Made by a program: the position numbers and the translations under genes
In this document: piece after piece, positions 1-64,000 of the stretch
How the letters are laid out: every line of letters starts with the position of its first letter
Position numbering within the stretch: position 1 is the stretch's first letter
Notes under the pieces: generated by a model
Databases searched by the model: none
Told to the model about the DNA's origin: nothing
What the model saw: only the letters and a program-made list of their open reading frames with translations
Source of the DNA: a virus
Taxonomy: Duplodnaviria > Caudoviricetes
DNA length: 64,000 nt
Virus record (IMG/VR): IMGVR_UViG_3300032321_002024
Span: 198,604-262,603 of that record
Strand: one strand, 5' to 3'

Positions 1-80
1 GCATTCTCACAAATCTCAAATGTATGTTGACTAAAAACATTTAGACTGATTAATAAGAACAAAGATAAAATTAGTTTCAT
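1..80 (-). CDS. N-terminal part of a secreted protein (signal peptide), runs off the window
   Basis: ATG at 80 reads MKLILSLFLLISLNVFSQHTFEICEN..., a Sec-type signal peptide; co-oriented with the upstream secreted-protein genes. Confidence 0.65.
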   Translation of the reverse strand, partial: MKLILSLFLLISLNVFSQHTFEICEN

Positions 81-88
81 ATTCTATT

Positions 89-655
89 TTAATTATGTTG
101 TATTGGTGTTAATGTTGGTTGTGGAGAAACTCCGGTATTTGTAGTTGCTGTAAATGAACATCCACCATTGGTATAAGTATATGTTATTGTAGCGGCTCCC
201 GGTCCTGCACTTCCCGGACAAAACTGACCATTGACAACGCCATTACCGGTCCAAGTTCCACCTGCTGGTAAACCAACTAATGCCACACACGGATCTGTAA
301 CACAAAACGGTCCAATTGGTGTAATAGTCGGAACGACTTGATAAATAAGAACATTTAAGTTTACTGCTGGTGATGGACACCCAGCCTGTGAAGTATAAAT
401 AACACTAACTGCGTTATTAATTAATCCTGGAGGACAGTTTGACCAGTTGACTTGAATTTGATTTGTTCCCTGGCCAGATGTGATTGTAGCACAAGCTGGA
501 ACTGTCCAAGTATAAGTTCCCGCACCGATTGAAGTCACTTGATACTGAGATAGTGATTGAGATTGATAACAAACTGTGTCTGGATTTGTTGTGGTTAACT
601 GACCGAATAATATTGTCGTGAGAAACAAAAACGATAATAAAACTAAATTTTTCAT
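89..655 (-). CDS. Secreted Ig/PKD-like beta-sandwich protein with C-terminal PIQHN motif
   Basis: Signal peptide; YTWTV...ITSGQGTNQIQVNW PKD-like pattern; ends TLTPIQHN. Confidence 0.7.
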   Translation of the reverse strand: MKNLVLLSFLFLTTILFGQLTTTNPDTVCYQSQSLSQYQVTSIGAGTYTWTVPACATITSGQGTNQIQVNWSNCPPGLINNAVSVIYTSQAGCPSPAVNLNVLIYQVVPTITPIGPFCVTDPCVALVGLPAGGTWTGNGVVNGQFCPGSAGPGAATITYTYTNGGCSFTATTNTGVSPQPTLTPIQHN

Positions 656-674
656 ACTTTTCTTTTTTTTTATT

Positions 675-1721
675 TTAATTATGGCTTATTGGGCCTAAAA
701 TTACTTGAGGTGGTTGAGTTATTGTAACACTTCCAGTAGCTATACAACCATTTAAATTAACAGATACTGTATAGGTTCCTGGACAAAGATTAGATATTGA
801 TTGAGTGGTCAATCCGTTTGACCAAAGGTAAGTTGCTCCTGGATAGTTAGCATTTGCAGTTCCGTTACAAAGACCAAAACAAGTTACATTTGTTGAAGTT
901 GGATTTACAATTAAATTTACAGGAGTCCAAGTTATCGAAACATATCCGTTTCCTGTATTGTTTCCAGCAAGACAACTTCCACCGACCGGTATTAATGAAG
1001 AACCAGCTCCACCTCCACCACCTCCGTTAGATCCTGTGCAACAACCATCATTTCCACCACCTCCACCTCCGTAGTAACCTCCACCGCCGCCTCCACCAGA
1101 AGCAGTTTGCCAAAATCCACCATTACCTCCTTGACCTAATGTTCCTGATTGTCCACCTGGAGGAGTTCCAGCCCAGGGAGCACCACCAGCACCACCTGTA
1201 GTTTGAGTCCCGCCTCCGCCACCAAATCCAAAACTATTTACACCCGCACCTCCATTGTTGCAATTAGACACACCACCACTTGTAGTGGTTGTTGAACCTC
1301 CGCCTTTTCCGCCACCACCTCCAGCTACAATTACTCTGTTACCTAAAGCAGTTCCACCAATTCTGATATCAGAAGCACCTCCACCTCCACAAGAATTATA
1401 ATTTGCGTTTGCTGGATTAGATGCAAAACCTGTTCCTCCACCATTCCAACCACCTGAGTTATTACCACAAGAACCTTGACCACCAACATAAATATTTAGA
1501 ATTTGACCAGGTGTTACAGCTATTGTTGCTGAGATTCTAGCACCGTTTCCTCCGATATTTCCTCCTCCTTTTGCCCCAGCAACAATTACGTTTATAGAAG
1601 TGACACATGGTGGAACTGTCCAGGTTTGGACGTTTCCTGTATAATTAAAAGTTTGAGATTGAGCAAATAATATATTAAATACTGAAGATAGAACCAATAA
1701 AATTGAAAAAACTATTCTCAC
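675..1721 (-). CDS. Secreted glycine-rich protein with SprB-like repeat and C-terminal PISHN motif
   Basis: Signal peptide; FNYTGNVQTWTVP plus polyglycine domain; NVTCFGLCNGTA...YLWSNG...NLCPGTYTVSV SprB-like repeat. Confidence 0.75.
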   Translation of the reverse strand: MRIVFSILLVLSSVFNILFAQSQTFNYTGNVQTWTVPPCVTSINVIVAGAKGGGNIGGNGARISATIAVTPGQILNIYVGGQGSCGNNSGGWNGGGTGFASNPANANYNSCGGGGASDIRIGGTALGNRVIVAGGGGGKGGGSTTTTSGGVSNCNNGGAGVNSFGFGGGGGTQTTGGAGGAPWAGTPPGGQSGTLGQGGNGGFWQTASGGGGGGGYYGGGGGGNDGCCTGSNGGGGGGAGSSLIPVGGSCLAGNNTGNGYVSITWTPVNLIVNPTSTNVTCFGLCNGTANANYPGATYLWSNGLTTQSISNLCPGTYTVSVNLNGCIATGSVTITQPPQVILGPISHN

Positions 1722-4172
1722 CTATTTAATTTCTATTTTAACAATTTGAGTGTATTCAATATTGTTACTAATGTATATATAGTATATTCCAGATGAACTT
1801 TTTACATTATCAATATAAATTGCGTTTATACCTGGTTTAACATTTATCTCTTTGTTTAAAATCTCAGCACCCTTTGTATCTTTAATAAAAATTGAACATT
1901 CCCCAACTAAGTTTTTGTTATTTAACAATATTTGAAATTGACCAGAATTAGGATTTGGAAATATTGAAAAATAACCACTATTATTTGTTTGACAATTTAC
2001 ATTTATTGGACCATATTCTTTTGATTTACCATCAGTATCAATTTGTAATAGTTTATAATATCCGTTTCCGTAATATCCTTCATTATCAACAGTAGAATAA
2101 TAAATTAATTGTGTTGAATTTCCAGATGACTCAACATTAGTTAATTGAGACCAATCTAAACCATTTCTAGATTTTAAAATACTAAAATAATCACTATTAT
2201 GCTCACTAGATGTAATCCAATTTAAAGTTACTATACCTTCTTCACAATTTCCATCAAAACTTACTAATTCAACCGGAAGTGCACCATTGACGATAACAAA
2301 GAAATCGATGATTTGTGTTCCACAGTTGTAGCCATTGGAAACGGTTGCTCGAACCGATCCGTCTGTTGTTGTTTGTGGCCAAGTAAAAGTAATCGTTGGT
2401 GAATTGGAATTAGCGATGTTTATCCACATAGGTGCAGTTACGGACTCTGTATAAGACCATTGGTAGTTCACTCCAGCTATTGGTGTGATTGAATAGGTTT
2501 CTTGCGTTCCTGCTATAATGGTATTATTTCCCGATATGTTAGATACTGATCCAACAGAAGGATTAACGGTTATTGTTGTCGATGTTGATGTTGAACATCC
2601 GTTTGATGTTGCGGTTAATTGATAGGTTTGTGTAGTTGTGGGAGAGGCAAAAGGACTTGGCGCAGCTGGATTTGAGAGTCCGGTTGATGGAGTCCATAGA
2701 TACGTTATCGGTGATCCACCTGTGTTTCCTACCGATGAAATCAATTGAGTATTTGACCCATTACATATAGTATTAGTTACTGCGTTGATGTTTATCACAG
2801 GGTTGGAATTAACTGTTATAGTTATTGAGGCACAACCTCCACTAAAAAGACCACCGTTTAGATTTCTTGCATAGTATGTAGTGGTTGATGCAGGACTTAC
2901 CGAGATGGAATTTCCGGTTGCCACAAAAGTGGAAGCACATCCTCCGGTATACCAATAAACCACTCCAATAGCACCGTTTGCTGTCAAAGTGGTAGATGAT
3001 CCATCACAAATAGTATTTTGTGTTGCAGATATAGAGGATGGATCTGGTGGAGGCGGAGATACACATGTTAGATTAACAGAAAAGCCACTATTTGATGAAT
3101 ATCCATGAACCAATATGTAGTAAATTGTTCCTACTGTGGAAGTCCATGAATATGAAGCAGACGTACTAGCACAAGCTGGGCCATAATCATCATTACCTCC
3201 TACGCATGTTAGTGTGCTACAATTTGGTCCAGAAAAAACACTAATTTTGCTATCCCAAGCAGTTGCACATAGAGAAGCTGTCATGATTTGTCCGTTTCCT
3301 GTTACAGCATACCATACACCCGGCATTGTTTGCATGGTAGTGCAAGTTCCATTTTCGCCAGTGCCTGAGTTTGTTGCATTTACAGTAGTTCCCGATAATG
3401 TTTGACCACACGTAATAGATGTTGAATTACAGACTAAATCGTTGGATGGCGGGGTTGGTGCAGAACATGTTAAACAAGATATTGAGGATGTTCCACAACT
3501 TGAAGCAGTTCCACACGTATTATTTGTATTGTAATGCACAAAATATGTTCCTGAAGATGGGCAAACCCAATTTAGTGGAGAGTTTCCACTAGTAACTACA
3601 GTACCATTATAAGTTCCCGATCTAACTGTGATATATCCACCTAAATTGTAATATGATTGATATGTTTGTCCTGCAACACAAGAAGTAATTGTACTATACT
3701 CTGCTTGATATTGACATGTACTAATAGTTACAGTTGTTGGAGTTGATGGAGCGATTGCTGATCCGTATGATGAGGTATTAGTACACGGTCCGGGAGCTGC
3801 AGCTGCACAGCTCCCTAGTACTGTTTGTCCACCTGTAGTTGCAGTACCCGCAACTGGTTGTATAGTATTGATTATGATAGACCCTGCTCCATTGAGGACT
3901 TGTATACGCATTTCGGAAGGGTATAATCCAGCTGCTGTTCGATAGACTCTAATCGTGGCACCTACTGCGGCAGTAAATGTAGAATTGGTAGGCCCTAATC
4001 CAACACAACTTAAGCCACTTAAAACAGTAACTCCATTAACTGAAACTGCAACGGTTCCTCCGTTCCAACCGTCACCAAAGGTATCTGTTCGTTTAATTGT
4101 GTGTGTACATGATTGTGAAAGTACAGCCGTGTAAGTAAAAAGAAAGAAAAAAATTGCAATTAAAGACTTCAT
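1722..4172 (-). CDS. T9SS type A sorting-domain-containing secreted protein
   Basis: Signal peptide; Cys/Thr-rich Ig-like repeats; LPVELVSF domain; C-terminal IFPNP...GIYYI...VKIEIK typical of a T9SS CTD. Confidence 0.85.
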   Translation of the reverse strand: MKSLIAIFFFLFTYTAVLSQSCTHTIKRTDTFGDGWNGGTVAVSVNGVTVLSGLSCVGLGPTNSTFTAAVGATIRVYRTAAGLYPSEMRIQVLNGAGSIIINTIQPVAGTATTGGQTVLGSCAAAAPGPCTNTSSYGSAIAPSTPTTVTISTCQYQAEYSTITSCVAGQTYQSYYNLGGYITVRSGTYNGTVVTSGNSPLNWVCPSSGTYFVHYNTNNTCGTASSCGTSSISCLTCSAPTPPSNDLVCNSTSITCGQTLSGTTVNATNSGTGENGTCTTMQTMPGVWYAVTGNGQIMTASLCATAWDSKISVFSGPNCSTLTCVGGNDDYGPACASTSASYSWTSTVGTIYYILVHGYSSNSGFSVNLTCVSPPPPDPSSISATQNTICDGSSTTLTANGAIGVVYWYTGGCASTFVATGNSISVSPASTTTYYARNLNGGLFSGGCASITITVNSNPVININAVTNTICNGSNTQLISSVGNTGGSPITYLWTPSTGLSNPAAPSPFASPTTTQTYQLTATSNGCSTSTSTTITVNPSVGSVSNISGNNTIIAGTQETYSITPIAGVNYQWSYTESVTAPMWINIANSNSPTITFTWPQTTTDGSVRATVSNGYNCGTQIIDFFVIVNGALPVELVSFDGNCEEGIVTLNWITSSEHNSDYFSILKSRNGLDWSQLTNVESSGNSTQLIYYSTVDNEGYYGNGYYKLLQIDTDGKSKEYGPINVNCQTNNSGYFSIFPNPNSGQFQILLNNKNLVGECSIFIKDTKGAEILNKEINVKPGINAIYIDNVKSSSGIYYIYISNNIEYTQIVKIEIK

Positions 4173-4351
4173 AGTTCAAAATATTTTATTTGAACTCACT
4201 TGAAGAATCTTTTTAAGAAACCCCCATCTTCCATGGGCCGGTCGAGTATTAGTGTATATATCTTTTGATTATGTGAGGTTTTACTGAAAAAGTATTAAAA
4301 AAAATATACTCTGTATATGATTTAGCAAAATCAATATCTGGGTTAGCATTC

Positions 4352-6592
4352 TTATTCAAATAGAGGGAATCTTGGTAGATATAATCTAGTTGTTGCGTTA
4401 TCAGCAAAGATTAGATATTTCGAATCATCTCTAATGATGTATTGATTACACATCTTATTGTGTTCTGTTTCAGGTATTATTTCTGTAAATAATCTTATAT
4501 TAGTGATCTTCATATCTGATGCTAAAATCTCTGGATTGAAACCTTCAGCTTCAAATTCAAACTGTTCTATATCAAATGACTGTTTGTATAACTGTCTTAA
4601 CATAGTATATGATAAATTAGCAGCCTCATCTTCTTCATCAACATTTCTCTTATAGATAAACTGTTCAGCTTTTTTGTTTCTCTGATCTACATTTAATACA
4701 TAACAATACCAAGTATCTTCTGTAAGAGCAATCGCATTGTTATTAGGTTGTCCCATTAAAGATTGACTATATGTCACTCCATTAAGAGTGAATTTTAACT
4801 CATCACTTTCAAGTTCAAACTTATATCCTATATTCGAATTATAATTATAGTAACTCATAAAGTTATACGTTTCACCTGGTATATAATTATTCAAATTAAA
4901 CCAACACATAAATCCTATATTATTAGTAGTTCCTAAAATAGGATTAAAGTTTACATATCTAACTGCTAAATTTCTATAAGCTAGTGATGATAAATCATAA
5001 TGAGCTTTTGAAATAATCGTAGTTGAGTTTTCAATTAATTCTTTATTTATACTTGCATTATATTCTAACCTTATAACTTCAGTAGTAAGTGGTTTAAATT
5101 GATCTTTGTTTGCAATTGCTTCTTTTTCTTGGTTATTTTCAAATCCAAATAACTCATCAATTGTTGTGTTTTTAGTAAGTCTATCAACAGATTGTTTGAT
5201 GTTTTCATCTGCGTAGGTGATGTTTGCGGTTTTGTTGTATTTTTTCAGAACCAGTTTGTAGTAAACTGCCGCATTGTTAAAATTTCTAAACTGTTGAGCA
5301 TGATCAACAGAATACATCCTATTTAAATCACAGAAATATAAAAAGTCTTCTTTTGCTGGTCTTCTTTGAGCTCCAAAAATCTCTTTGAATTGTTGTTTAG
5401 TTATATGAACTTGAAATGATTCAAATAAATTCAAATCAAATTGATTCATTATAATCTGTGAATCGGGAAAATTGTTTCCTTCTACTGAGACTTTTAATTC
5501 TCCTTCACAAACTACATTATATAATTGATACTCGTGAAGTATTGTATCTTGTCCTTTTTTATCTGGATCAGTTGCGTAGTAAATTACTCTATGTCCAAAA
5601 ATCATCTGAGCATCATTACTCAATTTTTGTAATAAATTCATAGCCTGACTTTGTTGATAAGGATTGAAAAGATTTGCCTTCTCATCTGTAGTCATTTGTG
5701 GTAGTGAGCTTGTTTCTGGATCACATCCAGGCCCACCTGAACTTCCATTAGCATTTAAATTACTATTAGGAACAAATACTCCATTCTCATCATAAGCACC
5801 CATTAAATTAGACTGACAACATTGTCTAATACCAAACAAGTTAGTTTTCTTAGAATCTTCCGAGACATTTTGAAAACTTCCTAATAGATTTATATCTTGT
5901 ATAGTCACACTTTGATTTGAATTATTTTCTATTAAATATTCAATTTGAAAAAATCTAATTGGATTTATTCTTCTCGTTGTTATATTTTCTTTAGTGAATA
6001 ATTCATAATCAGACCAACTTCTACTACTATCTTGTGAAAATCTATAAGATATTTTACAACCTGATGGAATTCCAGTTGATGATATAATTTCAATATCTGT
6101 AATTCTAAATACTTTAAAAATAAAAGGTGGCTTAATAATAAGAGTTTTACCAGCTGGAATTGTAGATACACCCTCTTCATTTTGCATTGGTCTTTCTAAT
6201 TCACCTTGAATATTATATTCTAAAATTCTAATTACACCAATAGTAGATGTTCCTTTTCTTACCCATTTAACTTCTAAATAAAAAGGATCTAATGGATCGA
6301 TAATTGGAAAGTTCATAACTTTTAAAGTTAGGTCTAACCAATCTGTCCAATTTTGACCATCTCTTGAAACTCTATAATAGTTTAGTAAATATCTTGCGTC
6401 GGTTAATCCAATAGTGTCATAGTAAAATCTTGTTAACGTTTTAACATTTTGAATTTCAGGAAACGACAAAATATATTCATCTCCAATATTTGAAAATGAA
6501 GGACAAGCGTTAGCCGCTTGAACTCCTACAGTTGGATCGAATTTGTCTGAAATAACAAGTTTACCTAGAATTATATCTGAAGAGATGTTCAT
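4352..6592 (-). CDS. Virion neck protein, T4 gp14-like core with extra N-terminal domains and a C-terminal LamG-like domain
   Basis: FGHRVIYY...ILHEY...HITKQQF...RPAKEDFLYF resembles gp14-type head-completion proteins; late-promoter motif upstream. Confidence 0.6.
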   Translation of the reverse strand: MNISSDIILGKLVISDKFDPTVGVQAANACPSFSNIGDEYILSFPEIQNVKTLTRFYYDTIGLTDARYLLNYYRVSRDGQNWTDWLDLTLKVMNFPIIDPLDPFYLEVKWVRKGTSTIGVIRILEYNIQGELERPMQNEEGVSTIPAGKTLIIKPPFIFKVFRITDIEIISSTGIPSGCKISYRFSQDSSRSWSDYELFTKENITTRRINPIRFFQIEYLIENNSNQSVTIQDINLLGSFQNVSEDSKKTNLFGIRQCCQSNLMGAYDENGVFVPNSNLNANGSSGGPGCDPETSSLPQMTTDEKANLFNPYQQSQAMNLLQKLSNDAQMIFGHRVIYYATDPDKKGQDTILHEYQLYNVVCEGELKVSVEGNNFPDSQIIMNQFDLNLFESFQVHITKQQFKEIFGAQRRPAKEDFLYFCDLNRMYSVDHAQQFRNFNNAAVYYKLVLKKYNKTANITYADENIKQSVDRLTKNTTIDELFGFENNQEKEAIANKDQFKPLTTEVIRLEYNASINKELIENSTTIISKAHYDLSSLAYRNLAVRYVNFNPILGTTNNIGFMCWFNLNNYIPGETYNFMSYYNYNSNIGYKFELESDELKFTLNGVTYSQSLMGQPNNNAIALTEDTWYCYVLNVDQRNKKAEQFIYKRNVDEEDEAANLSYTMLRQLYKQSFDIEQFEFEAEGFNPEILASDMKITNIRLFTEIIPETEHNKMCNQYIIRDDSKYLIFADNATTRLYLPRFPLFE

Positions 6593-6597
6593 GAAAG

Positions 6598-6606
6598 TAT
6601 ATATTA
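6598..6606 (-). promoter_or_regulatory. Putative phage late promoter TAATATATA
   Basis: Motif 5 nt upstream of the neck gene ATG; recurs before structural and tagged genes. Confidence 0.6.
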
Positions 6607-6639
6607 AAATTATTTATTCACAATAATATTTGTGAAAAA

Positions 6640-6671
6640 TTTGTTAAAACAATAAATACTCCGTATATTTG
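6640..6671 (+). promoter_or_regulatory. Bacteroidota sigma70-type promoter
   Basis: TTTG (6640-43), 20-nt spacer, TATATTTG (6664-71). Confidence 0.75.
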
Positions 6672-6738
6672 TATAAATCTATCAAAGGATAGTAGTTTAG
6701 AATAGTTCTAAACTGAATTGAAATAAAAAATATAAATT

Positions 6739-7983
6739 ATGAATATTAAAGAAAAGTTCTTAGAATTAACAAGCAGAACCTACCCTCACGGGACAGAGGA
6801 AGAACTATTTCCAATTTTATTTAATACCGTAGATGGTCTGCAGAAAGACGAGTTCGGAAACCTATTCATAAAAATCGGAGATAGTGATGTAATGTTTACT
6901 TCACACTTAGATACAGCAACTTCTGCTAACACTCCAGTAAATCATGTTTTTGATGGTGATATTATTAAAACAGATGGTAAATCTATCTTAGGAGCTGACG
7001 ATAAATCAGGTGTTACTATTATGTTGTATATGATTAAAAACAACATACCAGGTCTTTACTATTTCTTCTTAGGTGAAGAAGTTGGATGTATCGGTTCAAA
7101 AAAAGTGGCTAACGTTCAAAAAGAAAATAAAATTGAAGGTATCAATAAAGTAATTTCATTTGACCGTAGAGGAACCAATTCGGTTATTACTTATCAAAGT
7201 GGTAAAAGATGTTGTTCAGATAACTTTGGTAAAACACTAGCTGCTCAACTTAATCAAGCAGGTGGTGATTTTGAATATGAAACTGATCCAACTGGAATTT
7301 TAACAGACTCTATTCAATTTATTAGTATCTATTCAGAGTGTACAAATATCTCTGTAGGTTATCAATCAGAACACACTTATTCTGAAACTCAGAATATTAA
7401 ACACTTAGAAAAATTAGCTGAGGCTTGTTTAAAAGTTGATTGGAATTCACTTCCTGTTGAAAGAGATCCTTCTGTAGTAGAGTATAAATCTTATGGTAGC
7501 TCTTGGGGTTCTCCAGGTTGGGATGATTATGATGATTACCATGGTTATGGATATGGGTCTAGAAGTCAAGTAAAAGGATATTCTACTTACAACAATTGGG
7601 GGAGTATAACTAAACCAAAGACAAAAACAGAAAACATTTGGTTTCACGATAAGAAATACAACTATGTTTCAAAAATAGAAATTGAAGAGTGGACTAAAAA
7701 AGTAATTTCAGTTGACCTTTGTAAAGAAAGAATTTCTGAGGAAAAGATTATTATTGACTCATTGTTGAAATCTCTTGACTTAGATTTCAAATCAACAGAG
7801 TGGAACGGTTTCAAACTTAAAGTCAATTATGAAACAAACTACTCAACAGAGTGCGATAGAAATGATTTGATTGGATATCTACCAGAATTAGACTACTCTA
7901 AAACTGAAGATTTAGGAGATTTCTCAAACAATTTCTTTGATACAGATTCTTACTTGGATATGTGTGATGGTTTTTATGACTAA
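6739..7983 (+). CDS. M28/M20-family zinc peptidase
   Basis: SHLDT, LGADDKSG, GEEVGCIGS, FDRRG, NISVGY..EH metal-ligand motifs. Confidence 0.8.
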   Translation: MNIKEKFLELTSRTYPHGTEEELFPILFNTVDGLQKDEFGNLFIKIGDSDVMFTSHLDTATSANTPVNHVFDGDIIKTDGKSILGADDKSGVTIMLYMIKNNIPGLYYFFLGEEVGCIGSKKVANVQKENKIEGINKVISFDRRGTNSVITYQSGKRCCSDNFGKTLAAQLNQAGGDFEYETDPTGILTDSIQFISIYSECTNISVGYQSEHTYSETQNIKHLEKLAEACLKVDWNSLPVERDPSVVEYKSYGSSWGSPGWDDYDDYHGYGYGSRSQVKGYSTYNNWGSITKPKTKTENIWFHDKKYNYVSKIEIEEWTKKVISVDLCKERISEEKIIIDSLLKSLDLDFKSTEWNGFKLKVNYETNYSTECDRNDLIGYLPELDYSKTEDLGDFSNNFFDTDSYLDMCDGFYD

Positions 7984-7987
7984 TATT

Positions 7988-8185
7988 ATGAAAGTAATTA
8001 AAGATAAATATGTAACTAATTGTGCTAGACACACAAAGGTTGAGTTCGATAATAAAAATTTCAGAAGATTTCATTTTGGATATAAAGGTAGAACCGCCGA
8101 AATACTGTGGCTTTCTAATGAAAGAGAATTTATCCCAGATAGTTTAGAAAAATTCTTAGAAAAAGAATTCAAAAAAGTCGGTTAA
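7988..8185 (+). CDS. Hypothetical protein (likely start ATG 7988 within ORF 7937-8185)
   Basis: Follows the peptidase stop and precedes a terminator. Confidence 0.55.
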   Translation: MKVIKDKYVTNCARHTKVEFDNKNFRRFHFGYKGRTAEILWLSNEREFIPDSLEKFLEKEFKKVG

Positions 8186-8200
8186 TTCCGACTTTTTTTT
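8171..8200 (+). terminator. Intrinsic terminator
   Basis: AGTCGG-TTAATT-CCGACT hairpin plus T-tract. Confidence 0.75.
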
Positions 8201-8212
8201 TATATTTGTAAT

Positions 8213-8350
8213 ATGATGAGCATTTTTAAAAAATATTTTCAAAAAAGAAAGATTAAAGATAAGATTTACAAAGAGTATGAAAATGCTCTTGAGAATAAAG
8301 ATTATATCAGAACTAGTATACTATCCAAAAGATTTCTTAAAATTAAATAA
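8213..8350 (+). CDS. Small basic hypothetical protein (45 aa), likely leaderless
   Basis: MMSIFKKYFQKRKIKDK...FLKIK*; ATG 4 nt after TATATTTG (8201-08); not in the ORF track. Confidence 0.55.
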   Translation: MMSIFKKYFQKRKIKDKIYKEYENALENKDYIRTSILSKRFLKIK

Positions 8351-8352
8351 TT

Positions 8353-8838
8353 ATGAAAATCGGTGAGATTAAATCATTAATTGATGAAAAACAAAAATCA
8401 TCAAATATGTTACATAAACAGTTGATTAATTTACAAACAGAATTAACTCAATTGAGAAGTCAATATAATCTTCTTGAAATGCAAGAATTTGTAAATTATT
8501 TACAAATTGGTGAAGTTATTGAATTAGATAGTTATTATTCATTTAGTGGTTTTTGCAAAGATCCTAAATCTAATAATTCATTTCAATCTGGTGAAAAGAT
8601 AAAAATTGTAAAAAAGAATAAAAAGTCAATCGTTATTGAGGTGGTAAAAAAACACACAAAAAAATGGGATGAAGTTCAAAAGAAGTCAATTATCACAGGT
8701 GAAACTAATCCAGGTTGGAATATCAGAGTTGATTTAGACTCTTTTCATCACTTCTATTTAAAAAGTGCAACAATGAGATCGGCATTTGATTCTTATGTTA
8801 AAAGAAAAAACGCTTTAGATAGTTTATTTGATGAATAA
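8353..8838 (+). CDS. Hypothetical protein (coiled-coil N-terminus; C-terminal tag-like KRKNALDSLF)
   Basis: ORF in operon. Confidence 0.7.
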   Translation: MKIGEIKSLIDEKQKSSNMLHKQLINLQTELTQLRSQYNLLEMQEFVNYLQIGEVIELDSYYSFSGFCKDPKSNNSFQSGEKIKIVKKNKKSIVIEVVKKHTKKWDEVQKKSIITGETNPGWNIRVDLDSFHHFYLKSATMRSAFDSYVKRKNALDSLFDE

Positions 8839-9271
8839 AGAAGTTGAAATATTAAAGATAGGAAGTATCATGCCAATTGTTCCTATTTTAGGTGCAAGAG
8901 TATATGATACTTCTCAGTTTAGAAAAACAACCATTATGGTTGTTTTTGATGGTGGTAAACTATTTGATTACTATGTTAATGGGTTAATAGTAAATTGTGG
9001 TGACGAATATAGTTATCAAAGAACCGCTCAGTCTATTGTCGGTAGCCCTTTTAGTTTCAGACCTGGAGTAAAATCAGAAAATATTTTAAAAGGTATCTCA
9101 GATGGTGAACCAATAATTGGTCAATCTTATACAATAAATAACTCCAGTTGGCACACTTCTAAAGTTGAAAGAATAATAGATGGTTGTATTCTTATTACAA
9201 AAAACTCTGTTTATGCTATTCATAATCTATCCGATGTAAGAGAAAAAAAATTAGGAGATTTAGGTCTATAA
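8828..9271 (+). CDS. Hypothetical protein with C-terminal REKKLGDLGL tag
   Basis: ORF in operon. Confidence 0.7.
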   Translation: MMNKEVEILKIGSIMPIVPILGARVYDTSQFRKTTIMVVFDGGKLFDYYVNGLIVNCGDEYSYQRTAQSIVGSPFSFRPGVKSENILKGISDGEPIIGQSYTINNSSWHTSKVERIIDGCILITKNSVYAIHNLSDVREKKLGDLGL

Positions 9272-9326
9272 CTCTTTATTTTACTATATTTTAAAATTTG
9301 ATTCATATTTTTTAATATATAGTTTA

Positions 9327-10751
9327 ATGAAGTTTCTACAAACATACGAAGGATTGAATAAGGCTTATAGAAATAAGTCACTACCACATGCTGGTGAACC
9401 AATTCACTCAGGTGATAAGATATCTATTTTACAACAAGACTGGTTCGAGAAACTTTTACCTGAAACTTTTACTATACACTCTAATCCAAATATTAAAAAA
9501 TTAAATAAAGACTTGACCATCACTGATATTGATGGAAATAAAGAATATGTTTTTGATAAAAATGAATGCACAATTGATAATGGATTAGTTCAGTTTAGTT
9601 ATTACTACAATAGTGCTGATCAACAAGATGAAAAAAACAAACATAAAAGACCAATACCATTAGATCCTAATTATGTTTTAGAAAATGGTGAGCCATCTAT
9701 GCTTGAATTTGACATACACTTTTCAAAAATAGGACAAGGTGATATTTTTGCAGAAGATGATGAAATAAAAATGCTTGTTGATATTACTTATGGTAATAAT
9801 ATGGCAGTTGAGTTTTCATTGGAAGCTCCTAATAAAATTAATATTGTTCATTATACATCAGTTGGGTCTAAATATGATTCAGAAACACACTGGGGTTTCA
9901 CTCATGAGTCAATCGATGACTTAGTAAAGTTTTTTAATGCGTTTAATCACGGTATAGAACTTACCTCTGATGATTTAAATTTTTTAGATGAAAACTATGA
10001 TAGTTATAAACATCAAGATGAAAATCCGAAACACCTTTATAATGATGATTCAGATTTAATTAAATTTGGAAATTCCTATGAAGAATCCTTCACTGAAAAA
10101 GAAGATATCTTTTTGATTATTAATAATGCTAAATCACCTTTATTTAAATATTTTCCAAAAGTTGCTAGATACTTAAGAGTAAAAGATATTCCTTATAAAG
10201 CAGCTTGTTCACCTGAAGAAGTTCAAAGATATAATCAAGAATATAATATTATTGGATGTTTTTCTACAGGTTCTGACTATAGTATGAAATCACCGGACTC
10301 AAAAGCAGAATTTGCGGCATCTGAGGAAGCACTAAGAATTTTAAAATGTCCTATACTAGCAATGTGTTATGGATTTCAATCAATGGTTAAGTTCTATGGA
10401 CAGAACGTTGATGGTGGTGAATTAAATTGTGGTTTATTTAACCTAACTGATTTTGATTCAGAACATTTTTTATTTAAGAATATTGACCTTACTGAACAAA
10501 AAGTTAATTTCTGTTTCCATGACTATCCGGTTAATGTTCCGGTTGACTTTGAAAATATTGCTATGTTAGGTGAGACAATAGCTGGGATATCTAATAAGAA
10601 TTTAAAAAGGTATGGAATACTTTTTCATCCAGAAGAATTAGAAGAAACTTGCATAATTTTAGATAATTTTGTTAATGAATGTAAAATTTCTACACCTACT
10701 AAATTACTAAAACTTCAAACTTTTGAAAATTTTATTAAAAAATCTTTGTAA
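9327..10751 (+). CDS. Protein with C-terminal class I glutamine amidotransferase domain and packaging-tag-like termini
   Basis: PILAMCYGFQ nucleophile elbow and FHPE motif; N-term MKFLQTYE, C-term LKLQTFENF; late motif at 9313-21. Confidence 0.75.
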   Translation: MKFLQTYEGLNKAYRNKSLPHAGEPIHSGDKISILQQDWFEKLLPETFTIHSNPNIKKLNKDLTITDIDGNKEYVFDKNECTIDNGLVQFSYYYNSADQQDEKNKHKRPIPLDPNYVLENGEPSMLEFDIHFSKIGQGDIFAEDDEIKMLVDITYGNNMAVEFSLEAPNKINIVHYTSVGSKYDSETHWGFTHESIDDLVKFFNAFNHGIELTSDDLNFLDENYDSYKHQDENPKHLYNDDSDLIKFGNSYEESFTEKEDIFLIINNAKSPLFKYFPKVARYLRVKDIPYKAACSPEEVQRYNQEYNIIGCFSTGSDYSMKSPDSKAEFAASEEALRILKCPILAMCYGFQSMVKFYGQNVDGGELNCGLFNLTDFDSEHFLFKNIDLTEQKVNFCFHDYPVNVPVDFENIAMLGETIAGISNKNLKRYGILFHPEELEETCIILDNFVNECKISTPTKLLKLQTFENFIKKSL

Positions 10752-10775
10752 AATAGAAACTTTTTTCTAAATTTG
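10745..10775 (+). promoter_or_regulatory. Bacteroidota sigma70-type promoter of the leader/tRNA operon
   Basis: TTTG (10745-48), 19-nt spacer, TAAATTTG (10768-75). Confidence 0.7.
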
Positions 10776-10823
10776 TATAGAAAATTGATAAACAAACAAA
10801 AATAATTGAATATATACTTAACA

Positions 10824-10916
10824 ATGAAAAACTTAAATGTAAATATCGTAGTAAATCAACAACCGCAGGATCAAGATCGTGTCGGAGTGGCTAACTATGT
10901 CTTTACAATAAGTTAA
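10824..10916 (+). CDS. Putative attenuator leader peptide MKNLNVNIVVNQQPQDQDRVGVANYVFTIS
   Basis: 30-codon ORF; CAA CAA CCG CAG GAT CAA GAT run at 10857-10877 matches the downstream tRNA-Gln/Pro/Asp. Confidence 0.75.
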   Translation: MKNLNVNIVVNQQPQDQDRVGVANYVFTIS

Positions 10917-10951
10917 AAATTTATATAACAAATTTGTAAAACCCGGTTAGT
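10890..10951 (+). promoter_or_regulatory. Putative antiterminator hairpin
   Basis: GCTAACT..GT.TTTACAA (10890-10908) pairs with TTGTAAA-AC..GGTTAGT (10934-10951), sequestering the 5' arm of the terminator. Confidence 0.65.
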
Positions 10952-10976
10952 AATCTAATCGGGTTTTTTTGTTTTT
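10938..10976 (+). terminator. Intrinsic (attenuator) terminator directly before tRNA-Asp
   Basis: ACCCGGTTAG-TAAT-CTAATCGGGT 10-bp stem plus T-tract. Confidence 0.85.
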
Positions 10977-10977
10977 A

Positions 10978-11049
10978 GGTCTATTAGGGTAGTGGTTATC
11001 CTTCCTCACTGTCTATGAGGAGACGCGAGTTCGATTCTCGCATAGACCG
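10978..11049 (+). tRNA. tRNA-Asp(GTC)
   Basis: Acceptor GGTCTAT/ATAGACC; anticodon loop CTGTCTA; T-loop TTCGATT. Confidence 0.9.
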
Positions 11050-11113
11050 CAAGTTGGGTTGTGAGTGACTTCCCGTTTTGGCTTAAGCCTTAGGTATGGA
11101 ACTCTCAAATTTT

Positions 11114-11186
11114 GGTCTATTGGTGAAATGGCTTATCATCCCACCCTGTCACGGTGGAGTAGACGGATCGTAACCGTCATAGACCG
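11114..11186 (+). tRNA. tRNA-Asp(GTC), second copy
   Basis: Acceptor GGTCTAT/ATAGACC; CCACC-CTGTCAC-GGTGG; atypical T-loop ATCGTAA. Confidence 0.85.
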
Positions 11187-11250
11187 CACAAAGTAACTGT
11201 TTGGTGGTGAAAGTACTCTTTAGGGAATAGAGTAAAATAATTCTCAAAAA

Positions 11251-11324
11251 CTAGGTGTAGCTCAGTTTGGTAGAGCGGGGAGTTTGGGACTCTCAGGCCG
11301 CAGGTTCGAACCCTGTCACTTAGA
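11251..11324 (+). tRNA. tRNA-Pro(TGG)
   Basis: CTAGGTG/CACTTAG; GGGAG-TTTGGGA-CTCTC; T-loop TTCGAAC. Confidence 0.9.
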
Positions 11325-11332
11325 CTTAAAAT

Positions 11333-11407
11333 TGTCCTGTAGTGAAATTGGCATCACGTATCATTTTGGCTGATAAGTTTGAGGTTCGAACCCTCACAGG
11401 ACAACCA
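11333..11407 (+). tRNA. tRNA-Gln(TTG) with encoded CCA
   Basis: TGTCCTG/CAGGACA; TATCA-TTTTGGC-TGATA; ends ACCA. Confidence 0.9.
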
Positions 11408-11465
11408 GATATAAGACCTTCCGAGGAAAGACCTTTATTTTAATATATAAAATAAAAAATAAATT

Positions 11466-12281
11466 ATGGAATGGTCGGAAATTGAAATCAATTTTTTAAT
11501 TAATAATTATGAGAAAGGTGTGGATTTTTGCTCAAATGAGTTGAAAAGAACTAAATTGGGAGTTACAAAAAAATTAAAAAAATTAGGATTTAAATTTGTT
11601 AAAATTAAAGAAAAATATAGAAAAAATAATATAGAGATAATTATCAAAGAATCAAAAAGTATTGGAGAAGTTTTAGATAAATTAAATCTGAGAAGAGCGG
11701 GCGGTAACTATGCTGTTATAAAAAAATACATAATATTGTATAATTTAGATATAACACACTTTACAAACGAAAACAACTCTATATTCAATGTAGTTGAAAA
11801 TTTTGTTAAAAAGTCTTTAGAAACCTATCTAGTTGAGAATTCAACGGCATCGAGAGGAAATGTTAAGAGAAGATTGTTAGAAGAGAAAGTTTTAAAAAAT
11901 GTTTGTTCTCTATGTGGACAAGATGAAAACTGGAATGGAATGAATATCTCATTAATATTGGACCACATAAACGGAGTTTATAACGATAATAGATTAGAAA
12001 ATCTAAGAATTGTTTGTCCTAATTGTAATGCCGGATTAGATACACATGCTGGTAAAAACTCTAATAAAAAAGAAAGATCGAAAAAAATAATTGATAAGGA
12101 AATTGAAAAAAGATTGTATAATGAAGGAAGACGAAAGGTAGAGAGGCCTGATTACGAGGATCTAAAAGAAGATGTTTTAAAAAACGGATATTCAGCTACT
12201 GGTAGAAAATATGGAGTTAGCGATAATTCTATCAGAAAGTGGATAAGATACTATGAAAAAATATTAACAATTGAAAAATAA
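11466..12281 (+). CDS. HNH homing endonuclease
   Basis: CSLC...LDHINGVYNDNRLENLRIVCPNCN; C-terminal HTH (GRKYGVSDNSIRKW); free-standing next to the tRNAs. Confidence 0.85.
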   Translation: MEWSEIEINFLINNYEKGVDFCSNELKRTKLGVTKKLKKLGFKFVKIKEKYRKNNIEIIIKESKSIGEVLDKLNLRRAGGNYAVIKKYIILYNLDITHFTNENNSIFNVVENFVKKSLETYLVENSTASRGNVKRRLLEEKVLKNVCSLCGQDENWNGMNISLILDHINGVYNDNRLENLRIVCPNCNAGLDTHAGKNSNKKERSKKIIDKEIEKRLYNEGRRKVERPDYEDLKEDVLKNGYSATGRKYGVSDNSIRKWIRYYEKILTIEK

Positions 12282-12291
12282 AAAAATGAGT

Positions 12292-12684
12292 TTAACTTTC
12301 AGAAATTTCAATCCATCTACCATCAGATAAGAATTGAAATTTACCGATATAGATATATTTATTATTCCATTCTTCTGGTGAAATTATAGAGAGAAACTCA
12401 CCTTCTTCTTTTTCATATAAAAAATATACATGACCGGATATTGGTTCAAAATTGTGTTTTGCTAGATAAAGACGCTCATTTACAGAAATTTCCTTAATCA
12501 ACTTTTGATACTCTTTTTGTATCTCTTCAAATTTAGAAGAAAAATGGTGTTTTAGTTTAGATGTTTTTTCAAGCTTAAATAATTGAATATCATCCGGTGA
12601 AAAGTTCTGAGAACCTAATTCAGTAGGATATTCTTTTAATCTCCTTTCCGGAACATAAGAATCGGGTAGTTTTTTTTCCATCAT
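12292..12684 (-). CDS. DUF2452-like hypothetical protein
   Basis: YLAKHNFEPISGHVYFLY...FLSIISPEEW...DGRW pattern. Confidence 0.6.
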   Translation of the reverse strand: MMEKKLPDSYVPERRLKEYPTELGSQNFSPDDIQLFKLEKTSKLKHHFSSKFEEIQKEYQKLIKEISVNERLYLAKHNFEPISGHVYFLYEKEEGEFLSIISPEEWNNKYIYIGKFQFLSDGRWIEISES

Positions 12685-12745
12685 TTATTATACTGAAAAT
12701 GTTCAATAAAGATTAAACTAAAAAAAATAAAAAAATATATAATAT

Positions 12746-13210
12746 ATGGTTAACCACGTCTACAAAATAAAGTTTGGTAAATCTTCATTTGATTTAAATG
12801 AAGATTATGATAGATTGTCAGAACATGAAAAACAAAAAATTTCAGATTTAGACGCTGAATCTTTTTTTGACTATCAGGATTATAAAGATAGATATATTTG
12901 TTATGTGATTTGTAAACCAACAGAGATATCAAAATATTCAAGTATACTTATTCAAAATTTAATCAGTCATGATGTGTGTGATTTATCTAATGACATACTT
13001 AAATTTAAAATTGATTTAGAAACAGAACTTAAACCATTACTTAGTACAATAAATTCTATCAAATATAGTTTTTTCATAGATGATATCAATGATTGGATAA
13101 TTCAACATTTAAATATTGATGATGTTTTAGATAGAATTTCTGAATTAGGAACGGTAGAACATTTATCAGAAATTGAAAAAGAATTCTTAAAAAACTTTCA
13201 ACTTCCCTAA
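12746..13210 (+). CDS. Hypothetical protein
   Basis: ORF; C-terminal IDDVLDRISELG..LSEIEKEFL helical module. Confidence 0.7.
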   Translation: MVNHVYKIKFGKSSFDLNEDYDRLSEHEKQKISDLDAESFFDYQDYKDRYICYVICKPTEISKYSSILIQNLISHDVCDLSNDILKFKIDLETELKPLLSTINSIKYSFFIDDINDWIIQHLNIDDVLDRISELGTVEHLSEIEKEFLKNFQLP

Positions 13211-13240
13211 TTTATTCTTATATTAGCAAAAAAAAGTATT

Positions 13241-13423
13241 ATGATTAATAAATTTAAAAAATTCAAAAGAAATATTATACAGACTTTCGCACAAGCTTGC
13301 GCCAATGTCTTATTAAAAAAATTAGAAACTGAAATCGACTCTGATTCATTTTTTATCACCTTTGACCAAGCAGTTAAGTTAAACGCTTACTGTATTGTGT
13401 TTCATGAAATTTACTTAGACTAA
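13241..13423 (+). CDS. Small hypothetical protein
   Basis: Stop overlaps the next start (TAATG). Confidence 0.6.
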   Translation: MINKFKKFKRNIIQTFAQACANVLLKKLETEIDSDSFFITFDQAVKLNAYCIVFHEIYLD

Positions 13424-13845
13424 TGAAAAAGATAGGATTTACTTGTTCCTGTTTTGATCTTTTTCATGCAGGACATATTATGATGCTTAAAGAGTCAAAA
13501 TCTATTTGTGATTACTTAATAGTTGGACTTCAAACGGATCCTACAATTGATAGACCTGAAAAAAATAAACCAATACAAAGTATCTTTGAAAGATATGTTC
13601 AATTAGAAGCTTGTAAGTATGTAGATGAAATTGTTGTTTATGCAACAGAAAAAGAATTATTAGATATTTTACATTCTTATCCAATAAATATAAGAATAGT
13701 TGGTGATGAGTATAAAGACAAAGAGTTTACCGGAAAAGAATTATCACATATTGAAATGTATTATAATTCTAGAAAGCACTCGTTTTCGACTACTGAGTTA
13801 AGAATGAGAGTTATTGAAAAATATAAATTAGAAAAAAAGAAATGA
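13423..13845 (+). CDS. Cytidylyltransferase (TagD/RfaE-type HxGH nucleotidyltransferase)
   Basis: CFDLFHAGH, LIVGLQTD, YVDEIV, FSTTELR. Confidence 0.9.
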   Translation: MKKIGFTCSCFDLFHAGHIMMLKESKSICDYLIVGLQTDPTIDRPEKNKPIQSIFERYVQLEACKYVDEIVVYATEKELLDILHSYPINIRIVGDEYKDKEFTGKELSHIEMYYNSRKHSFSTTELRMRVIEKYKLEKKK

Positions 13846-14261
13846 AAAAGTTATTTCTAGACGATATAAGAATTCCAAAAGATGCTATAGGATTAGTTCC
13901 TTCTAATCTTAATCAATTCTATTTTGAAAATGATTGGGTTGTAGTAAGAAATTTTTGGGAGTTCTGTAACTACATACAAAAGTTTGGTCTACCAAACTTT
14001 ATCTCTTTTGACCATGATCTGGCAGATGAGCATTATAACGATCTTTTTTCTGATAAAAATTGGTCAATTCCGGATTCTGATATTGTTTTGAAATATGATG
14101 AATACTCAGAAAAAACAGGATATGAATGTGCTAAGTGGTTAGTTGATTGGTGTTTAGAAAACTCAAAAAAAATACCTGAATTTGTGGTTCACTCAGCTAA
14201 TCCGGTTGGTAAAAAAAATATTGAATCTTATTTAAATAACGCTACTAAACACTTATTATAA
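13842..14261 (+). CDS. Cyclic-phosphate-processing receiver-fold protein
   Basis: LFLDDIR, ISFDHDL, TGYECAKWL, HSANPVG. Confidence 0.8.
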   Translation: MKKLFLDDIRIPKDAIGLVPSNLNQFYFENDWVVVRNFWEFCNYIQKFGLPNFISFDHDLADEHYNDLFSDKNWSIPDSDIVLKYDEYSEKTGYECAKWLVDWCLENSKKIPEFVVHSANPVGKKNIESYLNNATKHLL

Positions 14262-14563
14262 TGGACTTTATCAAAACTCATTTGATTTCAAAAATCAAAA
14301 ACAGTGTAAAGGAAAAACAAAAAATATTAAAGTTTGATGGTTTCTTTTTCTTAGATAATCCTATTGAAGATGGAAAAAAAACTATAAATAGATTGAACCA
14401 GTGGTCAATTTATCCAAAAGAAGAATTAATACCTTTAAATTGGTATCAATTACAAGGAACTTCTCTTTTGGATATTTATTCACAGCTGAAAGAAAATAAT
14501 GTTTATATCTATAAAATGTTAGACGGTAAATCTCATAAAATGAGAATTAAGAAAAAGAAATGA
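14261..14563 (+). CDS. Hypothetical protein
   Basis: Translationally coupled ORF. Confidence 0.65.
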   Translation: MDFIKTHLISKIKNSVKEKQKILKFDGFFFLDNPIEDGKKTINRLNQWSIYPKEELIPLNWYQLQGTSLLDIYSQLKENNVYIYKMLDGKSHKMRIKKKK

Positions 14564-15273
14564 TAGAAACACTTAGAAATGATTTTAAATATATGGTGTC
14601 ATATGATTATGATACCATATATTCATGCGAAGAATCTGGGTGTAATGAAGAAGGAATTTGTAGATGTGGTTGCATCACAAATACTTATTTAAATAAAGTC
14701 GATGTTTCTGCAATAGTTACTAATATTTATTCAGAAATTTTTGACAATTCGATATCTACAAAAAGACATAATGCTATCAATTCACTTTGGGGTATTTCTG
14801 AAGAGATTCAAAAATATACTATTGATAGAATATTAAGAGTAAATAAAATCTGGAAACCACAATTTTGGGATATAAATGTTTCTGGTGGTTATTATGGTCA
14901 GGAAATTGATGAAGTTGTCTTAATAGAAGATGTGGTTCTAAAGATAAACTCTCAATTAGAAAGGGCTTTCCAAATAGACAATCTTTCTGAAAGAGTTGAG
15001 TATTTATTGACTATAGAAAATGGATTTATATTAGACAATATAAAAGACAAAAAATATCACATATCTGTAATTGACATAGATGATATTATTTTTTCAAACA
15101 CAGAACATAAAAGAAAGGTTGTAATTGAAGAATTGGAACACTACTCTGATAGAAATTACTCTGGTATTAGAGGAATTGTAAAAAAAGACGGTCTTAAGTT
15201 TAAATTAATTGATGGTTATCACAGACTTTCTAAAACAGAGAATAAATTAGTTAAAGTCTTAGTTGTTGAATAA
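14560..15273 (+). CDS. Hypothetical protein with N-terminal Cys cluster and C-terminal ParB-like domain
   Basis: CEESGC..ICRCGC; LIDGYHR. Confidence 0.65.
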   Translation: MIETLRNDFKYMVSYDYDTIYSCEESGCNEEGICRCGCITNTYLNKVDVSAIVTNIYSEIFDNSISTKRHNAINSLWGISEEIQKYTIDRILRVNKIWKPQFWDINVSGGYYGQEIDEVVLIEDVVLKINSQLERAFQIDNLSERVEYLLTIENGFILDNIKDKKYHISVIDIDDIIFSNTEHKRKVVIEELEHYSDRNYSGIRGIVKKDGLKFKLIDGYHRLSKTENKLVKVLVVE

Positions 15274-15322
15274 ACTTTTTTACCTGTAAATTATATCACC
15301 TTAAACTAAAATTATTTTTATT

Positions 15323-16090
15323 ATGGCAAATTTTATTTATTCAAGAGTTACTATCGAACCTGAAGAGGCTATGGACAAAATCTGTGATATGATTGAGTCA
15401 ATGCCAGCGGCTGAATATGGTAAAGAAACTACACAAGTTGTTAAAACATTTTACACAGAAGAAGAGCTTAACAGACCTTATAATAACGGTGAAACTCAAT
15501 ATCCAATTACTGATTCTGGTGTGATGCATGGTTGGCTTTATGATAATGTTGGAACTAAATGGATTACCGTTGGAATTGATGATGATATTCGTATTGAGTC
15601 ACCTTCTTATATTTCAGATGGTTTTTTAATCAAACTTTACTCATTATGTGTTGATGAATTTGAAGATGTTAAATTGACTTGTAAATGGTATGACGAAACA
15701 GAAACTCAATGTGGAACCGCTGTTATTTGGAATGGAGTTTATACTGAAGATGAAGAAAATTTAGAAGATGAGGACATTAGTGATCCAGCATATGAAGCAA
15801 CCGGTGAAGAAGATATTGATGAAGTAAAAGATTGGATTTTAGGTGAACTTACTGAGGATTCTTATATGAAATCAGAAGAAGTTGAAGCAATGGATGAAGA
15901 AGGATTAAGAGAATTATTTGAGGATTGGAAAAGACAAGGTAAATGGGATTATATCTCAGAGCGTCAGGAATCTATGTATTACTCTTGCGAAGAAGCAATT
16001 GAAACAGAAGATTTTCAATTTCCAATATCTAAAGTTAAAAAGATTGCAAATAAGAAATTTTCAATGATTGAAAATTGTTATCCTTTCTAA
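15323..16090 (+). CDS. Acidic hypothetical phage protein
   Basis: ORF containing WLYDNVGTKW. Confidence 0.7.
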   Translation: MANFIYSRVTIEPEEAMDKICDMIESMPAAEYGKETTQVVKTFYTEEELNRPYNNGETQYPITDSGVMHGWLYDNVGTKWITVGIDDDIRIESPSYISDGFLIKLYSLCVDEFEDVKLTCKWYDETETQCGTAVIWNGVYTEDEENLEDEDISDPAYEATGEEDIDEVKDWILGELTEDSYMKSEEVEAMDEEGLRELFEDWKRQGKWDYISERQESMYYSCEEAIETEDFQFPISKVKKIANKKFSMIENCYPF

Positions 16091-16093
16091 TTT

Positions 16094-16816
16094 ATGGAAT
16101 TAAATAAAATCTACCACGGTGACTGTATAGAAGGTCTTAAATCAATGTCTGATGCAACTGTTGATTTAGTTGTCACATCACCTCCTTATAATCTTAACAT
16201 TGACTATGCTCATCATAAAGATGATATGAAATTAGAAGCTTACTACAATTGGTGTAAAGAGTGGATATCAGAATGTTATAGAGTGTTAAAACCAGGCGGT
16301 AGATTTTGTTTACAAATTGGATGTTTTCAATCTCAGTTAAATGAACCGAGTTATGCAACATTTACAAATATATTTCAGGAAACAGGATTTACTTTTAGAG
16401 AGTTTATTATTTGGAATAAAAATCAAATTCCTAAAAGAACCGCGTGGGGTAGTTGGAAAAGTCCATCAAATCCACGCATCTTACCACCTTTTGAAATGAT
16501 TATCAATTTTCATAAAGAGTCTCCTAAGATTTTAGAAAAAGGTGAAACTGATTTAACTAAAGAAGAATTCGTTGCTTGGACAAATGGTCTTTGGGTTATG
16601 GCTCCTGAAAGTGCCAAAAAAAGAAATCATCCGGCTCCTTTTCCAGAAGATTTAGCCATTCGTTGTATTAAAATGCACTCTTATATTGGTGGGGTTGTTT
16701 TAGACCCATTTAATGGTAGTGGAACAACTACATCAGTTGCAAATAGATTAGGTAGAAAATATATTGGATTTGATATTACAGAAAATTATTGTCAATTAGC
16801 AGAGGATAGATTATAA
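16094..16816 (+). CDS. DNA methyltransferase (N4-C/N6-A, beta class)
   Basis: VVTSPPY catalytic motif, HPAPFP, VLDPFNGSGTT. Confidence 0.92.
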   Translation: MELNKIYHGDCIEGLKSMSDATVDLVVTSPPYNLNIDYAHHKDDMKLEAYYNWCKEWISECYRVLKPGGRFCLQIGCFQSQLNEPSYATFTNIFQETGFTFREFIIWNKNQIPKRTAWGSWKSPSNPRILPPFEMIINFHKESPKILEKGETDLTKEEFVAWTNGLWVMAPESAKKRNHPAPFPEDLAIRCIKMHSYIGGVVLDPFNGSGTTTSVANRLGRKYIGFDITENYCQLAEDRL

Positions 16817-16836
16817 TTTTTTATTATATTTGTGAT

Positions 16837-17415
16837 ATGATATTATACATAGTTGATACGATAGATAATGGTATAAAGATTTTTGAGTGTGAGAAAAAAC
16901 TTAATACTTATTTGACTAACGAGAAAATCGTTGGCAAGAATATTAATCATTATAATGTGACCACTTATGAAGCTGAAGTAAAATCAACATCTAACGGATT
17001 AAATATTATTGAAAACTATTCTTCATCTATTACAAGAGATAACAAATTAGACGCTGCTTTAGGAGATGAATATGCTTCTAATGTAGAGAGGTTGAAGCAA
17101 ATGATTATTGAATTGGCTAAACCTGGTAAACAAAAAGATGCATTTATCTCAAAGTTAAATATCACTACTTTTTCTAAATCTGAAATATCTGCGTTACTTA
17201 GAGGTCACATTGATTTTATTCTTTATGAATTTCCTTTAAGTCTTGCTGATTGTTTAGAATACTACAAACTTTTACTTAAACTTCATAATTTTAGAAATAT
17301 TAAAGATAGGTTTGTGAGAGAAACTTATAATAGTAGTGGTTATCTACACTCAAGAAGTAATTGTGTTACCCCTGAAAGATGTTTGACTAATTTTAAATTA
17401 GCAAAAGGAGTTTAA
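16837..17415 (+). CDS. Hypothetical protein (likely leaderless; internal RDNKLDAAL motif)
   Basis: ATG 4 nt after TATATTTG (16825-32). Confidence 0.7.
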   Translation: MILYIVDTIDNGIKIFECEKKLNTYLTNEKIVGKNINHYNVTTYEAEVKSTSNGLNIIENYSSSITRDNKLDAALGDEYASNVERLKQMIIELAKPGKQKDAFISKLNITTFSKSEISALLRGHIDFILYEFPLSLADCLEYYKLLLKLHNFRNIKDRFVRETYNSSGYLHSRSNCVTPERCLTNFKLAKGV

Positions 17416-17417
17416 AA

Positions 17418-19328
17418 TTATTTTTCAATAAATTGATTTGTATCAATTTCCTCAACTCTTTCTTGATATCTTTCTAATCTCTTTCTAAGTTGATTCATAT
17501 ACTTTTCTTTATCTTCATCACCGAATTTGATTTGTAATTGACCTTTTTCTTCAATTATATCTTCAATTCTTTTGATTTCAGAGTTTAATTTAGATTTAAG
17601 CATATCTCTGATTTCAAAAACAGTCAGTTCATATGTGAATTTATCAGTTAATCTTTCTTTTTCATTATCTACTTTAACTCCTAAAAGAAGGGCGTCAACT
17701 TCAGAAAGGTATTCAATGTCTTCTAAATCTTCTGGTTTATCACCAGTAATCTTATAAGTTTGTAATTGGAATTGAATTGGAATAGGTTCATCTTTATAAT
17801 CTAAAGTAAATAATTCTCTTAAAGCCCAATCATAATCAACCCAGTTACTCCATTCTTTTGAAAGAACATCATACCAAATTTGATTTCTGTATTCACCTGC
17901 TCTAATTATATCATCATCATCTCTATGATACCAGTTTGAATCGGCTCCTAATGCTTCACCATCACTATCTATACGATTGATAACTTCAACAGCATTTTGG
18001 TCATAAATAGAGTATCCATATGCTTCTGAATATACCGCGTCATCTGTGTGAATTGGTTCATCAATCCATTCATCATAAACAATATCATCACAATCTTCTG
18101 GATACCAAGAGTCCCTATTTCTACGAGAACCTGTTTCTACATAAGTTGCATAGTCTCTATTCAAATAAGAATCTGCCCAATCAGACCAAACTGCTTGATC
18201 ATGTGGAATTCTTCTATCATGCCACTCAGACCAAACACCAGATGCAATTTCTTCATAACTACCACCTGTATCATTTAAAATATATTGACCTTCGTAACTT
18301 TCATCTTCATCATCATCGTTGTAAAGAATTCCTTCGTTTGGATCAAATCTTCTAAAAGTATCCATATAAGGATATCTTCCGTAGTTTTTTGCTTTAACTT
18401 GAACCTCTAATGTGGCATTTTTTTCTTCACCTTCTATTGTTACATTAGTAAATGAGTGATGATTATTAGAAGATTTGTAAATCCAACCTTTTTCTTTAGC
18501 ATAATTTCTGAACTTTTCAACATCAGAATCCTTAATAGTATATTGTCTATCCATAAACCAACTGTCCTGTGCTGGATCTTTTCCATATATTTTAATTGAG
18601 CTTAACTTCCAAACTAAGGCTCTACCAATAATTTTATCATCTTCAACTAAGATAAGTAATTTACAAACATCCGGATTCTCGGTATAAATTCCAAACAACC
18701 CGGATTTTCTAGCCATACAAGAGTTACCTAAAGTTCCAGACATTTCTTTATAGTTATCAGCATTATACCAGTGATTTATATCTTCTCCAAAAACTTCCTC
18801 AAAATACTCACCTTGTTTTGATAAAGATGCTTTAAATTTATTAGTAAATTCTTCAATATCTTTTGGTGTATATTTACCTGGAAGAAGCGCGTTTATTAAC
18901 CTACCTAATTTAACATCGTTTCTTGATTTAGTTCCTAAATCATACTCCTTAAAAAGATGATTAACATCCGATTGACTAGTTTCCCCTTTTTCAATTTTAT
19001 TGATTAGTGTATTTAAAACACTTTGAATATGTTCATCCGATAATTTCATAGATTTGGCCCAATCAGTAAAGGATTTTTCTACATTCTTTTTTAAGTTTCT
19101 TAAAGTAGAACCTGAGATATATCCTTCTCTATCAGAAAGAGATATAAAAGTCATATCATTTTTAACATCTTTATATTCTAAATCAATTAAGTCTTTTGCT
19201 ATTTCAGATTGCTTTGATAACTTATTAAGAACATCTTTAAAATCTTTTACAAAGTAAACATAAGTTTCATTGATTAAACTTTCAAAAAGTAAATCATTTT
19301 CAATAAAAGAATTGTATCTTAAAATCAT
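17418..19328 (-). CDS. Large phage protein with NSCM/GRALVW/FMDR/PYMDTF motifs; tagged N-terminus
   Basis: Motif set seen in uncharacterised phage proteins; N-term MILRYNSFIE..LFES; late motif at 19333-41. Confidence 0.75.
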   Translation of the reverse strand: MILRYNSFIENDLLFESLINETYVYFVKDFKDVLNKLSKQSEIAKDLIDLEYKDVKNDMTFISLSDREGYISGSTLRNLKKNVEKSFTDWAKSMKLSDEHIQSVLNTLINKIEKGETSQSDVNHLFKEYDLGTKSRNDVKLGRLINALLPGKYTPKDIEEFTNKFKASLSKQGEYFEEVFGEDINHWYNADNYKEMSGTLGNSCMARKSGLFGIYTENPDVCKLLILVEDDKIIGRALVWKLSSIKIYGKDPAQDSWFMDRQYTIKDSDVEKFRNYAKEKGWIYKSSNNHHSFTNVTIEGEEKNATLEVQVKAKNYGRYPYMDTFRRFDPNEGILYNDDDEDESYEGQYILNDTGGSYEEIASGVWSEWHDRRIPHDQAVWSDWADSYLNRDYATYVETGSRRNRDSWYPEDCDDIVYDEWIDEPIHTDDAVYSEAYGYSIYDQNAVEVINRIDSDGEALGADSNWYHRDDDDIIRAGEYRNQIWYDVLSKEWSNWVDYDWALRELFTLDYKDEPIPIQFQLQTYKITGDKPEDLEDIEYLSEVDALLLGVKVDNEKERLTDKFTYELTVFEIRDMLKSKLNSEIKRIEDIIEEKGQLQIKFGDEDKEKYMNQLRKRLERYQERVEEIDTNQFIEK

Positions 19329-19380
19329 AATTTATATATTAAATTTCTTTACTTAAATTTATTTTATATATATTTGTATT

Positions 19381-19857
19381 ATGAATTTAAAAGAGCCTTT
19401 TGTTATGTTACTTGTTGGACCTACTTTATCCGGCAAGTCCACTTGGATAAGAAATAATTATCCTACTATAAATGTTATCTCTAGAGACGAAATAGTAATG
19501 GAGGTTGCTGGAACCAGAGATTACAATAAGGCATTTGAAACAGTCGACCAAAAATTAGTTGATAGAGTTTTAGCAGAAAGACTAACTGATGCTAATTTAA
19601 CTAAAACATCTACTATTGTTGATATGACAAATATGACAGTAAAAAGAAGATCTCAAACTTTGAGATATTTTGATGATAATTTTTATAAAATCGCTGTTGT
19701 TTTTCCTATACTTTCTGATGAGCAGTATCAAATGAGAAATATTGATAGAAATTCAAAAGAAAATAAATGGATACCACCATCGGTAATAAAATCAATGATA
19801 GATTCTTATCAAGAGCCTACATCCGATGAAGGATTTAGTAAAATTATTTTGTTGTAA
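19381..19857 (+). CDS. P-loop kinase (AAA_33/polynucleotide-kinase-like)
   Basis: LVGPTLSGKSTW, ISRDEI, DMTN, EPT.DEGF. Confidence 0.85.
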   Translation: MNLKEPFVMLLVGPTLSGKSTWIRNNYPTINVISRDEIVMEVAGTRDYNKAFETVDQKLVDRVLAERLTDANLTKTSTIVDMTNMTVKRRSQTLRYFDDNFYKIAVVFPILSDEQYQMRNIDRNSKENKWIPPSVIKSMIDSYQEPTSDEGFSKIILL

Positions 19858-19871
19858 AAACCCCTCAAATT

Positions 19872-19902
19872 TTTGTAAAATTGAATATTTATACTATCTT
19901 TG
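19872..19902 (+). promoter_or_regulatory. Bacteroidota sigma70-type promoter
   Basis: TTTG, 19-nt spacer, TATCTTTG. Confidence 0.7.
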
Positions 19903-19922
19903 TATAAATAATAAGGATATAT

Positions 19923-20273
19923 ATGATTTCTACTGAGCACGTAATTGATTTTGATAACTTAGTTTTAACAAGCAAAGAGGTATTCGAAGATTGGGAATAT
20001 CTTATTGTTGAAAACGATGGTTCTTACTCAGAAGAAGACCAGTATTTATACTTTGATTTCAAAGGAATTGAAGTTTGTATTGGATTTGAACTGACTATTA
20101 AAGGTTGGCATTGGTATCGACCTTCATCATATATGGAACCAGAAGATGGTGAAACTCATATCACAGATGTTGATATTGATGTAAATTATCTATTGGTTGC
20201 TGATGAAGAGGTAGTCATTGATAAAGATCTTAAAAAGACTTTATCAGATGTGGTAAAAAAATATTTAGATTAG
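19923..20273 (+). CDS. Hypothetical protein
   Basis: ORF after host-type promoter. Confidence 0.7.
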   Translation: MISTEHVIDFDNLVLTSKEVFEDWEYLIVENDGSYSEEDQYLYFDFKGIEVCIGFELTIKGWHWYRPSSYMEPEDGETHITDVDIDVNYLLVADEEVVIDKDLKKTLSDVVKKYLD

Positions 20274-20274
20274 T

Positions 20275-20589
20275 ATGAATAAAGTTTACTTTGACAAAGA
20301 AAAAAAGACTTGGTTTGTAAATGAGCCAGAAGACTTCTACTCTTTTAAGAGTGTTAATTGTGAAACTAACGAGGAACAAAATCAAATTATTTCCTGGACG
20401 CGAGGTTTTGATTTAAAAGACTATCCATATCACGTAAGAATGTATGATGTTGAAATAAAAGGAGTAAAATACTTTTTTTTAATGAAACCAAATGGTGTTC
20501 ATTATCTTATTGAATCAGAGGATCCAACAGCCTTAGAAAGACTAATCAATAATGAAAAAATATTTTTTGTTGGATATACTCTTAGTTGA
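20275..20589 (+). CDS. Hypothetical protein
   Basis: ORF in operon. Confidence 0.65.
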   Translation: MNKVYFDKEKKTWFVNEPEDFYSFKSVNCETNEEQNQIISWTRGFDLKDYPYHVRMYDVEIKGVKYFFLMKPNGVHYLIESEDPTALERLINNEKIFFVGYTLS

Positions 20590-20614
20590 TTTTAGTTTTT
20601 AATATATACCCTTA

Positions 20615-21484
20615 ATGAAAATAAGAAAATTAGGGGATTGGAAACCACGGGTTTTAGTTTTTCAGGGCTCACCAAGAGACCCTGAGACTTGTTCTGGTAT
20701 GGAGTCTAAGACTCATAAAGTAGTTGATTATATCATAAAAAAATGGTCACCTTTTATCAACTTTCAAGTTATAGATTTGGCTGTTAATCAATCAAAAAGA
20801 CCTATTATTCAACCATGTAAGGGATGTGTCTCTACATCTGGTGGATTCCATTGTCATTTCTCATGTTCTTGTTATTTCAAAGGTGATTCTGAAAAACCAG
20901 ATTTGTTAAAAGAAGAAGGAGTTTATCAACTCTTAAAAGAATGTGATGCTTTTATTATTGTTTCACCAATTCACTGGCATGCTTTGACTTCACAAATCAA
21001 ATTACTTTTTGATAGACTTGTTTGTGTTAATCAAACACTCACAATAGATGATGCTAAAAATTTAATGGGAGCTGACAATATAAAAAATGCGGAAATTACA
21101 GGTAAATTTGGCCGTTCAGGAGATTATAATCACTTATTTAGAAATCATTTAGAAGGAAAAGTTGCGGCTTTTTATGTTCATGGTGACGACGGGGCTAATG
21201 ATTATTCCGGCACAGAACTTCCACCATCATATGCTGATGTTTTAGATGATGGTTTCGGTCACAATCCAAAAAGTGTAGTAATGCCTTATGTTATGCAATT
21301 AAAATACTCTGGAATATTTGTTCCAGATGAATTAATAGAAGCATTCTATGTTAATAGAGGAATAGACTATAACACAGCAAATAAAACATTCAAAAAAACT
21401 AAAGAATTTTTTGAAAGAGCTGATAATCTTTTAGAGAATTTATTAACTTATTTAGAAGAGAACGTTTATACAACAGAAATTTAG
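20615..21484 (+). CDS. Flavodoxin-fold/iron-sulfur flavoprotein (NADPH-dependent FMN reductase family)
   Basis: FQGSPR, IQPCKGC...CHFSCSC, DAFIIVSPIHW, KLLFDRL. Confidence 0.85.
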   Translation: MKIRKLGDWKPRVLVFQGSPRDPETCSGMESKTHKVVDYIIKKWSPFINFQVIDLAVNQSKRPIIQPCKGCVSTSGGFHCHFSCSCYFKGDSEKPDLLKEEGVYQLLKECDAFIIVSPIHWHALTSQIKLLFDRLVCVNQTLTIDDAKNLMGADNIKNAEITGKFGRSGDYNHLFRNHLEGKVAAFYVHGDDGANDYSGTELPPSYADVLDDGFGHNPKSVVMPYVMQLKYSGIFVPDELIEAFYVNRGIDYNTANKTFKKTKEFFERADNLLENLLTYLEENVYTTEI

Positions 21485-21509
21485 ACTTATTAGAAATAAT
21501 ATATAACCT

Positions 21510-22016
21510 ATGAAAATTAGAAGATTTACTGAAGAAGCTGGATTTGACGATGAAGAAATGAAATCTCAGTATGAGATTCCTAACCTAATGGGTGAGTTCG
21601 AACCCGATAGTCCTACTTTAAGACCTTTTTATAGACACTCTAATAAAATCAATACTGAGAGTGAGTTAAAAAAACTTATTTATAGATTTCCTATTATTGA
21701 AAGATTTAAAAAAGATTATAAAAGATTTGAAGGTTCACTTTTAACTTCATTCTATGCAACTTCTAAAGAACCAATAGATGATGCTGAGTTTTATGCTCAA
21801 TTATCTTTTGCTTATCACGATGAACAATATTATATTGGAACTGTATTAAGAAATATAGAAGACCATGAAAATGAAGATGAGTGGGTCAGACATACTTTTT
21901 TCTTTGATACTTTAGATGAAACATTCAAAATTGCAGAAGCATTTGTTCAAGTCTGTAAAAAGTTAAATATCATTGATAGTAGTGACTTACTACCTTTTAC
22001 TCCTAAATTAAATTAA
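21510..22016 (+). CDS. Hypothetical protein with tag-like N-terminus (MKIRRFTEE)
   Basis: Late motif at 21497-505. Confidence 0.7.
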   Translation: MKIRRFTEEAGFDDEEMKSQYEIPNLMGEFEPDSPTLRPFYRHSNKINTESELKKLIYRFPIIERFKKDYKRFEGSLLTSFYATSKEPIDDAEFYAQLSFAYHDEQYYIGTVLRNIEDHENEDEWVRHTFFFDTLDETFKIAEAFVQVCKKLNIIDSSDLLPFTPKLN

Positions 22017-22038
22017 TTTTAATTTTTTTCACTAAAAA

Positions 22039-22070
22039 TTTGGCAGAACCACATTCTTGACTTATCTTTG
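22039..22070 (+). promoter_or_regulatory. Sigma70-type promoter for tRNA-Tyr
   Basis: TTTG, 20-nt spacer, TATCTTTG. Confidence 0.75.
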
Positions 22071-22083
22071 TATTCACAAACAT

Positions 22084-22171
22084 GGGGAAGTTCCAGAGCG
22101 GCAAATGGAGTTACGTTGTAACGTGACTGGTCTCAAATGATCTTCGTAGGTTCGAGTCCTAACCTTTCCCA
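22084..22171 (+). tRNA. tRNA-Tyr(GTA) with atypical anticodon arm
   Basis: GGGGAAG/CTTTCCC acceptor, long variable arm; anticodon arm GTTACG-TTGTAA-CGTGAC. Confidence 0.7.
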
Positions 22172-22188
22172 CAAAAAAATAAAAAAGA

Positions 22189-22306
22189 TTTGGTAGATTA
22201 AAATATTCTTCTTATCTTTGTAAAACAAATCAGAAACGTCTGATATAAGTTAAACAAAAAATCTTTACATAAGATTTGGTAGATTGAAAAACTTTACTTA
22301 TCTTTG
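22189..22306 (+). promoter_or_regulatory. Two tandem near-identical sigma70 promoters (rrn-like)
   Basis: TTTG-20-TATCTTTG at 22189-22220 and 22275-22306, each within AAGATTTGGTAGATT...CTTATCTTTGTAAAACAAA. Confidence 0.8.
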
Positions 22307-22342
22307 TAAAACAAAATTGAAATAAAGAGTATAAAAATATAT

Positions 22343-22415
22343 CGCGGGGTAGAGCAGTTGGAAGCTCGCAAGGCTCATAACCTTGAGGTCACTGGTTCGA
22401 GTCCAGTCTCCGCTA
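22343..22415 (+). tRNA. Initiator tRNA-fMet(CAT)
   Basis: CGCGGGG start with C1:U72 mismatch; CAAGG-CTCATAA-CCTTG. Confidence 0.9.
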
Positions 22416-22440
22416 CAAAAGAGTTCTCAACGGAGAACAA

Positions 22441-22452
22441 CGTTCTTTGAAA
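22441..22452 (+). promoter_or_regulatory. boxA-like antitermination element
   Basis: CGTTCTTTGAAA resembles rrn boxA (GTTCTTTGAAAA type). Confidence 0.5.
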
Positions 22453-22459
22453 TATTGTC

Positions 22460-23294
22460 TTTAACAGTCGGTTTCGGCTGACTGTGAAAAGAAGGGCGGC
22501 TTATAGTCCTTAAAATAAACTTCGAAAGGAGGATAAAGTGAATCCAAAGCAAAATGGATTTGCGTCTTGAAAGTTCTTCGGAACAATTGAGGTCGAGTAA
22601 GCAAGTGGGATACCACAAATTCTGAGTAGTCGAGGGTAACACTGTAGACCAAATGAGTTTGTGACCAGGCAATTGTAGATTGTTTGGTTGACCTCGGAAG
22701 AGGAATAGGAATAACCCATAGGTCTGTTGCGAGAAGTGTTGACTCACCGGTCTTCATCATTGCGGAGTCCAACTTAAGAGGTGTCTTAAAGTTGAAAGAC
22801 AATCAAGTGTACGGGTGGTGCTGTTACTTGACACTCTACTCTCTACCAGGAGAGTTGTTGTGAAGATATCTTAAAAAGTTGTGATGGAGGCATCACACGG
22901 AGTTGTCCAGTATTCCTGAGTTCAAAAGATTTGGGAGCTGAAAGGTAACCACAACTTCGACAAAATCTACAAAGCACTACAATTTAAATGTAAAAACTTA
23001 AATCGAAAGTGTTACCTAGTTACTGGTGAAAGGTACCTACTTAGTCGTGAGTGTTCACGGCCACTGAAGCTCGAAAGGCTGATGTGATTTCATCGAAAAG
23101 CTTATAGAGGGTCGAACCTCGAGTCAGCTCGCAAGGTTGAGTAAGTGGATTAAATGGAGAGTAATTAGTAACTTAAGGAGTGGTTAGTCTAACTAACCGG
23201 TATTGGCAGAATACTTCTCAAAAGGGAGTGGATAAGAAGGGAAACCATAATCTAACAAAAGTTCTGTCGTAATAAGGTGTAATCTCAACCTTTT
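22460..23294 (+). ncRNA. Large structured ncRNA (~830 nt), GOLLD-like candidate
   Basis: No + strand ORF; visibly more G/C-rich than flanks; UUCG/GNRA hairpins; long-range helix; flanked by tRNAs. Family assignment is inference. Confidence 0.65.
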
Positions 23295-23435
23295 CTGGTC
23301 GGTTCATTGGAACCATTGAGAGCAAGACTCAAACCGACCACGAAGTTTTCGTAGTGGTTAACTTTTCCCTTTAATTAGGGGGTCTACTGAAATGAGTAAG
23401 TAGGGTGGGTACCAAACCCCATACTAAAAAAACTT

Positions 23436-23540
23436 GGCCCGTTCGTCTAGTGGACTCTTAAAAGAGATACAGAAATTTGTGAACGTAGAGGACGCCTAAC
23501 TTTTCATTAGGATACAGAGGTTCGAATCCTCTACGGGCTG
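23436..23540 (+). tRNA. tRNA-Glu-like element with ~30-nt D-loop insertion and aberrant anticodon arm (possible pseudo-tRNA)
   Basis: GGCCCGT/ACGGGCT acceptor; AGAGG-TTCGAAT-CCTCT T-arm; CCTAA-CTTTTCA-TTAGG. Confidence 0.55.
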
Positions 23541-23555
23541 CAACAATCGAATAAT

Positions 23556-23586
23556 AAAAAACCTATCAAATTTGGTAGGTTTTTTT
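23556..23586 (+). terminator. Intrinsic terminator
   Basis: ACCTATCA-AATT-TGGTAGGT plus T-tract. Confidence 0.7.
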
Positions 23587-23588
23587 AT

Positions 23589-23662
23589 GGTCTTTTAACT
23601 CAGTTGGTTAGAGTATCTCGCTCATAACGAGAGAGTCGTAGGTTCGAGTCCTACAAGGACCA
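23589..23662 (+). tRNA. tRNA-CAT (Ile2 or elongator Met)
   Basis: GGTCTTT/AAGGACC paired acceptor; TCTCG-CTCATAA-CGAGA. Confidence 0.88.
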
Positions 23663-23689
23663 CTATTAATGAATTAAATAGTAGGTAAA

Positions 23690-24199
23690 ATGAATATTGA
23701 AATTGAAAGAAAATACCTTTTAAAGGCAATACCAAAAGGAGAACCAATTGAAACCATTGAGATATTTCAATGGTATTTGAAGAATTCAGAAGGCATCTGG
23801 GAAAGAGCTCGTTCTTGTTACTCTGATGTAAAGGGATTCTATTTTGTTCATACAATCAAAAAAAATATAGCACCTGGTATAAACGAAGAAGATGAAAAAA
23901 CAATCTCTTCAGAAGATTTTAATCAGTTTGTTGAGCGGTGTAAAATATCTCAATCAAAATATATTTCTAAAGAAAGACTAATTTACCCAGATGGTGATTT
24001 AAAATGGGAAGTTGATGTTTTCAATAATGGACATCATCTTATTGTTGCTGAAATTGAAGTTCCGTCTATGGAATATGAAGTAAAAATTCCTAAATTTATT
24101 AATGATAGGTTACTTATGGAAGTTACCGGAATGAAACAATTTGGTAATAGAAATTTATCAAATAAATATGTTAACAAAAATCAAACATTTAATACTTGA
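23690..24199 (+). CDS. CYTH-domain protein (triphosphate tunnel metalloenzyme)
   Basis: EIERKYL, KER, WEVDVF, AEIE, EVTG. Confidence 0.85.
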   Translation: MNIEIERKYLLKAIPKGEPIETIEIFQWYLKNSEGIWERARSCYSDVKGFYFVHTIKKNIAPGINEEDEKTISSEDFNQFVERCKISQSKYISKERLIYPDGDLKWEVDVFNNGHHLIVAEIEVPSMEYEVKIPKFINDRLLMEVTGMKQFGNRNLSNKYVNKNQTFNT

Positions 24200-24213
24200 G
24201 TAATATAATTTCT

Positions 24214-24804
24214 ATGAAACAGAAATTAGAACTCAGAATGTATGGTCTTGTTCCATACAACATTTCACCAATACAACAAGCAATTCAATACGGACATGCC
24301 GTAGTTGAATATGGTCAGATGGTTAAAATGCCTCAATCATTAAGTAAAATGAATATTAATGCTAGTTGTGTCTATGATGATTGGGCTGATAACTGGAAAA
24401 CATTTATTATCTTAAATGGTGGCACTACAAATCATAGAAGTGGTGATGATGGATTACCTTTCGGATCACTTAATAATCATGTTTTAACATTAGATGAAAA
24501 TAGAATTGATTTTGCAACTTTTAATGAACCAGACTTGGGTGACCAATTAACCGCTGTTGTGTTTATTGTTGATGAGCGTGTTTTTAATCGTAAAAAATAT
24601 CCTGACTTTGAAGATTGGGTTATTGAAAACTATGGTGAATTGATTCGTTCTGATTATTATACAACTTCATATATGTTGGCTCAAAAGATAAAAACATCCG
24701 AAAGTAAAAGTGATAAAAAAGTTTACGAAGAATGGATTAAATTTGTCGGTGGTAATAAGAATGTCTTTTTAAGAGACTTTCTAAAAAACTTTAAATTAGC
24801 CTAA
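24214..24804 (+). CDS. Phage Pth2-like peptidyl-tRNA hydrolase (ORF track starts at 24196)
   Basis: IQQAIQYGHAVVEY, TFIILNGG, FNEPDLGDQLTAV. Confidence 0.65.
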   Translation: MKQKLELRMYGLVPYNISPIQQAIQYGHAVVEYGQMVKMPQSLSKMNINASCVYDDWADNWKTFIILNGGTTNHRSGDDGLPFGSLNNHVLTLDENRIDFATFNEPDLGDQLTAVVFIVDERVFNRKKYPDFEDWVIENYGELIRSDYYTTSYMLAQKIKTSESKSDKKVYEEWIKFVGGNKNVFLRDFLKNFKLA

Positions 24805-25218
24805 ATGAGGTGGTTTAAAATAGGTGATGATAGTTTTACTGCTAGAGATTTAAGTATTCAATATTCAATTGATACTGCTAATAATACTTTTGGATATGCC
24901 AAAATGGTTCAAAGTAATGGGCAAACAATTGATATAACTATATCTGTTGATTATAATCAAAATAACAAAGATTACTTTTTTAATCTCTTTGATAAAAGAA
25001 ATCAGATGTTGTCTGCTTCTGAGTATAAATTTTCAATATCATCTACTGGATTTTTAGCACACGGTTGTATTATCAGATCAATCACTACAGATCCAACTAC
25101 AAAATTAATTGTTATGGAGATTATTAGTGATTATTCAATTGTCAAACCCTTTGATGAAAGAAGAGATGAAATTATTGATGAAATACTAAATGAAACTTAT
25201 AAAAATAATAACATATAA
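24805..25218 (+). CDS. Hypothetical protein with C-terminal RRDEIIDEIL tag
   Basis: ORF in operon. Confidence 0.65.
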   Translation: MRWFKIGDDSFTARDLSIQYSIDTANNTFGYAKMVQSNGQTIDITISVDYNQNNKDYFFNLFDKRNQMLSASEYKFSISSTGFLAHGCIIRSITTDPTTKLIVMEIISDYSIVKPFDERRDEIIDEILNETYKNNNI

Positions 25219-25241
25219 TAAAAAGATAAAAATAACACTTT

Positions 25242-27371
25242 ATGATGAATAAAAAAACAAACAAATTAGAGGGTAAAGACTATGTGAGTCCAGACATCAA
25301 AATGGCATTGGAAGATGATGATGATGATGATAAGTTTGGATCTTCTTCTAAAAAGAGCGAGGGTAAATCAAGAACTCCTGTTTTAGATACTTACAGTCGT
25401 GATTTAACTAAAATGGCTGAAGATGGAAGACTTGACCCAATCGTAGGTAGAGAAAAAGAAATTGAAAGAGTTTCTCAAATTCTTTCCAGAAGAAAAAAGA
25501 ATAATCCAATTCTTATTGGAGAACCTGGAGTTGGTAAGTCTTCAATCGCTGAAGGTTTGGCACTTCGTATTGTTCAAAGAAAAGTATCTCGTTTACTTTT
25601 CAATAAGCGAGTTGTAATGCTTGACTTGGCTTCAATGGTCGCTGGAACTAAATACCGTGGTCAGTTTGAAGAAAGAATTAAAGCACTTATGGCTGAAATG
25701 GAAAAAGAGCCAGATGTGATTCTTTTCATTGATGAAATTCACACTATTATTGGTGCTGGTGGTGCTTCTGGTTCACTTGATGCTTCTAATATGTTGAAAC
25801 CAGCACTTGCAAGAGGTGAAATTCAAATCATCGGAGCAACTACATTAGACGAATATCGTAAACACATCGAAAAGGATGGAGCTTTAGAAAGACGTTTTCA
25901 GAAAGTTCAAGTTGAACCAGCTACAGGTGAAGAAACTGTTCAGATTCTACATAACATTAAAGATAGATACGAACAACATCATAATGTTACCTATACTGAA
26001 AATGCTATCAAAGCTTGTGTTGATTTAACAGAAAGATATCTTAATGATAGATTTCTACCAGACAAAGCTATTGATGCACTTGATGAAGTAGGAGCACGTG
26101 TTCATATTTCCAATATCAATGTTCCAAAAGAAATTACCGATATTGAAAAGAAACTCGTCGAGATTAAAGATAAAAAGAACGATGTTATTCGTTCACAAAA
26201 ATATGAAGAGGCTGCTAAGTTAAGAGATGTAGAACGTCAATTAAACACAGATTTAGAAACAGCTAGAAAATCTTGGGAAGACGATCAGAAAAACAATCGT
26301 CAAACTGTTGATGAAGATGCAGTAGCCGAGGTTGTAGCAATGATGTCGGGAGTTCCTGTAACTAAAGTTTCTCAAAATGAAAATGAAAAATTGTCTAAAA
26401 TGTCAACTGCGATTGCTGGTAAAGTAATCGGACAAGATGAGGCTGTAAAGAAAATTGTTAAAGCCATTCAAAGAGGTCGTGTTGGACTTAAAGATCCAAA
26501 TAAACCTATTGGTTCATTTATGTTCTTAGGGCCAACTGGTGTTGGTAAAACACAGTTGGCTAAAGTTTTAGCTAAATATCTTTTTGATTCAGAAGATGCT
26601 CTTGTTAGAATTGATATGTCTGAATATATGGAGAAATTCGCAGTATCTCGTTTAGTAGGAGCTCCTCCGGGATATGTCGGACACGATGAAGGTGGTCAGT
26701 TGACTGAAAAAGTTAGAAGAAAGCCTTACTCGGTTATTCTATTAGATGAGATTGAAAAAGCACATCCTGAAGTTTTCAACTTACTACTACAAGTTTTAGA
26801 TGATGGTCAATTAACAGATTCATTGGGTCGTAAAGTTAATTTTAAAAATAGTATTATCATTATGACTTCTAACACAGGTTCACGTCAATTGAAAGATTTC
26901 GGAACAGGTGTTGGTTTCTCAACAAAAAACAAATTAGCAGCTGCTGAAGAAGAAACTAAAGCAGTGATTGAAAAAGAGTTAAAGAAGAAATTTGCTCCAG
27001 AATTCTTGAATCGTGTTGATGATGTGGTTATGTTTAACTCACTTTCTAAAAATGATATTAATGAAATTATTAAAATTGAATTAGAAAGACTAATTGAAAG
27101 AGTTGAGAAAATGGAATATAAACTTACTATTACTGATTCAGCAATTGAGTATATAGCTTCTGAAGGATTTGATCCTCAATATGGAGCACGTCCTTTGAAA
27201 AGAGCTATTCAGCGTCACGTTGAAGATGTTTTAACAGAAGATATTATTCAGTATAATCCTGAAAAAGGTTCAAATTTAGTTCTTGATTACAGCAGTGAAA
27301 CAGAAAAAATGGTTGTCACTATTGAATCTGAAAAAAAGAAAAAAACTCGTAAGAAGAAAAGTGAAGAGTAA
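25242..27371 (+). CDS. clpC: ClpC-type AAA+ unfoldase lacking the Clp N-terminal domain
   Basis: Two Walker A motifs (GEPGVGKS, GPTGVGKT), GTKYRGQFE pore loop, UVR-type YEEAAKLRD, VGF ClpP-docking loop. Confidence 0.9.
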   Translation: MMNKKTNKLEGKDYVSPDIKMALEDDDDDDKFGSSSKKSEGKSRTPVLDTYSRDLTKMAEDGRLDPIVGREKEIERVSQILSRRKKNNPILIGEPGVGKSSIAEGLALRIVQRKVSRLLFNKRVVMLDLASMVAGTKYRGQFEERIKALMAEMEKEPDVILFIDEIHTIIGAGGASGSLDASNMLKPALARGEIQIIGATTLDEYRKHIEKDGALERRFQKVQVEPATGEETVQILHNIKDRYEQHHNVTYTENAIKACVDLTERYLNDRFLPDKAIDALDEVGARVHISNINVPKEITDIEKKLVEIKDKKNDVIRSQKYEEAAKLRDVERQLNTDLETARKSWEDDQKNNRQTVDEDAVAEVVAMMSGVPVTKVSQNENEKLSKMSTAIAGKVIGQDEAVKKIVKAIQRGRVGLKDPNKPIGSFMFLGPTGVGKTQLAKVLAKYLFDSEDALVRIDMSEYMEKFAVSRLVGAPPGYVGHDEGGQLTEKVRRKPYSVILLDEIEKAHPEVFNLLLQVLDDGQLTDSLGRKVNFKNSIIIMTSNTGSRQLKDFGTGVGFSTKNKLAAAEEETKAVIEKELKKKFAPEFLNRVDDVVMFNSLSKNDINEIIKIELERLIERVEKMEYKLTITDSAIEYIASEGFDPQYGARPLKRAIQRHVEDVLTEDIIQYNPEKGSNLVLDYSSETEKMVVTIESEKKKKTRKKKSEE

Positions 27372-27405
27372 AAAAAAAGAGAGAGTAACTTCTCTCTTTT
27401 TTTTT
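27371..27405 (+). terminator. Intrinsic terminator
   Basis: AGAGAGAG/TTCTCTCT hairpin plus long T-tract. Confidence 0.7.
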
Positions 27406-27417
27406 ATATAATATTTT

Positions 27418-27551
27418 GTGGGAAACTGGAAGAGTAAAGAAAATATTGAACAGTTTATAAAGAATAGTTATGAACCATTAGCTAAAGATTTTTTAGATAA
27501 AGGACAATGAGATTAAGAGAACAAAAATTAAATCAATTATTAAATGGCTGA
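27418..27551 (+). pseudogene. Internally deleted paralog of 27544-27927, split into MGNWKSKENIEQFIKNSYEPLAKDFLDKGQ* and MRLREQKLNQLLNG*
   Basis: First part aligns with MADWKNTFNLKDFIKNSDEDLAKIFL; the C-terminal 37 bp are identical to those of the downstream gene. Confidence 0.6.
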
Positions 27552-27922
27552 CTGGAAAAATACTTTTAATTTAAAAGACTTTATAAAAAATAGCGATGAG
27601 GATTTGGCGAAGATTTTTTTAGAAGAATTTAACATTTTGATAGATGGTTATACACCATTTTCAAGATGTTCTGTTAAATATTTTGTTACTGGATATATAA
27701 ATATTATTGGAGAAATTATCTCACATTGTGAAATAATACAATTTAAAAATTACTCTGATTTAAAAGAAAAATTAGAAAAATTAGGTAAAAATAATTATAT
27801 TTTCTTACACTATATCAGACCATTTGAATTAAAAATGACAACTATTTCTGATGAATACAATATTATTGGGTGTGATAGAAGAGTTAGATTAAGAGAACAA
27901 AAATTAAATCAATTATTAAATG
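27510..27922 (+). repeat. 37-bp perfect direct repeat (27510-27546 and 27886-27922)
   Basis: AGATTAAGAGAACAAAAATTAAATCAATTATTAAATG occurs twice. Confidence 0.9.
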
Positions 27923-27927
27923 ATTAA
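27544..27927 (+). CDS. Hypothetical protein with C-terminal REQKLNQLL tag
   Basis: ORF. Confidence 0.7.
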   Translation: MADWKNTFNLKDFIKNSDEDLAKIFLEEFNILIDGYTPFSRCSVKYFVTGYINIIGEIISHCEIIQFKNYSDLKEKLEKLGKNNYIFLHYIRPFELKMTTISDEYNIIGCDRRVRLREQKLNQLLND

Positions 27928-28207
27928 TAAAATTTTTCAATTTGTAGAAGGACACTTAAAAATGTTTGGTGATAAATTCAATTTATTACCTGAACACCAA
28001 AAAGAACAGTTTCTTTTCCGTGTTAGTATATGTAAAAACGATTGTCTTAAGTCTCGTCAGTGTATTTACTGTGGGTGTTCTGTTCCTGGTAAACTTTATG
28101 TTAGTGAATCCTGTAATGGGGGAGAGAGGTTTCCAGATATGATGAATTCTGAAGAATGGGAAAAATATAAAAAAGATAAAAAGATAAAAATAGAAGTAGT
28201 TAAATGA
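27920..28207 (+). CDS. Small Cys-rich, probably Zn-binding protein
   Basis: CKNDC...CIYCGC...SC. Confidence 0.65.
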   Translation: MINKIFQFVEGHLKMFGDKFNLLPEHQKEQFLFRVSICKNDCLKSRQCIYCGCSVPGKLYVSESCNGGERFPDMMNSEEWEKYKKDKKIKIEVVK

Positions 28208-29124
28208 ATAAAGATTCAAAAATATTTGTAGCTGGTCACAATGGAATGGTTGGATCAGCAATAGTTAGAAGACTAAAAGACTTAGGTTATACTAAAATAA
28301 TAACAAAATCTAGACTAGAATTAGATTTAACAAATCAGTTTCAAGTAAATCAATTCTTTCATTTTGAGAGACCTGAATATGTATTTTTAGCAGCAGCCAA
28401 AGTTGGTGGTATTAAAGCAAATGATGATTTCAGAGCCGATTTCATTTATGAGAATATAATGATTCAGTCAAATATTATAAAAGCATCTCATGATAATGGG
28501 GTAAAGAAACTTCTTTTTTTAGGTTCAACTTGTATCTATCCAAAACATTGTACACAACCAATAAAAGAAGAGTATTTACTAACTGGTCTTTTAGAACCAA
28601 CTAATGATGCTTATGCTATTGCTAAAATTTCTGGAGTCAAAATGTGTCAATCATTTAATAAACAATATGGTGATAACTTTATTTCAGTTATGCCTACAAA
28701 TCTTTATGGTCCAAATGATAATTATGATTTAAATAACTCACACGTTCTACCAGCAATGATTAGAAAATTTCACGAAGCAAAAGTTGAAGAGAAAGATATT
28801 GTTGAAATCTGGGGAACCGGAACTCCTATGAGAGAGTTTCTTTACGTTGATGATTTAGCAGATGCCTGTGTTTACCTTATGAATAATTATAATTCATCTG
28901 AAATAGTGAATATTGGAACCGGTGAAGATTTAACAATTAAAGACTTAGCCCATTTAGTAAAAGAAGTAGTTGGTTTTAATGGTGATATCTATTTCAACAC
29001 TGATAAACCAGATGGAACTCCAAAAAAACTTTCTGATGTTTCTAGATTAAAAGAAATTGGGTGGACTTATAAAACATCCCTTAAAGAGGGAATACAAAAA
29101 ACTTATACAGATTATGTCAAATAA
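28204..29124 (+). CDS. fcl: GDP-L-fucose synthase
   Basis: AGHNGMVGSA, LAAAKVGGI, LGSTCIYPK, YAIAK, PTNLYGP. Confidence 0.95.
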   Translation: MNKDSKIFVAGHNGMVGSAIVRRLKDLGYTKIITKSRLELDLTNQFQVNQFFHFERPEYVFLAAAKVGGIKANDDFRADFIYENIMIQSNIIKASHDNGVKKLLFLGSTCIYPKHCTQPIKEEYLLTGLLEPTNDAYAIAKISGVKMCQSFNKQYGDNFISVMPTNLYGPNDNYDLNNSHVLPAMIRKFHEAKVEEKDIVEIWGTGTPMREFLYVDDLADACVYLMNNYNSSEIVNIGTGEDLTIKDLAHLVKEVVGFNGDIYFNTDKPDGTPKKLSDVSRLKEIGWTYKTSLKEGIQKTYTDYVK

Positions 29125-30160
29125 AATTGCACTAATTACAGGTATTACCGGTATGGATGGTTCACATCTTGCTGAATTATTACTTGAAAAAGATTATGAA
29201 GTTCACGGTATTATTAGAAGAGCTTCTACTTTTAACACAGATAGAATCGACCATATTTTTGATAGATTAAAACTTCATTATGGTGATTTAACAGACCCAC
29301 TAGTAATTTCAAATTTGGTCTCAATAATACAACCTGATGAAATATATAATTTAGCTGCTCAATCTCATGTTAAAGTGAGTTTTGAAATCCCTTATTATAC
29401 CGCTCAATGTGATGGATTAGGAACACTTGCTATTTTAGAAGCCGTTAAAAATCATTGTCCTAAAGCAAAAGTTTATCAAGCATCAACTTCTGAATTATAC
29501 GGTGGTATGGGTTATAATATGCCATTAACTGGATACACAGAAGAATCTGTTATGCATCCAAGAAGTCCTTATGGATGTGCTAAGATGTATGCTCTTTGGA
29601 TATCAAAAAACTATAGAGAATCTTATGGTCTTTATGTATGTAATGGAATACTTTTCAATCATGAAGGAGAACGTAGAGGTGAAACTTTTGTGACCAGAAA
29701 AATCACTTTAGCTCTTAGTTCTATAAAAAATTCATTTGATAATGGAATTTTGGATATTCGGAAACTAAGATTAGGTAATCTCTATTCAAAAAGAGATTGG
29801 GGATATGCTAAAGATTTTGTATATGGAATGTGGTTAATGATGCAACAGGAAACTCCTGATGATTATGTACTTGCTACTGGTGAAACTCATAATATAAAAG
29901 AATTTGTTGAATTAGCTTGTAAGGAATGTGGTTGGAATATTAATTGGGTTGGTGAAGGAGCAGATGAAAAAGGTGTTTTAGATAATGGAGTCACAATTAT
30001 TGAAATCGATGAAAAATATTATAGACCAGCTGAAGTAAATATTTTACTCGGTGACTATTCTAAAGCTAAAGATGTTTTAGGTTGGGAGCCAAAAGTTAAA
30101 TTCGAAGAACTTGTAAAAATAATGATGAAAAGCGACTTAAAAAAAATAAATATAGTATGA
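29114..30160 (+). CDS. gmd: GDP-mannose 4,6-dehydratase (likely start 29114; ORF track 29057)
   Basis: ALITGITGMDGSHLAELLL, NLAAQSHV, QASTSELYG, FNHE, TFVTRKIT. Confidence 0.95.
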   Translation: MSNKIALITGITGMDGSHLAELLLEKDYEVHGIIRRASTFNTDRIDHIFDRLKLHYGDLTDPLVISNLVSIIQPDEIYNLAAQSHVKVSFEIPYYTAQCDGLGTLAILEAVKNHCPKAKVYQASTSELYGGMGYNMPLTGYTEESVMHPRSPYGCAKMYALWISKNYRESYGLYVCNGILFNHEGERRGETFVTRKITLALSSIKNSFDNGILDIRKLRLGNLYSKRDWGYAKDFVYGMWLMMQQETPDDYVLATGETHNIKEFVELACKECGWNINWVGEGADEKGVLDNGVTIIEIDEKYYRPAEVNILLGDYSKAKDVLGWEPKVKFEELVKIMMKSDLKKINIV

Positions 30161-30858
30161 TACACATTTTATGGTGCACATTAAGACCTACTCAATTTAA
30201 AGAAATGCACTCTGAGTGGATTAAAAGATCTGATAACCCAGAAAATATTCAAACCTATGTTGCTGTTAATTGGCAACAACATTCTGATGAGTTAAAAGAA
30301 TATCTTTCTAAAAATTATTTAATTACTTTAAATACAAATAAAATTGGAGTTTGTTACCCATCACATCAATTATCTTCTAATTTAGGAATTAAGATGGGGC
30401 AATGTAAAGATGATGATATCGTTGTTTTTGCTTCTGATGACTTTATGGCACCTCAAGGATGGGACACTTATCTTATAAATAAATTTGAAGGTAAAGGAGA
30501 TGTTGGATTGATGGTTAGAGATGGTTATCAATTACCCGATTCGACTAATATGTTACACCCTGCAATCACAATTCCTATAATGACTTACGGTTGTTTAAAG
30601 AAATTAAATATGACAATTTATCATCCCGCTTACAATCATATGTTTTCAGATTGTGAACTTTATATGAATCTTAAAGATTTGGATTTATTATATGATGATA
30701 GAATAAACGATGAAACAACTTTTGAACACTTACATTACGCAGCAGGTAAAAGACAGGCTGATGGAGCTGATCAAGCTTATAATGCTAAATGGGGAGAAGA
30801 TGATATTACTTGGAATAAAAGAAAACTTATGGAAGTTGAAAAAAGAATTTTAGTATAA
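30157..30858 (+). CDS. GT-A fold glycosyltransferase (GT2-like)
   Basis: ASDDF (DxD-like), HMFSDCEL, FEHLH; cluster context. Confidence 0.65.
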   Translation: MIHILWCTLRPTQFKEMHSEWIKRSDNPENIQTYVAVNWQQHSDELKEYLSKNYLITLNTNKIGVCYPSHQLSSNLGIKMGQCKDDDIVVFASDDFMAPQGWDTYLINKFEGKGDVGLMVRDGYQLPDSTNMLHPAITIPIMTYGCLKKLNMTIYHPAYNHMFSDCELYMNLKDLDLLYDDRINDETTFEHLHYAAGKRQADGADQAYNAKWGEDDITWNKRKLMEVEKRILV

Positions 30859-31688
30859 TGGAAAAGAAAAAAATTAAAATAAATTTCTCAGATTTTTGGG
30901 GAGGATTTAATAGAACAGATAATTATTTTTATAATCTGTTAAAAGAAAAATTTGATGTTGAGATTTCTAATAGTCCAGACTATCTTTTCTTTTCTTTATT
31001 TGGAAATCAACATCAAGAATTAAATTGTAAAAAAATATTTTACACTGGAGAAAACATAGCTCCACCTTTAGATTATTGTGATTGGTCTTTCTCATTTGAT
31101 TATTTGGATGATCCGAGAAATTATCGACTTCCTCATTATTTACTTTATCCAGGATACTATGACTTACAGAATCCTAAACAAATTGATAAAAGTTTAGCCA
31201 AAAGAAAATTCTGTAACTTTATAGTTTCAAATGGTAATTGTGCTGAAAGAAACAGTTTCTTTACTAAGTTGTCAAAGTATAAAAAAGTTGACTCTGGTGG
31301 TGCCTTTATGAATAATATCGGAGGACCTGTTCAGAATAAAAGACAGTTTCAATCTGAGTATAAATTCTCAATATCTTTTGAGAATAATGCTTATAGACCG
31401 CAACACTCTGGTTATACCACTGAAAAGATTATGGAACCAATGACTGTAAATTCAATGCCAATTTATTGGGGAAATCCAGATATTGGATTAGAATTTAATA
31501 CAAAATCATTTATTAACTATTATGACTTTAAAAGTGAAGATGACTTAATTGGTTATATTATTGAACTAGACAAAAACGATGATAAATATTTAGAGAAGTT
31601 AAACCAACCATGGTTTACAGACTATAATATACCAGAAAATAATAAGATTGAGAATATAAAATCTTTCTTATATAAAATATTTGAATAA
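30858..31688 (+). CDS. Alpha-1,3-fucosyltransferase (GT10)
   Basis: KFCNFIVSN, YKFSISFEN, YTTEKI, PIYWG. Confidence 0.9.
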   Translation: MEKKKIKINFSDFWGGFNRTDNYFYNLLKEKFDVEISNSPDYLFFSLFGNQHQELNCKKIFYTGENIAPPLDYCDWSFSFDYLDDPRNYRLPHYLLYPGYYDLQNPKQIDKSLAKRKFCNFIVSNGNCAERNSFFTKLSKYKKVDSGGAFMNNIGGPVQNKRQFQSEYKFSISFENNAYRPQHSGYTTEKIMEPMTVNSMPIYWGNPDIGLEFNTKSFINYYDFKSEDDLIGYIIELDKNDDKYLEKLNQPWFTDYNIPENNKIENIKSFLYKIFE

Positions 31689-32364
31689 ATTAATGAATAA
31701 TAGTAAATCACAAATACAACAAGATTTAATTATTGACCAGCAAATATTTAAAGGGAAATCAAATGGTGTTTTTGTAGAAGTTGGAGCTTTAGATGGTTTT
31801 GGAGCTTCTAATACTTGGTTTTTTGAAATGGAAAGAAATTGGTCGGGTTTATTAATTGAACCAAATCCAGTAGAATTTAATAAAAGAAATCAACATCCAA
31901 GACCTAACTCTATTTTTGAAAACTGTGCAATTTCTGATGTCGAGATGGATATCAACTTTCTATCAATAGAAGGTCCTTGTAATGTTCTTAGTGGTATTAT
32001 GGAATTCTATAATACTCAACATTTAGAAAGAATTAACAGAGAGTTGGAAATGTATAGTAATCATCCTGAGGGTCACGAGCTATATTCGAGAAAAGAACAA
32101 ATTCCTATGAAAGCGGTAAGACTTGAATCTCTTTTTAATAAACACAACATTACAAAAATCGATTTTATTTCAATAGACGTAGAAGGTGCTGAATTACAAG
32201 TCTTAAATTCTATTAATTTTGATAAAGTAGATATAGGTGTATTTATGATAGAAAATAACTATGGTTTAGAAAAAGAAACCGAGTTTTTATCAAGTAAAGG
32301 TTATAAATTACTTGGTAACATTCAATGGGATTCTGTTTTTATAAAAAATGACTTTCAAATATAA
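31681..32364 (+). CDS. FkbM-family methyltransferase
   Basis: FVEVGALDG..SNT, WSGLLIEPNP, IDFISIDVEGAE. Confidence 0.9.
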   Translation: MNKLMNNSKSQIQQDLIIDQQIFKGKSNGVFVEVGALDGFGASNTWFFEMERNWSGLLIEPNPVEFNKRNQHPRPNSIFENCAISDVEMDINFLSIEGPCNVLSGIMEFYNTQHLERINRELEMYSNHPEGHELYSRKEQIPMKAVRLESLFNKHNITKIDFISIDVEGAELQVLNSINFDKVDIGVFMIENNYGLEKETEFLSSKGYKLLGNIQWDSVFIKNDFQI

Positions 32365-33041
32365 TGAAAAATGTTATTGCTTACTCACTTTGGGGTGATC
32401 ATCCCATGTATTGGAAGGGAGCTCTCAAAAATATTGAACAAGCTAAGTATTATTTTCCAGGATGGATTTGTAGATTTTATATTGATGAAAACTGTAATAA
32501 AAAATTAATAGAATCAATTAAAGGAGATAATGTTGAAGTTATTTTAGTTAATTCAAAAGACTCTTTTCATGGAATGTTTTGGAGATTCTGGGCAGCGGAA
32601 GATATCGATGTTGATATTTTTCTTTCTAGAGATTGTGATTCAAGATTTTCTGATAGAGAATTTTCTGCTATTAATGAGTGGTTAAATTCAGATAAAGATT
32701 TCCATATAATGAGAGACCATCCTTATCATACGGTTCCTATTTTAGGTGGAATGTGGGGATCTAGAAATGGTCTAATGAGAAGGATAGGATTACTTAATAT
32801 GATTAGTAATTGGTCTAAATTTTCGATAAAAGGATGTGATCAAGATTTTTTAGGACAGTTTGTTTATCCATTGATAATTAATAATTGTGTGGAACACTCT
32901 GAATTTAATTTAAGATTTGGAGGAGAAATTAGGCCTTTTCCTACTATAAGAAATAACTACGAATTTGTTGGTGATGTCTTTGATGAAGATGATATTAGAC
33001 ACCCAGATTATTGGATATTAATAAAAAATGTAATAGGATAA
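32364..33041 (+). CDS. Putative glycosyltransferase-like protein
   Basis: AYSLWG, MFWRF, SRDCDSR, FHIMRDHPYH, ILGGMWG, DQDFL. Confidence 0.65.
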   Translation: MKNVIAYSLWGDHPMYWKGALKNIEQAKYYFPGWICRFYIDENCNKKLIESIKGDNVEVILVNSKDSFHGMFWRFWAAEDIDVDIFLSRDCDSRFSDREFSAINEWLNSDKDFHIMRDHPYHTVPILGGMWGSRNGLMRRIGLLNMISNWSKFSIKGCDQDFLGQFVYPLIINNCVEHSEFNLRFGGEIRPFPTIRNNYEFVGDVFDEDDIRHPDYWILIKNVIG

Positions 33042-33721
33042 TGAAATATATTTATCATCATTTAGGTCTTGGTGACCACATTATTTGTAATGGACTTGTT
33101 AGAAAGTTTTCATCTGACTATAATAATATTTCTTTGTTTTGTAAACCACATAATAAAGAAAGTGTTGAATTCATGTATAGAGACTTGGATAATATAAATA
33201 TTATATCCTTACCTAGTGATTTAGATGTTATAAACTATTTACAAAATAATAATATATCAGATATTATAACGGTTGGATTTAATGATATGTATTATACCAA
33301 CTCTGTTAGTTTTGATGTTTCATTTTATAATCAATTTGGAATAGACTTTGAATCTAGATGGTCCAACTTTAGAGTTGATAGAGATGATAAAAGAGAGTCT
33401 ATTATATTTAACTATTTTAATTTAGATAACGACAGTAAATATATTTTTATACATGATGATAATAGATTTCAGGTCGATATGAATAGAATAAGTTTAGAAG
33501 GATTAAAAATAATAAGACCAATTAGAGAATTAACTGATAATATATTTGACTACTTGAAAGTAATAGAAAATGCTAAAGAAGTTCATACTATTGAAAGTTC
33601 TTTTCTATTTATAATAGACTCATTAGATTTAAACAAAGAAGTATATGCTCATAGATACTCTAGAAGATTAGGGTATATGGAAACTCCTGTATATAAAAAT
33701 GTAAAAAAAATAATTAATTAA
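33041..33721 (+). CDS. Putative GT-B glycosyltransferase (GT9-like; ORF track starts at 33011)
   Basis: HHLGLGDHIICNG; IENAKEVHTIESSF. Confidence 0.6.
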   Translation: MKYIYHHLGLGDHIICNGLVRKFSSDYNNISLFCKPHNKESVEFMYRDLDNINIISLPSDLDVINYLQNNNISDIITVGFNDMYYTNSVSFDVSFYNQFGIDFESRWSNFRVDRDDKRESIIFNYFNLDNDSKYIFIHDDNRFQVDMNRISLEGLKIIRPIRELTDNIFDYLKVIENAKEVHTIESSFLFIIDSLDLNKEVYAHRYSRRLGYMETPVYKNVKKIIN

Positions 33722-33722
33722 T

Positions 33723-34760
33723 ATGAAATTTAAAGCCGCTATTTTAACGGAAATTAACAAACCATTATCTGTAGATATAGTTGAGACAACAGAACTACAA
33801 ATAGGTCAAGTACTGGTAAAAATATTAGTAAGTGGTCTTTGTGGAGCTCAATTACAAGAAATTGCCGGTCAAAAAGGAAATGCTGGATTTGTTCCTCATC
33901 TTATGGGACACGAAGGTTGTGGAATTGTTGAAGAAATTGGCCCAGGAGTTACAACTGTTAAAGTAGGAGATAAAGTTGTTATGCATTGGAGAAAAGGTGA
34001 TGGAATCGAATCAAACTTTCCTAGTTACATTTACAATGATAAAAAGATGTCTAGTGGTAAAGTAACAACAATTAGTGAATACTCTGTTGTTTCTGAAAAT
34101 AGATTAACAACAGTTCCTGATGATACACCTGAAGAACTTTGCGCCTTATTAGGATGTGCTATGACAACAGCAATAGGAACAATAACAAATGAAGCTCAAG
34201 TTAAATTTGGAGAAAGTGTTTTAGTAGTTGGTTGTGGTGGATTGGGATTACATCTTATAGAAGCCGCTAAATTGTCAAATGCTTATCCTATTATTGGAGT
34301 TGATATTAATGATGATAAAGAAGAATTATCAAAAGAGATTGGTGCTAATTCTTATTTTAATATTAATAAATTAGATATAAATGATGTTATAAAAGATGGT
34401 AGTATAGATGTGATTATAGATACAACTGGTGTTGTGTCAGCACTTGAGTCTGTGATTCCTAAATTATCGGGTAATGGTAGATTGATTTTAGTTGGTCAAT
34501 CAAAACCAGGTAGTAATGTTACTATTCCAAACGCTAATAAATTATTTTCGGGTAACGGTCAAACTATTAAAGCCACTCAAGGTGGAAAAACAAATCCATC
34601 AGAAGATATACCTAGATATATAAAATTAAATAAAATGGGATTATTAAATTTTGACAAATTAGTAACACACCATTTTAATTTAGATGAAATTAATGAAGCA
34701 TTTGATTTATTAAAAACTGGAAATGCCGGTCGAATAATGATAAATATAAATAAAAAATAA
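33723..34760 (+). CDS. Zinc-binding alcohol dehydrogenase (MDR family)
   Basis: GLCG, GHEGCGIV, VVGCGGLG. Confidence 0.9.
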   Translation: MKFKAAILTEINKPLSVDIVETTELQIGQVLVKILVSGLCGAQLQEIAGQKGNAGFVPHLMGHEGCGIVEEIGPGVTTVKVGDKVVMHWRKGDGIESNFPSYIYNDKKMSSGKVTTISEYSVVSENRLTTVPDDTPEELCALLGCAMTTAIGTITNEAQVKFGESVLVVGCGGLGLHLIEAAKLSNAYPIIGVDINDDKEELSKEIGANSYFNINKLDINDVIKDGSIDVIIDTTGVVSALESVIPKLSGNGRLILVGQSKPGSNVTIPNANKLFSGNGQTIKATQGGKTNPSEDIPRYIKLNKMGLLNFDKLVTHHFNLDEINEAFDLLKTGNAGRIMININKK

Positions 34761-34772
34761 AAAACAATTGAA

Positions 34773-35975
34773 ATGAGAAAACAATGGACTAAAGAAGAAT
34801 TAATAGATTTTGAAAATAGGATTGGTGATTTATATATGGATAATAAATTACCATTTCTTTTCCACCTATCTGGTGGTAATGAAGATCAACTAATTGAAAT
34901 TTTCAAAAATATAAAAGAAGGTGATTATGTTATTTCTAATCATAGAAGTCATTATCACGCACTACTTCATGGTATTCCACCAGAAACAGTAGAAGATAGA
35001 ATTCTTAATGGTAGAAGTATGTTTATCTATGATAGAGAAAGAAATTTCTTTTGTTCTGCAATAATTGGTGGAACTCCTGCAATTGCTGCTGGAATAGCAT
35101 GGGCTCTTAAAAGAAAAGGGTCTGATAAAAAAGTTTGGTGTTTTATAGGTGATGGGACTGAAGATTCTGGTCATACTTATGAAGCTGTAAGATATGTTGA
35201 TGGTTTTGATTTACCTTGTACTTTTGTTATTGAAAATAATAATCGTTCTGTTGAATCTACAAATGATGAGAGATGGGGTAAAACGGCAGAGTATGAATGG
35301 AATTCACCATCTGTTTTAAAATATCATTATGAAATAACATATCCACATGCTAGAAAACCAGGTATGATTGATTTGTCTAAAACAAAAGTAAAAACAGATG
35401 AAGAATATTTTCCATTATTGAAGAAATTTGAATATCCAGAGTATGAAGAATTAGACGATATGAGTATTTCATATAAAGACGCTGTTCATCAAATGATGAC
35501 TGAGTTTGGTGAGGATGGAATGATTTTCATTGGATACAATGTTGCGAAAGGTGATGCTATGGGAACACTCAAAAATGTTCCAATGGATCAAAAATTAGAA
35601 ACACCAGTGGCTGAGAATCTTATGTCTGGATTAGCAATAGGTATGTCTTTTGAAGGATTTAAACCCGTATTATATTTTGAAAGACATGATTTTATGTTAG
35701 TCGCTATGGATGCTATTGGTAATCATATAGATAAAATAGAGAGAATTTCACATGGTGAATTCAAAGTACCAGTGATTATTAGAGCTATTGAAGCTTTCGG
35801 TGGACCATTTTATTCTGGGCCAACTCATCATCAAGATTTTACAAATCTTTTAAAAGAAGTAGTTGATTTTCCTGTTATCGATCCGGTTACTGGTGTTGAT
35901 GTTTTAAAAGCATTTAAGGGAGCTAAAGAAAGTGGAAGACCTGCTATTATAATTGAAAGAAAATCAAGATATTAA
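34773..35975 (+). CDS. Fused TPP-dependent enzyme (E1 alpha/beta, transketolase-like)
   Basis: FIGDG...ENNN TPP motif; ETPVAENLMSGLAIG pyrimidine-binding domain. Confidence 0.85.
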   Translation: MRKQWTKEELIDFENRIGDLYMDNKLPFLFHLSGGNEDQLIEIFKNIKEGDYVISNHRSHYHALLHGIPPETVEDRILNGRSMFIYDRERNFFCSAIIGGTPAIAAGIAWALKRKGSDKKVWCFIGDGTEDSGHTYEAVRYVDGFDLPCTFVIENNNRSVESTNDERWGKTAEYEWNSPSVLKYHYEITYPHARKPGMIDLSKTKVKTDEEYFPLLKKFEYPEYEELDDMSISYKDAVHQMMTEFGEDGMIFIGYNVAKGDAMGTLKNVPMDQKLETPVAENLMSGLAIGMSFEGFKPVLYFERHDFMLVAMDAIGNHIDKIERISHGEFKVPVIIRAIEAFGGPFYSGPTHHQDFTNLLKEVVDFPVIDPVTGVDVLKAFKGAKESGRPAIIIERKSRY

Positions 35976-35977
35976 TT

Positions 35978-36706
35978 ATGAGTAGAATATTAGTAATTGG
36001 TGAAAGTTGTAGAGATATATTTGTTTATTGTAATGCTGATCGATTATGTCCAGATGTTCCGGTTCCAGTTCTTAATGTTATAGACCAAAGTGAAAATCCA
36101 GGAATGGCTAAAAATGTTCAAAGAAATATAAAGTCATTGATGGGAAATTGTGATATATTGACCAATTTTAATTGGTATAACATAACTAAAACTCGATACG
36201 TTCATAAAAAAAGTAATCACACCTTTATTAGAGTTGACTCACCACATGATATTAGAAGAGTTAAAATAGAAGAAATTAATTTTGATTATGATATAATTGT
36301 TATTTCTGACTATAATAAAGGATTTCTTACAGAATCTGATATAGAATTTATATGTTCTAAACATGATTGTGTCTTTATAGACACCAAAAAAATATTAGGA
36401 CCATGGGCTGAAAAAGCAAAGTTTATAAAAATAAATGATTTTGAATTTAATAATTCAAAAAGTTATTTAACTGATATATTAAAAAGTAAGATTATTCACA
36501 CTGATGGTGCTAACGGTTCTAATTATAAATCTATAAACTATCCAGTTAAAAGAGTAGAAGTAAAAGATTCTTCCGGGGCCGGTGATGCATTTATAGCCGC
36601 TTTAGTTTCTGAGTATCACAAAACAAAAGATATAATAAAATCTATAAAATTTGCTAATAAATGTGCATCTAAAGTTGTTACCGAGGTTGGAGTAACAACT
36701 ATATAA
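35978..36706 (+). CDS. PfkB/HldE-type sugar kinase
   Basis: RLCPDVPVPV, ISDYNKG, DSSGAGDAF. Confidence 0.85.
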   Translation: MSRILVIGESCRDIFVYCNADRLCPDVPVPVLNVIDQSENPGMAKNVQRNIKSLMGNCDILTNFNWYNITKTRYVHKKSNHTFIRVDSPHDIRRVKIEEINFDYDIIVISDYNKGFLTESDIEFICSKHDCVFIDTKKILGPWAEKAKFIKINDFEFNNSKSYLTDILKSKIIHTDGANGSNYKSINYPVKRVEVKDSSGAGDAFIAALVSEYHKTKDIIKSIKFANKCASKVVTEVGVTTI

Positions 36707-36719
36707 ATTAAAAAATAAT

Positions 36720-37391
36720 ATGAATAAACTATCAAAATCAATATACCAAACTTGGTATACTAAAGTTTTACCAGAACCTATACAAAAAAGTATAGATAAG
36801 ATGTTAGAACTTAATCCAGAATATGAGTATCATTTATATGGTGATGATGAGATGTTAAATTTTGTTCATGATAACTATCCAGGAGAAATATCTACAGCAT
36901 TTGATACTATCAAAATAGGAGCAATGAAAGCTGACTTATGGAGATATTTAGTTTTATATAAATTTGGAGGAGTTTATTTGGATATAGACTCAGAGATATA
37001 TTCAGATCTTTCAAACTTAATAGTGGATGATTGTGCTGTAATTACAAGAGAAAATAATCCTAACCTGTTTGTACAATGGATGCTTATTTTTCCAGCAAAT
37101 CATGAACTATTAAAAATATGTATAGATAAATGTATTTGGAATATTATGAATATTAAAGATGATGTAGCTAAAGTAACAGGTCCATATGTGTATAGTGATT
37201 CAATAAGAGAATACTTAGAGGATAATAATGTTTATAATAAAACAGATGACGAGATTAATAGAACAAGCATTGAAAAAAAATTAAAAATATTTTCACATGA
37301 TTATAATGGATATGCAAGCTATTATCATGCTGATAGGCATTTACTTTATGTTAATAAAACATATTGGAGAGACGAGCAAAATAATTATTAA
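36720..37391 (+). CDS. GT32 (DxD) glycosyltransferase
   Basis: IYQTW, ADLWRYLVLYKFGGVYLDID, TGP. Confidence 0.88.
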   Translation: MNKLSKSIYQTWYTKVLPEPIQKSIDKMLELNPEYEYHLYGDDEMLNFVHDNYPGEISTAFDTIKIGAMKADLWRYLVLYKFGGVYLDIDSEIYSDLSNLIVDDCAVITRENNPNLFVQWMLIFPANHELLKICIDKCIWNIMNIKDDVAKVTGPYVYSDSIREYLEDNNVYNKTDDEINRTSIEKKLKIFSHDYNGYASYYHADRHLLYVNKTYWRDEQNNY

Positions 37392-37400
37392 AAAAGATTT

Positions 37401-38186
37401 ATGATGAATATTAAAAAAAGCGATTTAATAACAACTGATGGGTATTTATCATTTTGTAATGATAATAATATTACATATTTAAAAACTGATTATTTTTATA
37501 CAGGTCCTTTTATTTGGAGAGGTAATTTGCATCCTGATAAAGAAATAAAAAACATTTGTGTTGTAGGTCATTCTGATTATCCGGTTGTTGATAAAATATC
37601 AGAAATGTTTAAGTATGTATTTTGTGTTAATAGAGTAACTGATTGTGATAATACATTTGGAATTCCATTGGGTATAAGTAATGATACCGATGAATCACCT
37701 GCTCATAGAATATGTGGTAATAAAGATGTATTTATCGATGTTATTAATACTGATATTAATAAAGAAAATTTAGCTTATATAAATTTCACAGTATCTACTT
37801 TTATTAGTGAAAGAAAATTAGTATTTGATATGTTTTCTGATAAAAATTGGGTTAAAGTTGGTGATATGCAAACAACATGGGAAGGTAATAAAAAATATCT
37901 TATGGATATAAAGTCTTCTAAATTTGTATTTTGTCCAAGAGGAAATGGTGTAGATACACATAGATTATGGGAGTCGTTATATATGGGTAGTATACCAATT
38001 GTTAAATATGAAAATACACACCATTTATTTACAGATTTGCCCATTCTCTTTATAAAAGAATGGAGTGAAATAAATGAAGACTTTTTAAATGGAAAGTACG
38101 AAGAAATAATAAATAAAAAGTGGAATCTAGATAAACTTAAAATAAGTTATTGGGAAAATTTAATTAAAGAAAAAGTAAGTTTGTAA
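37401..38186 (+). CDS. Exostosin/GT47-like glycosyltransferase
   Basis: SKFVFCPRGNGVDTHRLWESLYMGSIPIV. Confidence 0.8.
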   Translation: MMNIKKSDLITTDGYLSFCNDNNITYLKTDYFYTGPFIWRGNLHPDKEIKNICVVGHSDYPVVDKISEMFKYVFCVNRVTDCDNTFGIPLGISNDTDESPAHRICGNKDVFIDVINTDINKENLAYINFTVSTFISERKLVFDMFSDKNWVKVGDMQTTWEGNKKYLMDIKSSKFVFCPRGNGVDTHRLWESLYMGSIPIVKYENTHHLFTDLPILFIKEWSEINEDFLNGKYEEIINKKWNLDKLKISYWENLIKEKVSL

Positions 38187-38984
38187 TTGAAGCTTACTAA
38201 AAAAAAAAATAAAATTATGGAGTCAACCTTACAAGTAGAATTTGAAGAAATTAAAAAATTAAAAAGTAAATATTTTATTGATATTGGTGCTTCCTGTTCA
38301 AGCGAAGCCTCTCAGTCTGAGAAATTACTAGAACACGGATGGTCAGGATTAATGTTTGAATGTGATCCTTCTAAATATCCAATACAAATAGAAAAAATGA
38401 AAAATGAAAGTGTATCCGTTTTAACTACAAAAGTAAACCCAGATAATATATTACAAATTTTAGAAGAAAATAATGTACCTGATGGATTTTATTTATCATT
38501 GGATATAGATGGATATGACTTTTTTGTTCTTGAAAAAATACTAACTAAATACAAACCGGAATTGATAATAAGTGAGATAAATGAAAAAATACCACCTCCC
38601 ATAAAATTTACAGTTAATTATGACAATGATTACTTTTGGGATTGTAGTCATTATTTTGGATATTCAATATCTATGTTAGAAGATTTATTAGATAAATATA
38701 ATTATAAAATAAAAAGATTGGATTGGAATAATGTTGTTTTAGTACCTGGTAATCAAGAAGAGAGTATTTCTGATATCTATAATGAGGGGTATCTAAATAG
38801 ACCTGGAAGAAATAATATATTTTATTATAATTCAGATTTTGAAGTTGTTTATAACATGTCAAAAGAAGACCAAATTAAATTTATAGATAGTAAATTTTCA
38901 CCATTTGTAAATGAAAGACAATTATATTCTGGTCGTCAATTAGATGGTAGAGAAATTACATATAGAAACTACACATTGAAATAA
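38187..38984 (+). CDS. FkbM-like methyltransferase
   Basis: FIDIGA, LSLDIDGYDFFV. Confidence 0.7.
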   Translation: MKLTKKKNKIMESTLQVEFEEIKKLKSKYFIDIGASCSSEASQSEKLLEHGWSGLMFECDPSKYPIQIEKMKNESVSVLTTKVNPDNILQILEENNVPDGFYLSLDIDGYDFFVLEKILTKYKPELIISEINEKIPPPIKFTVNYDNDYFWDCSHYFGYSISMLEDLLDKYNYKIKRLDWNNVVLVPGNQEESISDIYNEGYLNRPGRNNIFYYNSDFEVVYNMSKEDQIKFIDSKFSPFVNERQLYSGRQLDGREITYRNYTLK

Positions 38985-39760
38985 TGAGTATAGATAATTT
39001 GGGAATAGGTATTATGTCTTCTGTTAACTTCAAAGAAAGATACACAGCTTGTAAACTAACTTGGTCAAAAGATTTTGATAATGTTTATATTTTTGGAGGA
39101 CACAAAGCTAACGAAATTGATAATAATTTAATATCAATTGAAGGAGCCGGAGAAGATTGGGAAAGTTGTTTTCTTAAACAACAACTTGGTCTAAAACACA
39201 TGTATGAAAATAATCCAAATTATGATTGGTATAGTATAAGTGGATGTGATAATGTATTATTTAAAAATAAACTAATTGAAGAGTTAAAAAAATATAATTC
39301 AAATGAAGATTTTTTGATTTCTCAAAAGTGTGGCATCTGGACTGATAATCCATATTTACACGAATGTGGCGTTGAAAATGATAATAGTTTTTTTGCTATT
39401 GCAGGTGGTGCGAGTTTTTTTGTTAGCAACTCACTTATGAAAAAGTGTTACACAATAATAGATGAATTTAATAATTATTGGACTGAGATATCAAAATCTG
39501 GACCAAGTTGGTTATATGGTTGCGCAGATGTTGCTTTTTCTTTAATGGTTAATAAATATTTTAACATAAAGGTTACGGAAAATAAATACATGTTTGGTCA
39601 AAATCCATCACACTATAAAGATATTATAGATAACGAAAATTCTTCAGACAGAATACATTTTAGCGATTTGAATGATTTATCAAATAGAATATCCACTCCG
39701 ATAAGTTTTCATTACATAAAGCCAAATGAAATGGAAGAAATATATAAAAAATATAAATAA
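38984..39760 (+). CDS. Fringe/GT31-like glycosyltransferase
   Basis: TWSK, DWY..CDN, GGASF, DVAFS, PISFHY. Confidence 0.65.
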   Translation: MSIDNLGIGIMSSVNFKERYTACKLTWSKDFDNVYIFGGHKANEIDNNLISIEGAGEDWESCFLKQQLGLKHMYENNPNYDWYSISGCDNVLFKNKLIEELKKYNSNEDFLISQKCGIWTDNPYLHECGVENDNSFFAIAGGASFFVSNSLMKKCYTIIDEFNNYWTEISKSGPSWLYGCADVAFSLMVNKYFNIKVTENKYMFGQNPSHYKDIIDNENSSDRIHFSDLNDLSNRISTPISFHYIKPNEMEEIYKKYK

Positions 39761-39764
39761 TAAT

Positions 39765-40409
39765 ATGATAAAATTACATTATGGTGGAACAGACCATTAC
39801 TTTAATAAAGAGGATATACTTACACCTGGTAAACACTATGAGTCATTATGTAGTATACCATCTGATATAAATGAACACTTACCAACATTAAAAAAGTATG
39901 CTAGTCAATGTAAAAAAGTTACTGAAATGGGAGTTAGATTTGCTTGTTCAACTTGGTCTTTTTTAGAAGCCAAACCAGAAAAAATAACATGTTATGATAT
40001 TAAATATGATTACTTTAAACCTTCCGAGGATTTAATAAATAAAATGTGTGAAAAATATAAAATAAGTTTTGAATTTCTAACTGGAGATACATTGAATATA
40101 GAAATAGAAAATACAGATTTATTATTTATTGATACTTTACATACATATGACCAATTAACTGGTGAATTAACACTGCACTCTAAAAATGTAAATAAATGGA
40201 TTATTCTTCATGACACAACACTATTCGGGGATAGAGATGAGTATATATATGAACATGCATCAGATTTAATTAAAAATAAAGAAAAAAGTAAAGAAGGATT
40301 AAATAACGCAATTAATGATTTTATATCAAAAAATCAAGATTGGATTGTAAAAGAAGTTTACACAAACTGTAATGGTCTTACCGTCTTAGAAAGAAATAAA
40401 AATATATGA
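39765..40409 (+). CDS. Class I SAM-dependent methyltransferase (ORF track starts at 39726)
   Basis: SDINEHL, EMGVR, DLLFIDTLHTY, ILHDT, NGL. Confidence 0.8.
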   Translation: MIKLHYGGTDHYFNKEDILTPGKHYESLCSIPSDINEHLPTLKKYASQCKKVTEMGVRFACSTWSFLEAKPEKITCYDIKYDYFKPSEDLINKMCEKYKISFEFLTGDTLNIEIENTDLLFIDTLHTYDQLTGELTLHSKNVNKWIILHDTTLFGDRDEYIYEHASDLIKNKEKSKEGLNNAINDFISKNQDWIVKEVYTNCNGLTVLERNKNI

Positions 40410-41398
40410 AAACAATATTAATAACAGGAGTTGCTGGTCTTTTAGGTAATAATTTACTAAGGCACTTACTAAACAAAGATTATAATATAATAGGAATAGA
40501 TAATTTATTTGGTGGATACAAAGAATTTTTACCAAAAAATGATAGATTCAAATTCTATGAGATTGATTTAATTGATAATCAAATTTTATCTAACGTATTC
40601 AATGAAAATAAAATTGATGCTGTTTTTCATTTTGCTGCCTACGCCGCTGAAGGTTTGTCTCCGTTTATTAGAAGATTTAACTATGAGAATAATGTTATAT
40701 GTTCTGTTAATATAATTAACGAGTGTGTTAAACATGATTGTAAATTAATATTTACCTCTTCAATGGCGGTTTATGGTAATCAAAAGTCCCCATTCATTGA
40801 AGAAATGTTGCCTATTCCAGTTGATCCATATGGAATTGCTAAATATGCAGTTGAGATGGATATAAAACTAGCGAATGAACAATTTGGATTGAGATATAAT
40901 ATAGTTAGACCACATAATGTGTTGGGAATATATCAAAATATCTGGGATAAATATAGGAATGTCATTGGAATATTCATTAGAAATGTGTTAAATAATGAAT
41001 CAATTTTAATTTATGGAGATGGTGAACAAACAAGAGCATTCTCCGATATTAAATATTATTTAGAACCATTTGAGAAATTAATTGATGAGTATGATAGTGA
41101 AATAATTAATATAGGAGCTGATAAGTATTTTACAATAAATGAAGTCGCTAATAAAGTATCCGAAATATCAAAAAAATATGGATATAATTCAACAATTAAA
41201 TATGTAGAACCAAGACATGAGGTAAAACATGCTTATTGTAATCATGATAAAGCTAAGACCTTATTAGATTTTAATGATGCGACTAATATTGATGAGCTTA
41301 TAGAAACTATGTTTATTTGCTATAAAGACATCCCAAATAAAGATGTTAAAAAAATAAACTATGAGATAGAAAAAAATATATACAGCTATTGGAAATAA
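40406..41398 (+). CDS. NAD-dependent epimerase/dehydratase
   Basis: ITGVAGLLG, TSSMAVYG, PYGIAK. Confidence 0.92.
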   Translation: MKTILITGVAGLLGNNLLRHLLNKDYNIIGIDNLFGGYKEFLPKNDRFKFYEIDLIDNQILSNVFNENKIDAVFHFAAYAAEGLSPFIRRFNYENNVICSVNIINECVKHDCKLIFTSSMAVYGNQKSPFIEEMLPIPVDPYGIAKYAVEMDIKLANEQFGLRYNIVRPHNVLGIYQNIWDKYRNVIGIFIRNVLNNESILIYGDGEQTRAFSDIKYYLEPFEKLIDEYDSEIINIGADKYFTINEVANKVSEISKKYGYNSTIKYVEPRHEVKHAYCNHDKAKTLLDFNDATNIDELIETMFICYKDIPNKDVKKINYEIEKNIYSYWK

Positions 41399-41480
41399 AA
41401 TGAATTCTATTAAAAAATGAAATATTCATTTTTTTTTGAATGAAATAAATATAATCTAAAAATAAAAAGACTAAATACAA

Positions 41481-42146
41481 ATGAAATATACTCTAGAACA
41501 ACTAATTAATCATGTTAATCAATCCATTGATAATTCTAATAACAAAATATCAAAATTAACACCTGATATACTATCATTGGAGGGCATGTCTGGTCATAAA
41601 ACTAGACACTTATATAATAACATATGTAGTTTAGAAGGTGCTAATTATTTAGAAATAGGAACTTGGAAAGGTTCCAGTTTTATATCAGCATTTTATAATA
41701 ATGAAATAAATTCAATAGTTATTGATAATTGGGCTGAATTTAATGGACCAAAAAATGAATTTATATCAAATGTTAACAAATTCTGTCCTAATAAAGATTT
41801 TAACTTTATTGAGAAGGATTGTTTCAAAGTTACAGATGATGAGATAAAATCTATATATGATAGTATTGATATTTATTTATATGATGGTAATCATGAATAT
41901 GAATCTCAAAGAAAGGCTATCACATATTATAAACATTTATTTTCAAAATATGTGATAATAATAGTAGATGATTTTAGAAGTGATACACCAGCATGGGCAA
42001 ATATTAAAAAAGGAACACTCGATGGTATAGAAGAATCTGGATTGATAATTCATCATCAAGTTGAAATAATAACACATCAAGAAAGTACGGGTCCTTCTGA
42101 ATATTGGAATGGTTTTGGATTGTTTATTTGTGAAAAATTAGATTAG
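41481..42146 (+). CDS. Class I SAM-dependent methyltransferase
   Basis: YLEIGTWKGSS, YLYDGNH, IVDD. Confidence 0.82.
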   Translation: MKYTLEQLINHVNQSIDNSNNKISKLTPDILSLEGMSGHKTRHLYNNICSLEGANYLEIGTWKGSSFISAFYNNEINSIVIDNWAEFNGPKNEFISNVNKFCPNKDFNFIEKDCFKVTDDEIKSIYDSIDIYLYDGNHEYESQRKAITYYKHLFSKYVIIIVDDFRSDTPAWANIKKGTLDGIEESGLIIHHQVEIITHQESTGPSEYWNGFGLFICEKLD

Positions 42147-42742
42147 ATTCTCTGAATAATAGAAGGTAGTTCACCCAACTCAAGAACTTTACTCTGATTA
42201 AGAAGAAACTGAATATCGTAAAAGTTGAAGTGAAAAGTTATTGTAAAATCTTTTGATGAAACCTTTTGTAAAGAGTAATTAAATGTGTTCTCGGACATCG
42301 CCTTCAATATTATTTCATAAAATCTAATTACATATATTGCATCTCTGTGTATATCAACACAAGTAATTGTAAATGGATTAATAAAAGAGTTTTCTACATC
42401 TAAATAGTGTTTACTGATGATATCAAACATTAACCAGTAATTTAAATCCGAGTCAACACTTCTGAAAGTTACAGTCAAATCGTGAGTTGTTGTAATATCT
42501 TGAATGTTTTTAGCTGGTTTAAATTGTCTTTCTTTACCTCTCATTGTTATTTGTTTTGGCATTTCAAATCCAATACCTGGAAAGTTCACTGATTTAATTG
42601 TTGAATTCAAATAAGCAATTACATCTTCATATTGAATCCAGTTTTTTTCTAAAATTGGACCATAAGAATCTATTGTCTCTGGTGGAAGAAAATCTGATGG
42701 TAAGTTAAAGATAAACTGACTGGCTTGACTACTTAATCTCAT
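42143..42742 (-). CDS. Tail-tube-fold structural protein (T4 gp19/gp3-like)
   Basis: SVNFPG...DLTVTF..D..NYW...FTITF pattern. Confidence 0.55.
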   Translation of the reverse strand: MRLSSQASQFIFNLPSDFLPPETIDSYGPILEKNWIQYEDVIAYLNSTIKSVNFPGIGFEMPKQITMRGKERQFKPAKNIQDITTTHDLTVTFRSVDSDLNYWLMFDIISKHYLDVENSFINPFTITCVDIHRDAIYVIRFYEIILKAMSENTFNYSLQKVSSKDFTITFHFNFYDIQFLLNQSKVLELGELPSIIQRI

Positions 42743-42756
42743 TTTTTATAATATTT

Positions 42757-44874
42757 TTATCCGGCAAATCCACCACCAACAGTGTTTACAGTAACAGTGT
42801 TTCCACCAACAGTGCCTCCGCCTTTTGGAGTAGGAGCGTTTCCTGTATTTGTATTAGTCGTAGTGTTAGTAGTGTTAGTAGTTGATGTAGCGTTGACTGT
42901 TGAATCTTGAACTGTTGTTGGATTTGCTATTCCATTTAACGCTGCTAGTGCTGCTTCTTTTTGTTTATCTAACTTAGCTTTTATAATTGATTCATTTTGT
43001 GTTTTCATGTTTTGTGAATCTGATAACTCATAAACTCCACTATAAATTTGAAATTCTTCACCATTTGAAAGACCAACTATTGAAAAGCTTCTATTTCCAG
43101 TATCATAAAACTTTCTTATATTAGGTTTATTAGATCGAGATATCGGAAAATAAACTTCTCCATTACTTAAAGAAGAGCTTGTATTCAAATTTTTGTGAAA
43201 TATTTTTTCAGAATCGGTCATGTTACCAAAAACCAACATTATCTCACTGAACAATGATAGGTTTTGTGGTTCAGGAACTCCATTATTTATTTTTTGAGCT
43301 ATAGAAAATTTCACTGGAGAAATTGTATCCGAAGTCATATCAATCAATATTAATGCTTGTCCTTGTGGGTCATACTCTGAGTTACCAGTTGATTGAGCAA
43401 CGACGTTCTTTTTATCATAGAATTGATATTGAACTTCAGTTGGTGGAGATATGGAGTTACCTATTGGGTTTGTTCCACCTGATAGATTTCTCATAATTTC
43501 ATTTGTTATCTTTTCTATTATTTTATTCATATCACTTTGACTATTTGAATTCAAACCAGCTCCACTACTTACATAGTCTTTTACGCCACTTGAAATTAAT
43601 CCAGTTAGTCTTGGATCAAATTGTGCAGATGATATACCTGTATCTGGTAATTTATCTTGAACAGGTTGAAGACCTTTATTTTTATTTTGAATGTTTTTAA
43701 TTCTATCCTCTATACCTTTAGTTTCAACTGGTCTATTAAGTTTCGTATTATATACCTTAGGCTTGTTGGCATTATTTAAATTTATCTTAATTAAATTTAA
43801 AGAGTATCTTGATACTTCATCTTGTAACATACCATAAGAAGCTCTTCTCATAATTGTGCTTTCACTCACAGCGTCAATTAATCTCATTTCCACGTCTATA
43901 ATTGCGGTTGTTGTTGATCCTTTTATAATTGGTCTAAACTCTATTGTTTCGTTAAAGTTATCTATTACTTCAGCTGTAATTGTTTTACCTCTTACGTTTT
44001 GTTCAAACATCGTTATACTGTATTGAACATAGTATCTGCTTCCAGCATTAAATGAATCATCTATGAATTGTTTAAATCCACTGATTGTTCCATTATAAGT
44101 TCCATAAATCTCAAAGAAATCACCATTTGATGAATGTTCAATTTTTAAACCTAAGTTTTCAAACTCAGGAGCTTGTGGAACACTTACTGAAACTTTTGGA
44201 TTTAAAAGATAACTTGTAACAGCATTAATTGTTTGAATATTGTTTATAAAATGAAAATCTATAAAAACTGGAGTGTTTAGGCTAAATCCAGAACCATTTG
44301 TTAAGTTAGCATTTAAACTACTTTCTTTTGGTCTGTTATTAACTCTCTGTGATGCTATTGCTGATACTGATGGAAATTCAATAGTTATATTTTTACCCCA
44401 TAGTTTCTCAGCAAATAAAAGCGGAGGAGATGTAAAGTTCATTATATAACCCTGTGCTGCATCAGTCATGTCAAAGTAAAAATTACTCAAATCATAACTA
44501 GTTTGATTTAACACATCGTAAGCAGATATCTTTACATAAAATCCTAAATATTCTCCAAATGTCCAGTTTATTGGTAAGTGAACTACTAATTTATCATGTC
44601 TTATAGGAGTTGAAGATGAATAACTTCTTAGTTGTAGAAAACTATATTGTGAAGTGTCGATTTTTCCATATTTATTGGAAACTTTATCTAAAACGAAAAG
44701 TGAATTATTTTGAGTATTGTTTGTTCCAGATGTGGATGTCGCTAAATAGGATTGTTTTCTATCTTTTGAATTGACTAAAACTTCATAAGATTCACCAATA
44801 TTATTATCATCATCGTAGATGTATTCTAAAAGAATGTTTTTATCTACTTTAACAAACTTTGATAGCTTTGCCAT
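42757..44874 (-). CDS. Large putative virion structural protein
   Basis: Beta-rich, Thr-rich tail; late motif at 44894-902; co-transcribed with the tail-tube-like gene. Confidence 0.55.
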   Translation of the reverse strand: MAKLSKFVKVDKNILLEYIYDDDNNIGESYEVLVNSKDRKQSYLATSTSGTNNTQNNSLFVLDKVSNKYGKIDTSQYSFLQLRSYSSSTPIRHDKLVVHLPINWTFGEYLGFYVKISAYDVLNQTSYDLSNFYFDMTDAAQGYIMNFTSPPLLFAEKLWGKNITIEFPSVSAIASQRVNNRPKESSLNANLTNGSGFSLNTPVFIDFHFINNIQTINAVTSYLLNPKVSVSVPQAPEFENLGLKIEHSSNGDFFEIYGTYNGTISGFKQFIDDSFNAGSRYYVQYSITMFEQNVRGKTITAEVIDNFNETIEFRPIIKGSTTTAIIDVEMRLIDAVSESTIMRRASYGMLQDEVSRYSLNLIKINLNNANKPKVYNTKLNRPVETKGIEDRIKNIQNKNKGLQPVQDKLPDTGISSAQFDPRLTGLISSGVKDYVSSGAGLNSNSQSDMNKIIEKITNEIMRNLSGGTNPIGNSISPPTEVQYQFYDKKNVVAQSTGNSEYDPQGQALILIDMTSDTISPVKFSIAQKINNGVPEPQNLSLFSEIMLVFGNMTDSEKIFHKNLNTSSSLSNGEVYFPISRSNKPNIRKFYDTGNRSFSIVGLSNGEEFQIYSGVYELSDSQNMKTQNESIIKAKLDKQKEAALAALNGIANPTTVQDSTVNATSTTNTTNTTTNTNTGNAPTPKGGGTVGGNTVTVNTVGGGFAG

Positions 44875-44919
44875 TTAGAGAATTATTTTGTAGTATATAT
44901 AAAAAAATAAACCTTTCTA

Positions 44920-45318
44920 TTAAGAAAGGTTCTCTTGTAAAAGTCTTTGTCTTACATATTCTACAATCTCTTCATCTGATAGATTTGGATATTTATTTTT
45001 AATATTTCTCCAGAGTTCTTGTTCTTCTAGTCCTAATCTTTCAATTTCTTTATTGAGTGGATCGATTAGAGATTCAACAGCTCTACCTTCTGATTCAATG
45101 TCTGTTAAAAGTTTTGTTAACTGAACAACAATAGCATCATTATTTGTTACCTTTTGATTTTCAGTTTCTTGTTGAATATTTTCTATTTTATTAACAATAT
45201 CCTCTAAATTCTCAATTACATCTTCAGCTTTTCTTTTGTAAAAGTTAAGATTATTTGTTAGTTTAAGATATTCTCTTCTAATCTTTATAGCTGCTTTGAT
45301 AAAAATTTCATCAATCAT
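44920..45318 (-). CDS. Coiled-coil hypothetical protein
   Basis: ORF. Confidence 0.7.
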   Translation of the reverse strand: MIDEIFIKAAIKIRREYLKLTNNLNFYKRKAEDVIENLEDIVNKIENIQQETENQKVTNNDAIVVQLTKLLTDIESEGRAVESLIDPLNKEIERLGLEEQELWRNIKNKYPNLSDEEIVEYVRQRLLQENLS

Positions 45319-46307
45319 TATTTAGAAACTTCTTTTTTCTCTCTAGGTTTTCTAGTAGTTTTTGGTTTAGTTGGTAACTCACCTTCTTTCAATATTCTAT
45401 CAGCTGGTGGCGGAGGTGGGTTTCTATGACCCGGCATATGTGTTGGATTTAATTGAGTAACTGAATCTGTTATTTGGTCATTTACTTTTGTTTCTGTTTT
45501 AACAACTTCACCGCCAAAAACTAGCTGTTTAATTCTATTTTTTACAGACTCTCTAATTAAAGAAGGATTTTGTAAAATTTTGTTAGTAAACTCATCAGCC
45601 AAAAAGTCAATCATTGAAATTTCATAAGAATCTTCCATCATTTCAATAAAGTCTAATCTTGGAATTTTATCAGAAATATCCACTGATATTTTAAAATCAA
45701 CATTCCTTTTTGTTCTTTTGAACATTGTGATAATTGGATCTTCAGTAGCCACCGGTTGTGTAACTTCTGCTCTGATAGGTTGAGAAATTTCTTCTCTTTG
45801 AACTTCAACACGTTGAACTGGTTCATTTACCATTTGGTTAAACACTTGAGGTAATTCATTTTCTGATTCATCACCTAATATTTTTGCAAAAGCCTCATTT
45901 TGTTTTTGCAAACTTTGTGTTGTATCTTCGGTAACTCCATATTTTCTAGCTAATTCAGCTCTTTCGTCTTCTTCAGTTGTCATAACAACTGCACTTTCAT
46001 TTGCGTTAGGAGAGAATTGCATATCAGAATTATAAGTTGGACTTACATTTATAGTTGAACTTGATTCATCATCTTTAATCATATGCGTTGGAATAGTTTT
46101 TATTTTTTCAGCTAAAGTATTATAAGCTGATTGATTTGAAAAAAAACTACTCGGATCAATTTCTTCTGTAAAAGCCGAAGGATTCAATAATTCACCAACG
46201 GTTGTTCTTTGTTTATTTTCCAGAATTGCAATATTTTCAAATGTACTGATTACTTTTACTACTTCACCAGTTTTATTATTTCTAAATTTTTTATTATCTA
46301 AGCTCAT
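45318..46307 (-). CDS. Hypothetical protein
   Basis: ORF, low-complexity C-terminus. Confidence 0.7.
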   Translation of the reverse strand: MSLDNKKFRNNKTGEVVKVISTFENIAILENKQRTTVGELLNPSAFTEEIDPSSFFSNQSAYNTLAEKIKTIPTHMIKDDESSSTINVSPTYNSDMQFSPNANESAVVMTTEEDERAELARKYGVTEDTTQSLQKQNEAFAKILGDESENELPQVFNQMVNEPVQRVEVQREEISQPIRAEVTQPVATEDPIITMFKRTKRNVDFKISVDISDKIPRLDFIEMMEDSYEISMIDFLADEFTNKILQNPSLIRESVKNRIKQLVFGGEVVKTETKVNDQITDSVTQLNPTHMPGHRNPPPPPADRILKEGELPTKPKTTRKPREKKEVSK

Positions 46308-46390
46308 AAAAGAGAATCAATTTTTTGAAGTATATATAACTTTAGTTTCTTTTTATATCAATAAAAATTCTATAAGTTTTATATAAAACA

Positions 46391-46417
46391 AAAAATCCCA
46401 CAAAAAAGTGGGATTCT
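46391..46417 (-). terminator. Intrinsic terminator after the SSB gene
   Basis: AATCCCAC/GTGGGATT hairpin with A-tract on the + strand. Confidence 0.65.
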
Positions 46418-46436
46418 TAAATTAATGTGATGCTAA

Positions 46437-47402
46437 TTACATATCAGCGAAGAAATCATCTTCTTCTTCATCAGTAACTGATGATGTAGTTGATGAGAAA
46501 GTATCTTCAAAATCAAAGTCACCTGAAGATGGTTTTGATTCAGTTTTACCATTTGAGTAAGAAGAAGAAGCTTTACCAGTCAAGAAATTTGTAATTTCAT
46601 TGATTTTAGATTGTTGTTCTTCACTCAATTTCTTAGGTGAATACTCTTCTAATTCATGATCTCTTTCTAATAAGAATTCTCTGATTTTACCTTGAACAGA
46701 AGCTTCAATTTTACCTTCATTAAGAGGTGCGTTTTTGAAAGCTCCTTTCTCTTTAAAGTAAATTGGAAGAGAAGTAGTTTCTGGTTTGAACATACTCATT
46801 TTGTAATCAGGGTAGGTTTCATCTCCAGTTTGAATTTCTTTAACTACAAGAACGAAATCTTTTCCTGCTGCTAAATCAAAAACATTACAAGGAACTCCAG
46901 AGATTTCTCCGTTCTTTTCAGCCATAATTTTGTCTTTGATAGTTTTACCATATTGGAAAATCATAATTTTACCAACATTTTCTGATTGTTGTTCATCCTC
47001 AAGAACTAAAACATAAGAATAATATTTTTTAGAATACTTCAATTGTTTTGACTTCTCCATAAGGATAGCGTTTTTAGAATTTTGCATTGTGTAATACAAA
47101 TCAGTCAAAGCACATTTCTCATTGAAATTCTTTGGACTATCGAACCAACCGCTCAATTCTTTTGGATTTTTGATATCAACATAGTGAGTAACTTTCTCAA
47201 TTGCTGATTGACCAACTTTACCATCTTTGGTCAAATTAGGAAGAAATCTTACTACAGATCTCCATCCTTTCTTTTTGTCCTTACATTTAGAAAGGTCAAC
47301 ACGGTAAATACCGTCGTTGTTTGTTGTTGTTTTTTGCTCATTTAAGAAGTCCATTTTGCTGTCTAATCCTCCATTAAATAAATCATCAAATTCATTTGCC
47401 AT
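46437..47402 (-). CDS. T4 gp32-like single-stranded DNA-binding protein
   Basis: VRFLP, GKIMIFQYGKTIKDKI, FDL..GKDFVL, YPDY, acidic DDFFADM tail. Confidence 0.85.
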   Translation of the reverse strand: MANEFDDLFNGGLDSKMDFLNEQKTTTNNDGIYRVDLSKCKDKKKGWRSVVRFLPNLTKDGKVGQSAIEKVTHYVDIKNPKELSGWFDSPKNFNEKCALTDLYYTMQNSKNAILMEKSKQLKYSKKYYSYVLVLEDEQQSENVGKIMIFQYGKTIKDKIMAEKNGEISGVPCNVFDLAAGKDFVLVVKEIQTGDETYPDYKMSMFKPETTSLPIYFKEKGAFKNAPLNEGKIEASVQGKIREFLLERDHELEEYSPKKLSEEQQSKINEITNFLTGKASSSYSNGKTESKPSSGDFDFEDTFSSTTSSVTDEEEDDFFADM

Positions 47403-47483
47403 AATTGCTTTTTATTTTTTGTTATTCAGTTTTTAAACTGATACTAATTATATTAATAATTATTAGTTAAGTTTAATTATTTT

Positions 47484-48191
47484 TTATATATTAGCTTCTT
47501 TTTTTTTAATAATTGAAGTAGTGGATCCAAACTTAACCTTGAATATTTTAATATATTCTATTTGTTCTAATAGTTGAGTAAAATCATGTCCACTTATATA
47601 ATATTGATTATTTTCTCTTATACAACCTGCTTGTAAATCATATAAAAGTTCTAATGTTCTATTATGTTGATTTCCACCAAAAAGGTCCCAAACATGACCA
47701 GCTGCGTATATAATATTTTCAGAAGTGTGTAAGTCCTCTAAAACATAATAACCACCCGGGTTAAGTTTATTATTAAATAAAACATTAAGTGTTATTTGTT
47801 GTTGTAACATAGTATGACCGCCATCTTCAATTATAATATCTAAATTGTCAGGTAAAGTAAGTAATTCAGATTCTTTCTCTTGATTAACTACAAATGTTTT
47901 TGCAGTTGGTGGTATTTCAATATTTGAATAAATTCCACCTTCATAAGTTAAAGAGGTTTCTTTTCTTTCGGATTCAGTCATAATATCTGCTGCAAAAATT
48001 TCAGCATTTTTGAAATAGTCTCTCCACATATTAATTGAAGCTCCCATCCAAATTCCAACCTCTAAGAATCTAATATTTTTATCTCTTAGATGTGAAAAAG
48101 CTTCATCGTAAACATTAGTAAAAAGATGTTCAGCTTTATCCGTTCTGTGTTTTACAGCTATATCGTGTAATGATTGAGTTTCTAAATTCAT
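47484..48191 (-). CDS. Class I SAM-dependent (sugar O-) methyltransferase
   Basis: TDK, LEVGIWMGAS..MW.DYF, DIIIEDGGH, PGGYYVLEDL. Confidence 0.85.
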   Translation of the reverse strand: MNLETQSLHDIAVKHRTDKAEHLFTNVYDEAFSHLRDKNIRFLEVGIWMGASINMWRDYFKNAEIFAADIMTESERKETSLTYEGGIYSNIEIPPTAKTFVVNQEKESELLTLPDNLDIIIEDGGHTMLQQQITLNVLFNNKLNPGGYYVLEDLHTSENIIYAAGHVWDLFGGNQHNRTLELLYDLQAGCIRENNQYYISGHDFTQLLEQIEYIKIFKVKFGSTTSIIKKKEANI

Positions 48192-48222
48192 AATTATTTT
48201 TAAAGTGTTTAATATTATATTA

Positions 48223-48918
48223 TTACTTCATAAAATGTTTTACTAATTCTTTCTCTAGAGTTGTGTGACGAAATGAGTCGCTTGAAAATACTTTAGTCAA
48301 ATTCTGATAAGTCTCATCATCTACATTATAAAAAGTTAAATCCATTCCAATTACATCTATCAGATTTCCCGTATTTTTATTTGCAAAACTTTCTTCCCAA
48401 ACCTCACTAATTGGTCTAAAATCAGTAGCATCATATAATCTTTCTAATGACTCAAAAACTAATTTTTTATTTTTACTTTCAAAAAATCCTAAGTTAAATT
48501 TAATTACAGGATAGGCTCTAATTTTACCATTCTCTATATTTTCCCAAATTAATTTATTACTTTCATTTACATCTTTTTTACTAATGAAAATTCCATTAAT
48601 CCATTTTTCTGTCATATAATGGTTTCTTTTATCATTTACATCTAAAAATAAATCTGACCAACTATCACCGTGTAATATATCTGGTGTCAAACTTTCCCAA
48701 TCTGTGTGATTTTCAACAGCATAAAAAAATTGATATTTTAATTCACCGGTAATTGGTTCGTATGGAAAAAAAGAATAACCGTATGTGAAATTTTTAAGTG
48801 GTTGAAATAAAATTTCATCATCGTATAATTCAATAAAGAATTCTTTTACCTCTTCTTCAGTTGGAAAATTAATATTATTTAATGATTCAAATAATTTATA
48901 TGTTTTTAAATATTTCAT
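48223..48918 (-). CDS. Putative capsid-internal protein (MKYLKTYKLFES tag)
   Basis: Shared N-terminal motif. Confidence 0.65.
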   Translation of the reverse strand: MKYLKTYKLFESLNNINFPTEEEVKEFFIELYDDEILFQPLKNFTYGYSFFPYEPITGELKYQFFYAVENHTDWESLTPDILHGDSWSDLFLDVNDKRNHYMTEKWINGIFISKKDVNESNKLIWENIENGKIRAYPVIKFNLGFFESKNKKLVFESLERLYDATDFRPISEVWEESFANKNTGNLIDVIGMDLTFYNVDDETYQNLTKVFSSDSFRHTTLEKELVKHFMK

Positions 48919-49466
48919 TTGTTTATCTTCTCTTTTAACTTATTGACCACTTCTTTTATTTCTGGATTCTCACACTTTATTATTGACTTTATGACTTTTA
49001 CAGCTTCTTTAGCTGCTAACAAACCAACAGATTTTTCTTCATAATTGAATATTACATTATACTCACCTTTCTTTCCTGTTCCTCTAGTTCTTCCAAAACC
49101 AGTGTTATGTCCAGCTAATGTTTGTAATTCTAAAGCGATGTGTTCTACAATATGACCAAGCCAAGTTCCTTTTTTAACTCTTTTAAAAAAACCACCTTTT
49201 CTTCCTACTGAGCATCTATGTTCATTCATCGAAGGTATGTATTTTTTTATATTTTCATAAAAATTTGGAATTTCATTTGATGGAAATTCTTCCCATTTTC
49301 CTAAATCTAAAATCATATGAATTAACTTATCTTTGGTATTATGCCACTTATTCTTACCTTCAATTGTTTTTAATTCAACAATTTTAAGATTGGAAATATT
49401 AGGTAGTTTTACTTCCTCTTGTTTTTTTGATTCAAATAATTTATATGATTCTATATACTTCATCAC
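48915..49466 (-). CDS. Stand-alone cyanophycin synthetase N-terminal domain with packaging-like tag
   Basis: EHRCSVGRKGGFFKRVKKGTWLGHIVEHIALELQTLAG..GFGRTR, containing the Cx19HxxEH motif. Confidence 0.85.
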   Translation of the reverse strand: MMKYIESYKLFESKKQEEVKLPNISNLKIVELKTIEGKNKWHNTKDKLIHMILDLGKWEEFPSNEIPNFYENIKKYIPSMNEHRCSVGRKGGFFKRVKKGTWLGHIVEHIALELQTLAGHNTGFGRTRGTGKKGEYNVIFNYEEKSVGLLAAKEAVKVIKSIIKCENPEIKEVVNKLKEKINK

Positions 49467-50299
49467 ATCTTCAATAATATTTTTAAGGTATAGTCATATA
49501 TTGGACTTGATGTATCAAAGTATCTTTCTTTTCTTGAAAATGGCCAAAGTATATCTTCATAATCTAATTCTGCTGTAATTAAATCTATTCTTTCATCTAA
49601 TTCCTTTTCTAAGTCTAATAAACTCATCTTACCTGTTCTGTGAGAATCAGTTGATGACCAACCACCAATATCAATTACAATACCTGGTTGATACATACTA
49701 AGCACATTTTCTGGAGAATAAAATTTAAGACTTTTCATCTCATATTCTTTAAGCTCTGAAAACTCTGAAAAGTCAAAATTTTGACATTGCCACTTTTTAT
49801 CTGTAACAAATTCAGCCTCTGGTGTCATTCTAAAGTTAACTTCAGGATCTCTTAATCTTGAATAAGATACCGTTGGTTTAACAATCTCAAAAATTATATT
49901 ATGTAAAATATAACTTTTTCTTTTCATATCATCTGATTCAAAAATAGGCATAGTTCCATTATACTTAAGATCGTTGCTGTCATTTACTCTATCATAATCT
50001 CCATAAATAACGGCACAATAAATATTCTTTTCTTTTTCATCAGGCAGAGTGTCATAGATTTCTATCATTGCACTATTGATATGATTTAAATCAACTTCTG
50101 AAAATATTTCAAACATTCTATCAACATGAGATTTTATTTTATTCCACCAACCATCACCTACAAAATGGTCAGTCCACCTCTCTAATTGTGATATATCAGA
50201 ATTAGAAAAATGATTATTTCTAAGATAATCATAGAAGTCAAAAATAGAATAATCTAAATTTACTGACTCATTAAATTGTATGTAGTTTTTAATTCTCAT
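49463..50299 (-). CDS. Putative capsid-internal protein (MRIKNYIQFNES tag)
   Basis: Shared N-terminal motif. Confidence 0.65.
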   Translation of the reverse strand: MRIKNYIQFNESVNLDYSIFDFYDYLRNNHFSNSDISQLERWTDHFVGDGWWNKIKSHVDRMFEIFSEVDLNHINSAMIEIYDTLPDEKEKNIYCAVIYGDYDRVNDSNDLKYNGTMPIFESDDMKRKSYILHNIIFEIVKPTVSYSRLRDPEVNFRMTPEAEFVTDKKWQCQNFDFSEFSELKEYEMKSLKFYSPENVLSMYQPGIVIDIGGWSSTDSHRTGKMSLLDLEKELDERIDLITAELDYEDILWPFSRKERYFDTSSPIYDYTLKILLKM

Positions 50300-50700
50300 T
50301 AAAACGGATATTGTTCTTCTTTCTCTTCACCTGCAAATATATTAATGTGTATTGAATAAGCATATACATCAAAATTAACTTTATAAGTTGGATATTCTTC
50401 TGATAATCTATTTAAAGCAACTTCAACCTCTTGTAGCAATTCACTATTAGATTTTATATCATTTATATAGTCTAATAATTTTGAATTTTCAATTTTCATA
50501 GAACGACTAGTGTCTCTTGTTTCTGGATTAGACTTTTTAACTTTCAAATCTATAGTTATATACTTCCCGAAGTCTCCATAACTATTTTCATATTCTCTTA
50601 TCTCAGCTTTATTGTCATCTAATAATTCAGCGAAGCACTGATAGATATAATCATAATCTATATCAGTTTTACTTTCATTAAATTTTCTTAATCTTTTCAT
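50299..50700 (-). CDS. Putative capsid-internal protein (MKRLRKFNES tag; ORF track starts at 50727)
   Basis: Motif places the start at 50700, overlapping the previous stop. Confidence 0.65.
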   Translation of the reverse strand: MKRLRKFNESKTDIDYDYIYQCFAELLDDNKAEIREYENSYGDFGKYITIDLKVKKSNPETRDTSRSMKIENSKLLDYINDIKSNSELLQEVEVALNRLSEEYPTYKVNFDVYAYSIHINIFAGEEKEEQYPF

Positions 50701-51119
50701 ATCTTTTTTAATTTTATAGATATCCAAATAATTGGGTAATCAACTTTTACTTCATCTGGTTGGAATGGCGCACCATATACACTTTTAACAAAAAATCCTT
50801 CATCAGTAATATTAACATCCTTAGATTGTTGTTTATGAAATGGATGATTTATTGAGACATGATCTACTTCAAATCCTTCGTATGGAGCAAATTTTTTTAA
50901 TCTTAAAATACAATCAATAATATCATTATCAACTTCAAATGGACTAACTTGTGGGAAAGAAATCGATCCCCCAAGTTTTTTTATACCTATTAGATATTGA
51001 CCAACTTTTTCTAAATTAAGTATATCAATGGTAAATCCACTATCTTCTAAATCATAAAAAATAGATTTTATATCATTTTCTATATCACTAAAATTTTCAT
51101 ATAGTTTTAAAAACCTCAT
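50697..51119 (-). CDS. Putative capsid-internal protein (MRFLKLYENF tag)
   Basis: Shared motif; late motif at 51125-33. Confidence 0.65.
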   Translation of the reverse strand: MRFLKLYENFSDIENDIKSIFYDLEDSGFTIDILNLEKVGQYLIGIKKLGGSISFPQVSPFEVDNDIIDCILRLKKFAPYEGFEVDHVSINHPFHKQQSKDVNITDEGFFVKSVYGAPFQPDEVKVDYPIIWISIKLKKI

Positions 51120-51176
51120 AAGAGTATATATTAAAAATGAATATTTATTTCTATCTTTGTAGAAATAAATAAGAAT

Positions 51177-51365
51177 ATGGCAAAAGAAAGAGACTTAATC
51201 AGATTGGAAAAAGAAATCAAAAGTAAAATGGATCAGATTAAAAATAAAAAATTAACACCATCTGAATCCGGAATTGGTAAACTTTTAAATCTGATAAAAA
51301 GTTTTGATGAGCCTCTTTTCGAGAAGTTAATATCTGAGTATAAGAAAATATTAGTAGGTCTCTGA
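51177..51365 (+). CDS. Small hypothetical early protein
   Basis: TATCTTTG at 51152-59 upstream. Confidence 0.65.
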   Translation: MAKERDLIRLEKEIKSKMDQIKNKKLTPSESGIGKLLNLIKSFDEPLFEKLISEYKKILVGL

Positions 51366-51392
51366 ACTATTGCAATTGTGCGATATTAAAAA

Positions 51393-51662
51393 TTAATAGA
51401 ATTTATCTTTAAGATCGAATTCTACAGGTTCATCATCTTCTGTTTCTTCTGTATCAAAGTCAAAACCCATACTAACTAAATTTGACATAACTAAATCAAT
51501 AGTGTGCGAATCGGCTCCTCTTTGTTCCATATAGTTTTCAAAATCTTCAACTGTAAAAGAACCTTTTTCATCTTTTAATTGTTGTAGTTTTGGTAGAATA
51601 TCATTAGCAATATCTTCTGTGATATCAGTTCCGTAGTTTTCAAATGTTTTTAAGTATTTCAT
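51393..51662 (-). CDS. Small acidic protein with MKYLKTFENY tag
   Basis: Shared motif. Confidence 0.7.
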   Translation of the reverse strand: MKYLKTFENYGTDITEDIANDILPKLQQLKDEKGSFTVEDFENYMEQRGADSHTIDLVMSNLVSMGFDFDTEETEDDEPVEFDLKDKFY

Positions 51663-51664
51663 AA

Positions 51665-51952
51665 TTATTTCTTCTTTTTACTTTCCGCTGGAAATGGACC
51701 TAATAGACCTTTGACGTTCCATCCTGGTATAAACTTTTTATTGTGTTTTTCAAAATCTTCATAAGATTCAATTCCTGTATCAACAGCATTTTGATAGTAT
51801 TGAATATTGGCTCCTTGTTTATTTAAGTCAGATATTCTGTCTCCAATATCAACACCCTTAGTCATTTTTCTAAGTTTATTCCACTGATCTACAGTATGTT
51901 GACGAGGAAGTGATTCATTTACCTCAAATTCTTCAAATCTTAATAATCTCAT
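51665..51952 (-). CDS. Protein with MRLLRFEEFEVNES tag
   Basis: Shared motif. Confidence 0.7.
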   Translation of the reverse strand: MRLLRFEEFEVNESLPRQHTVDQWNKLRKMTKGVDIGDRISDLNKQGANIQYYQNAVDTGIESYEDFEKHNKKFIPGWNVKGLLGPFPAESKKKK

Positions 51953-51955
51953 CTT

Positions 51956-53014
51956 TTATATTTCAATATTTAAGTTAAATTGTGCTGGTGAGTCTGTATC
52001 TTCTCTTGTGATACTTACACTCAACTTTTCATCTCCGTGATAAACAGAACAAATCACTTCGTAATTTGGAAACATATCTTCAATTGCAGAAGTGACAGCT
52101 GATTGTATTCTCATTGTATCAATTTCTCCATACTCTACTGATTGATTGAATTCCTCTTCAGAACTCATTCCAAATAATTCATAATTTTCCGAGTCAATAG
52201 ATCCATAAGGAAATGTTTGTTTAATTCTATTTTTTTCATCCTCTTCAAGTTGGTCATCATGATCTATGATTTCCAAATTTTCATTTATTGAAAACGATTC
52301 AAAAGTTTTTAAATATTTTAATGTTTTAGATTCAGACATTTGTTCAGATGGAACTTTATCAAAAAATTCTTTGCTACACTTGAAGTAAAAACCATTTTGT
52401 TTAAATTCATTTCTATTCATTGGAATTTCCTTACCATCAATTTTTCCATCTTGGAAGTCAGGATAAGTTGTCCAAAGTGTTATTAGACCTTTACCTTCAA
52501 CTTCACCTATCTTAGCACCAACAACAGTTAAAAAATTTGTTTTTGTTGCTTCTTCTTCTTTTAATATAATTGTTTCTTTAACTTTAGTGTCTCTTACTGG
52601 TCTCTCATATGTGTATGATTTAAAACCATCCATTTCATCATTTTTTAATTTATCATCATATCCAATAGTTACAAAACCCACATCAATTCCAGCATCTTTT
52701 CCTGTCCAAGCAGTTCTAAAAGGAGGTTTATCTCCTACTTCTGGTTCAAATTTTGAGATTACAGTTTCAACTCCTTTTTTCCAATTTTGTGTATAGTATG
52801 AACCTGGAGCATCTCCTAATTCAACACTTGGTGCCATATGTGATTTGATATGATCTAAAGTTCCTTTTGAGATATAAATTATCCATTTATCTGAATAAAC
52901 TAATTTCTCTTCAGTCACATCTTTGTCTGATACATATTGATTTTCATCAATTATCTTTTTAATCTCTGAAATTGTTGATTCCTCTAAGTTTTCAAATAAT
53001 CTAAGATATCTCAT
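51956..53014 (-). CDS. Two-module protein with N-terminal and internal tags
   Basis: MRYLRLFENLEES and internal LKYLKTFESFSINE; late motif at 53035-43. Confidence 0.7.
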   Translation of the reverse strand: MRYLRLFENLEESTISEIKKIIDENQYVSDKDVTEEKLVYSDKWIIYISKGTLDHIKSHMAPSVELGDAPGSYYTQNWKKGVETVISKFEPEVGDKPPFRTAWTGKDAGIDVGFVTIGYDDKLKNDEMDGFKSYTYERPVRDTKVKETIILKEEEATKTNFLTVVGAKIGEVEGKGLITLWTTYPDFQDGKIDGKEIPMNRNEFKQNGFYFKCSKEFFDKVPSEQMSESKTLKYLKTFESFSINENLEIIDHDDQLEEDEKNRIKQTFPYGSIDSENYELFGMSSEEEFNQSVEYGEIDTMRIQSAVTSAIEDMFPNYEVICSVYHGDEKLSVSITREDTDSPAQFNLNIEI

Positions 53015-53046
53015 ATTAATTATTATTTTTTAATTATATATTAAAT

Positions 53047-53075
53047 AAAAAAACCCACTTCTTTGAAGTGGGTTT
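53047..53075 (-). terminator. Intrinsic terminator after nrdB
   Basis: AAACCCACTTC-TTT-GAAGTGGGTTT hairpin. Confidence 0.75.
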
Positions 53076-53098
53076 AAACAAAAAAAGAAAAAAAACGA

Positions 53099-54058
53099 TT
53101 AGAAATCATCATCTAAGTTATCAAAGTCGATAGCTTTGTCAGATGCCTTTTGATATTCAGAAACTCTCTTTTCAAAAAAGTTAGACTTGTTTTGTAAAGA
53201 CAACATTTCCATAAAATCAAATGGATTTTCCACACCGAAGACCTTCGGACAACCTAATTCGGTTAACCAAAAGTCAGCAACATACTCAATGTATTGTTGC
53301 ATAAGTTTTGCATTCATTCCGATAAGAGCAACTGGAAGAGAATCTGTAATAAATTCTTTTTCAATCTCAACAGCTTCGCAAATAATTTCTTTGATTCTTT
53401 CTTCAGTGACTTTATTTTGGATATGTTTGGTATGTAAAAGACAAGCAAACATACAGTGAAGACCTTCATCTCTTGAAATCAATTCATTTGAAAAAGTAAG
53501 ACCAGGCATCAATCCTCTTTTCTTTAACCAGAAAATAGCACAAAAAGAACCAGAAAAGAAAATTCCTTCAACTGCCGCAAAAGCAATAAGTCTTTCAGCA
53601 AAAGATTCAGAGTTAATCCATTTAAGAGCCCACTCAGCTTTTTTAGTTACAGCTGGAACTGTTTGAATAGCATTGAAAAGATAATCTCTTTCTTTTGAAT
53701 CTTTGATATAAGTATCAATTAAAAGAGAATATGTTTCAGAGTGAACATTCTCCATAGCTATCTGAAATCCATAAAAACATTTTGCTTCTGGATACTGAAC
53801 TTCTTTAAGGAAGTTTTCAGCCAGATTCTCATTTACAATACCATCAGATGCCGCAAAGAATGCTAGCACGTGTTTGATGTAATGTTTTTCATCATCATTT
53901 AGTTTTTCATTCCAGTCGGTAAGATCTTGTGCTAAGTCAATTTCTTCTGCTGTCCAGAATGAATGTTCTGCAGTTTTGTAAAGTTCCCAGATGTCATTAT
54001 ATTTCAATGGAAATAAAACAAAACGATTTGGATTTTCAGTTAGTATATGTTCGCTCAT
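53099..54058 (-). CDS. nrdB: Ribonucleotide reductase class Ia beta subunit
   Basis: [48 protein letters not shown]. Confidence 0.95.
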
Positions 54059-54136
54059 AAATTATTAATTAGATTATTTAGATTATATATTGTAAAAACA
54101 GATGGTTGTTTAGTAAAATTTGAAACTTTATAAAAC

Positions 54137-54226
54137 GAAAAAGGGGAGTAGCGAAGTCCCCTTTTTCTATTTAGTGTAACTAAATACCGGTCCTAAAGAT
54201 GGGACTTTCGTCCTCCGGTTTCTGTA
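54137..54226 (-). ncRNA. Candidate ~90-nt structured small RNA with own late-type promoter and terminator
   Basis: Minus strand: TTATATATAA, then ACCGG..GGAC-GAAA-GTCC..CCGGT, ATTTAG/CTAAAT, then AAAAAGGGGA..TCCCCTTTTT. Confidence 0.45.
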
Positions 54227-54303
54227 TTATATATAAAAATTATCTTCTGTATTTAAACTTTTACAATTTAATCTATAAAAACTAAGTATTAAAAATCTTA
54301 AAA

Positions 54304-54615
54304 ATGGTAAAACACGAAATTAAAGTTGAATTAAACAAAACAGAAGAAATCAGACAGATTATTGAAAAGGCTTATTACGAAGAAGGATTTGGAGGTAAAA
54401 TCATTGGTAAAAAACATTTTCTAACTATAAATCAAGAAGATGATATCAACTGGACAATCTTTAATGGTTTACACAACTCAACAGTAAAAATAGTAAATGA
54501 AGAAGTTATCGACGGAACTATGAGATTTGTCATTGATGAGTCTGAGGGAGAAGTTAGACTTTACCCTATCTCTGTTTATTGTATCAAAGAAGAAGATAGA
54601 TATATCTTTTATTAA
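54304..54615 (+). CDS. Hypothetical protein
   Basis: ORF. Confidence 0.7.
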   Translation: MVKHEIKVELNKTEEIRQIIEKAYYEEGFGGKIIGKKHFLTINQEDDINWTIFNGLHNSTVKIVNEEVIDGTMRFVIDESEGEVRLYPISVYCIKEEDRYIFY

Positions 54616-54632
54616 AAAATAATCACATATTT

Positions 54633-55649
54633 ATGAAATTTGACTGGAATGATATTTCAATAGTGCCTGAAACTTTGAGTAGTATCTCTTCAAGAAAAGA
54701 AGTTGATCCTACATATAGTGGTAAATTACCAATTTTCACAGCACCTATGGATAAAGTAATTGATGAAACTAATGTTAATCAATTTGTTGAGAATAATATT
54801 AATGTTTGTTTACCTCGTCATGTCAAATATGAAGTGTTAAAAAACGAAGATTATTTCTACTCTTATGGATTGGATGAGATAATTGAAATTTTAGATAAAA
54901 AATCAAAACTTCCTAAACGAATTTTAATTGATGTAGCAAATGGTCACATGCAAAAACTATATGATACTGCTAAGAAAATTAAACAAACTTATGGTGATAA
55001 AATTGAATTGATGATAGGGAATATCGCCAACCCAGATACTTATAAAAAGTATTGTGAAATAGGCGTCGATTATATACGAGTGGGTATTGGTGGTGGTTCG
55101 GCTTGCACAACCTCCGCCAATGTCTCCATTCACTATCCAATGGCTTCTTTAATTTCAGAGTGTGCTTATTTCAAATCTATTTATGATAAACCAACTAAGA
55201 TTGTAGCTGACGGTGGTTTCAGAAATTTCTCCGATATTATAAAAGCCTTAGCTTTAGGTGCTGACTATGTAATGCTTGGTGGTATATTTAACAAATGTTT
55301 AGATAGTTGTGGTGAAACATTTATGAAAGACTCACAATCTCAATACTACCAGGTGGATTTTTTAAAGGCAATGAACGCATTTGATGCTGGAGTAGATGTC
55401 TATAAATATTATAGAGGAATGTCTACTAAAGAAGTTCAAAAGTCTTGGAATCGTTCTGAGCTTAAAACTGGTGAGGGAATTACTAAATATAATAAAGTAG
55501 AATATACTTTAGAAGGATGGTGTGAAAACTTCACTGATTACTTAAAATCAGCAATGTCTTATTGTGATAGTAGAAATCTTAATGAATTTATTGGCGAAGT
55601 TAGATATGAAATTATTTCACAGAACTCATTTATGAGATTCAATAAGTAA
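54633..55649 (+). CDS. guaC: GMP reductase/IMP dehydrogenase family protein
   Basis: APMD, IDVANGH, RVGIGGGSACTT, IVADGG, KALALGADYVMLG, YRGMS; no CBS domains. Confidence 0.8.
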   Translation: MKFDWNDISIVPETLSSISSRKEVDPTYSGKLPIFTAPMDKVIDETNVNQFVENNINVCLPRHVKYEVLKNEDYFYSYGLDEIIEILDKKSKLPKRILIDVANGHMQKLYDTAKKIKQTYGDKIELMIGNIANPDTYKKYCEIGVDYIRVGIGGGSACTTSANVSIHYPMASLISECAYFKSIYDKPTKIVADGGFRNFSDIIKALALGADYVMLGGIFNKCLDSCGETFMKDSQSQYYQVDFLKAMNAFDAGVDVYKYYRGMSTKEVQKSWNRSELKTGEGITKYNKVEYTLEGWCENFTDYLKSAMSYCDSRNLNEFIGEVRYEIISQNSFMRFNK

Positions 55650-56447
55650 TTACTTCTTAACAAGAACAAACCAAGCTGAGTCAGATTGTCCTTTGATTTC
55701 TTCTTCAACTTGTTGAATTTCTTCTTTACCTTGTGAAATTAAATCAGATGCTTGAATTTTAACACCACCTGGTAAAGTAAAGTCGTATCGACCAACTAAG
55801 TTACCTAACATTATCTTAGATTGACCAACAACATACTTATAGAATAAGTCATCTCTAAATAAGTTTTCTCTTGGAATGTTAGCATAAGCTTCCATAATGA
55901 CATCATATTTAACATCAGTTAAGATATGTATTCTGTGATTTAATTGATTGAAGTGATGTTTTAATGTATATTTATTTAACTGATTTAACATATCAGACAT
56001 ACTATCCAATAGAGTTTTATAAATACCTAATTCACCAATAGTGGTTACATATGATGATAAATAAGGTTGATTAGTTACCCCTAAGTTAACAGATAGGTTT
56101 GGTGTGTTAATACCTAATTGAAAAAGACTTTGACCTCTTACTTCATATAAATAAATAACAGATTGAATTTCACAGGGAACATTTACATATCTATACTTAG
56201 TAAACTCTTCAGTAAAGAAGGCCTCTTTTTGTATTAAGAAATACATTTTTTGAACAGCATATTGATATCTACGATAAAAATATGGTAGACATTTAGCCTC
56301 AATAATTTGTCTAACAGATACATCTGGTAGTGTCTTTGGTAAGGCACAAGCTATTGTCAACTCTGTCTGAACCATATCTATGAATTCCTCTATTGTATAT
56401 CCTCCTTGATAAGGAACATAAGAATCCCCATATTCGTTTACATCCAT
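55650..56447 (-). CDS. T4 gp13-like neck protein
   Basis: GRYDFTLPGGVKI..DLISQGKEEI..VEEEI C-terminal signature; late motif at 56467-75. Confidence 0.7.
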   Translation of the reverse strand: MDVNEYGDSYVPYQGGYTIEEFIDMVQTELTIACALPKTLPDVSVRQIIEAKCLPYFYRRYQYAVQKMYFLIQKEAFFTEEFTKYRYVNVPCEIQSVIYLYEVRGQSLFQLGINTPNLSVNLGVTNQPYLSSYVTTIGELGIYKTLLDSMSDMLNQLNKYTLKHHFNQLNHRIHILTDVKYDVIMEAYANIPRENLFRDDLFYKYVVGQSKIMLGNLVGRYDFTLPGGVKIQASDLISQGKEEIQQVEEEIKGQSDSAWFVLVKK

Positions 56448-56512
56448 ATTGTATTTCTATTTTGATTATATATTAATTTGTGGATTTCACTTATTATGAT
56501 TATATTTGTATT

Positions 56513-56692
56513 ATGAAAACGGGTAAGATACATATCGGAACTTTTACTAAATTAGATTCACTAAACGCATCTAAGAAAGCATCTCGTGAAATGGAATTAG
56601 AAAATTCAACAGGATGGGTAGCTAAGCACAAAGTGCACAAATCAGTTAAAGACTATACTCGTAAAACAAAACACAAAAATGAAGTTTATTAA
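56513..56692 (+). CDS. Small basic protein, likely leaderless (ORF track starts at 56480)
   Basis: TTTG-20-TATATTTG (56477-56508), then ATG 4 nt later; C-term HKSVKDYTRKTKHK. Confidence 0.7.
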   Translation: MKTGKIHIGTFTKLDSLNASKKASREMELENSTGWVAKHKVHKSVKDYTRKTKHKNEVY

Positions 56693-57209
56693 AAATATTA
56701 AAGAATTTATATCTTACTTTAATACACCTTTTGTTAGACCAAAAATCAAATTATATATCGGAAAGGTTTCTATTGGCACGCCTTATTTCTTACCAAGAAA
56801 ATCTATCAAAGATCCTGATAAACCAGGATATTTAAAATTTGTTCCAAAGAAAATCGGATTTGATATTGTCACTTTAGGATGGAAAACAAAATGGTCTCAA
56901 TTCAGATTTGAGTGGGCTCCGCTAATTTCATTTGTTTTCTTTAAATGGCAAATTGCTATAATTGTTTCAGCTCCCGATCAAGATCATTACTGGGAATCTT
57001 GGATTTACTATCAGTATGAAACTGATAAAACAAAGTCTAAATTAGAAAGAGCTATAGAGTGTCAAAAAAAATATCCTCAAAATTGGAAATTATCAAAAAA
57101 TGGAGTTGAGACTAAAGTTGATTACTATGACATAATTATAAAAAAGAAGTATCGTATAAAAAATATTGATGAAATAAGAGAAGATAAGTTAAACTCTTTA
57201 TTTAAATAA
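56679..57209 (+). CDS. Hypothetical protein with C-terminal REDKLNSLF tag
   Basis: ORF. Confidence 0.7.
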   Translation: MKFIKNIKEFISYFNTPFVRPKIKLYIGKVSIGTPYFLPRKSIKDPDKPGYLKFVPKKIGFDIVTLGWKTKWSQFRFEWAPLISFVFFKWQIAIIVSAPDQDHYWESWIYYQYETDKTKSKLERAIECQKKYPQNWKLSKNGVETKVDYYDIIIKKKYRIKNIDEIREDKLNSLFK

Positions 57210-57240
57210 AAAAACCTGTTCTTATTTGAACAGGTTTTTT
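57208..57240. terminator. Bidirectional intrinsic terminator
   Basis: AAAAAACCTGTTC-TTATTT-GAACAGGTTTTTT between convergent genes. Confidence 0.8.
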
Positions 57241-57245
57241 ATCAT

Positions 57246-58322
57246 TTATGCTGTAAAATTATTTGATTCTTTTAGTTTCTCTAAAACCTCTTTTTCTTCT
57301 TGAGTTACATTCTTTGGTATCTTCAAAGATACTTTGACAATTAAATCTCCTAAACCTAAATTGACATCCGGAATTCCTTTTCCAACAACTCTTAGTTGTT
57401 GACCAGGTTCAGTTCCTGGTTGAATAGTAATTGGAATATCACCGTGTGGTGTTTTAACTTTTACTTGAGAACCAATGATAGCATCAATAACCGAAACTTC
57501 TTTTTCAACTAATAAGTTGTTACCTTCTCTTTTGAAATAAAACTCTCTAAGCTCTTCTACTAATATTTGCAAATCACCTGGAATTCCATCTTTAATATGA
57601 TTTCCATATCCTTGCATACTCAACATCATACCAGACGAAACACCTGCTGGAATATCAACATGAACTATTTCTTCTTTAGAAACAGTTCCTTCACCTCTAC
57701 AAACACCACAAGGATTTGCAACTTTCTTACCTGATGCTCCACAATCTGGACATCCGTGTTCTTGTCTGATTTGACCGAATGGTGTGTTTTGAACAACAAT
57801 TCTTCTTCCAGTTCCGCTACAAGGCATACAATCTCTTACATCAGTTCCACCTTTTCCGTTACAAGAGTTACAAGAATCTTGTCTTTTGTATTTAAGTTTC
57901 TTTGTAACACCTTTAAGAATTTCTTGAATTGTTAAAGAAACTTTTAGTCTTAAATCACCACCTTTTCTTTTCTTTTGAGCCCAACGACCTCCACCACCTT
58001 TATTTTGTCCGAAAATATCTCCGAATTGTGAGAATATATCATCCATAGAAAATCCGTGACCAAATCCACCAAATGGATTTCCACCTCCACCACCAAATGG
58101 ATTTGCGTCTGCTGTTCCGAATCTATCATAGTTTGATTTCTTTTCAGGATTTGAAAGAACATCATAAGCTTCTGCAGCTTCTTTGAATTTAGTTTCAGCT
58201 TGTGGATTATCAGGATTTTTGTCCGGATGAAATTCCATAGCTTTTTTTCTATATGCTTTTTTGATTTCATCATCAGAAGCACCTTTATTAATTCCTAAAA
58301 CATTGTAATAGTCTTTACTCAT
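57246..58322 (-). CDS. dnaJ: Chaperone DnaJ
   Basis: J domain with HPD, G/F-rich region, four CxxCxGxG repeats. Confidence 0.95.
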
Positions 58323-58323
58323 A

Positions 58324-58638
58324 TTATTTAAATATTTTTTCTAATTTAATATTTCTATATATCTGTTTAGTTGTATCTGTCAATTTGATATCAACCCATC
58401 TGTTATATTTGATGACGAATTCATCGCCATAAATGTTAGCTCTCATTATTGGTAACTCTTCAATTATTTCAGAGAATATTTTTTCTATATCCTCTAAAGT
58501 AAAGTTTTCTTTTTCAGTAAGCCTTTGACAAAAGTAATTCATACAAGGACTGGCTGTATTTATAACACTTGATAAATACTTATCTCCTTTGAATCCATCA
58601 GGAGCTCCTTCAGATATTTCAATATACCAATCAATCAT
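58324..58638 (-). CDS. Hypothetical protein with C-terminal RNIKLEKIF tag
   Basis: ORF. Confidence 0.65.
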
Positions 58639-59188
58639 TAGCTACCATTTTTTTGATTTTTAAATCTCTGATATCTATTTTAATATCATCTGAATCTAAA
58701 ACCATTTTTACTAATTTAGCAATATAGTTATCAACCATAATTTCAAGAGTTGTTATAGACTTATCAATATATTCAAAAGATATTAAACAATCTTTAGAAA
58801 CAGTTAGTTGATTTATCAGATAATCTATAAACTCATCTACATCATAATGTAATCTAAATAGTTCGAGTCTACCATCATCTTTATAACCTTTTACTTCGGT
58901 TAAAATTCTATCAGCGACAAATATTTTAGGTGGATCAATAAAGACTTTTCCAAATACTCTTCTAACAGATGGTAAGATAAGATCTAATATATCGTCTTCT
59001 CCTTCATAAAGAGAACCGCTAAACTCTGATCCTTCAAACAAATGATATTTTTTAGTGATAACATAGTCAAGTGTCATTTCAAAATATTCCATCCACTCAT
59101 CGGTTATACCACCGGTCAATGAATCAATAAGAGCGTGTTTGTAATCTTCGTTCTTATGAATATCTAAAAATGAAGGTTTGTTAAGCAT
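58631..59188 (-). CDS. Hypothetical protein with C-terminal RDLKIKKMV tag
   Basis: ORF. Confidence 0.65.
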   Translation of the reverse strand: MLNKPSFLDIHKNEDYKHALIDSLTGGITDEWMEYFEMTLDYVITKKYHLFEGSEFSGSLYEGEDDILDLILPSVRRVFGKVFIDPPKIFVADRILTEVKGYKDDGRLELFRLHYDVDEFIDYLINQLTVSKDCLISFEYIDKSITTLEIMVDNYIAKLVKMVLDSDDIKIDIRDLKIKKMVAND

Positions 59189-59648
59189 TCTTTCCTAAAA
59201 TGATTTTTGGATATCTAAATGGTTTACCATTTAATGTGTATCCTTTACTCACTACATCAAATACCTTTTCTTCATCACAAGGAATTATTGAAATCACTTC
59301 GTGTAAATCCTCATCGTATGTTTCGGTTTGAATTGTTTCAACACCTTGAGATTTAAGAAAAGTTTCTAACTTAGAAAGAATTAAAGTCATTCCTTCTGAA
59401 ATTTCACCTGAAGATTTAATAGCAAAAGATAAATCATTATCCATATCTAAAATAGACGTTAACATTCTAACTTTTGTGTTAGTAATTAGGTCATCCTTTT
59501 CTCTTTGAATTCTTTTTTTGTAATTATCAAATTCTGCAAAAAGTCTGACGTATTTGTCTTCGGCTTGTTGGACCTTTTCTTGTAAAATCTCAACTTCAGT
59601 TTTTTGAACTTCCTGTTCAACTACTACTTCTTTTTTTTCGTCTTCCAT
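59181..59648 (-). CDS. grpE: Nucleotide exchange factor GrpE
   Basis: YVRLFAEFDNYKKR, D.DLHE, KGYTLNGK..R. Confidence 0.9.
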   Translation of the reverse strand: MEDEKKEVVVEQEVQKTEVEILQEKVQQAEDKYVRLFAEFDNYKKRIQREKDDLITNTKVRMLTSILDMDNDLSFAIKSSGEISEGMTLILSKLETFLKSQGVETIQTETYDEDLHEVISIIPCDEEKVFDVVSKGYTLNGKPFRYPKIILGKNA

Positions 59649-59649
59649 A

Positions 59650-60141
59650 TTAATAATTAAATTTTAAAAGTTTTTTTATATTATTTGAGTTATAAAATTC
59701 ATAAGTAACATTCTTATCAACGATTTTATGAATTTCTAATTTTTCTAATTCTACTTTAATCGCATTTATACAAACTACTAAATCTTTAAGAGCATTTGTG
59801 TAACTGATATTTGGTTCCCAATAGTCTGGAAATTTATCTAAAAATTTATCAATTGCTAAATCAAAAGTTCTCTTTCTAATTAAAAGACCATCTTTTTGAG
59901 GGGAGTGTATAGATTTATTGGTGAGTATTTCAACAACATAGGTATTAAATTTGTGAATTAAGTTGTCTGTCTCAATTACTTTGAGAATTCCTATGATAAG
60001 TGCATCTCTTTCGGATATTTGCATTTCTTGATTTTCTTTAAGAATTTTTTCAGCTTCTTTTTCTGAACCTAAGACATAATATACATAGTTGTCCCAGACA
60101 CATCTTCGGATTAACTCTTCTGGTGTGATTGTTATTTGCAT
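59650..60141 (-). CDS. Hypothetical protein
   Basis: ORF. Confidence 0.7.
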   Translation of the reverse strand: MQITITPEELIRRCVWDNYVYYVLGSEKEAEKILKENQEMQISERDALIIGILKVIETDNLIHKFNTYVVEILTNKSIHSPQKDGLLIRKRTFDLAIDKFLDKFPDYWEPNISYTNALKDLVVCINAIKVELEKLEIHKIVDKNVTYEFYNSNNIKKLLKFNY

Positions 60142-60250
60142 AAATTAAATTATATTTTTAAATTATAGTGAAATGTTAAGACAAAGTTTTTTATTTTACA
60201 CTTTGATAATTCTATAAATATATCTATATTTGTAAAAATTAAACTTAGAT

Positions 60251-60439
60251 ATGGAACTGTCTGAAAAAATCGAATTAAATAAAAAACTTAGATCTTATAC
60301 CGGTGATAACTCATTTGTTCTTTCTCTGCAAAAGCAATTAAAGACTTCTAAGTATCTAGAGAAAATAGAATTTGGTAGTAAAATGATAAAAGTTTTAAGT
60401 GAAAAACAATATTTGGCTGCTAAATCAGCTTTGTCTTAA
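60251..60439 (+). CDS. Small hypothetical early protein
   Basis: TTTG-19-TATATTTG promoter at 60202-60232. Confidence 0.65.
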   Translation: MELSEKIELNKKLRSYTGDNSFVLSLQKQLKTSKYLEKIEFGSKMIKVLSEKQYLAAKSALS

Positions 60440-60444
60440 AATTT

Positions 60445-61035
60445 TTAAATTTCACCAAATCTTTTTATTCTAAAAATAGAACCTATGTTATTTAGCTTAG
60501 CTTTGATTTCTCCGATTAGTAGTAAATGAGTTCTATTGAATTGTCTATTTTTTTCTAAATCATCTATAATTGACCAAGTCTCGTCAAAATATCTTTTTCT
60601 AAATCTTTCAGAAGCTGTGAAAGCATCTGATATATTTTGTAGTCTATCTGCTAGTTTAACAATAAGTGCATCTTCAGTCATATGAATGAGTTTATCTGCT
60701 AAGTATGCCGCTTTATTACCTTCATACTCATCATCTATTTCATCTTTAAGTGAAGTTAATTCTCTAACTAAACCACCAACTCTCCTTCCGAATAAGTCAG
60801 ATATCTCATAAAGACCCACTTCTATATCATCATAACAATCTTCAGCAACATCGTGTAGAATAGCAGCACAAAGAATGTCTTCATCTGTTGTATGTTGTTT
60901 AACAATTGCATTTACTTTTTTAACATGTGCTTCAAAATAAGGTTGATTAATAAATCTTCTTACTTGTCCTTTGTGTGCCGCTCTTGCGAACTTCCAAGCT
61001 TGTCTTTCTTTATCCGTTATTGGTCTATTTGGCAT
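60445..61035 (-). CDS. HD-domain small alarmone hydrolase-like protein (Mesh1/SpoT HD)
   Basis: FA..AH.GQ.R...PY..H, AAILHDVAED, VKLADRLQN. Confidence 0.85.
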   Translation of the reverse strand: MPNRPITDKERQAWKFARAAHKGQVRRFINQPYFEAHVKKVNAIVKQHTTDEDILCAAILHDVAEDCYDDIEVGLYEISDLFGRRVGGLVRELTSLKDEIDDEYEGNKAAYLADKLIHMTEDALIVKLADRLQNISDAFTASERFRKRYFDETWSIIDDLEKNRQFNRTHLLLIGEIKAKLNNIGSIFRIKRFGEI

Positions 61036-61093
61036 ATAAGTATATATAAACTTTCATAAATATAAACAATATAATAAAAAAATAAAATTTATT

Positions 61094-61273
61094 ATGATGG
61101 ATGAAGTAATGTCAGAAGCGGTAAGTTACCGTTATGAAAACAAGGAGTATTTGTTAAATACAATTATGAATCAGTTAGGAATGACTGAGGCAGATTTAGA
61201 AAATGATCCTTCTTGGGTAAGAGCTAAAGTTAGAGAAGCTAATATTGATAAAGTATTAGATTCTCAAAACTAA
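61094..61273 (+). CDS. 59-aa hypothetical protein with C-terminal REANIDKVL tag
   Basis: MMDEVMSEAVSY...VRAKVREANIDKVLDSQN*; not in the ORF track; terminator follows. Confidence 0.7.
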   Translation: MMDEVMSEAVSYRYENKEYLLNTIMNQLGMTEADLENDPSWVRAKVREANIDKVLDSQN

Positions 61274-61278
61274 AAATG

Positions 61279-61307
61279 AAACCTCTCAATATTGAGAGGT
61301 TTTTTTT
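61279..61307 (+). terminator. Intrinsic terminator
   Basis: AAACCTCTCA-ATAT-TGAGAGGTTT plus T-tract. Confidence 0.75.
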
Positions 61308-61326
61308 ATAAATTAAAAAAATAAAA

Positions 61327-61572
61327 ATGAAAGTAGTTTCAAAACTAGACTCACCTTTTGAGTATGAAAAAAGTGGTGAGATTAGAACGTATGGTTTAAC
61401 AAAAAATAAAGTTTATCAACTGAGTGATGTGAACCAATCGGCACCTAATAGCCATGAACTTATTTACGTCATTCAAATTGATGGTAAGATAATCCCACAC
61501 TTACCAGAAGATTTTTATTCTATCGATGAATGGAGAGAAAAACAAATCAAAAAAATCTTAGATTCTAATTGA
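61327..61572 (+). CDS. Hypothetical protein with C-terminal WREKQIKKIL tag
   Basis: ORF. Confidence 0.7.
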   Translation: MKVVSKLDSPFEYEKSGEIRTYGLTKNKVYQLSDVNQSAPNSHELIYVIQIDGKIIPHLPEDFYSIDEWREKQIKKILDSN

Positions 61573-61602
61573 TATTTAAGATTTTTTTCTTATATTTGTA
61601 TT

Positions 61603-62019
61603 ATGATAACAAGAGAGAAAATACTACAAGTTCAAAATAAAATCAAAGAAGCAATCGCTCAAATTGAAAAAGACGAAAATGTTAAAATTGATTTTGGTTC
61701 ATTAAGTTTTAATCCACAAAAGTATTCTACTCCAATGACTGTATCAACTTTAGAGAAATCTGAAAGAGTTGAGTCTGTTCTTGAAAGAACTTGTAGAGCA
61801 ATTGGTTTTACTCAAAATGTTATAAGCATGACTTTTGATTTTAGAGGTGATAAATATGAAATCACTGATATTAAAACAAAAAACAGAAAATATCCTGTTA
61901 TTGCAACTGAAATTAGAACTAAAAAAAGTTATAAGTTTTCAGTTGATACTATCAAAAGACTTTTAGGTGGTGATACTCAAATCAATAGAAATAAGAATTT
62001 AGATAAATTAGTTGATTAA
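61603..62019 (+). CDS. Hypothetical protein, likely leaderless, C-terminal RNKNLDKLV tag
   Basis: ATG 4 nt after TATATTTG (61591-98). Confidence 0.7.
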   Translation: MITREKILQVQNKIKEAIAQIEKDENVKIDFGSLSFNPQKYSTPMTVSTLEKSERVESVLERTCRAIGFTQNVISMTFDFRGDKYEITDIKTKNRKYPVIATEIRTKKSYKFSVDTIKRLLGGDTQINRNKNLDKLVD

Positions 62020-62021
62020 TA

Positions 62022-62432
62022 ATGAATTTATATTTAGATGAAAAGTCATATCATTTAGATTGGGGTTTCCCTGAGAAGATATCTTTCTTAAAAAAGAGAG
62101 ATAGTATCACTCTGAAATTTAATATTTATATTTATTCAGAAGAAACTTTCTGGAAAAATCATGAAAACGAAAAACTTGAAGTTTTTAAATCAATAACATC
62201 TGTCCCAACAAATGTATATGTCTCGAAGTCAGATTATTACTGGTGGGTTTTCGATGAATGTAGATTCATTTCTACTAAAGTTAGCAAAGATAAAAACTAT
62301 TACGACTATCAAGGAAGAGATACTGAAAAGTGGAACTGTGAACTAACATTTTCTTATAAAGATGTTTATGGTTCTAATAAGAAAACAGTAGTAGATAGAG
62401 ATATAAAATTAAAAAAAATATTTAGTGAGTAA
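62022..62432 (+). CDS. Hypothetical protein with C-terminal RDIKLKKIF tag
   Basis: ORF. Confidence 0.7.
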   Translation: MNLYLDEKSYHLDWGFPEKISFLKKRDSITLKFNIYIYSEETFWKNHENEKLEVFKSITSVPTNVYVSKSDYYWWVFDECRFISTKVSKDKNYYDYQGRDTEKWNCELTFSYKDVYGSNKKTVVDRDIKLKKIFSE

Positions 62433-62673
62433 TATATCATATAGAGTTTCAAATACTAAACTTTTCAAAGAAAGAGAAGATTTAGGTATTGATTTCTGTT
62501 GGGAGACAGAAAAAGAAGCTGTATTTGCTAGAACAGAAACTGATTTAGATTTATTAGGTGAATATTATTTATTAGAGAATTTTAAAACTGGTGAAATATC
62601 AGTTACAGACGCAAAGGGTAGTGTGTTAGATAAGACAGGTAGAATATTAAATTTATTTAGACTTAATATATAA
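62425..62673 (+). CDS. Hypothetical protein
   Basis: GTG-start ORF overlapping the previous stop. Confidence 0.55.
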   Translation: MSNISYRVSNTKLFKEREDLGIDFCWETEKEAVFARTETDLDLLGEYYLLENFKTGEISVTDAKGSVLDKTGRILNLFRLNI

Positions 62674-62677
62674 GTCT

Positions 62678-64000
62678 ATGAGATTATTTAGATATATGGA
62701 ATTTATAAAAGAAAGTGTTAGTCAAGTATACTCTATACCCTCTTATGAAGAGGCGGTTGAGATGTGCTCAAAACCAGACTCAGCCTTTTATGAAACAAAG
62801 TTAGAAGTTGATGGATTTCCAATAAGTATATTTAATTATAGACTTGCTCAATGGTCTGATTTTAATTTACCATTAGAAAATAAACCAGAAGTTAAAGCAT
62901 TTGAAATGCGTGGTCTTACTTTTGTTTTTAATAAAGATGGTTCTCTTTATAAAAGATTTGTTTTACTTGAAAAGTTCTTTAACTTAAATCAAGTTCCTAA
63001 TTCTATGTTCTCAGTTGTTAAAGATTATAAAATTCGTTATGTTAATAATAAAGAAGATGGTTCTATTGCTTCATTTATTCAATTACCAAATGGAAAGATT
63101 ATAGGTCGTTCTAAAATGGGGTTTGATAATGACCAAGCAAATGGTATTAACAAAATTTACAAAACAAATGCGGATGTAAATCAATTTGTTGATTGGGCTT
63201 TAAATAATGATATTGTTCCAATTTTTGAATATGTAGCACCACATAACCGTATAGTTTTAAGATACTCTTCAGAAGAACTTATACTTCTTCGTTTAAGAGA
63301 TAATAAAACTGGAAAACATATTGATATCAAAGAACACTTAGATAAGATTGCTTCTATTAAGATTGCACCTTTTGAGGATGATACAACATTGAATGATTTG
63401 ATTGAAAAGTCAAAAACTGAAGCAGAGAGGGAAGGATGGATTGTTCAATTTGATAATGACCATATGGTTAAAATAAAAACTGATTGGTATTGTCAACGTC
63501 ACGGATTATTGACAAATGATATTTATAGAGAACATATTATTATTGGTTATATCTTAGATGATAAGATTGATGATATCTTAGGACAAATTCCTGAAGATGA
63601 AAAAGAAGCACATGAAAGAATTCAAAAAATAATTTCAATTGTCAAAATAGAAATTAACAAATTGGTTTCTCAAATGACTTTGGCTTACAGTGAATTTGTT
63701 AAGTCAGGTGCTAATAAAAAAGATTATGCTATTAATCATAGAGTTGGAAATACAAATTTTCATTTTGTTATGAGTATGGATAAAGGAGAGAAATTAAAGT
63801 CATTATCTAAAGAAGATATATTAGAGTATTATGATTCAGTTGAAGATTGGGAAAAAGCAATTGAAAAGTGTCAGCCTTATAACTTAGCAGTTGAATCAAT
63901 TAGAGATAAAACTAAGAGATTAGAGATAGCCAGAGAGTGGTTGGAATCAAAAGATTCATCACTATTTTTTAAAGATCCAGAGGAGTCAGAAGAGAATTAA
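62678..64000 (+). CDS. T4 Rnl1-family RNA ligase with N-terminal packaging-like tag
   Basis: EMRGL.F, KFFNL, KEDGS (motif I), FEYVAPHNRIVL.Y, EGWIV, KIK; late motif at 62664-72. Confidence 0.88.
   Translation: MRLFRYMEFIKESVSQVYSIPSYEEAVEMCSKPDSAFYETKLEVDGFPISIFNYRLAQWSDFNLPLENKPEVKAFEMRGLTFVFNKDGSLYKRFVLLEKFFNLNQVPNSMFSVVKDYKIRYVNNKEDGSIASFIQLPNGKIIGRSKMGFDNDQANGINKIYKTNADVNQFVDWALNNDIVPIFEYVAPHNRIVLRYSSEELILLRLRDNKTGKHIDIKEHLDKIASIKIAPFEDDTTLNDLIEKSKTEAEREGWIVQFDNDHMVKIKTDWYCQRHGLLTNDIYREHIIIGYILDDKIDDILGQIPEDEKEAHERIQKIISIVKIEINKLVSQMTLAYSEFVKSGANKKDYAINHRVGNTNFHFVMSMDKGEKLKSLSKEDILEYYDSVEDWEKAIEKCQPYNLAVESIRDKTKRLEIAREWLESKDSSLFFKDPEESEEN

Follow-up and report, generated by a model that had tools for sequence, protein, structure and literature searches.

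A predicted leader-peptide attenuator in front of a tRNA-Asp/Pro/Gln block of a giant phage, with control codons matching the tRNAs downstream

Introduction

Why should four phage tRNA genes be preceded by a short open reading frame (ORF) in which the codons for these very tRNAs stand side by side, and by a terminator that ends just before the first tRNA? What phage tRNA genes are for has been an open question for about 50 years, with codon compensation set against counter-defence. The unit studied here lies in a stretch of 64,000 nucleotides (the window; positions 198,604 to 262,603 of IMG/VR record IMGVR_UViG_3300032321_002024). A first-pass annotation had read it as a trp/his-type attenuator and knew of no leader-peptide attenuator acting on phage tRNA genes; our literature search, incomplete in its coverage, likewise found no leader-peptide attenuation of tRNA genes. 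The comparative tests reported below turned out as the attenuator reading predicts and support it strongly at the level of sequence. The unit is very probably a ribosome-mediated attenuator of the trp/his type whose output consists of the same tRNAs that decode its control codons.

Results

The phage, its host and the surroundings of the tRNA block

The locus comes from a 262.6-kb virus record that is 84% complete and belongs to a giant (jumbo) phage. Genes for terminase and bS21 were found in this record; bS21 is also encoded by four relatives, one of them a complete genome with terminal repeats. A gene for RNA polymerase beta was not found in the three genomes checked, this record included, and the phage therefore likely uses the host RNA polymerase. 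An uninformative search for a T4-type portal gave no match. The host is probably a member of the Bacteroidota, since predictions name Bacteroidetes as hosts of the bS21 jumbo phages found in lakes (PMC9723584) and the TAnnTTTG motif upstream of the leader is the −7 box of Flavobacterium sigmaA (PMC9723704).

The upstream neighbour of the unit is a glutamine amidotransferase-like gene. Directly 3′ of the tRNA block lies a gene for an HNH endonuclease (11466-12281; PHROG 10822, E 1e-43), an arrangement resembling T4 segB next to tRNA arrays. Further downstream, a GOLLD RNA (22898-23291; RF02032, 282 bits) is flanked by two tRNA-Met genes, each with a promoter but without a leader. The initiator-type Met tRNAs of the phage have no attenuator-like leader.

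Promoter, leader ORF and control codons

The features of the unit are collected in Table 1.

Table 1. Features of the Asp/Pro/Gln unit, in window coordinates.
Feature	Position	Strand	Basis
Predicted Bacteroidota sigmaA-type promoter	10745..10775	+	−33 TTTG, −7 TAnnTTTG; motif only
ATATA element	10812..10816	+	12-8 nt before ATG; present in 33/35 homologous leaders
Leader ORF, 30 codons	10824..10916	+	ATG 10824 to TAA 10916; frame and length conserved in 35 homologues
Segment 1, predicted protector strand	10830..10852	+	pairs with 10894-10914 when the ribosome is absent (minimum-energy folds)
Control codons Gln-Gln-Pro-Gln-Asp-Gln-Asp	10857..10877	+	conserved Q/P/D run
Segment 2, predicted antiterminator 5′ strand, inside the ORF	10890..10908	+	folding; inner-helix covariation
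Segment 3, predicted antiterminator 3′ strand	10934..10951	+	overlaps terminator 5′ arm; folding
Intrinsic terminator (segments 3:4) with U-tract	10942..10976	+	z −5.6; compensatory stem variants in alignment A1
tRNA-Asp(GTC)	10978..11050	+	non-canonical U37-A38 anticodon loop
tRNA-Asp(GTC), second	11114..11187	+	ARAGORN, Rfam
Conserved pseudoknot-like spacer RNA	11214..11245	+	within tRNA transcript
tRNA-Pro(TGG)	11251..11325	+	ARAGORN, Rfam
tRNA-Gln(TTG)	11333..11407	+	ARAGORN, Rfam

The promoter motif is found where it had been annotated and consists of TTTG (10745-48) and TAAATTTG (10768-75), separated by a spacer of 19 nt. The complete motif occurs only 27 times in the 262 kb (both strands), and three of these copies head tRNA leaders. 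In 33 of the 35 homologous leaders a −7 box lies at most 110 nt from the ATG. The ATATA element is present at 21% of the operon-first genes of this phage and at 0.3% of its internal ATGs. It marks real gene starts in this phage and gives indirect support to translation of the leader ORF, which we infer.

The ORF of 30 codons is likewise located as annotated, and the claim that its Gln, Pro and Asp codons are packed together proved correct, since all seven are contiguous (chance of contiguity approximately 1.5e-5). ARAGORN and Rfam both return the annotated tRNA set, and its anticodons match the control codons, with the refinement that four of the seven codons (CCG, CAG and GAT twice) would be read via wobble. 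The conserved Q/P/D run ends about four codons before the antiterminator strand. Early Asn, Val and Ile codons are conserved in the leader as well; the block contains no matching tRNA for these, and in the folding model a stall there would also open the switch.

Folding of terminator and antiterminator

The terminator claimed by the first-pass annotation is present at its place and folds into a stem (10942-50/10955-63) that is followed by the U-tract (10964-76), with a z of −5.6 against shuffled sequences. A separate promoter in front of the first tRNA had been named as an observation that would speak against attenuation; between the terminator and tRNA-Asp there is room for none. The alternative helix between segments 2 and 3 is indeed the minimum-energy fold once the 3′ arm of the terminator is removed (−12.6 to −14.4 kcal/mol), and this helix by itself reaches a z of about −2. 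Without a ribosome the coding region is predicted to fold back on itself through segment 1, which leaves the terminator free. As modelled, segments 1 to 4 have the four-segment layout of trp-type attenuators. The protector pairing 1:2 is better than in codon-shuffled sequences in 27 of 35 homologues, and the signal is absent in several other leader groups.

In equilibrium folding the terminator always wins over the antiterminator, and the switch must therefore be kinetic, so that timing matters. Movement of the ribosome was modelled by masked folding, which is a crude approximation. In all four modelled leaders of the phage genome, sequestration of the terminator arm falls right after the last matched codon. 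For the Asp/Pro/Gln leader it shifts only from 0.8 to 0.5, and for the leader with Asn, Leu, Thr, Val, Ile and Cys codons it is back at 0.9 when the ribosome reaches the stop. The family averages of this model were mixed, with noise added by the "last control codon" rule, which often landed past the switch point. The annotated covering of segment 2 by a ribosome at the stop codon applies in part: positions 10896-10926 are masked, but the outer 6 nt stay free and a remnant of 6 bp can form.

Four sister units in the same genome

Altogether, five tRNA units with leader and terminator are encoded in the 262-kb phage, the Asp/Pro/Gln unit included. A leader rich in Arg, His, Lys, Phe, Ser and Trp precedes Phe/Lys/Lys/His/Trp/Arg/Ser/Ser tRNAs, and one rich in Asn, Thr, Leu, Val, Ile, Cys and Arg precedes Arg/Asn/Val/Ile/Cys/Thr/Leu tRNAs; these two blocks each have a promoter, a short ORF and a terminator. 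Glu/Tyr tRNAs follow a Tyr-Tyr-Tyr-Glu-Ala-Glu leader, and Ile(TAT)/Gly/Ala tRNAs follow an Ile/Ala/Gly leader. The codons of each of the four sister leaders match the tRNA block behind it. Behind the leader and terminator of the Glu/Tyr unit (L147:12870-13100; G000 C1:192869-193097) come a complete second promoter and then, before tRNA-Glu, a further small hairpin with a U-run.

Leader codons track the downstream tRNAs

A search of related phages for short ORFs with terminators in front of tRNA arrays, and for leader codon runs that covary with the downstream anticodons, had been proposed as a test. Leaders were collected on related huge-phage and metagenome contigs, which came from BLAST hits, pattern scans and ten related genomes covered across their complete tRNA regions. 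The rule used took no account of which tRNAs followed: an ORF had to start with ATG, span 13-45 codons and stop 18-60 nt upstream of a terminator with a tRNA behind it. In this way 129 distinct leaders were obtained. ARAGORN, run with a relaxed threshold, supplied the tRNA calls, and contig ends truncate some of the blocks.

The predicted covariation holds both across and within groups. Across the 129 leaders, 37% of the codons match the leader's own tRNA set and 17% match the sets of other leaders. Permutation of blocks gave no value as high in 200,000 rounds over 25 peptide clusters, and none in 500,000 rounds over 11 hand-merged groups. Within groups, gain and loss of tRNAs tracks gain and loss of codons in the control zone (Mantel-Haenszel odds ratio 6.1, z 5.2, to be taken as indicative, the rows being related and not independent). 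The share of matched codons peaks at 0.68-0.72 at five to nine codons before the antiterminator strand, against a background of approximately 0.13, and is at background from two codons before that strand. Such a spacing is expected if a stalled ribosome, with its footprint, must leave segment 2 free.

Pairing between the leader and its own terminator arm is stronger (−10.8 kcal/mol) than with the arms of other groups (−7.2) or with codon-shuffled leaders (−6.7), and the pairing strand sits in the 3′ part of the ORF. This short-arm duplex test missed the antiterminator of the Asp/Pro/Gln leader itself, which contains bulges and G-U pairs. The Asp/Pro/Gln family comprises 35 distinct homologues with ORFs of 27-34 codons and a stop codon 22-36 nt before the terminator. 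Lack of ORF conservation, another observation named in advance as adverse, is thus not what is seen in these homologues. The extended antiterminator folds in all 35 despite differing inner sequence. Since the search pattern fixed the outer helix and the terminator of most homologues, their conservation is circular and the inner helix alone was tested. Its own halves pair better than chimeras in 30 of 31 cases and better than shuffles in 31 of 31; the predicted inner antiterminator helix covaries.

A chance assembly of an AT-rich intergenic ORF, the terminator of the upstream gene and a tRNA cluster could account for a helix with a z of only about −2, and short ORFs are common. The permutation and covariation tests already refute it, 35 homologues conserve frame, spacing and covariation, and parallel units repeat the arrangement with other codons, which leaves this explanation a practically negligible probability.

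Second promoters and tandem leaders

A second promoter box follows the terminator in 6 of the 35 Asp/Pro/Gln homologues, in 7 of 12 leaders of the Leu/Arg/Pro/Asn type and in the Glu/Tyr unit, so that these tRNAs would not be wholly gated. Such promoters, together with the strength of the terminator, are what one might expect if the leader were a gene for a small RNA or small protein in front of a leaky constitutive terminator that sets a fixed low tRNA level, the antiterminator being opened by a phage protein or never. We consider this very improbable, as it leaves unexplained both the tracking of codons and anticodons across and within groups and the sharply defined distance of the matched codons from segment 2. 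Moreover, the leader peptide has no family match and is wholly different between blocks.

Many relatives have their Gln tRNAs relocated behind a separate poly-Gln leader. Eight of the 12 poly-Gln leaders lack a promoter box and lie 18-33 nt after the preceding tRNA (L001:21030-21150, L187, L188, L201 and others). From this we infer that they would act as second attenuators within one Asp/Pro transcript, and the sharing of the transcript may be why the first leader keeps its Gln codons.

Isoacceptor matching and rare codons

The matching extends to isoacceptors. For Ile, 61 of 65 readable cases match where 37 are expected, blocks with Ile-GAT having ATT/ATC codons and blocks with Ile-TAT having ATA. 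For Arg the match is 35 of 36 (18 expected), with CGY in front of Arg-ACG and AGA in front of Arg-TCT. Ser (63/85 versus 55 expected) and Leu (59/79 versus 53 expected) match weakly. The control zones of most leader groups are also strongly enriched in G-ending codons, which the phage otherwise uses rarely; these make up 32 of 85 control codons in the Asp/Pro/Gln family (9 expected) and 29 of 33 in the Asn/Leu/Thr/Val group (2 expected). This excess may raise sensitivity or serve RNA structure.

The same attenuator might sense only amino-acid starvation or general translation stress, the match between codons and tRNAs then reflecting amino acids. It is established that classical attenuators respond to uncharged tRNA in starvation, and the rare G-ending codons would heighten the sensitivity to any slowdown. 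A starvation-only purpose does not explain why the matching reaches the Ile and Arg isoacceptors, and additional tRNA would relieve a shortage of tRNA and not one of amino acids. We therefore regard it as rather unlikely. The sensor cannot separate starvation from tRNA loss, and the starvation explanation differs from ours only in the selective purpose.

The tRNA block and its spacer RNAs

In the first tRNA-Asp, U37-A38 replaces the usual A37-C38 of the anticodon loop. The U37-A38 loop occurs in 13 of the 73 Asp copies of relatives, where other variants are found too; the altered loop would fit evasion of anticodon nucleases.

Many Asp/Pro/Gln blocks contain a 32-nt element resembling an H-type pseudoknot, placed 5-7 nt upstream of the 5′ end of a tRNA and in some cases present in two copies (11214-11245 in the window; L001, L005-L008, L177, L182, L196, L199, L201, L206, L215 and others also have it). 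In L170, L200 and L225 a variant has lost one base from the loop and one from the pairing tail alike, which supports the pseudoknot. The element has no Rfam match. A preQ1-I riboswitch was rejected on that ground and because the ligand-pairing C is missing, judged by the preQ1-I consensus. Is the element a processing or protection signal? The spacer between the two Asp tRNAs (11051-11113) is GC-richer and folds into a branched hairpin (−13 kcal/mol); it has no match in the related loci.

Occurrence outside the related phages

Six matches to the exact Asp/Pro/Gln leader pattern, a pattern that diverged chromosomal versions would escape, were found in 185,579 prokaryote genomes; none of them combines a leader ORF with tRNAs, and they are chance matches. 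Two leaders compared with INPHARED matched no cultured phage; their matches were confined to LR745206 and LR756502, two uncultured huge phages. Among the Rfam leader families (Trp, His, Leu, Thr and Phe leaders; T-box) none scored above its gathering threshold, Trp_leader reaching 15 bits at a cut-off of 41. The 29 bits for L20_leader (cut-off 59) are sub-threshold as well and driven by the terminator. The paper on bS21 phages (PMC9723584) mentions neither leaders nor attenuation.

Discussion

Proposed mechanism

An upstream promoter motif, matched control codons, a terminator, a mutually exclusive covarying antiterminator and the stall geometry, the marks of an attenuator, are all found in the sequence. 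The host RNA polymerase would start at the Bacteroidota-type promoter, and a ribosome would translate the leader of 30 codons. With fast decoding of the Gln, Pro and Asp codons, the ribosome would cover segment 2, the terminator would form and transcription would stop one base short of tRNA-Asp. When the charged tRNAs are scarce, the ribosome would stall at the control codons, segments 2 and 3 would pair, and the polymerase would read through into the four tRNAs. These would read the stalling codons, and decoding capacity would thereby be under negative feedback. If the leader is not translated, the protector hairpin 1:2 would favour termination. Several such loops would run in parallel, one per tRNA block. 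Signs of leader-peptide attenuation have been described for amino-acid operons of Flavobacterium (PMC9723704).

The sensor reads ribosome speed alone, and tRNA cleavage, uncharging, loss of modification and heavy late demand could therefore all trigger it. Because the matching reaches isoacceptors and the output is tRNA, we favour tRNA supply as the purpose, and counter-defence is plausible. We lean slightly towards genome-wide, codon-resolved surveillance, in which the leaders would test-translate the codons of their block, detect host isoacceptors that are destroyed (e.g., by anticodon nucleases) or exhausted, and restock only those; tandem leaders would add logic within a transcript.

Under an on-demand, isoacceptor-matched switch, phage tRNAs would answer a shortfall in decoding instead of serving as a constitutive supplement, and the question of what they are for would become testable. 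Each leader would already be a reporter that signals when particular tRNAs are lost in the infected cell, and the leaders offer parts for codon-specific biosensors. Textbook attenuation would be extended to a closed loop, with tRNA genes governed by the reading speed of their own codons.

Comparison with known systems

With the attenuators of amino-acid operons (trpL, hisL, pheL, leuL) the phage unit shares the promoter, the ORF with clustered codons, the overlapping antiterminator and terminator and, probably, the protector; in the multivalent thrL and the ilvL of ilvGMEDA, several amino acids are likewise sensed by one leader. It differs in that it is located in a phage, in that its output is tRNA genes and not biosynthetic enzymes, in that parallel units partition the genetic code with matching at the isoacceptor level, and in lacking a match to the Rfam leader families. 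In the E. coli pheST attenuator (pheM leader) ribosome speed senses charged tRNA and raises the supply capacity. That system controls phenylalanyl-tRNA synthetase and responds to one amino acid, whereas the phage unit controls tRNAs. T-box riboswitches, like the phage unit, respond to the charging state of a specific tRNA via terminator and antiterminator. They work by direct binding of the uncharged tRNA, do not require an ORF and are blind to tRNA loss; the Asp/Pro/Gln unit has no T-box match in Rfam. T-boxes have been reported in front of clostridial tRNA genes and, if this is true, would be the nearest functional precedent.

The nearest documented case is the repressor-controlled trn array of Anabaena, which is mobile, repressed by TrcR and silent until translation stress (PMC8421152, PMC10272220); the term "attenuat" is absent from PMC8421152. 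There, a DNA-binding repressor acts on the whole array and is not codon-specific, whereas the phage unit is codon-matched, and its architecture points to attenuation as opposed to repression by a TrcR-type RHH protein. Phage tRNAs have been discussed as a counter-defence against anticodon nucleases, with nuclease-insensitive tRNAs proposed (PMC10264068). The passages considered here give host tRNA depletion in infection, a possible motive for the phage unit, and do not describe regulation of phage tRNA transcription. Set beside these systems, the phage unit is a known mechanism with a new output, the tRNA genes, and on a new scale.

Follow-up and report, generated by a model that had tools for sequence, protein, structure and literature searches.

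Our results suggest that a huge phage of Bacteroidota makes its GOLLD RNA in much the same way as its host makes rRNA, an explanation to which we give a probability of about 0.7. The identity of the RNA is virtually certain: positions 22492–23291 of the window (the whole stretch of 64,000 nucleotides that was analysed) hold a complete env-38-type GOLLD RNA of 800 nt. The window comes from a virus record of 262.6 kb with a GC content of 29.8%, about 29 tRNA genes and a match to the Gp23 family. Its source is a huge uncultured phage of Bacteroidota. Among 50,697 phage records, LR745206 (634,780 bp) and LR756502 (642,428 bp) match best, sharing 74–75% identity with the window across the RNA and 83% across the adjoining Clp-type ATPase.

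The Rfam model of GOLLD (RF02032), which spans only the 3′ half of the RNA, matches at 22898–23291 over its full length (model positions 1–416) with 281.7 bits (E = 2e-79; gathering cut-off 150 bits). The first-pass annotation had left the choice between a GOLLD-type and a new large RNA. The full-model match decides for the former and rules out a new RNA family. In the same comparison, ROOL, OLE, group I and II introns, RNase P RNA and tmRNA went unmatched, at the gathering score as well as at E values up to 10. The 5′ half is collinear with env-38, motif by motif, in a comparison made by eye against a supplement sequence that lacks a few letters (PMC12286853). The env-38 RNA starts with the hairpin that corresponds to 22492. 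Hence, the RNA is 800 nt long and the hairpin at 22464–22485 belongs to a variable leader. The earlier description of an RNA of about 830 nt was right about its being large, but the conserved RNA begins only near 22492.

Simpler parts of that description hold as well. The region is more G/C-rich than its flanks (41% vs. 30% on either side), and the sequence motifs that had been quoted from it all lie where they had been placed, each occurring once. The plus strand had been called free of ORFs, which is largely true, the exception being one trivial frame of 59 codons with a TTG start (22684–22863). The RNA lies near tRNA genes, the closest upstream one, a tRNA-Met, ending 76 nt before it. Its linker of 48 nt is among the shortest seen (range 46–69 nt) and contains no tRNA. 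Hence, a cargo could not be covalently attached here. The linker of another GOLLD (L030) holds a tRNA with a CUA (amber-reading) anticodon at 5866–5937 on the minus strand. The features of the locus are collected in Table 1.

Table 1. Features in and around the GOLLD gene (positions in the window).
Feature	Position	Strand	Basis
Predicted Bacteroidota sigma-A-type promoter (TTTG at −33, TAnnTTTG at −7), before the tRNA-Tyr-like gene	22039–22070	+	pattern match
tRNA-Tyr-like gene, one extra base in the anticodon arm	22084–22170	+	conserved in relatives
Predicted promoter P1, followed by a boxB-like hairpin (22229–22244) without boxA	22189–22220	+	pattern match
Predicted promoter P2	22275–22306	+	pattern match
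Initiator-type tRNA-Met(CAT), 1:72 mismatch	22343–22415	+	tRNA annotation
boxB-like hairpin	22423–22438	+	comparison with relatives
boxA, with the word of the Bacteroidota rRNA leader	22442–22452	+	pattern match, homologues
Variable leader hairpin between boxA and GOLLD	22464–22485	+	comparison with relatives
GOLLD 5′ domain, env-38 type, outside the Rfam model	22492–22896	+	motif comparison, covariation
GOLLD 3′ domain, RF02032	22898–23291	+	Rfam match
A-rich variable linker, 48 nt	22960–23007	+	alignment of homologues
tRNA-derived minihelix of 43 nt with discriminator A, possible RNase P site for the GOLLD 3′ end	23297–23340	+	folding, trailer comparison
Conserved three-hairpin motif, tRNA-core-like, with little or no acceptor stem	23343–23432	+	homologous copies
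tRNA-Glu-like gene, 40-nt D-loop (about 33 extra bases), shifted anticodon loop	23436–23542	+	comparison with relatives
Intrinsic-terminator-like hairpin	23556–23585	+	sequence

The 800-nt body folds more stably than each of 20 shuffled sequences (z = −3.4), which agrees with the hairpin-dense, structured region first described. By their 3′ motif and by their leader we gathered 23 full-length homologues with a median identity to the window of 62–63%; they come from related phages, and counts over them are not independent. Lack of covariation had been named as something that would speak against the RNA. Covariation is extensive: RNAalifold places 193 pairs on the whole RNA, 138 of them with compensatory changes. 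In the 5′ domain alone, 97.7% of the cells are paired over the 23 homologues and 72 of the 104 pairs are altered on both sides, whereas none of 500 shuffles is as high and slid controls pair at about 40%, a large margin even for controls that lean in favour of the structure because it was derived from the same alignment.

The 5′ domain also contains a pseudoknot between 22499–22504 and 22597–22602. A second long-range pairing, of 22588–22596 with 22688–22696, had been proposed from the sequence, and only part of it stands. Its 5-bp core is complementary in 22–23 of the 23 homologues, with a swap from C-G to G-C in the phage clade. The two outer pairs are found in only 10–11 of the 23, and we reject the full 9-bp helix. 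Most of the bases concerned are taken by two local helices, which are paired in all 23. At most, the pairing is a short pseudoknot or an alternative fold.

One could also argue that the region encodes a protein on its antisense strand, where the ORFs at 22427–22747 and 22461–22802 offer open frames of 106 and 113 codons. There is next to no chance of this. Stops interrupt the longer frame in 22 of 22 homologues and the shorter one in 20 of 22, neither has a Pfam match, and a frame as long appears in 35 of 500 shuffles (7%). Moreover, sequence variation follows base pairing. A conserved antisense frame would have counted against the RNA, and with the frames broken in homologues we reject the antisense protein.

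Like env-38, the RNA probably folds and self-assembles into a hollow homo-oligomeric cage, as its homology suggests. By cryo-EM, env-38 GOLLD is a 14-mer cage with ten bridges between its subunits (PMC12286853). The family includes 12- and 14-mers, and the isolated 3′ domain forms 10-mers (PMC12990946). When loop sequences are compared with env-38, those of all inter-subunit bridges (B1–B10) are present in the window. The GAAA loop of B1, the GGAA loop of B3, both loops of B5 and the two CAAAA loops of B6 and B10 are kept, and the B2 loop is identical. The B4 kissing loop keeps four of its five pairs and has one compensatory change. The dinucleotides of B7 are complementary in 22 of the 23 homologues through GG:CC, GC:GC or TC:GA, the third being the form of the phage clade; the one remaining homologue was missed by the search pattern. 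The self-kissing loop of B8 reads CG in the window and GC in most homologues, a swap that is described in the env-38 paper (PMC12286853).

Upstream of GOLLD, the pattern TTTG-N20-TAnnTTTG matches with starts at 22039, 22189 and 22275; the 262-kb contig has 30 such matches on both strands. TAnnTTTG is the −7 consensus of Bacteroidota (PMC9723704). Both of the tandem promoters seen earlier, P1 and P2, match this pattern, and the predicted promoters are of the Bacteroidota sigma-A type, not of the sigma-70 type: a search for the latter gave two sites where 3.9 are expected, nothing above chance. The promoters are presumed to be strong, as had been claimed. P2 alone among the 30 matches is followed by a boxA within 200 nt. 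The tandem arrangement is labile. A small structured element lies between the promoters in two relatives (L015, L040), and a third (L038) has a single promoter, P1 being absent. The interpromoter element is G/C-rich and about 75 nt long and is followed by a T-run (2905–2985 in L015, the same place in L040). It is absent from the window, has no Rfam match and folds no better than shuffles. Other tRNA blocks, at 10745–10978 of the window and at 186256 and 197048 of the record (G000), have the same promoter type as the GOLLD unit, with a short leader ORF and a terminator-like hairpin instead of boxA.

The succession of promoter, hairpin and boxA is the one that heads the 16S leaders of Bacteroidota, which bears out the boxA-like and rRNA-like signals of the first-pass annotation. 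In the fuller count, 22 of 24 distinct homologues have an exact boxA upstream, and all 24 have one if a single mismatch is allowed. Within 200 nt upstream it is found in all 16 dereplicated homologues that were selected by their 3′ motif, compared with 26 of 1522 background windows. All 20 close relatives have it, including seven that lack the boxB-like hairpin; in LR745206 this hairpin has an extra paired base pair. However, boxA is not a universal feature of GOLLD: it is absent upstream of GOLLD in LR756502 and in phiCbK, where a lax pattern was used to scan the roughly 850 nt that precede the 3′ domain. The slot of the variable leader hairpin holds unrelated hairpins or nothing in other lineages. 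The tRNA-Met(CAT) in front of boxA lacks one of the three G-C pairs in its anticodon stem. The GOLLD whose linker holds an amber-reading tRNA (L030) also has a boxA upstream. In another contig (L028), a small SRP RNA gene (5261–5348, minus strand) immediately precedes a divergent GOLLD, and each of the two has a boxA-like word in front of it.

In bacterial genomes the promoter-hairpin-boxA pattern is found mostly in Bacteroidota. Of the 80 bacterial loci, 26 reach a 16S start and 29 more hit a contig edge within 450 nt. rRNA operons often end at contig edges in assemblies. In viral contigs the pattern heads GOLLD in 28 of 111 cases, with four further, divergent GOLLDs that Rfam confirms, and a tRNA or tmRNA in 25 of the 111. 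As a possible counterpart of the order tRNA, hairpin, boxA, two Bacteroidota 16S–23S spacers were examined (n = 2 only), and neither has a boxA. In eight phage contigs (L173, L257, L264, L214, L270, L174, L180, L239), promoter-boxA leaders are followed by stretches that are free of long ORFs and do not match GOLLD; these may be further non-coding RNAs. No link between GOLLD and boxA was found in the literature searched, which did not extend to the discovery paper of 2009 and the paper of 2020 on GOLLD in Mycobacterium.

For the rRNA antitermination complex of E. coli, boxA is both required and sufficient, boxB is dispensable, and the loss of boxA has only a 2–3-fold cost (PMC10250234). We found no NusB or NusG gene in the record, which is about 84% complete, so that a phage Nus gene may lie outside it. 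Hence, host factors are the likely readers of boxA. Probably, the sigma-A polymerase of the host starts at P1 and P2 and copies tRNA-fMet, whereupon boxA brings in NusB-S10 of the host together with the other components of the rRNA antitermination complex. This complex would get the long untranslated transcript past Rho and may aid its folding. Host Nus antitermination on the GOLLD transcript is likely, and from the leader we infer, like the first-pass annotation, high-level transcription with Nus recruitment. In Mycobacterium aubagnense, the expression of GOLLD is weak (PMC6582537). None of 21 metagenome matches is a transcript-sized contig; all extend past the ends of the RNA.

Alternatively, boxA could mainly be a sink. 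Abundant phage transcripts would titrate NusB-S10 and lower rRNA synthesis in the host, and GOLLD would need no antitermination at all. Some GOLLD genes do lack boxA and, because GOLLD is heavily structured, sites for Rho loading may be few. It is nevertheless quite improbable that this is the main role of boxA, since the contig has one promoter-linked boxA only, and this boxA stands at the 5′ edge of a stable RNA, its place in rRNA operons. We therefore keep to antitermination by host factors as the preferred reading.

New here is the presence of a tRNA-shaped element just 3′ of GOLLD in the phage clade, which in the window is shrunk to 43 nt. This minihelix begins five bases after the last hairpin of GOLLD. 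It consists of a 7-bp acceptor stem and an adjoining 5-bp T-arm-like hairpin, with all 12 pairs Watson-Crick and a single-stranded 5′ leader, and none of 300 shuffles of the window trailer reaches 12 pairs. A tRNA-shaped element starts 5–13 nt after GOLLD in 18 of the 19 distinct trailers of the clade (17 by scan, plus L283 by eye, which the scan missed through a one-base irregularity). In relatives, the slot is occupied by a full tRNA-Glu-like gene (72–94 nt), a 66-nt tRNA-like RNA, or 43-nt variants with compensatory changes. Of 18 GOLLDs outside the clade, two have trailers with at least 10 pairs, both A/T-run artefacts, in a scan that misses real initiator tRNAs after some other GOLLDs. 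At most other GOLLD loci, the end is a U-run without a tRNA.

What survives the reduction of the trailer element is the acceptor-plus-T-arm stack. Minihelices made of this stack are RNase P substrates and represent the part that RNase P recognises (PMC11221534), which suggests that RNase P makes the 3′ end of GOLLD at the minihelix. The loop of the minihelix is AGCAAGA and its tail ACGA, so that a canonical T-loop and a 3′ RCCA are absent and there is no CCA. For such punctuation of the GOLLD 3′ end by a tRNA-like element the odds are about even. The same holds for the corresponding step of the mechanism: tRNA-processing nucleases would cut the precursor, and RNase P, acting on the minihelix 5 nt further downstream, would free the GOLLD 3′ end. 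This cut would back up or replace a weak termination at the last hairpin and its four U.

It is also conceivable, with chances somewhat below even, that intrinsic termination at the last hairpin and U-run forms the 3′ end and that the tRNA-like elements downstream are independent decoys or decaying tRNA genes, co-transcribed by chance. In many homologues outside the clade, 6–9 of the 10 nt behind the hairpin are T and no tRNA follows, one clade member (L307) has a U-run alone, and the three-hairpin motif and the Glu-like genes occur away from GOLLD too. Two observations are difficult to explain in this way. First, only four U follow the last hairpin in the window. Second, three different elements (43, 66 and 72–94 nt) fill the slot, and all of them lose the D and anticodon arms but retain the acceptor and T stems, in which changes are compensatory. 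Processing at the minihelix is the reading with which we continue.

Further tRNA-like RNAs surround the gene. In the tRNA-Tyr-like gene upstream, the anticodon arm forms an 8-bp hairpin whose loop is UGUA. The three-hairpin motif, which in large phages mostly follows tRNA 3′ ends directly, covaries at 11 of 20 pairs in 14 copies, its 5′ part being the search pattern. It is also seen in tandem and after ordinary tRNA-Met genes away from GOLLD (L288, L290, L293, L296, L297, L313). For the tRNA-Glu-like gene, ARAGORN proposes a 40-nt “intron”, a parse that we reject because relatives show a D-loop expansion of variable length; they have an 18-nt anticodon arm. Genes of this kind, with D-loops of 7–50 nt, lie on either side of GOLLD in L283 (LR745206; at 2163 and 3358), L284 and L294, and the pair in LR745206 is an identical duplicate. 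Another contig (L277) has three in tandem with no GOLLD nearby. Normal tRNA-Tyr and tRNA-Glu genes are present elsewhere in the record. Hence, the Tyr- and Glu-like copies are spare. The terminator-like hairpin that follows is likely the end of the read-through transcript. After it comes a second tRNA with a CAT anticodon (23589–23662 of the window), either an elongator Met or an Ile2 tRNA, which is absent or interrupted in close relatives. tRNA genes with inserts of 30–50 nt in the anticodon region are found in the record before the window (G000, 186902–187031) and in a relative (L015, 4384–4487).

What benefit the cage could provide to the phage is a more tentative matter. One hypothesis, which we hold with less than even confidence, is that it serves as an abundant, stable part of a translation kit during infection: it might shield or hold tRNAs or ribosomes, or draw off RNA-cutting defences of the host. 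We favour a role on the translation side because of the place of GOLLD among tRNA and tmRNA genes, the linker tRNAs of some members (as in L030) and the reported ribosome binding (a pull-down; PMC12286853). tmRNA genes are frequent neighbours of GOLLD, a few kb away at most and in some cases on the opposite strand (L002, L007, L013, L025, L037, L191); ARAGORN finds none in the 262.6-kb record. Equally tentative is the idea that the phage clade imitates the stable-RNA production of its host fully, with antitermination of the rRNA type for the 5′ end and punctuation by a tRNA for the 3′ end, where a former tRNA gene has shrunk to a 43-nt processing signal, and that the tRNA-like RNAs with distorted anticodon arms may be decoys or cargo of the cage.

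The cage could instead be a scaffold for virion assembly, DNA packaging or lysis, like the pRNA of phi29, and have nothing to do with translation. Its symmetric, oligomeric form and the rise of GOLLD expression during lysis (PMC12286853) would fit. We think this unlikely, given that GOLLD sits among tRNA and tmRNA genes with the expression signals of a stable RNA, and that ribosome binding and tRNAs within the linker have been reported (PMC12286853), a linker tRNA being present in L030 too. A part in translation is what we prefer.

By itself, one further member of the GOLLD family changes little. Its context, however, will allow the model to be tested. Mutation of boxA or depletion of Nus factors should lower GOLLD in a Bacteroidota host. 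The 43-nt helix predicts the exact 3′ end of GOLLD, for which a simple RNase P assay would suffice. The swapped bridges B4, B7 and B8 permit comparisons with env-38 in which cage specificity and subunit number can be tested.

Among known RNAs, ROOL and OLE resemble the RNA of the window in being large, ornate and oligomer-forming, and ROOL too is found near tRNAs in phages. Their sequence and fold are unrelated to it, and neither has an Rfam match here. The closest likeness is to env-38 GOLLD itself (Rfam RF02032; PDB 9MEE; PMC12286853). Both are about 800–830 nt long and lie downstream of a Met tRNA, and they share the order of 5′- and 3′-domain motifs, the bridge loops and an A-rich linker separating the two domains. 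The window differs in the clade-specific swaps of bridges B4, B7 and B8 and in its short linker with no tRNA inside; the cage, solved by cryo-EM for env-38, is a predicted one for the window.

tRNAs punctuate other long RNAs, namely mitochondrial transcripts and MALAT1, with mascRNA at its 3′ end. There too, a tRNA-shaped acceptor-plus-T-arm element lies directly 3′ of a long RNA. Unlike these cases, ours is from a bacterial virus, has no CCA and a non-canonical T-loop, and its cleavage site is a candidate.

The 5′ side is best compared with the bacterial rRNA antitermination signal (boxB-boxA-boxC; rrnTAC; PMC10250234). Unlike in an rRNA leader, the cargo is a phage RNA, and boxA comes after a tRNA and not directly after the promoter. 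A conserved leader-trailer helix was not identified in the window; a 7-bp complement exists between 22467–22473 and 23333–23339, and the leader hairpin involved is replaced in relatives such as LR745206. What the two systems share are tandem host-type promoters, a small hairpin and the boxA of Bacteroidota 16S leaders, and the hairpin is as dispensable among the phage relatives as boxB is in E. coli.
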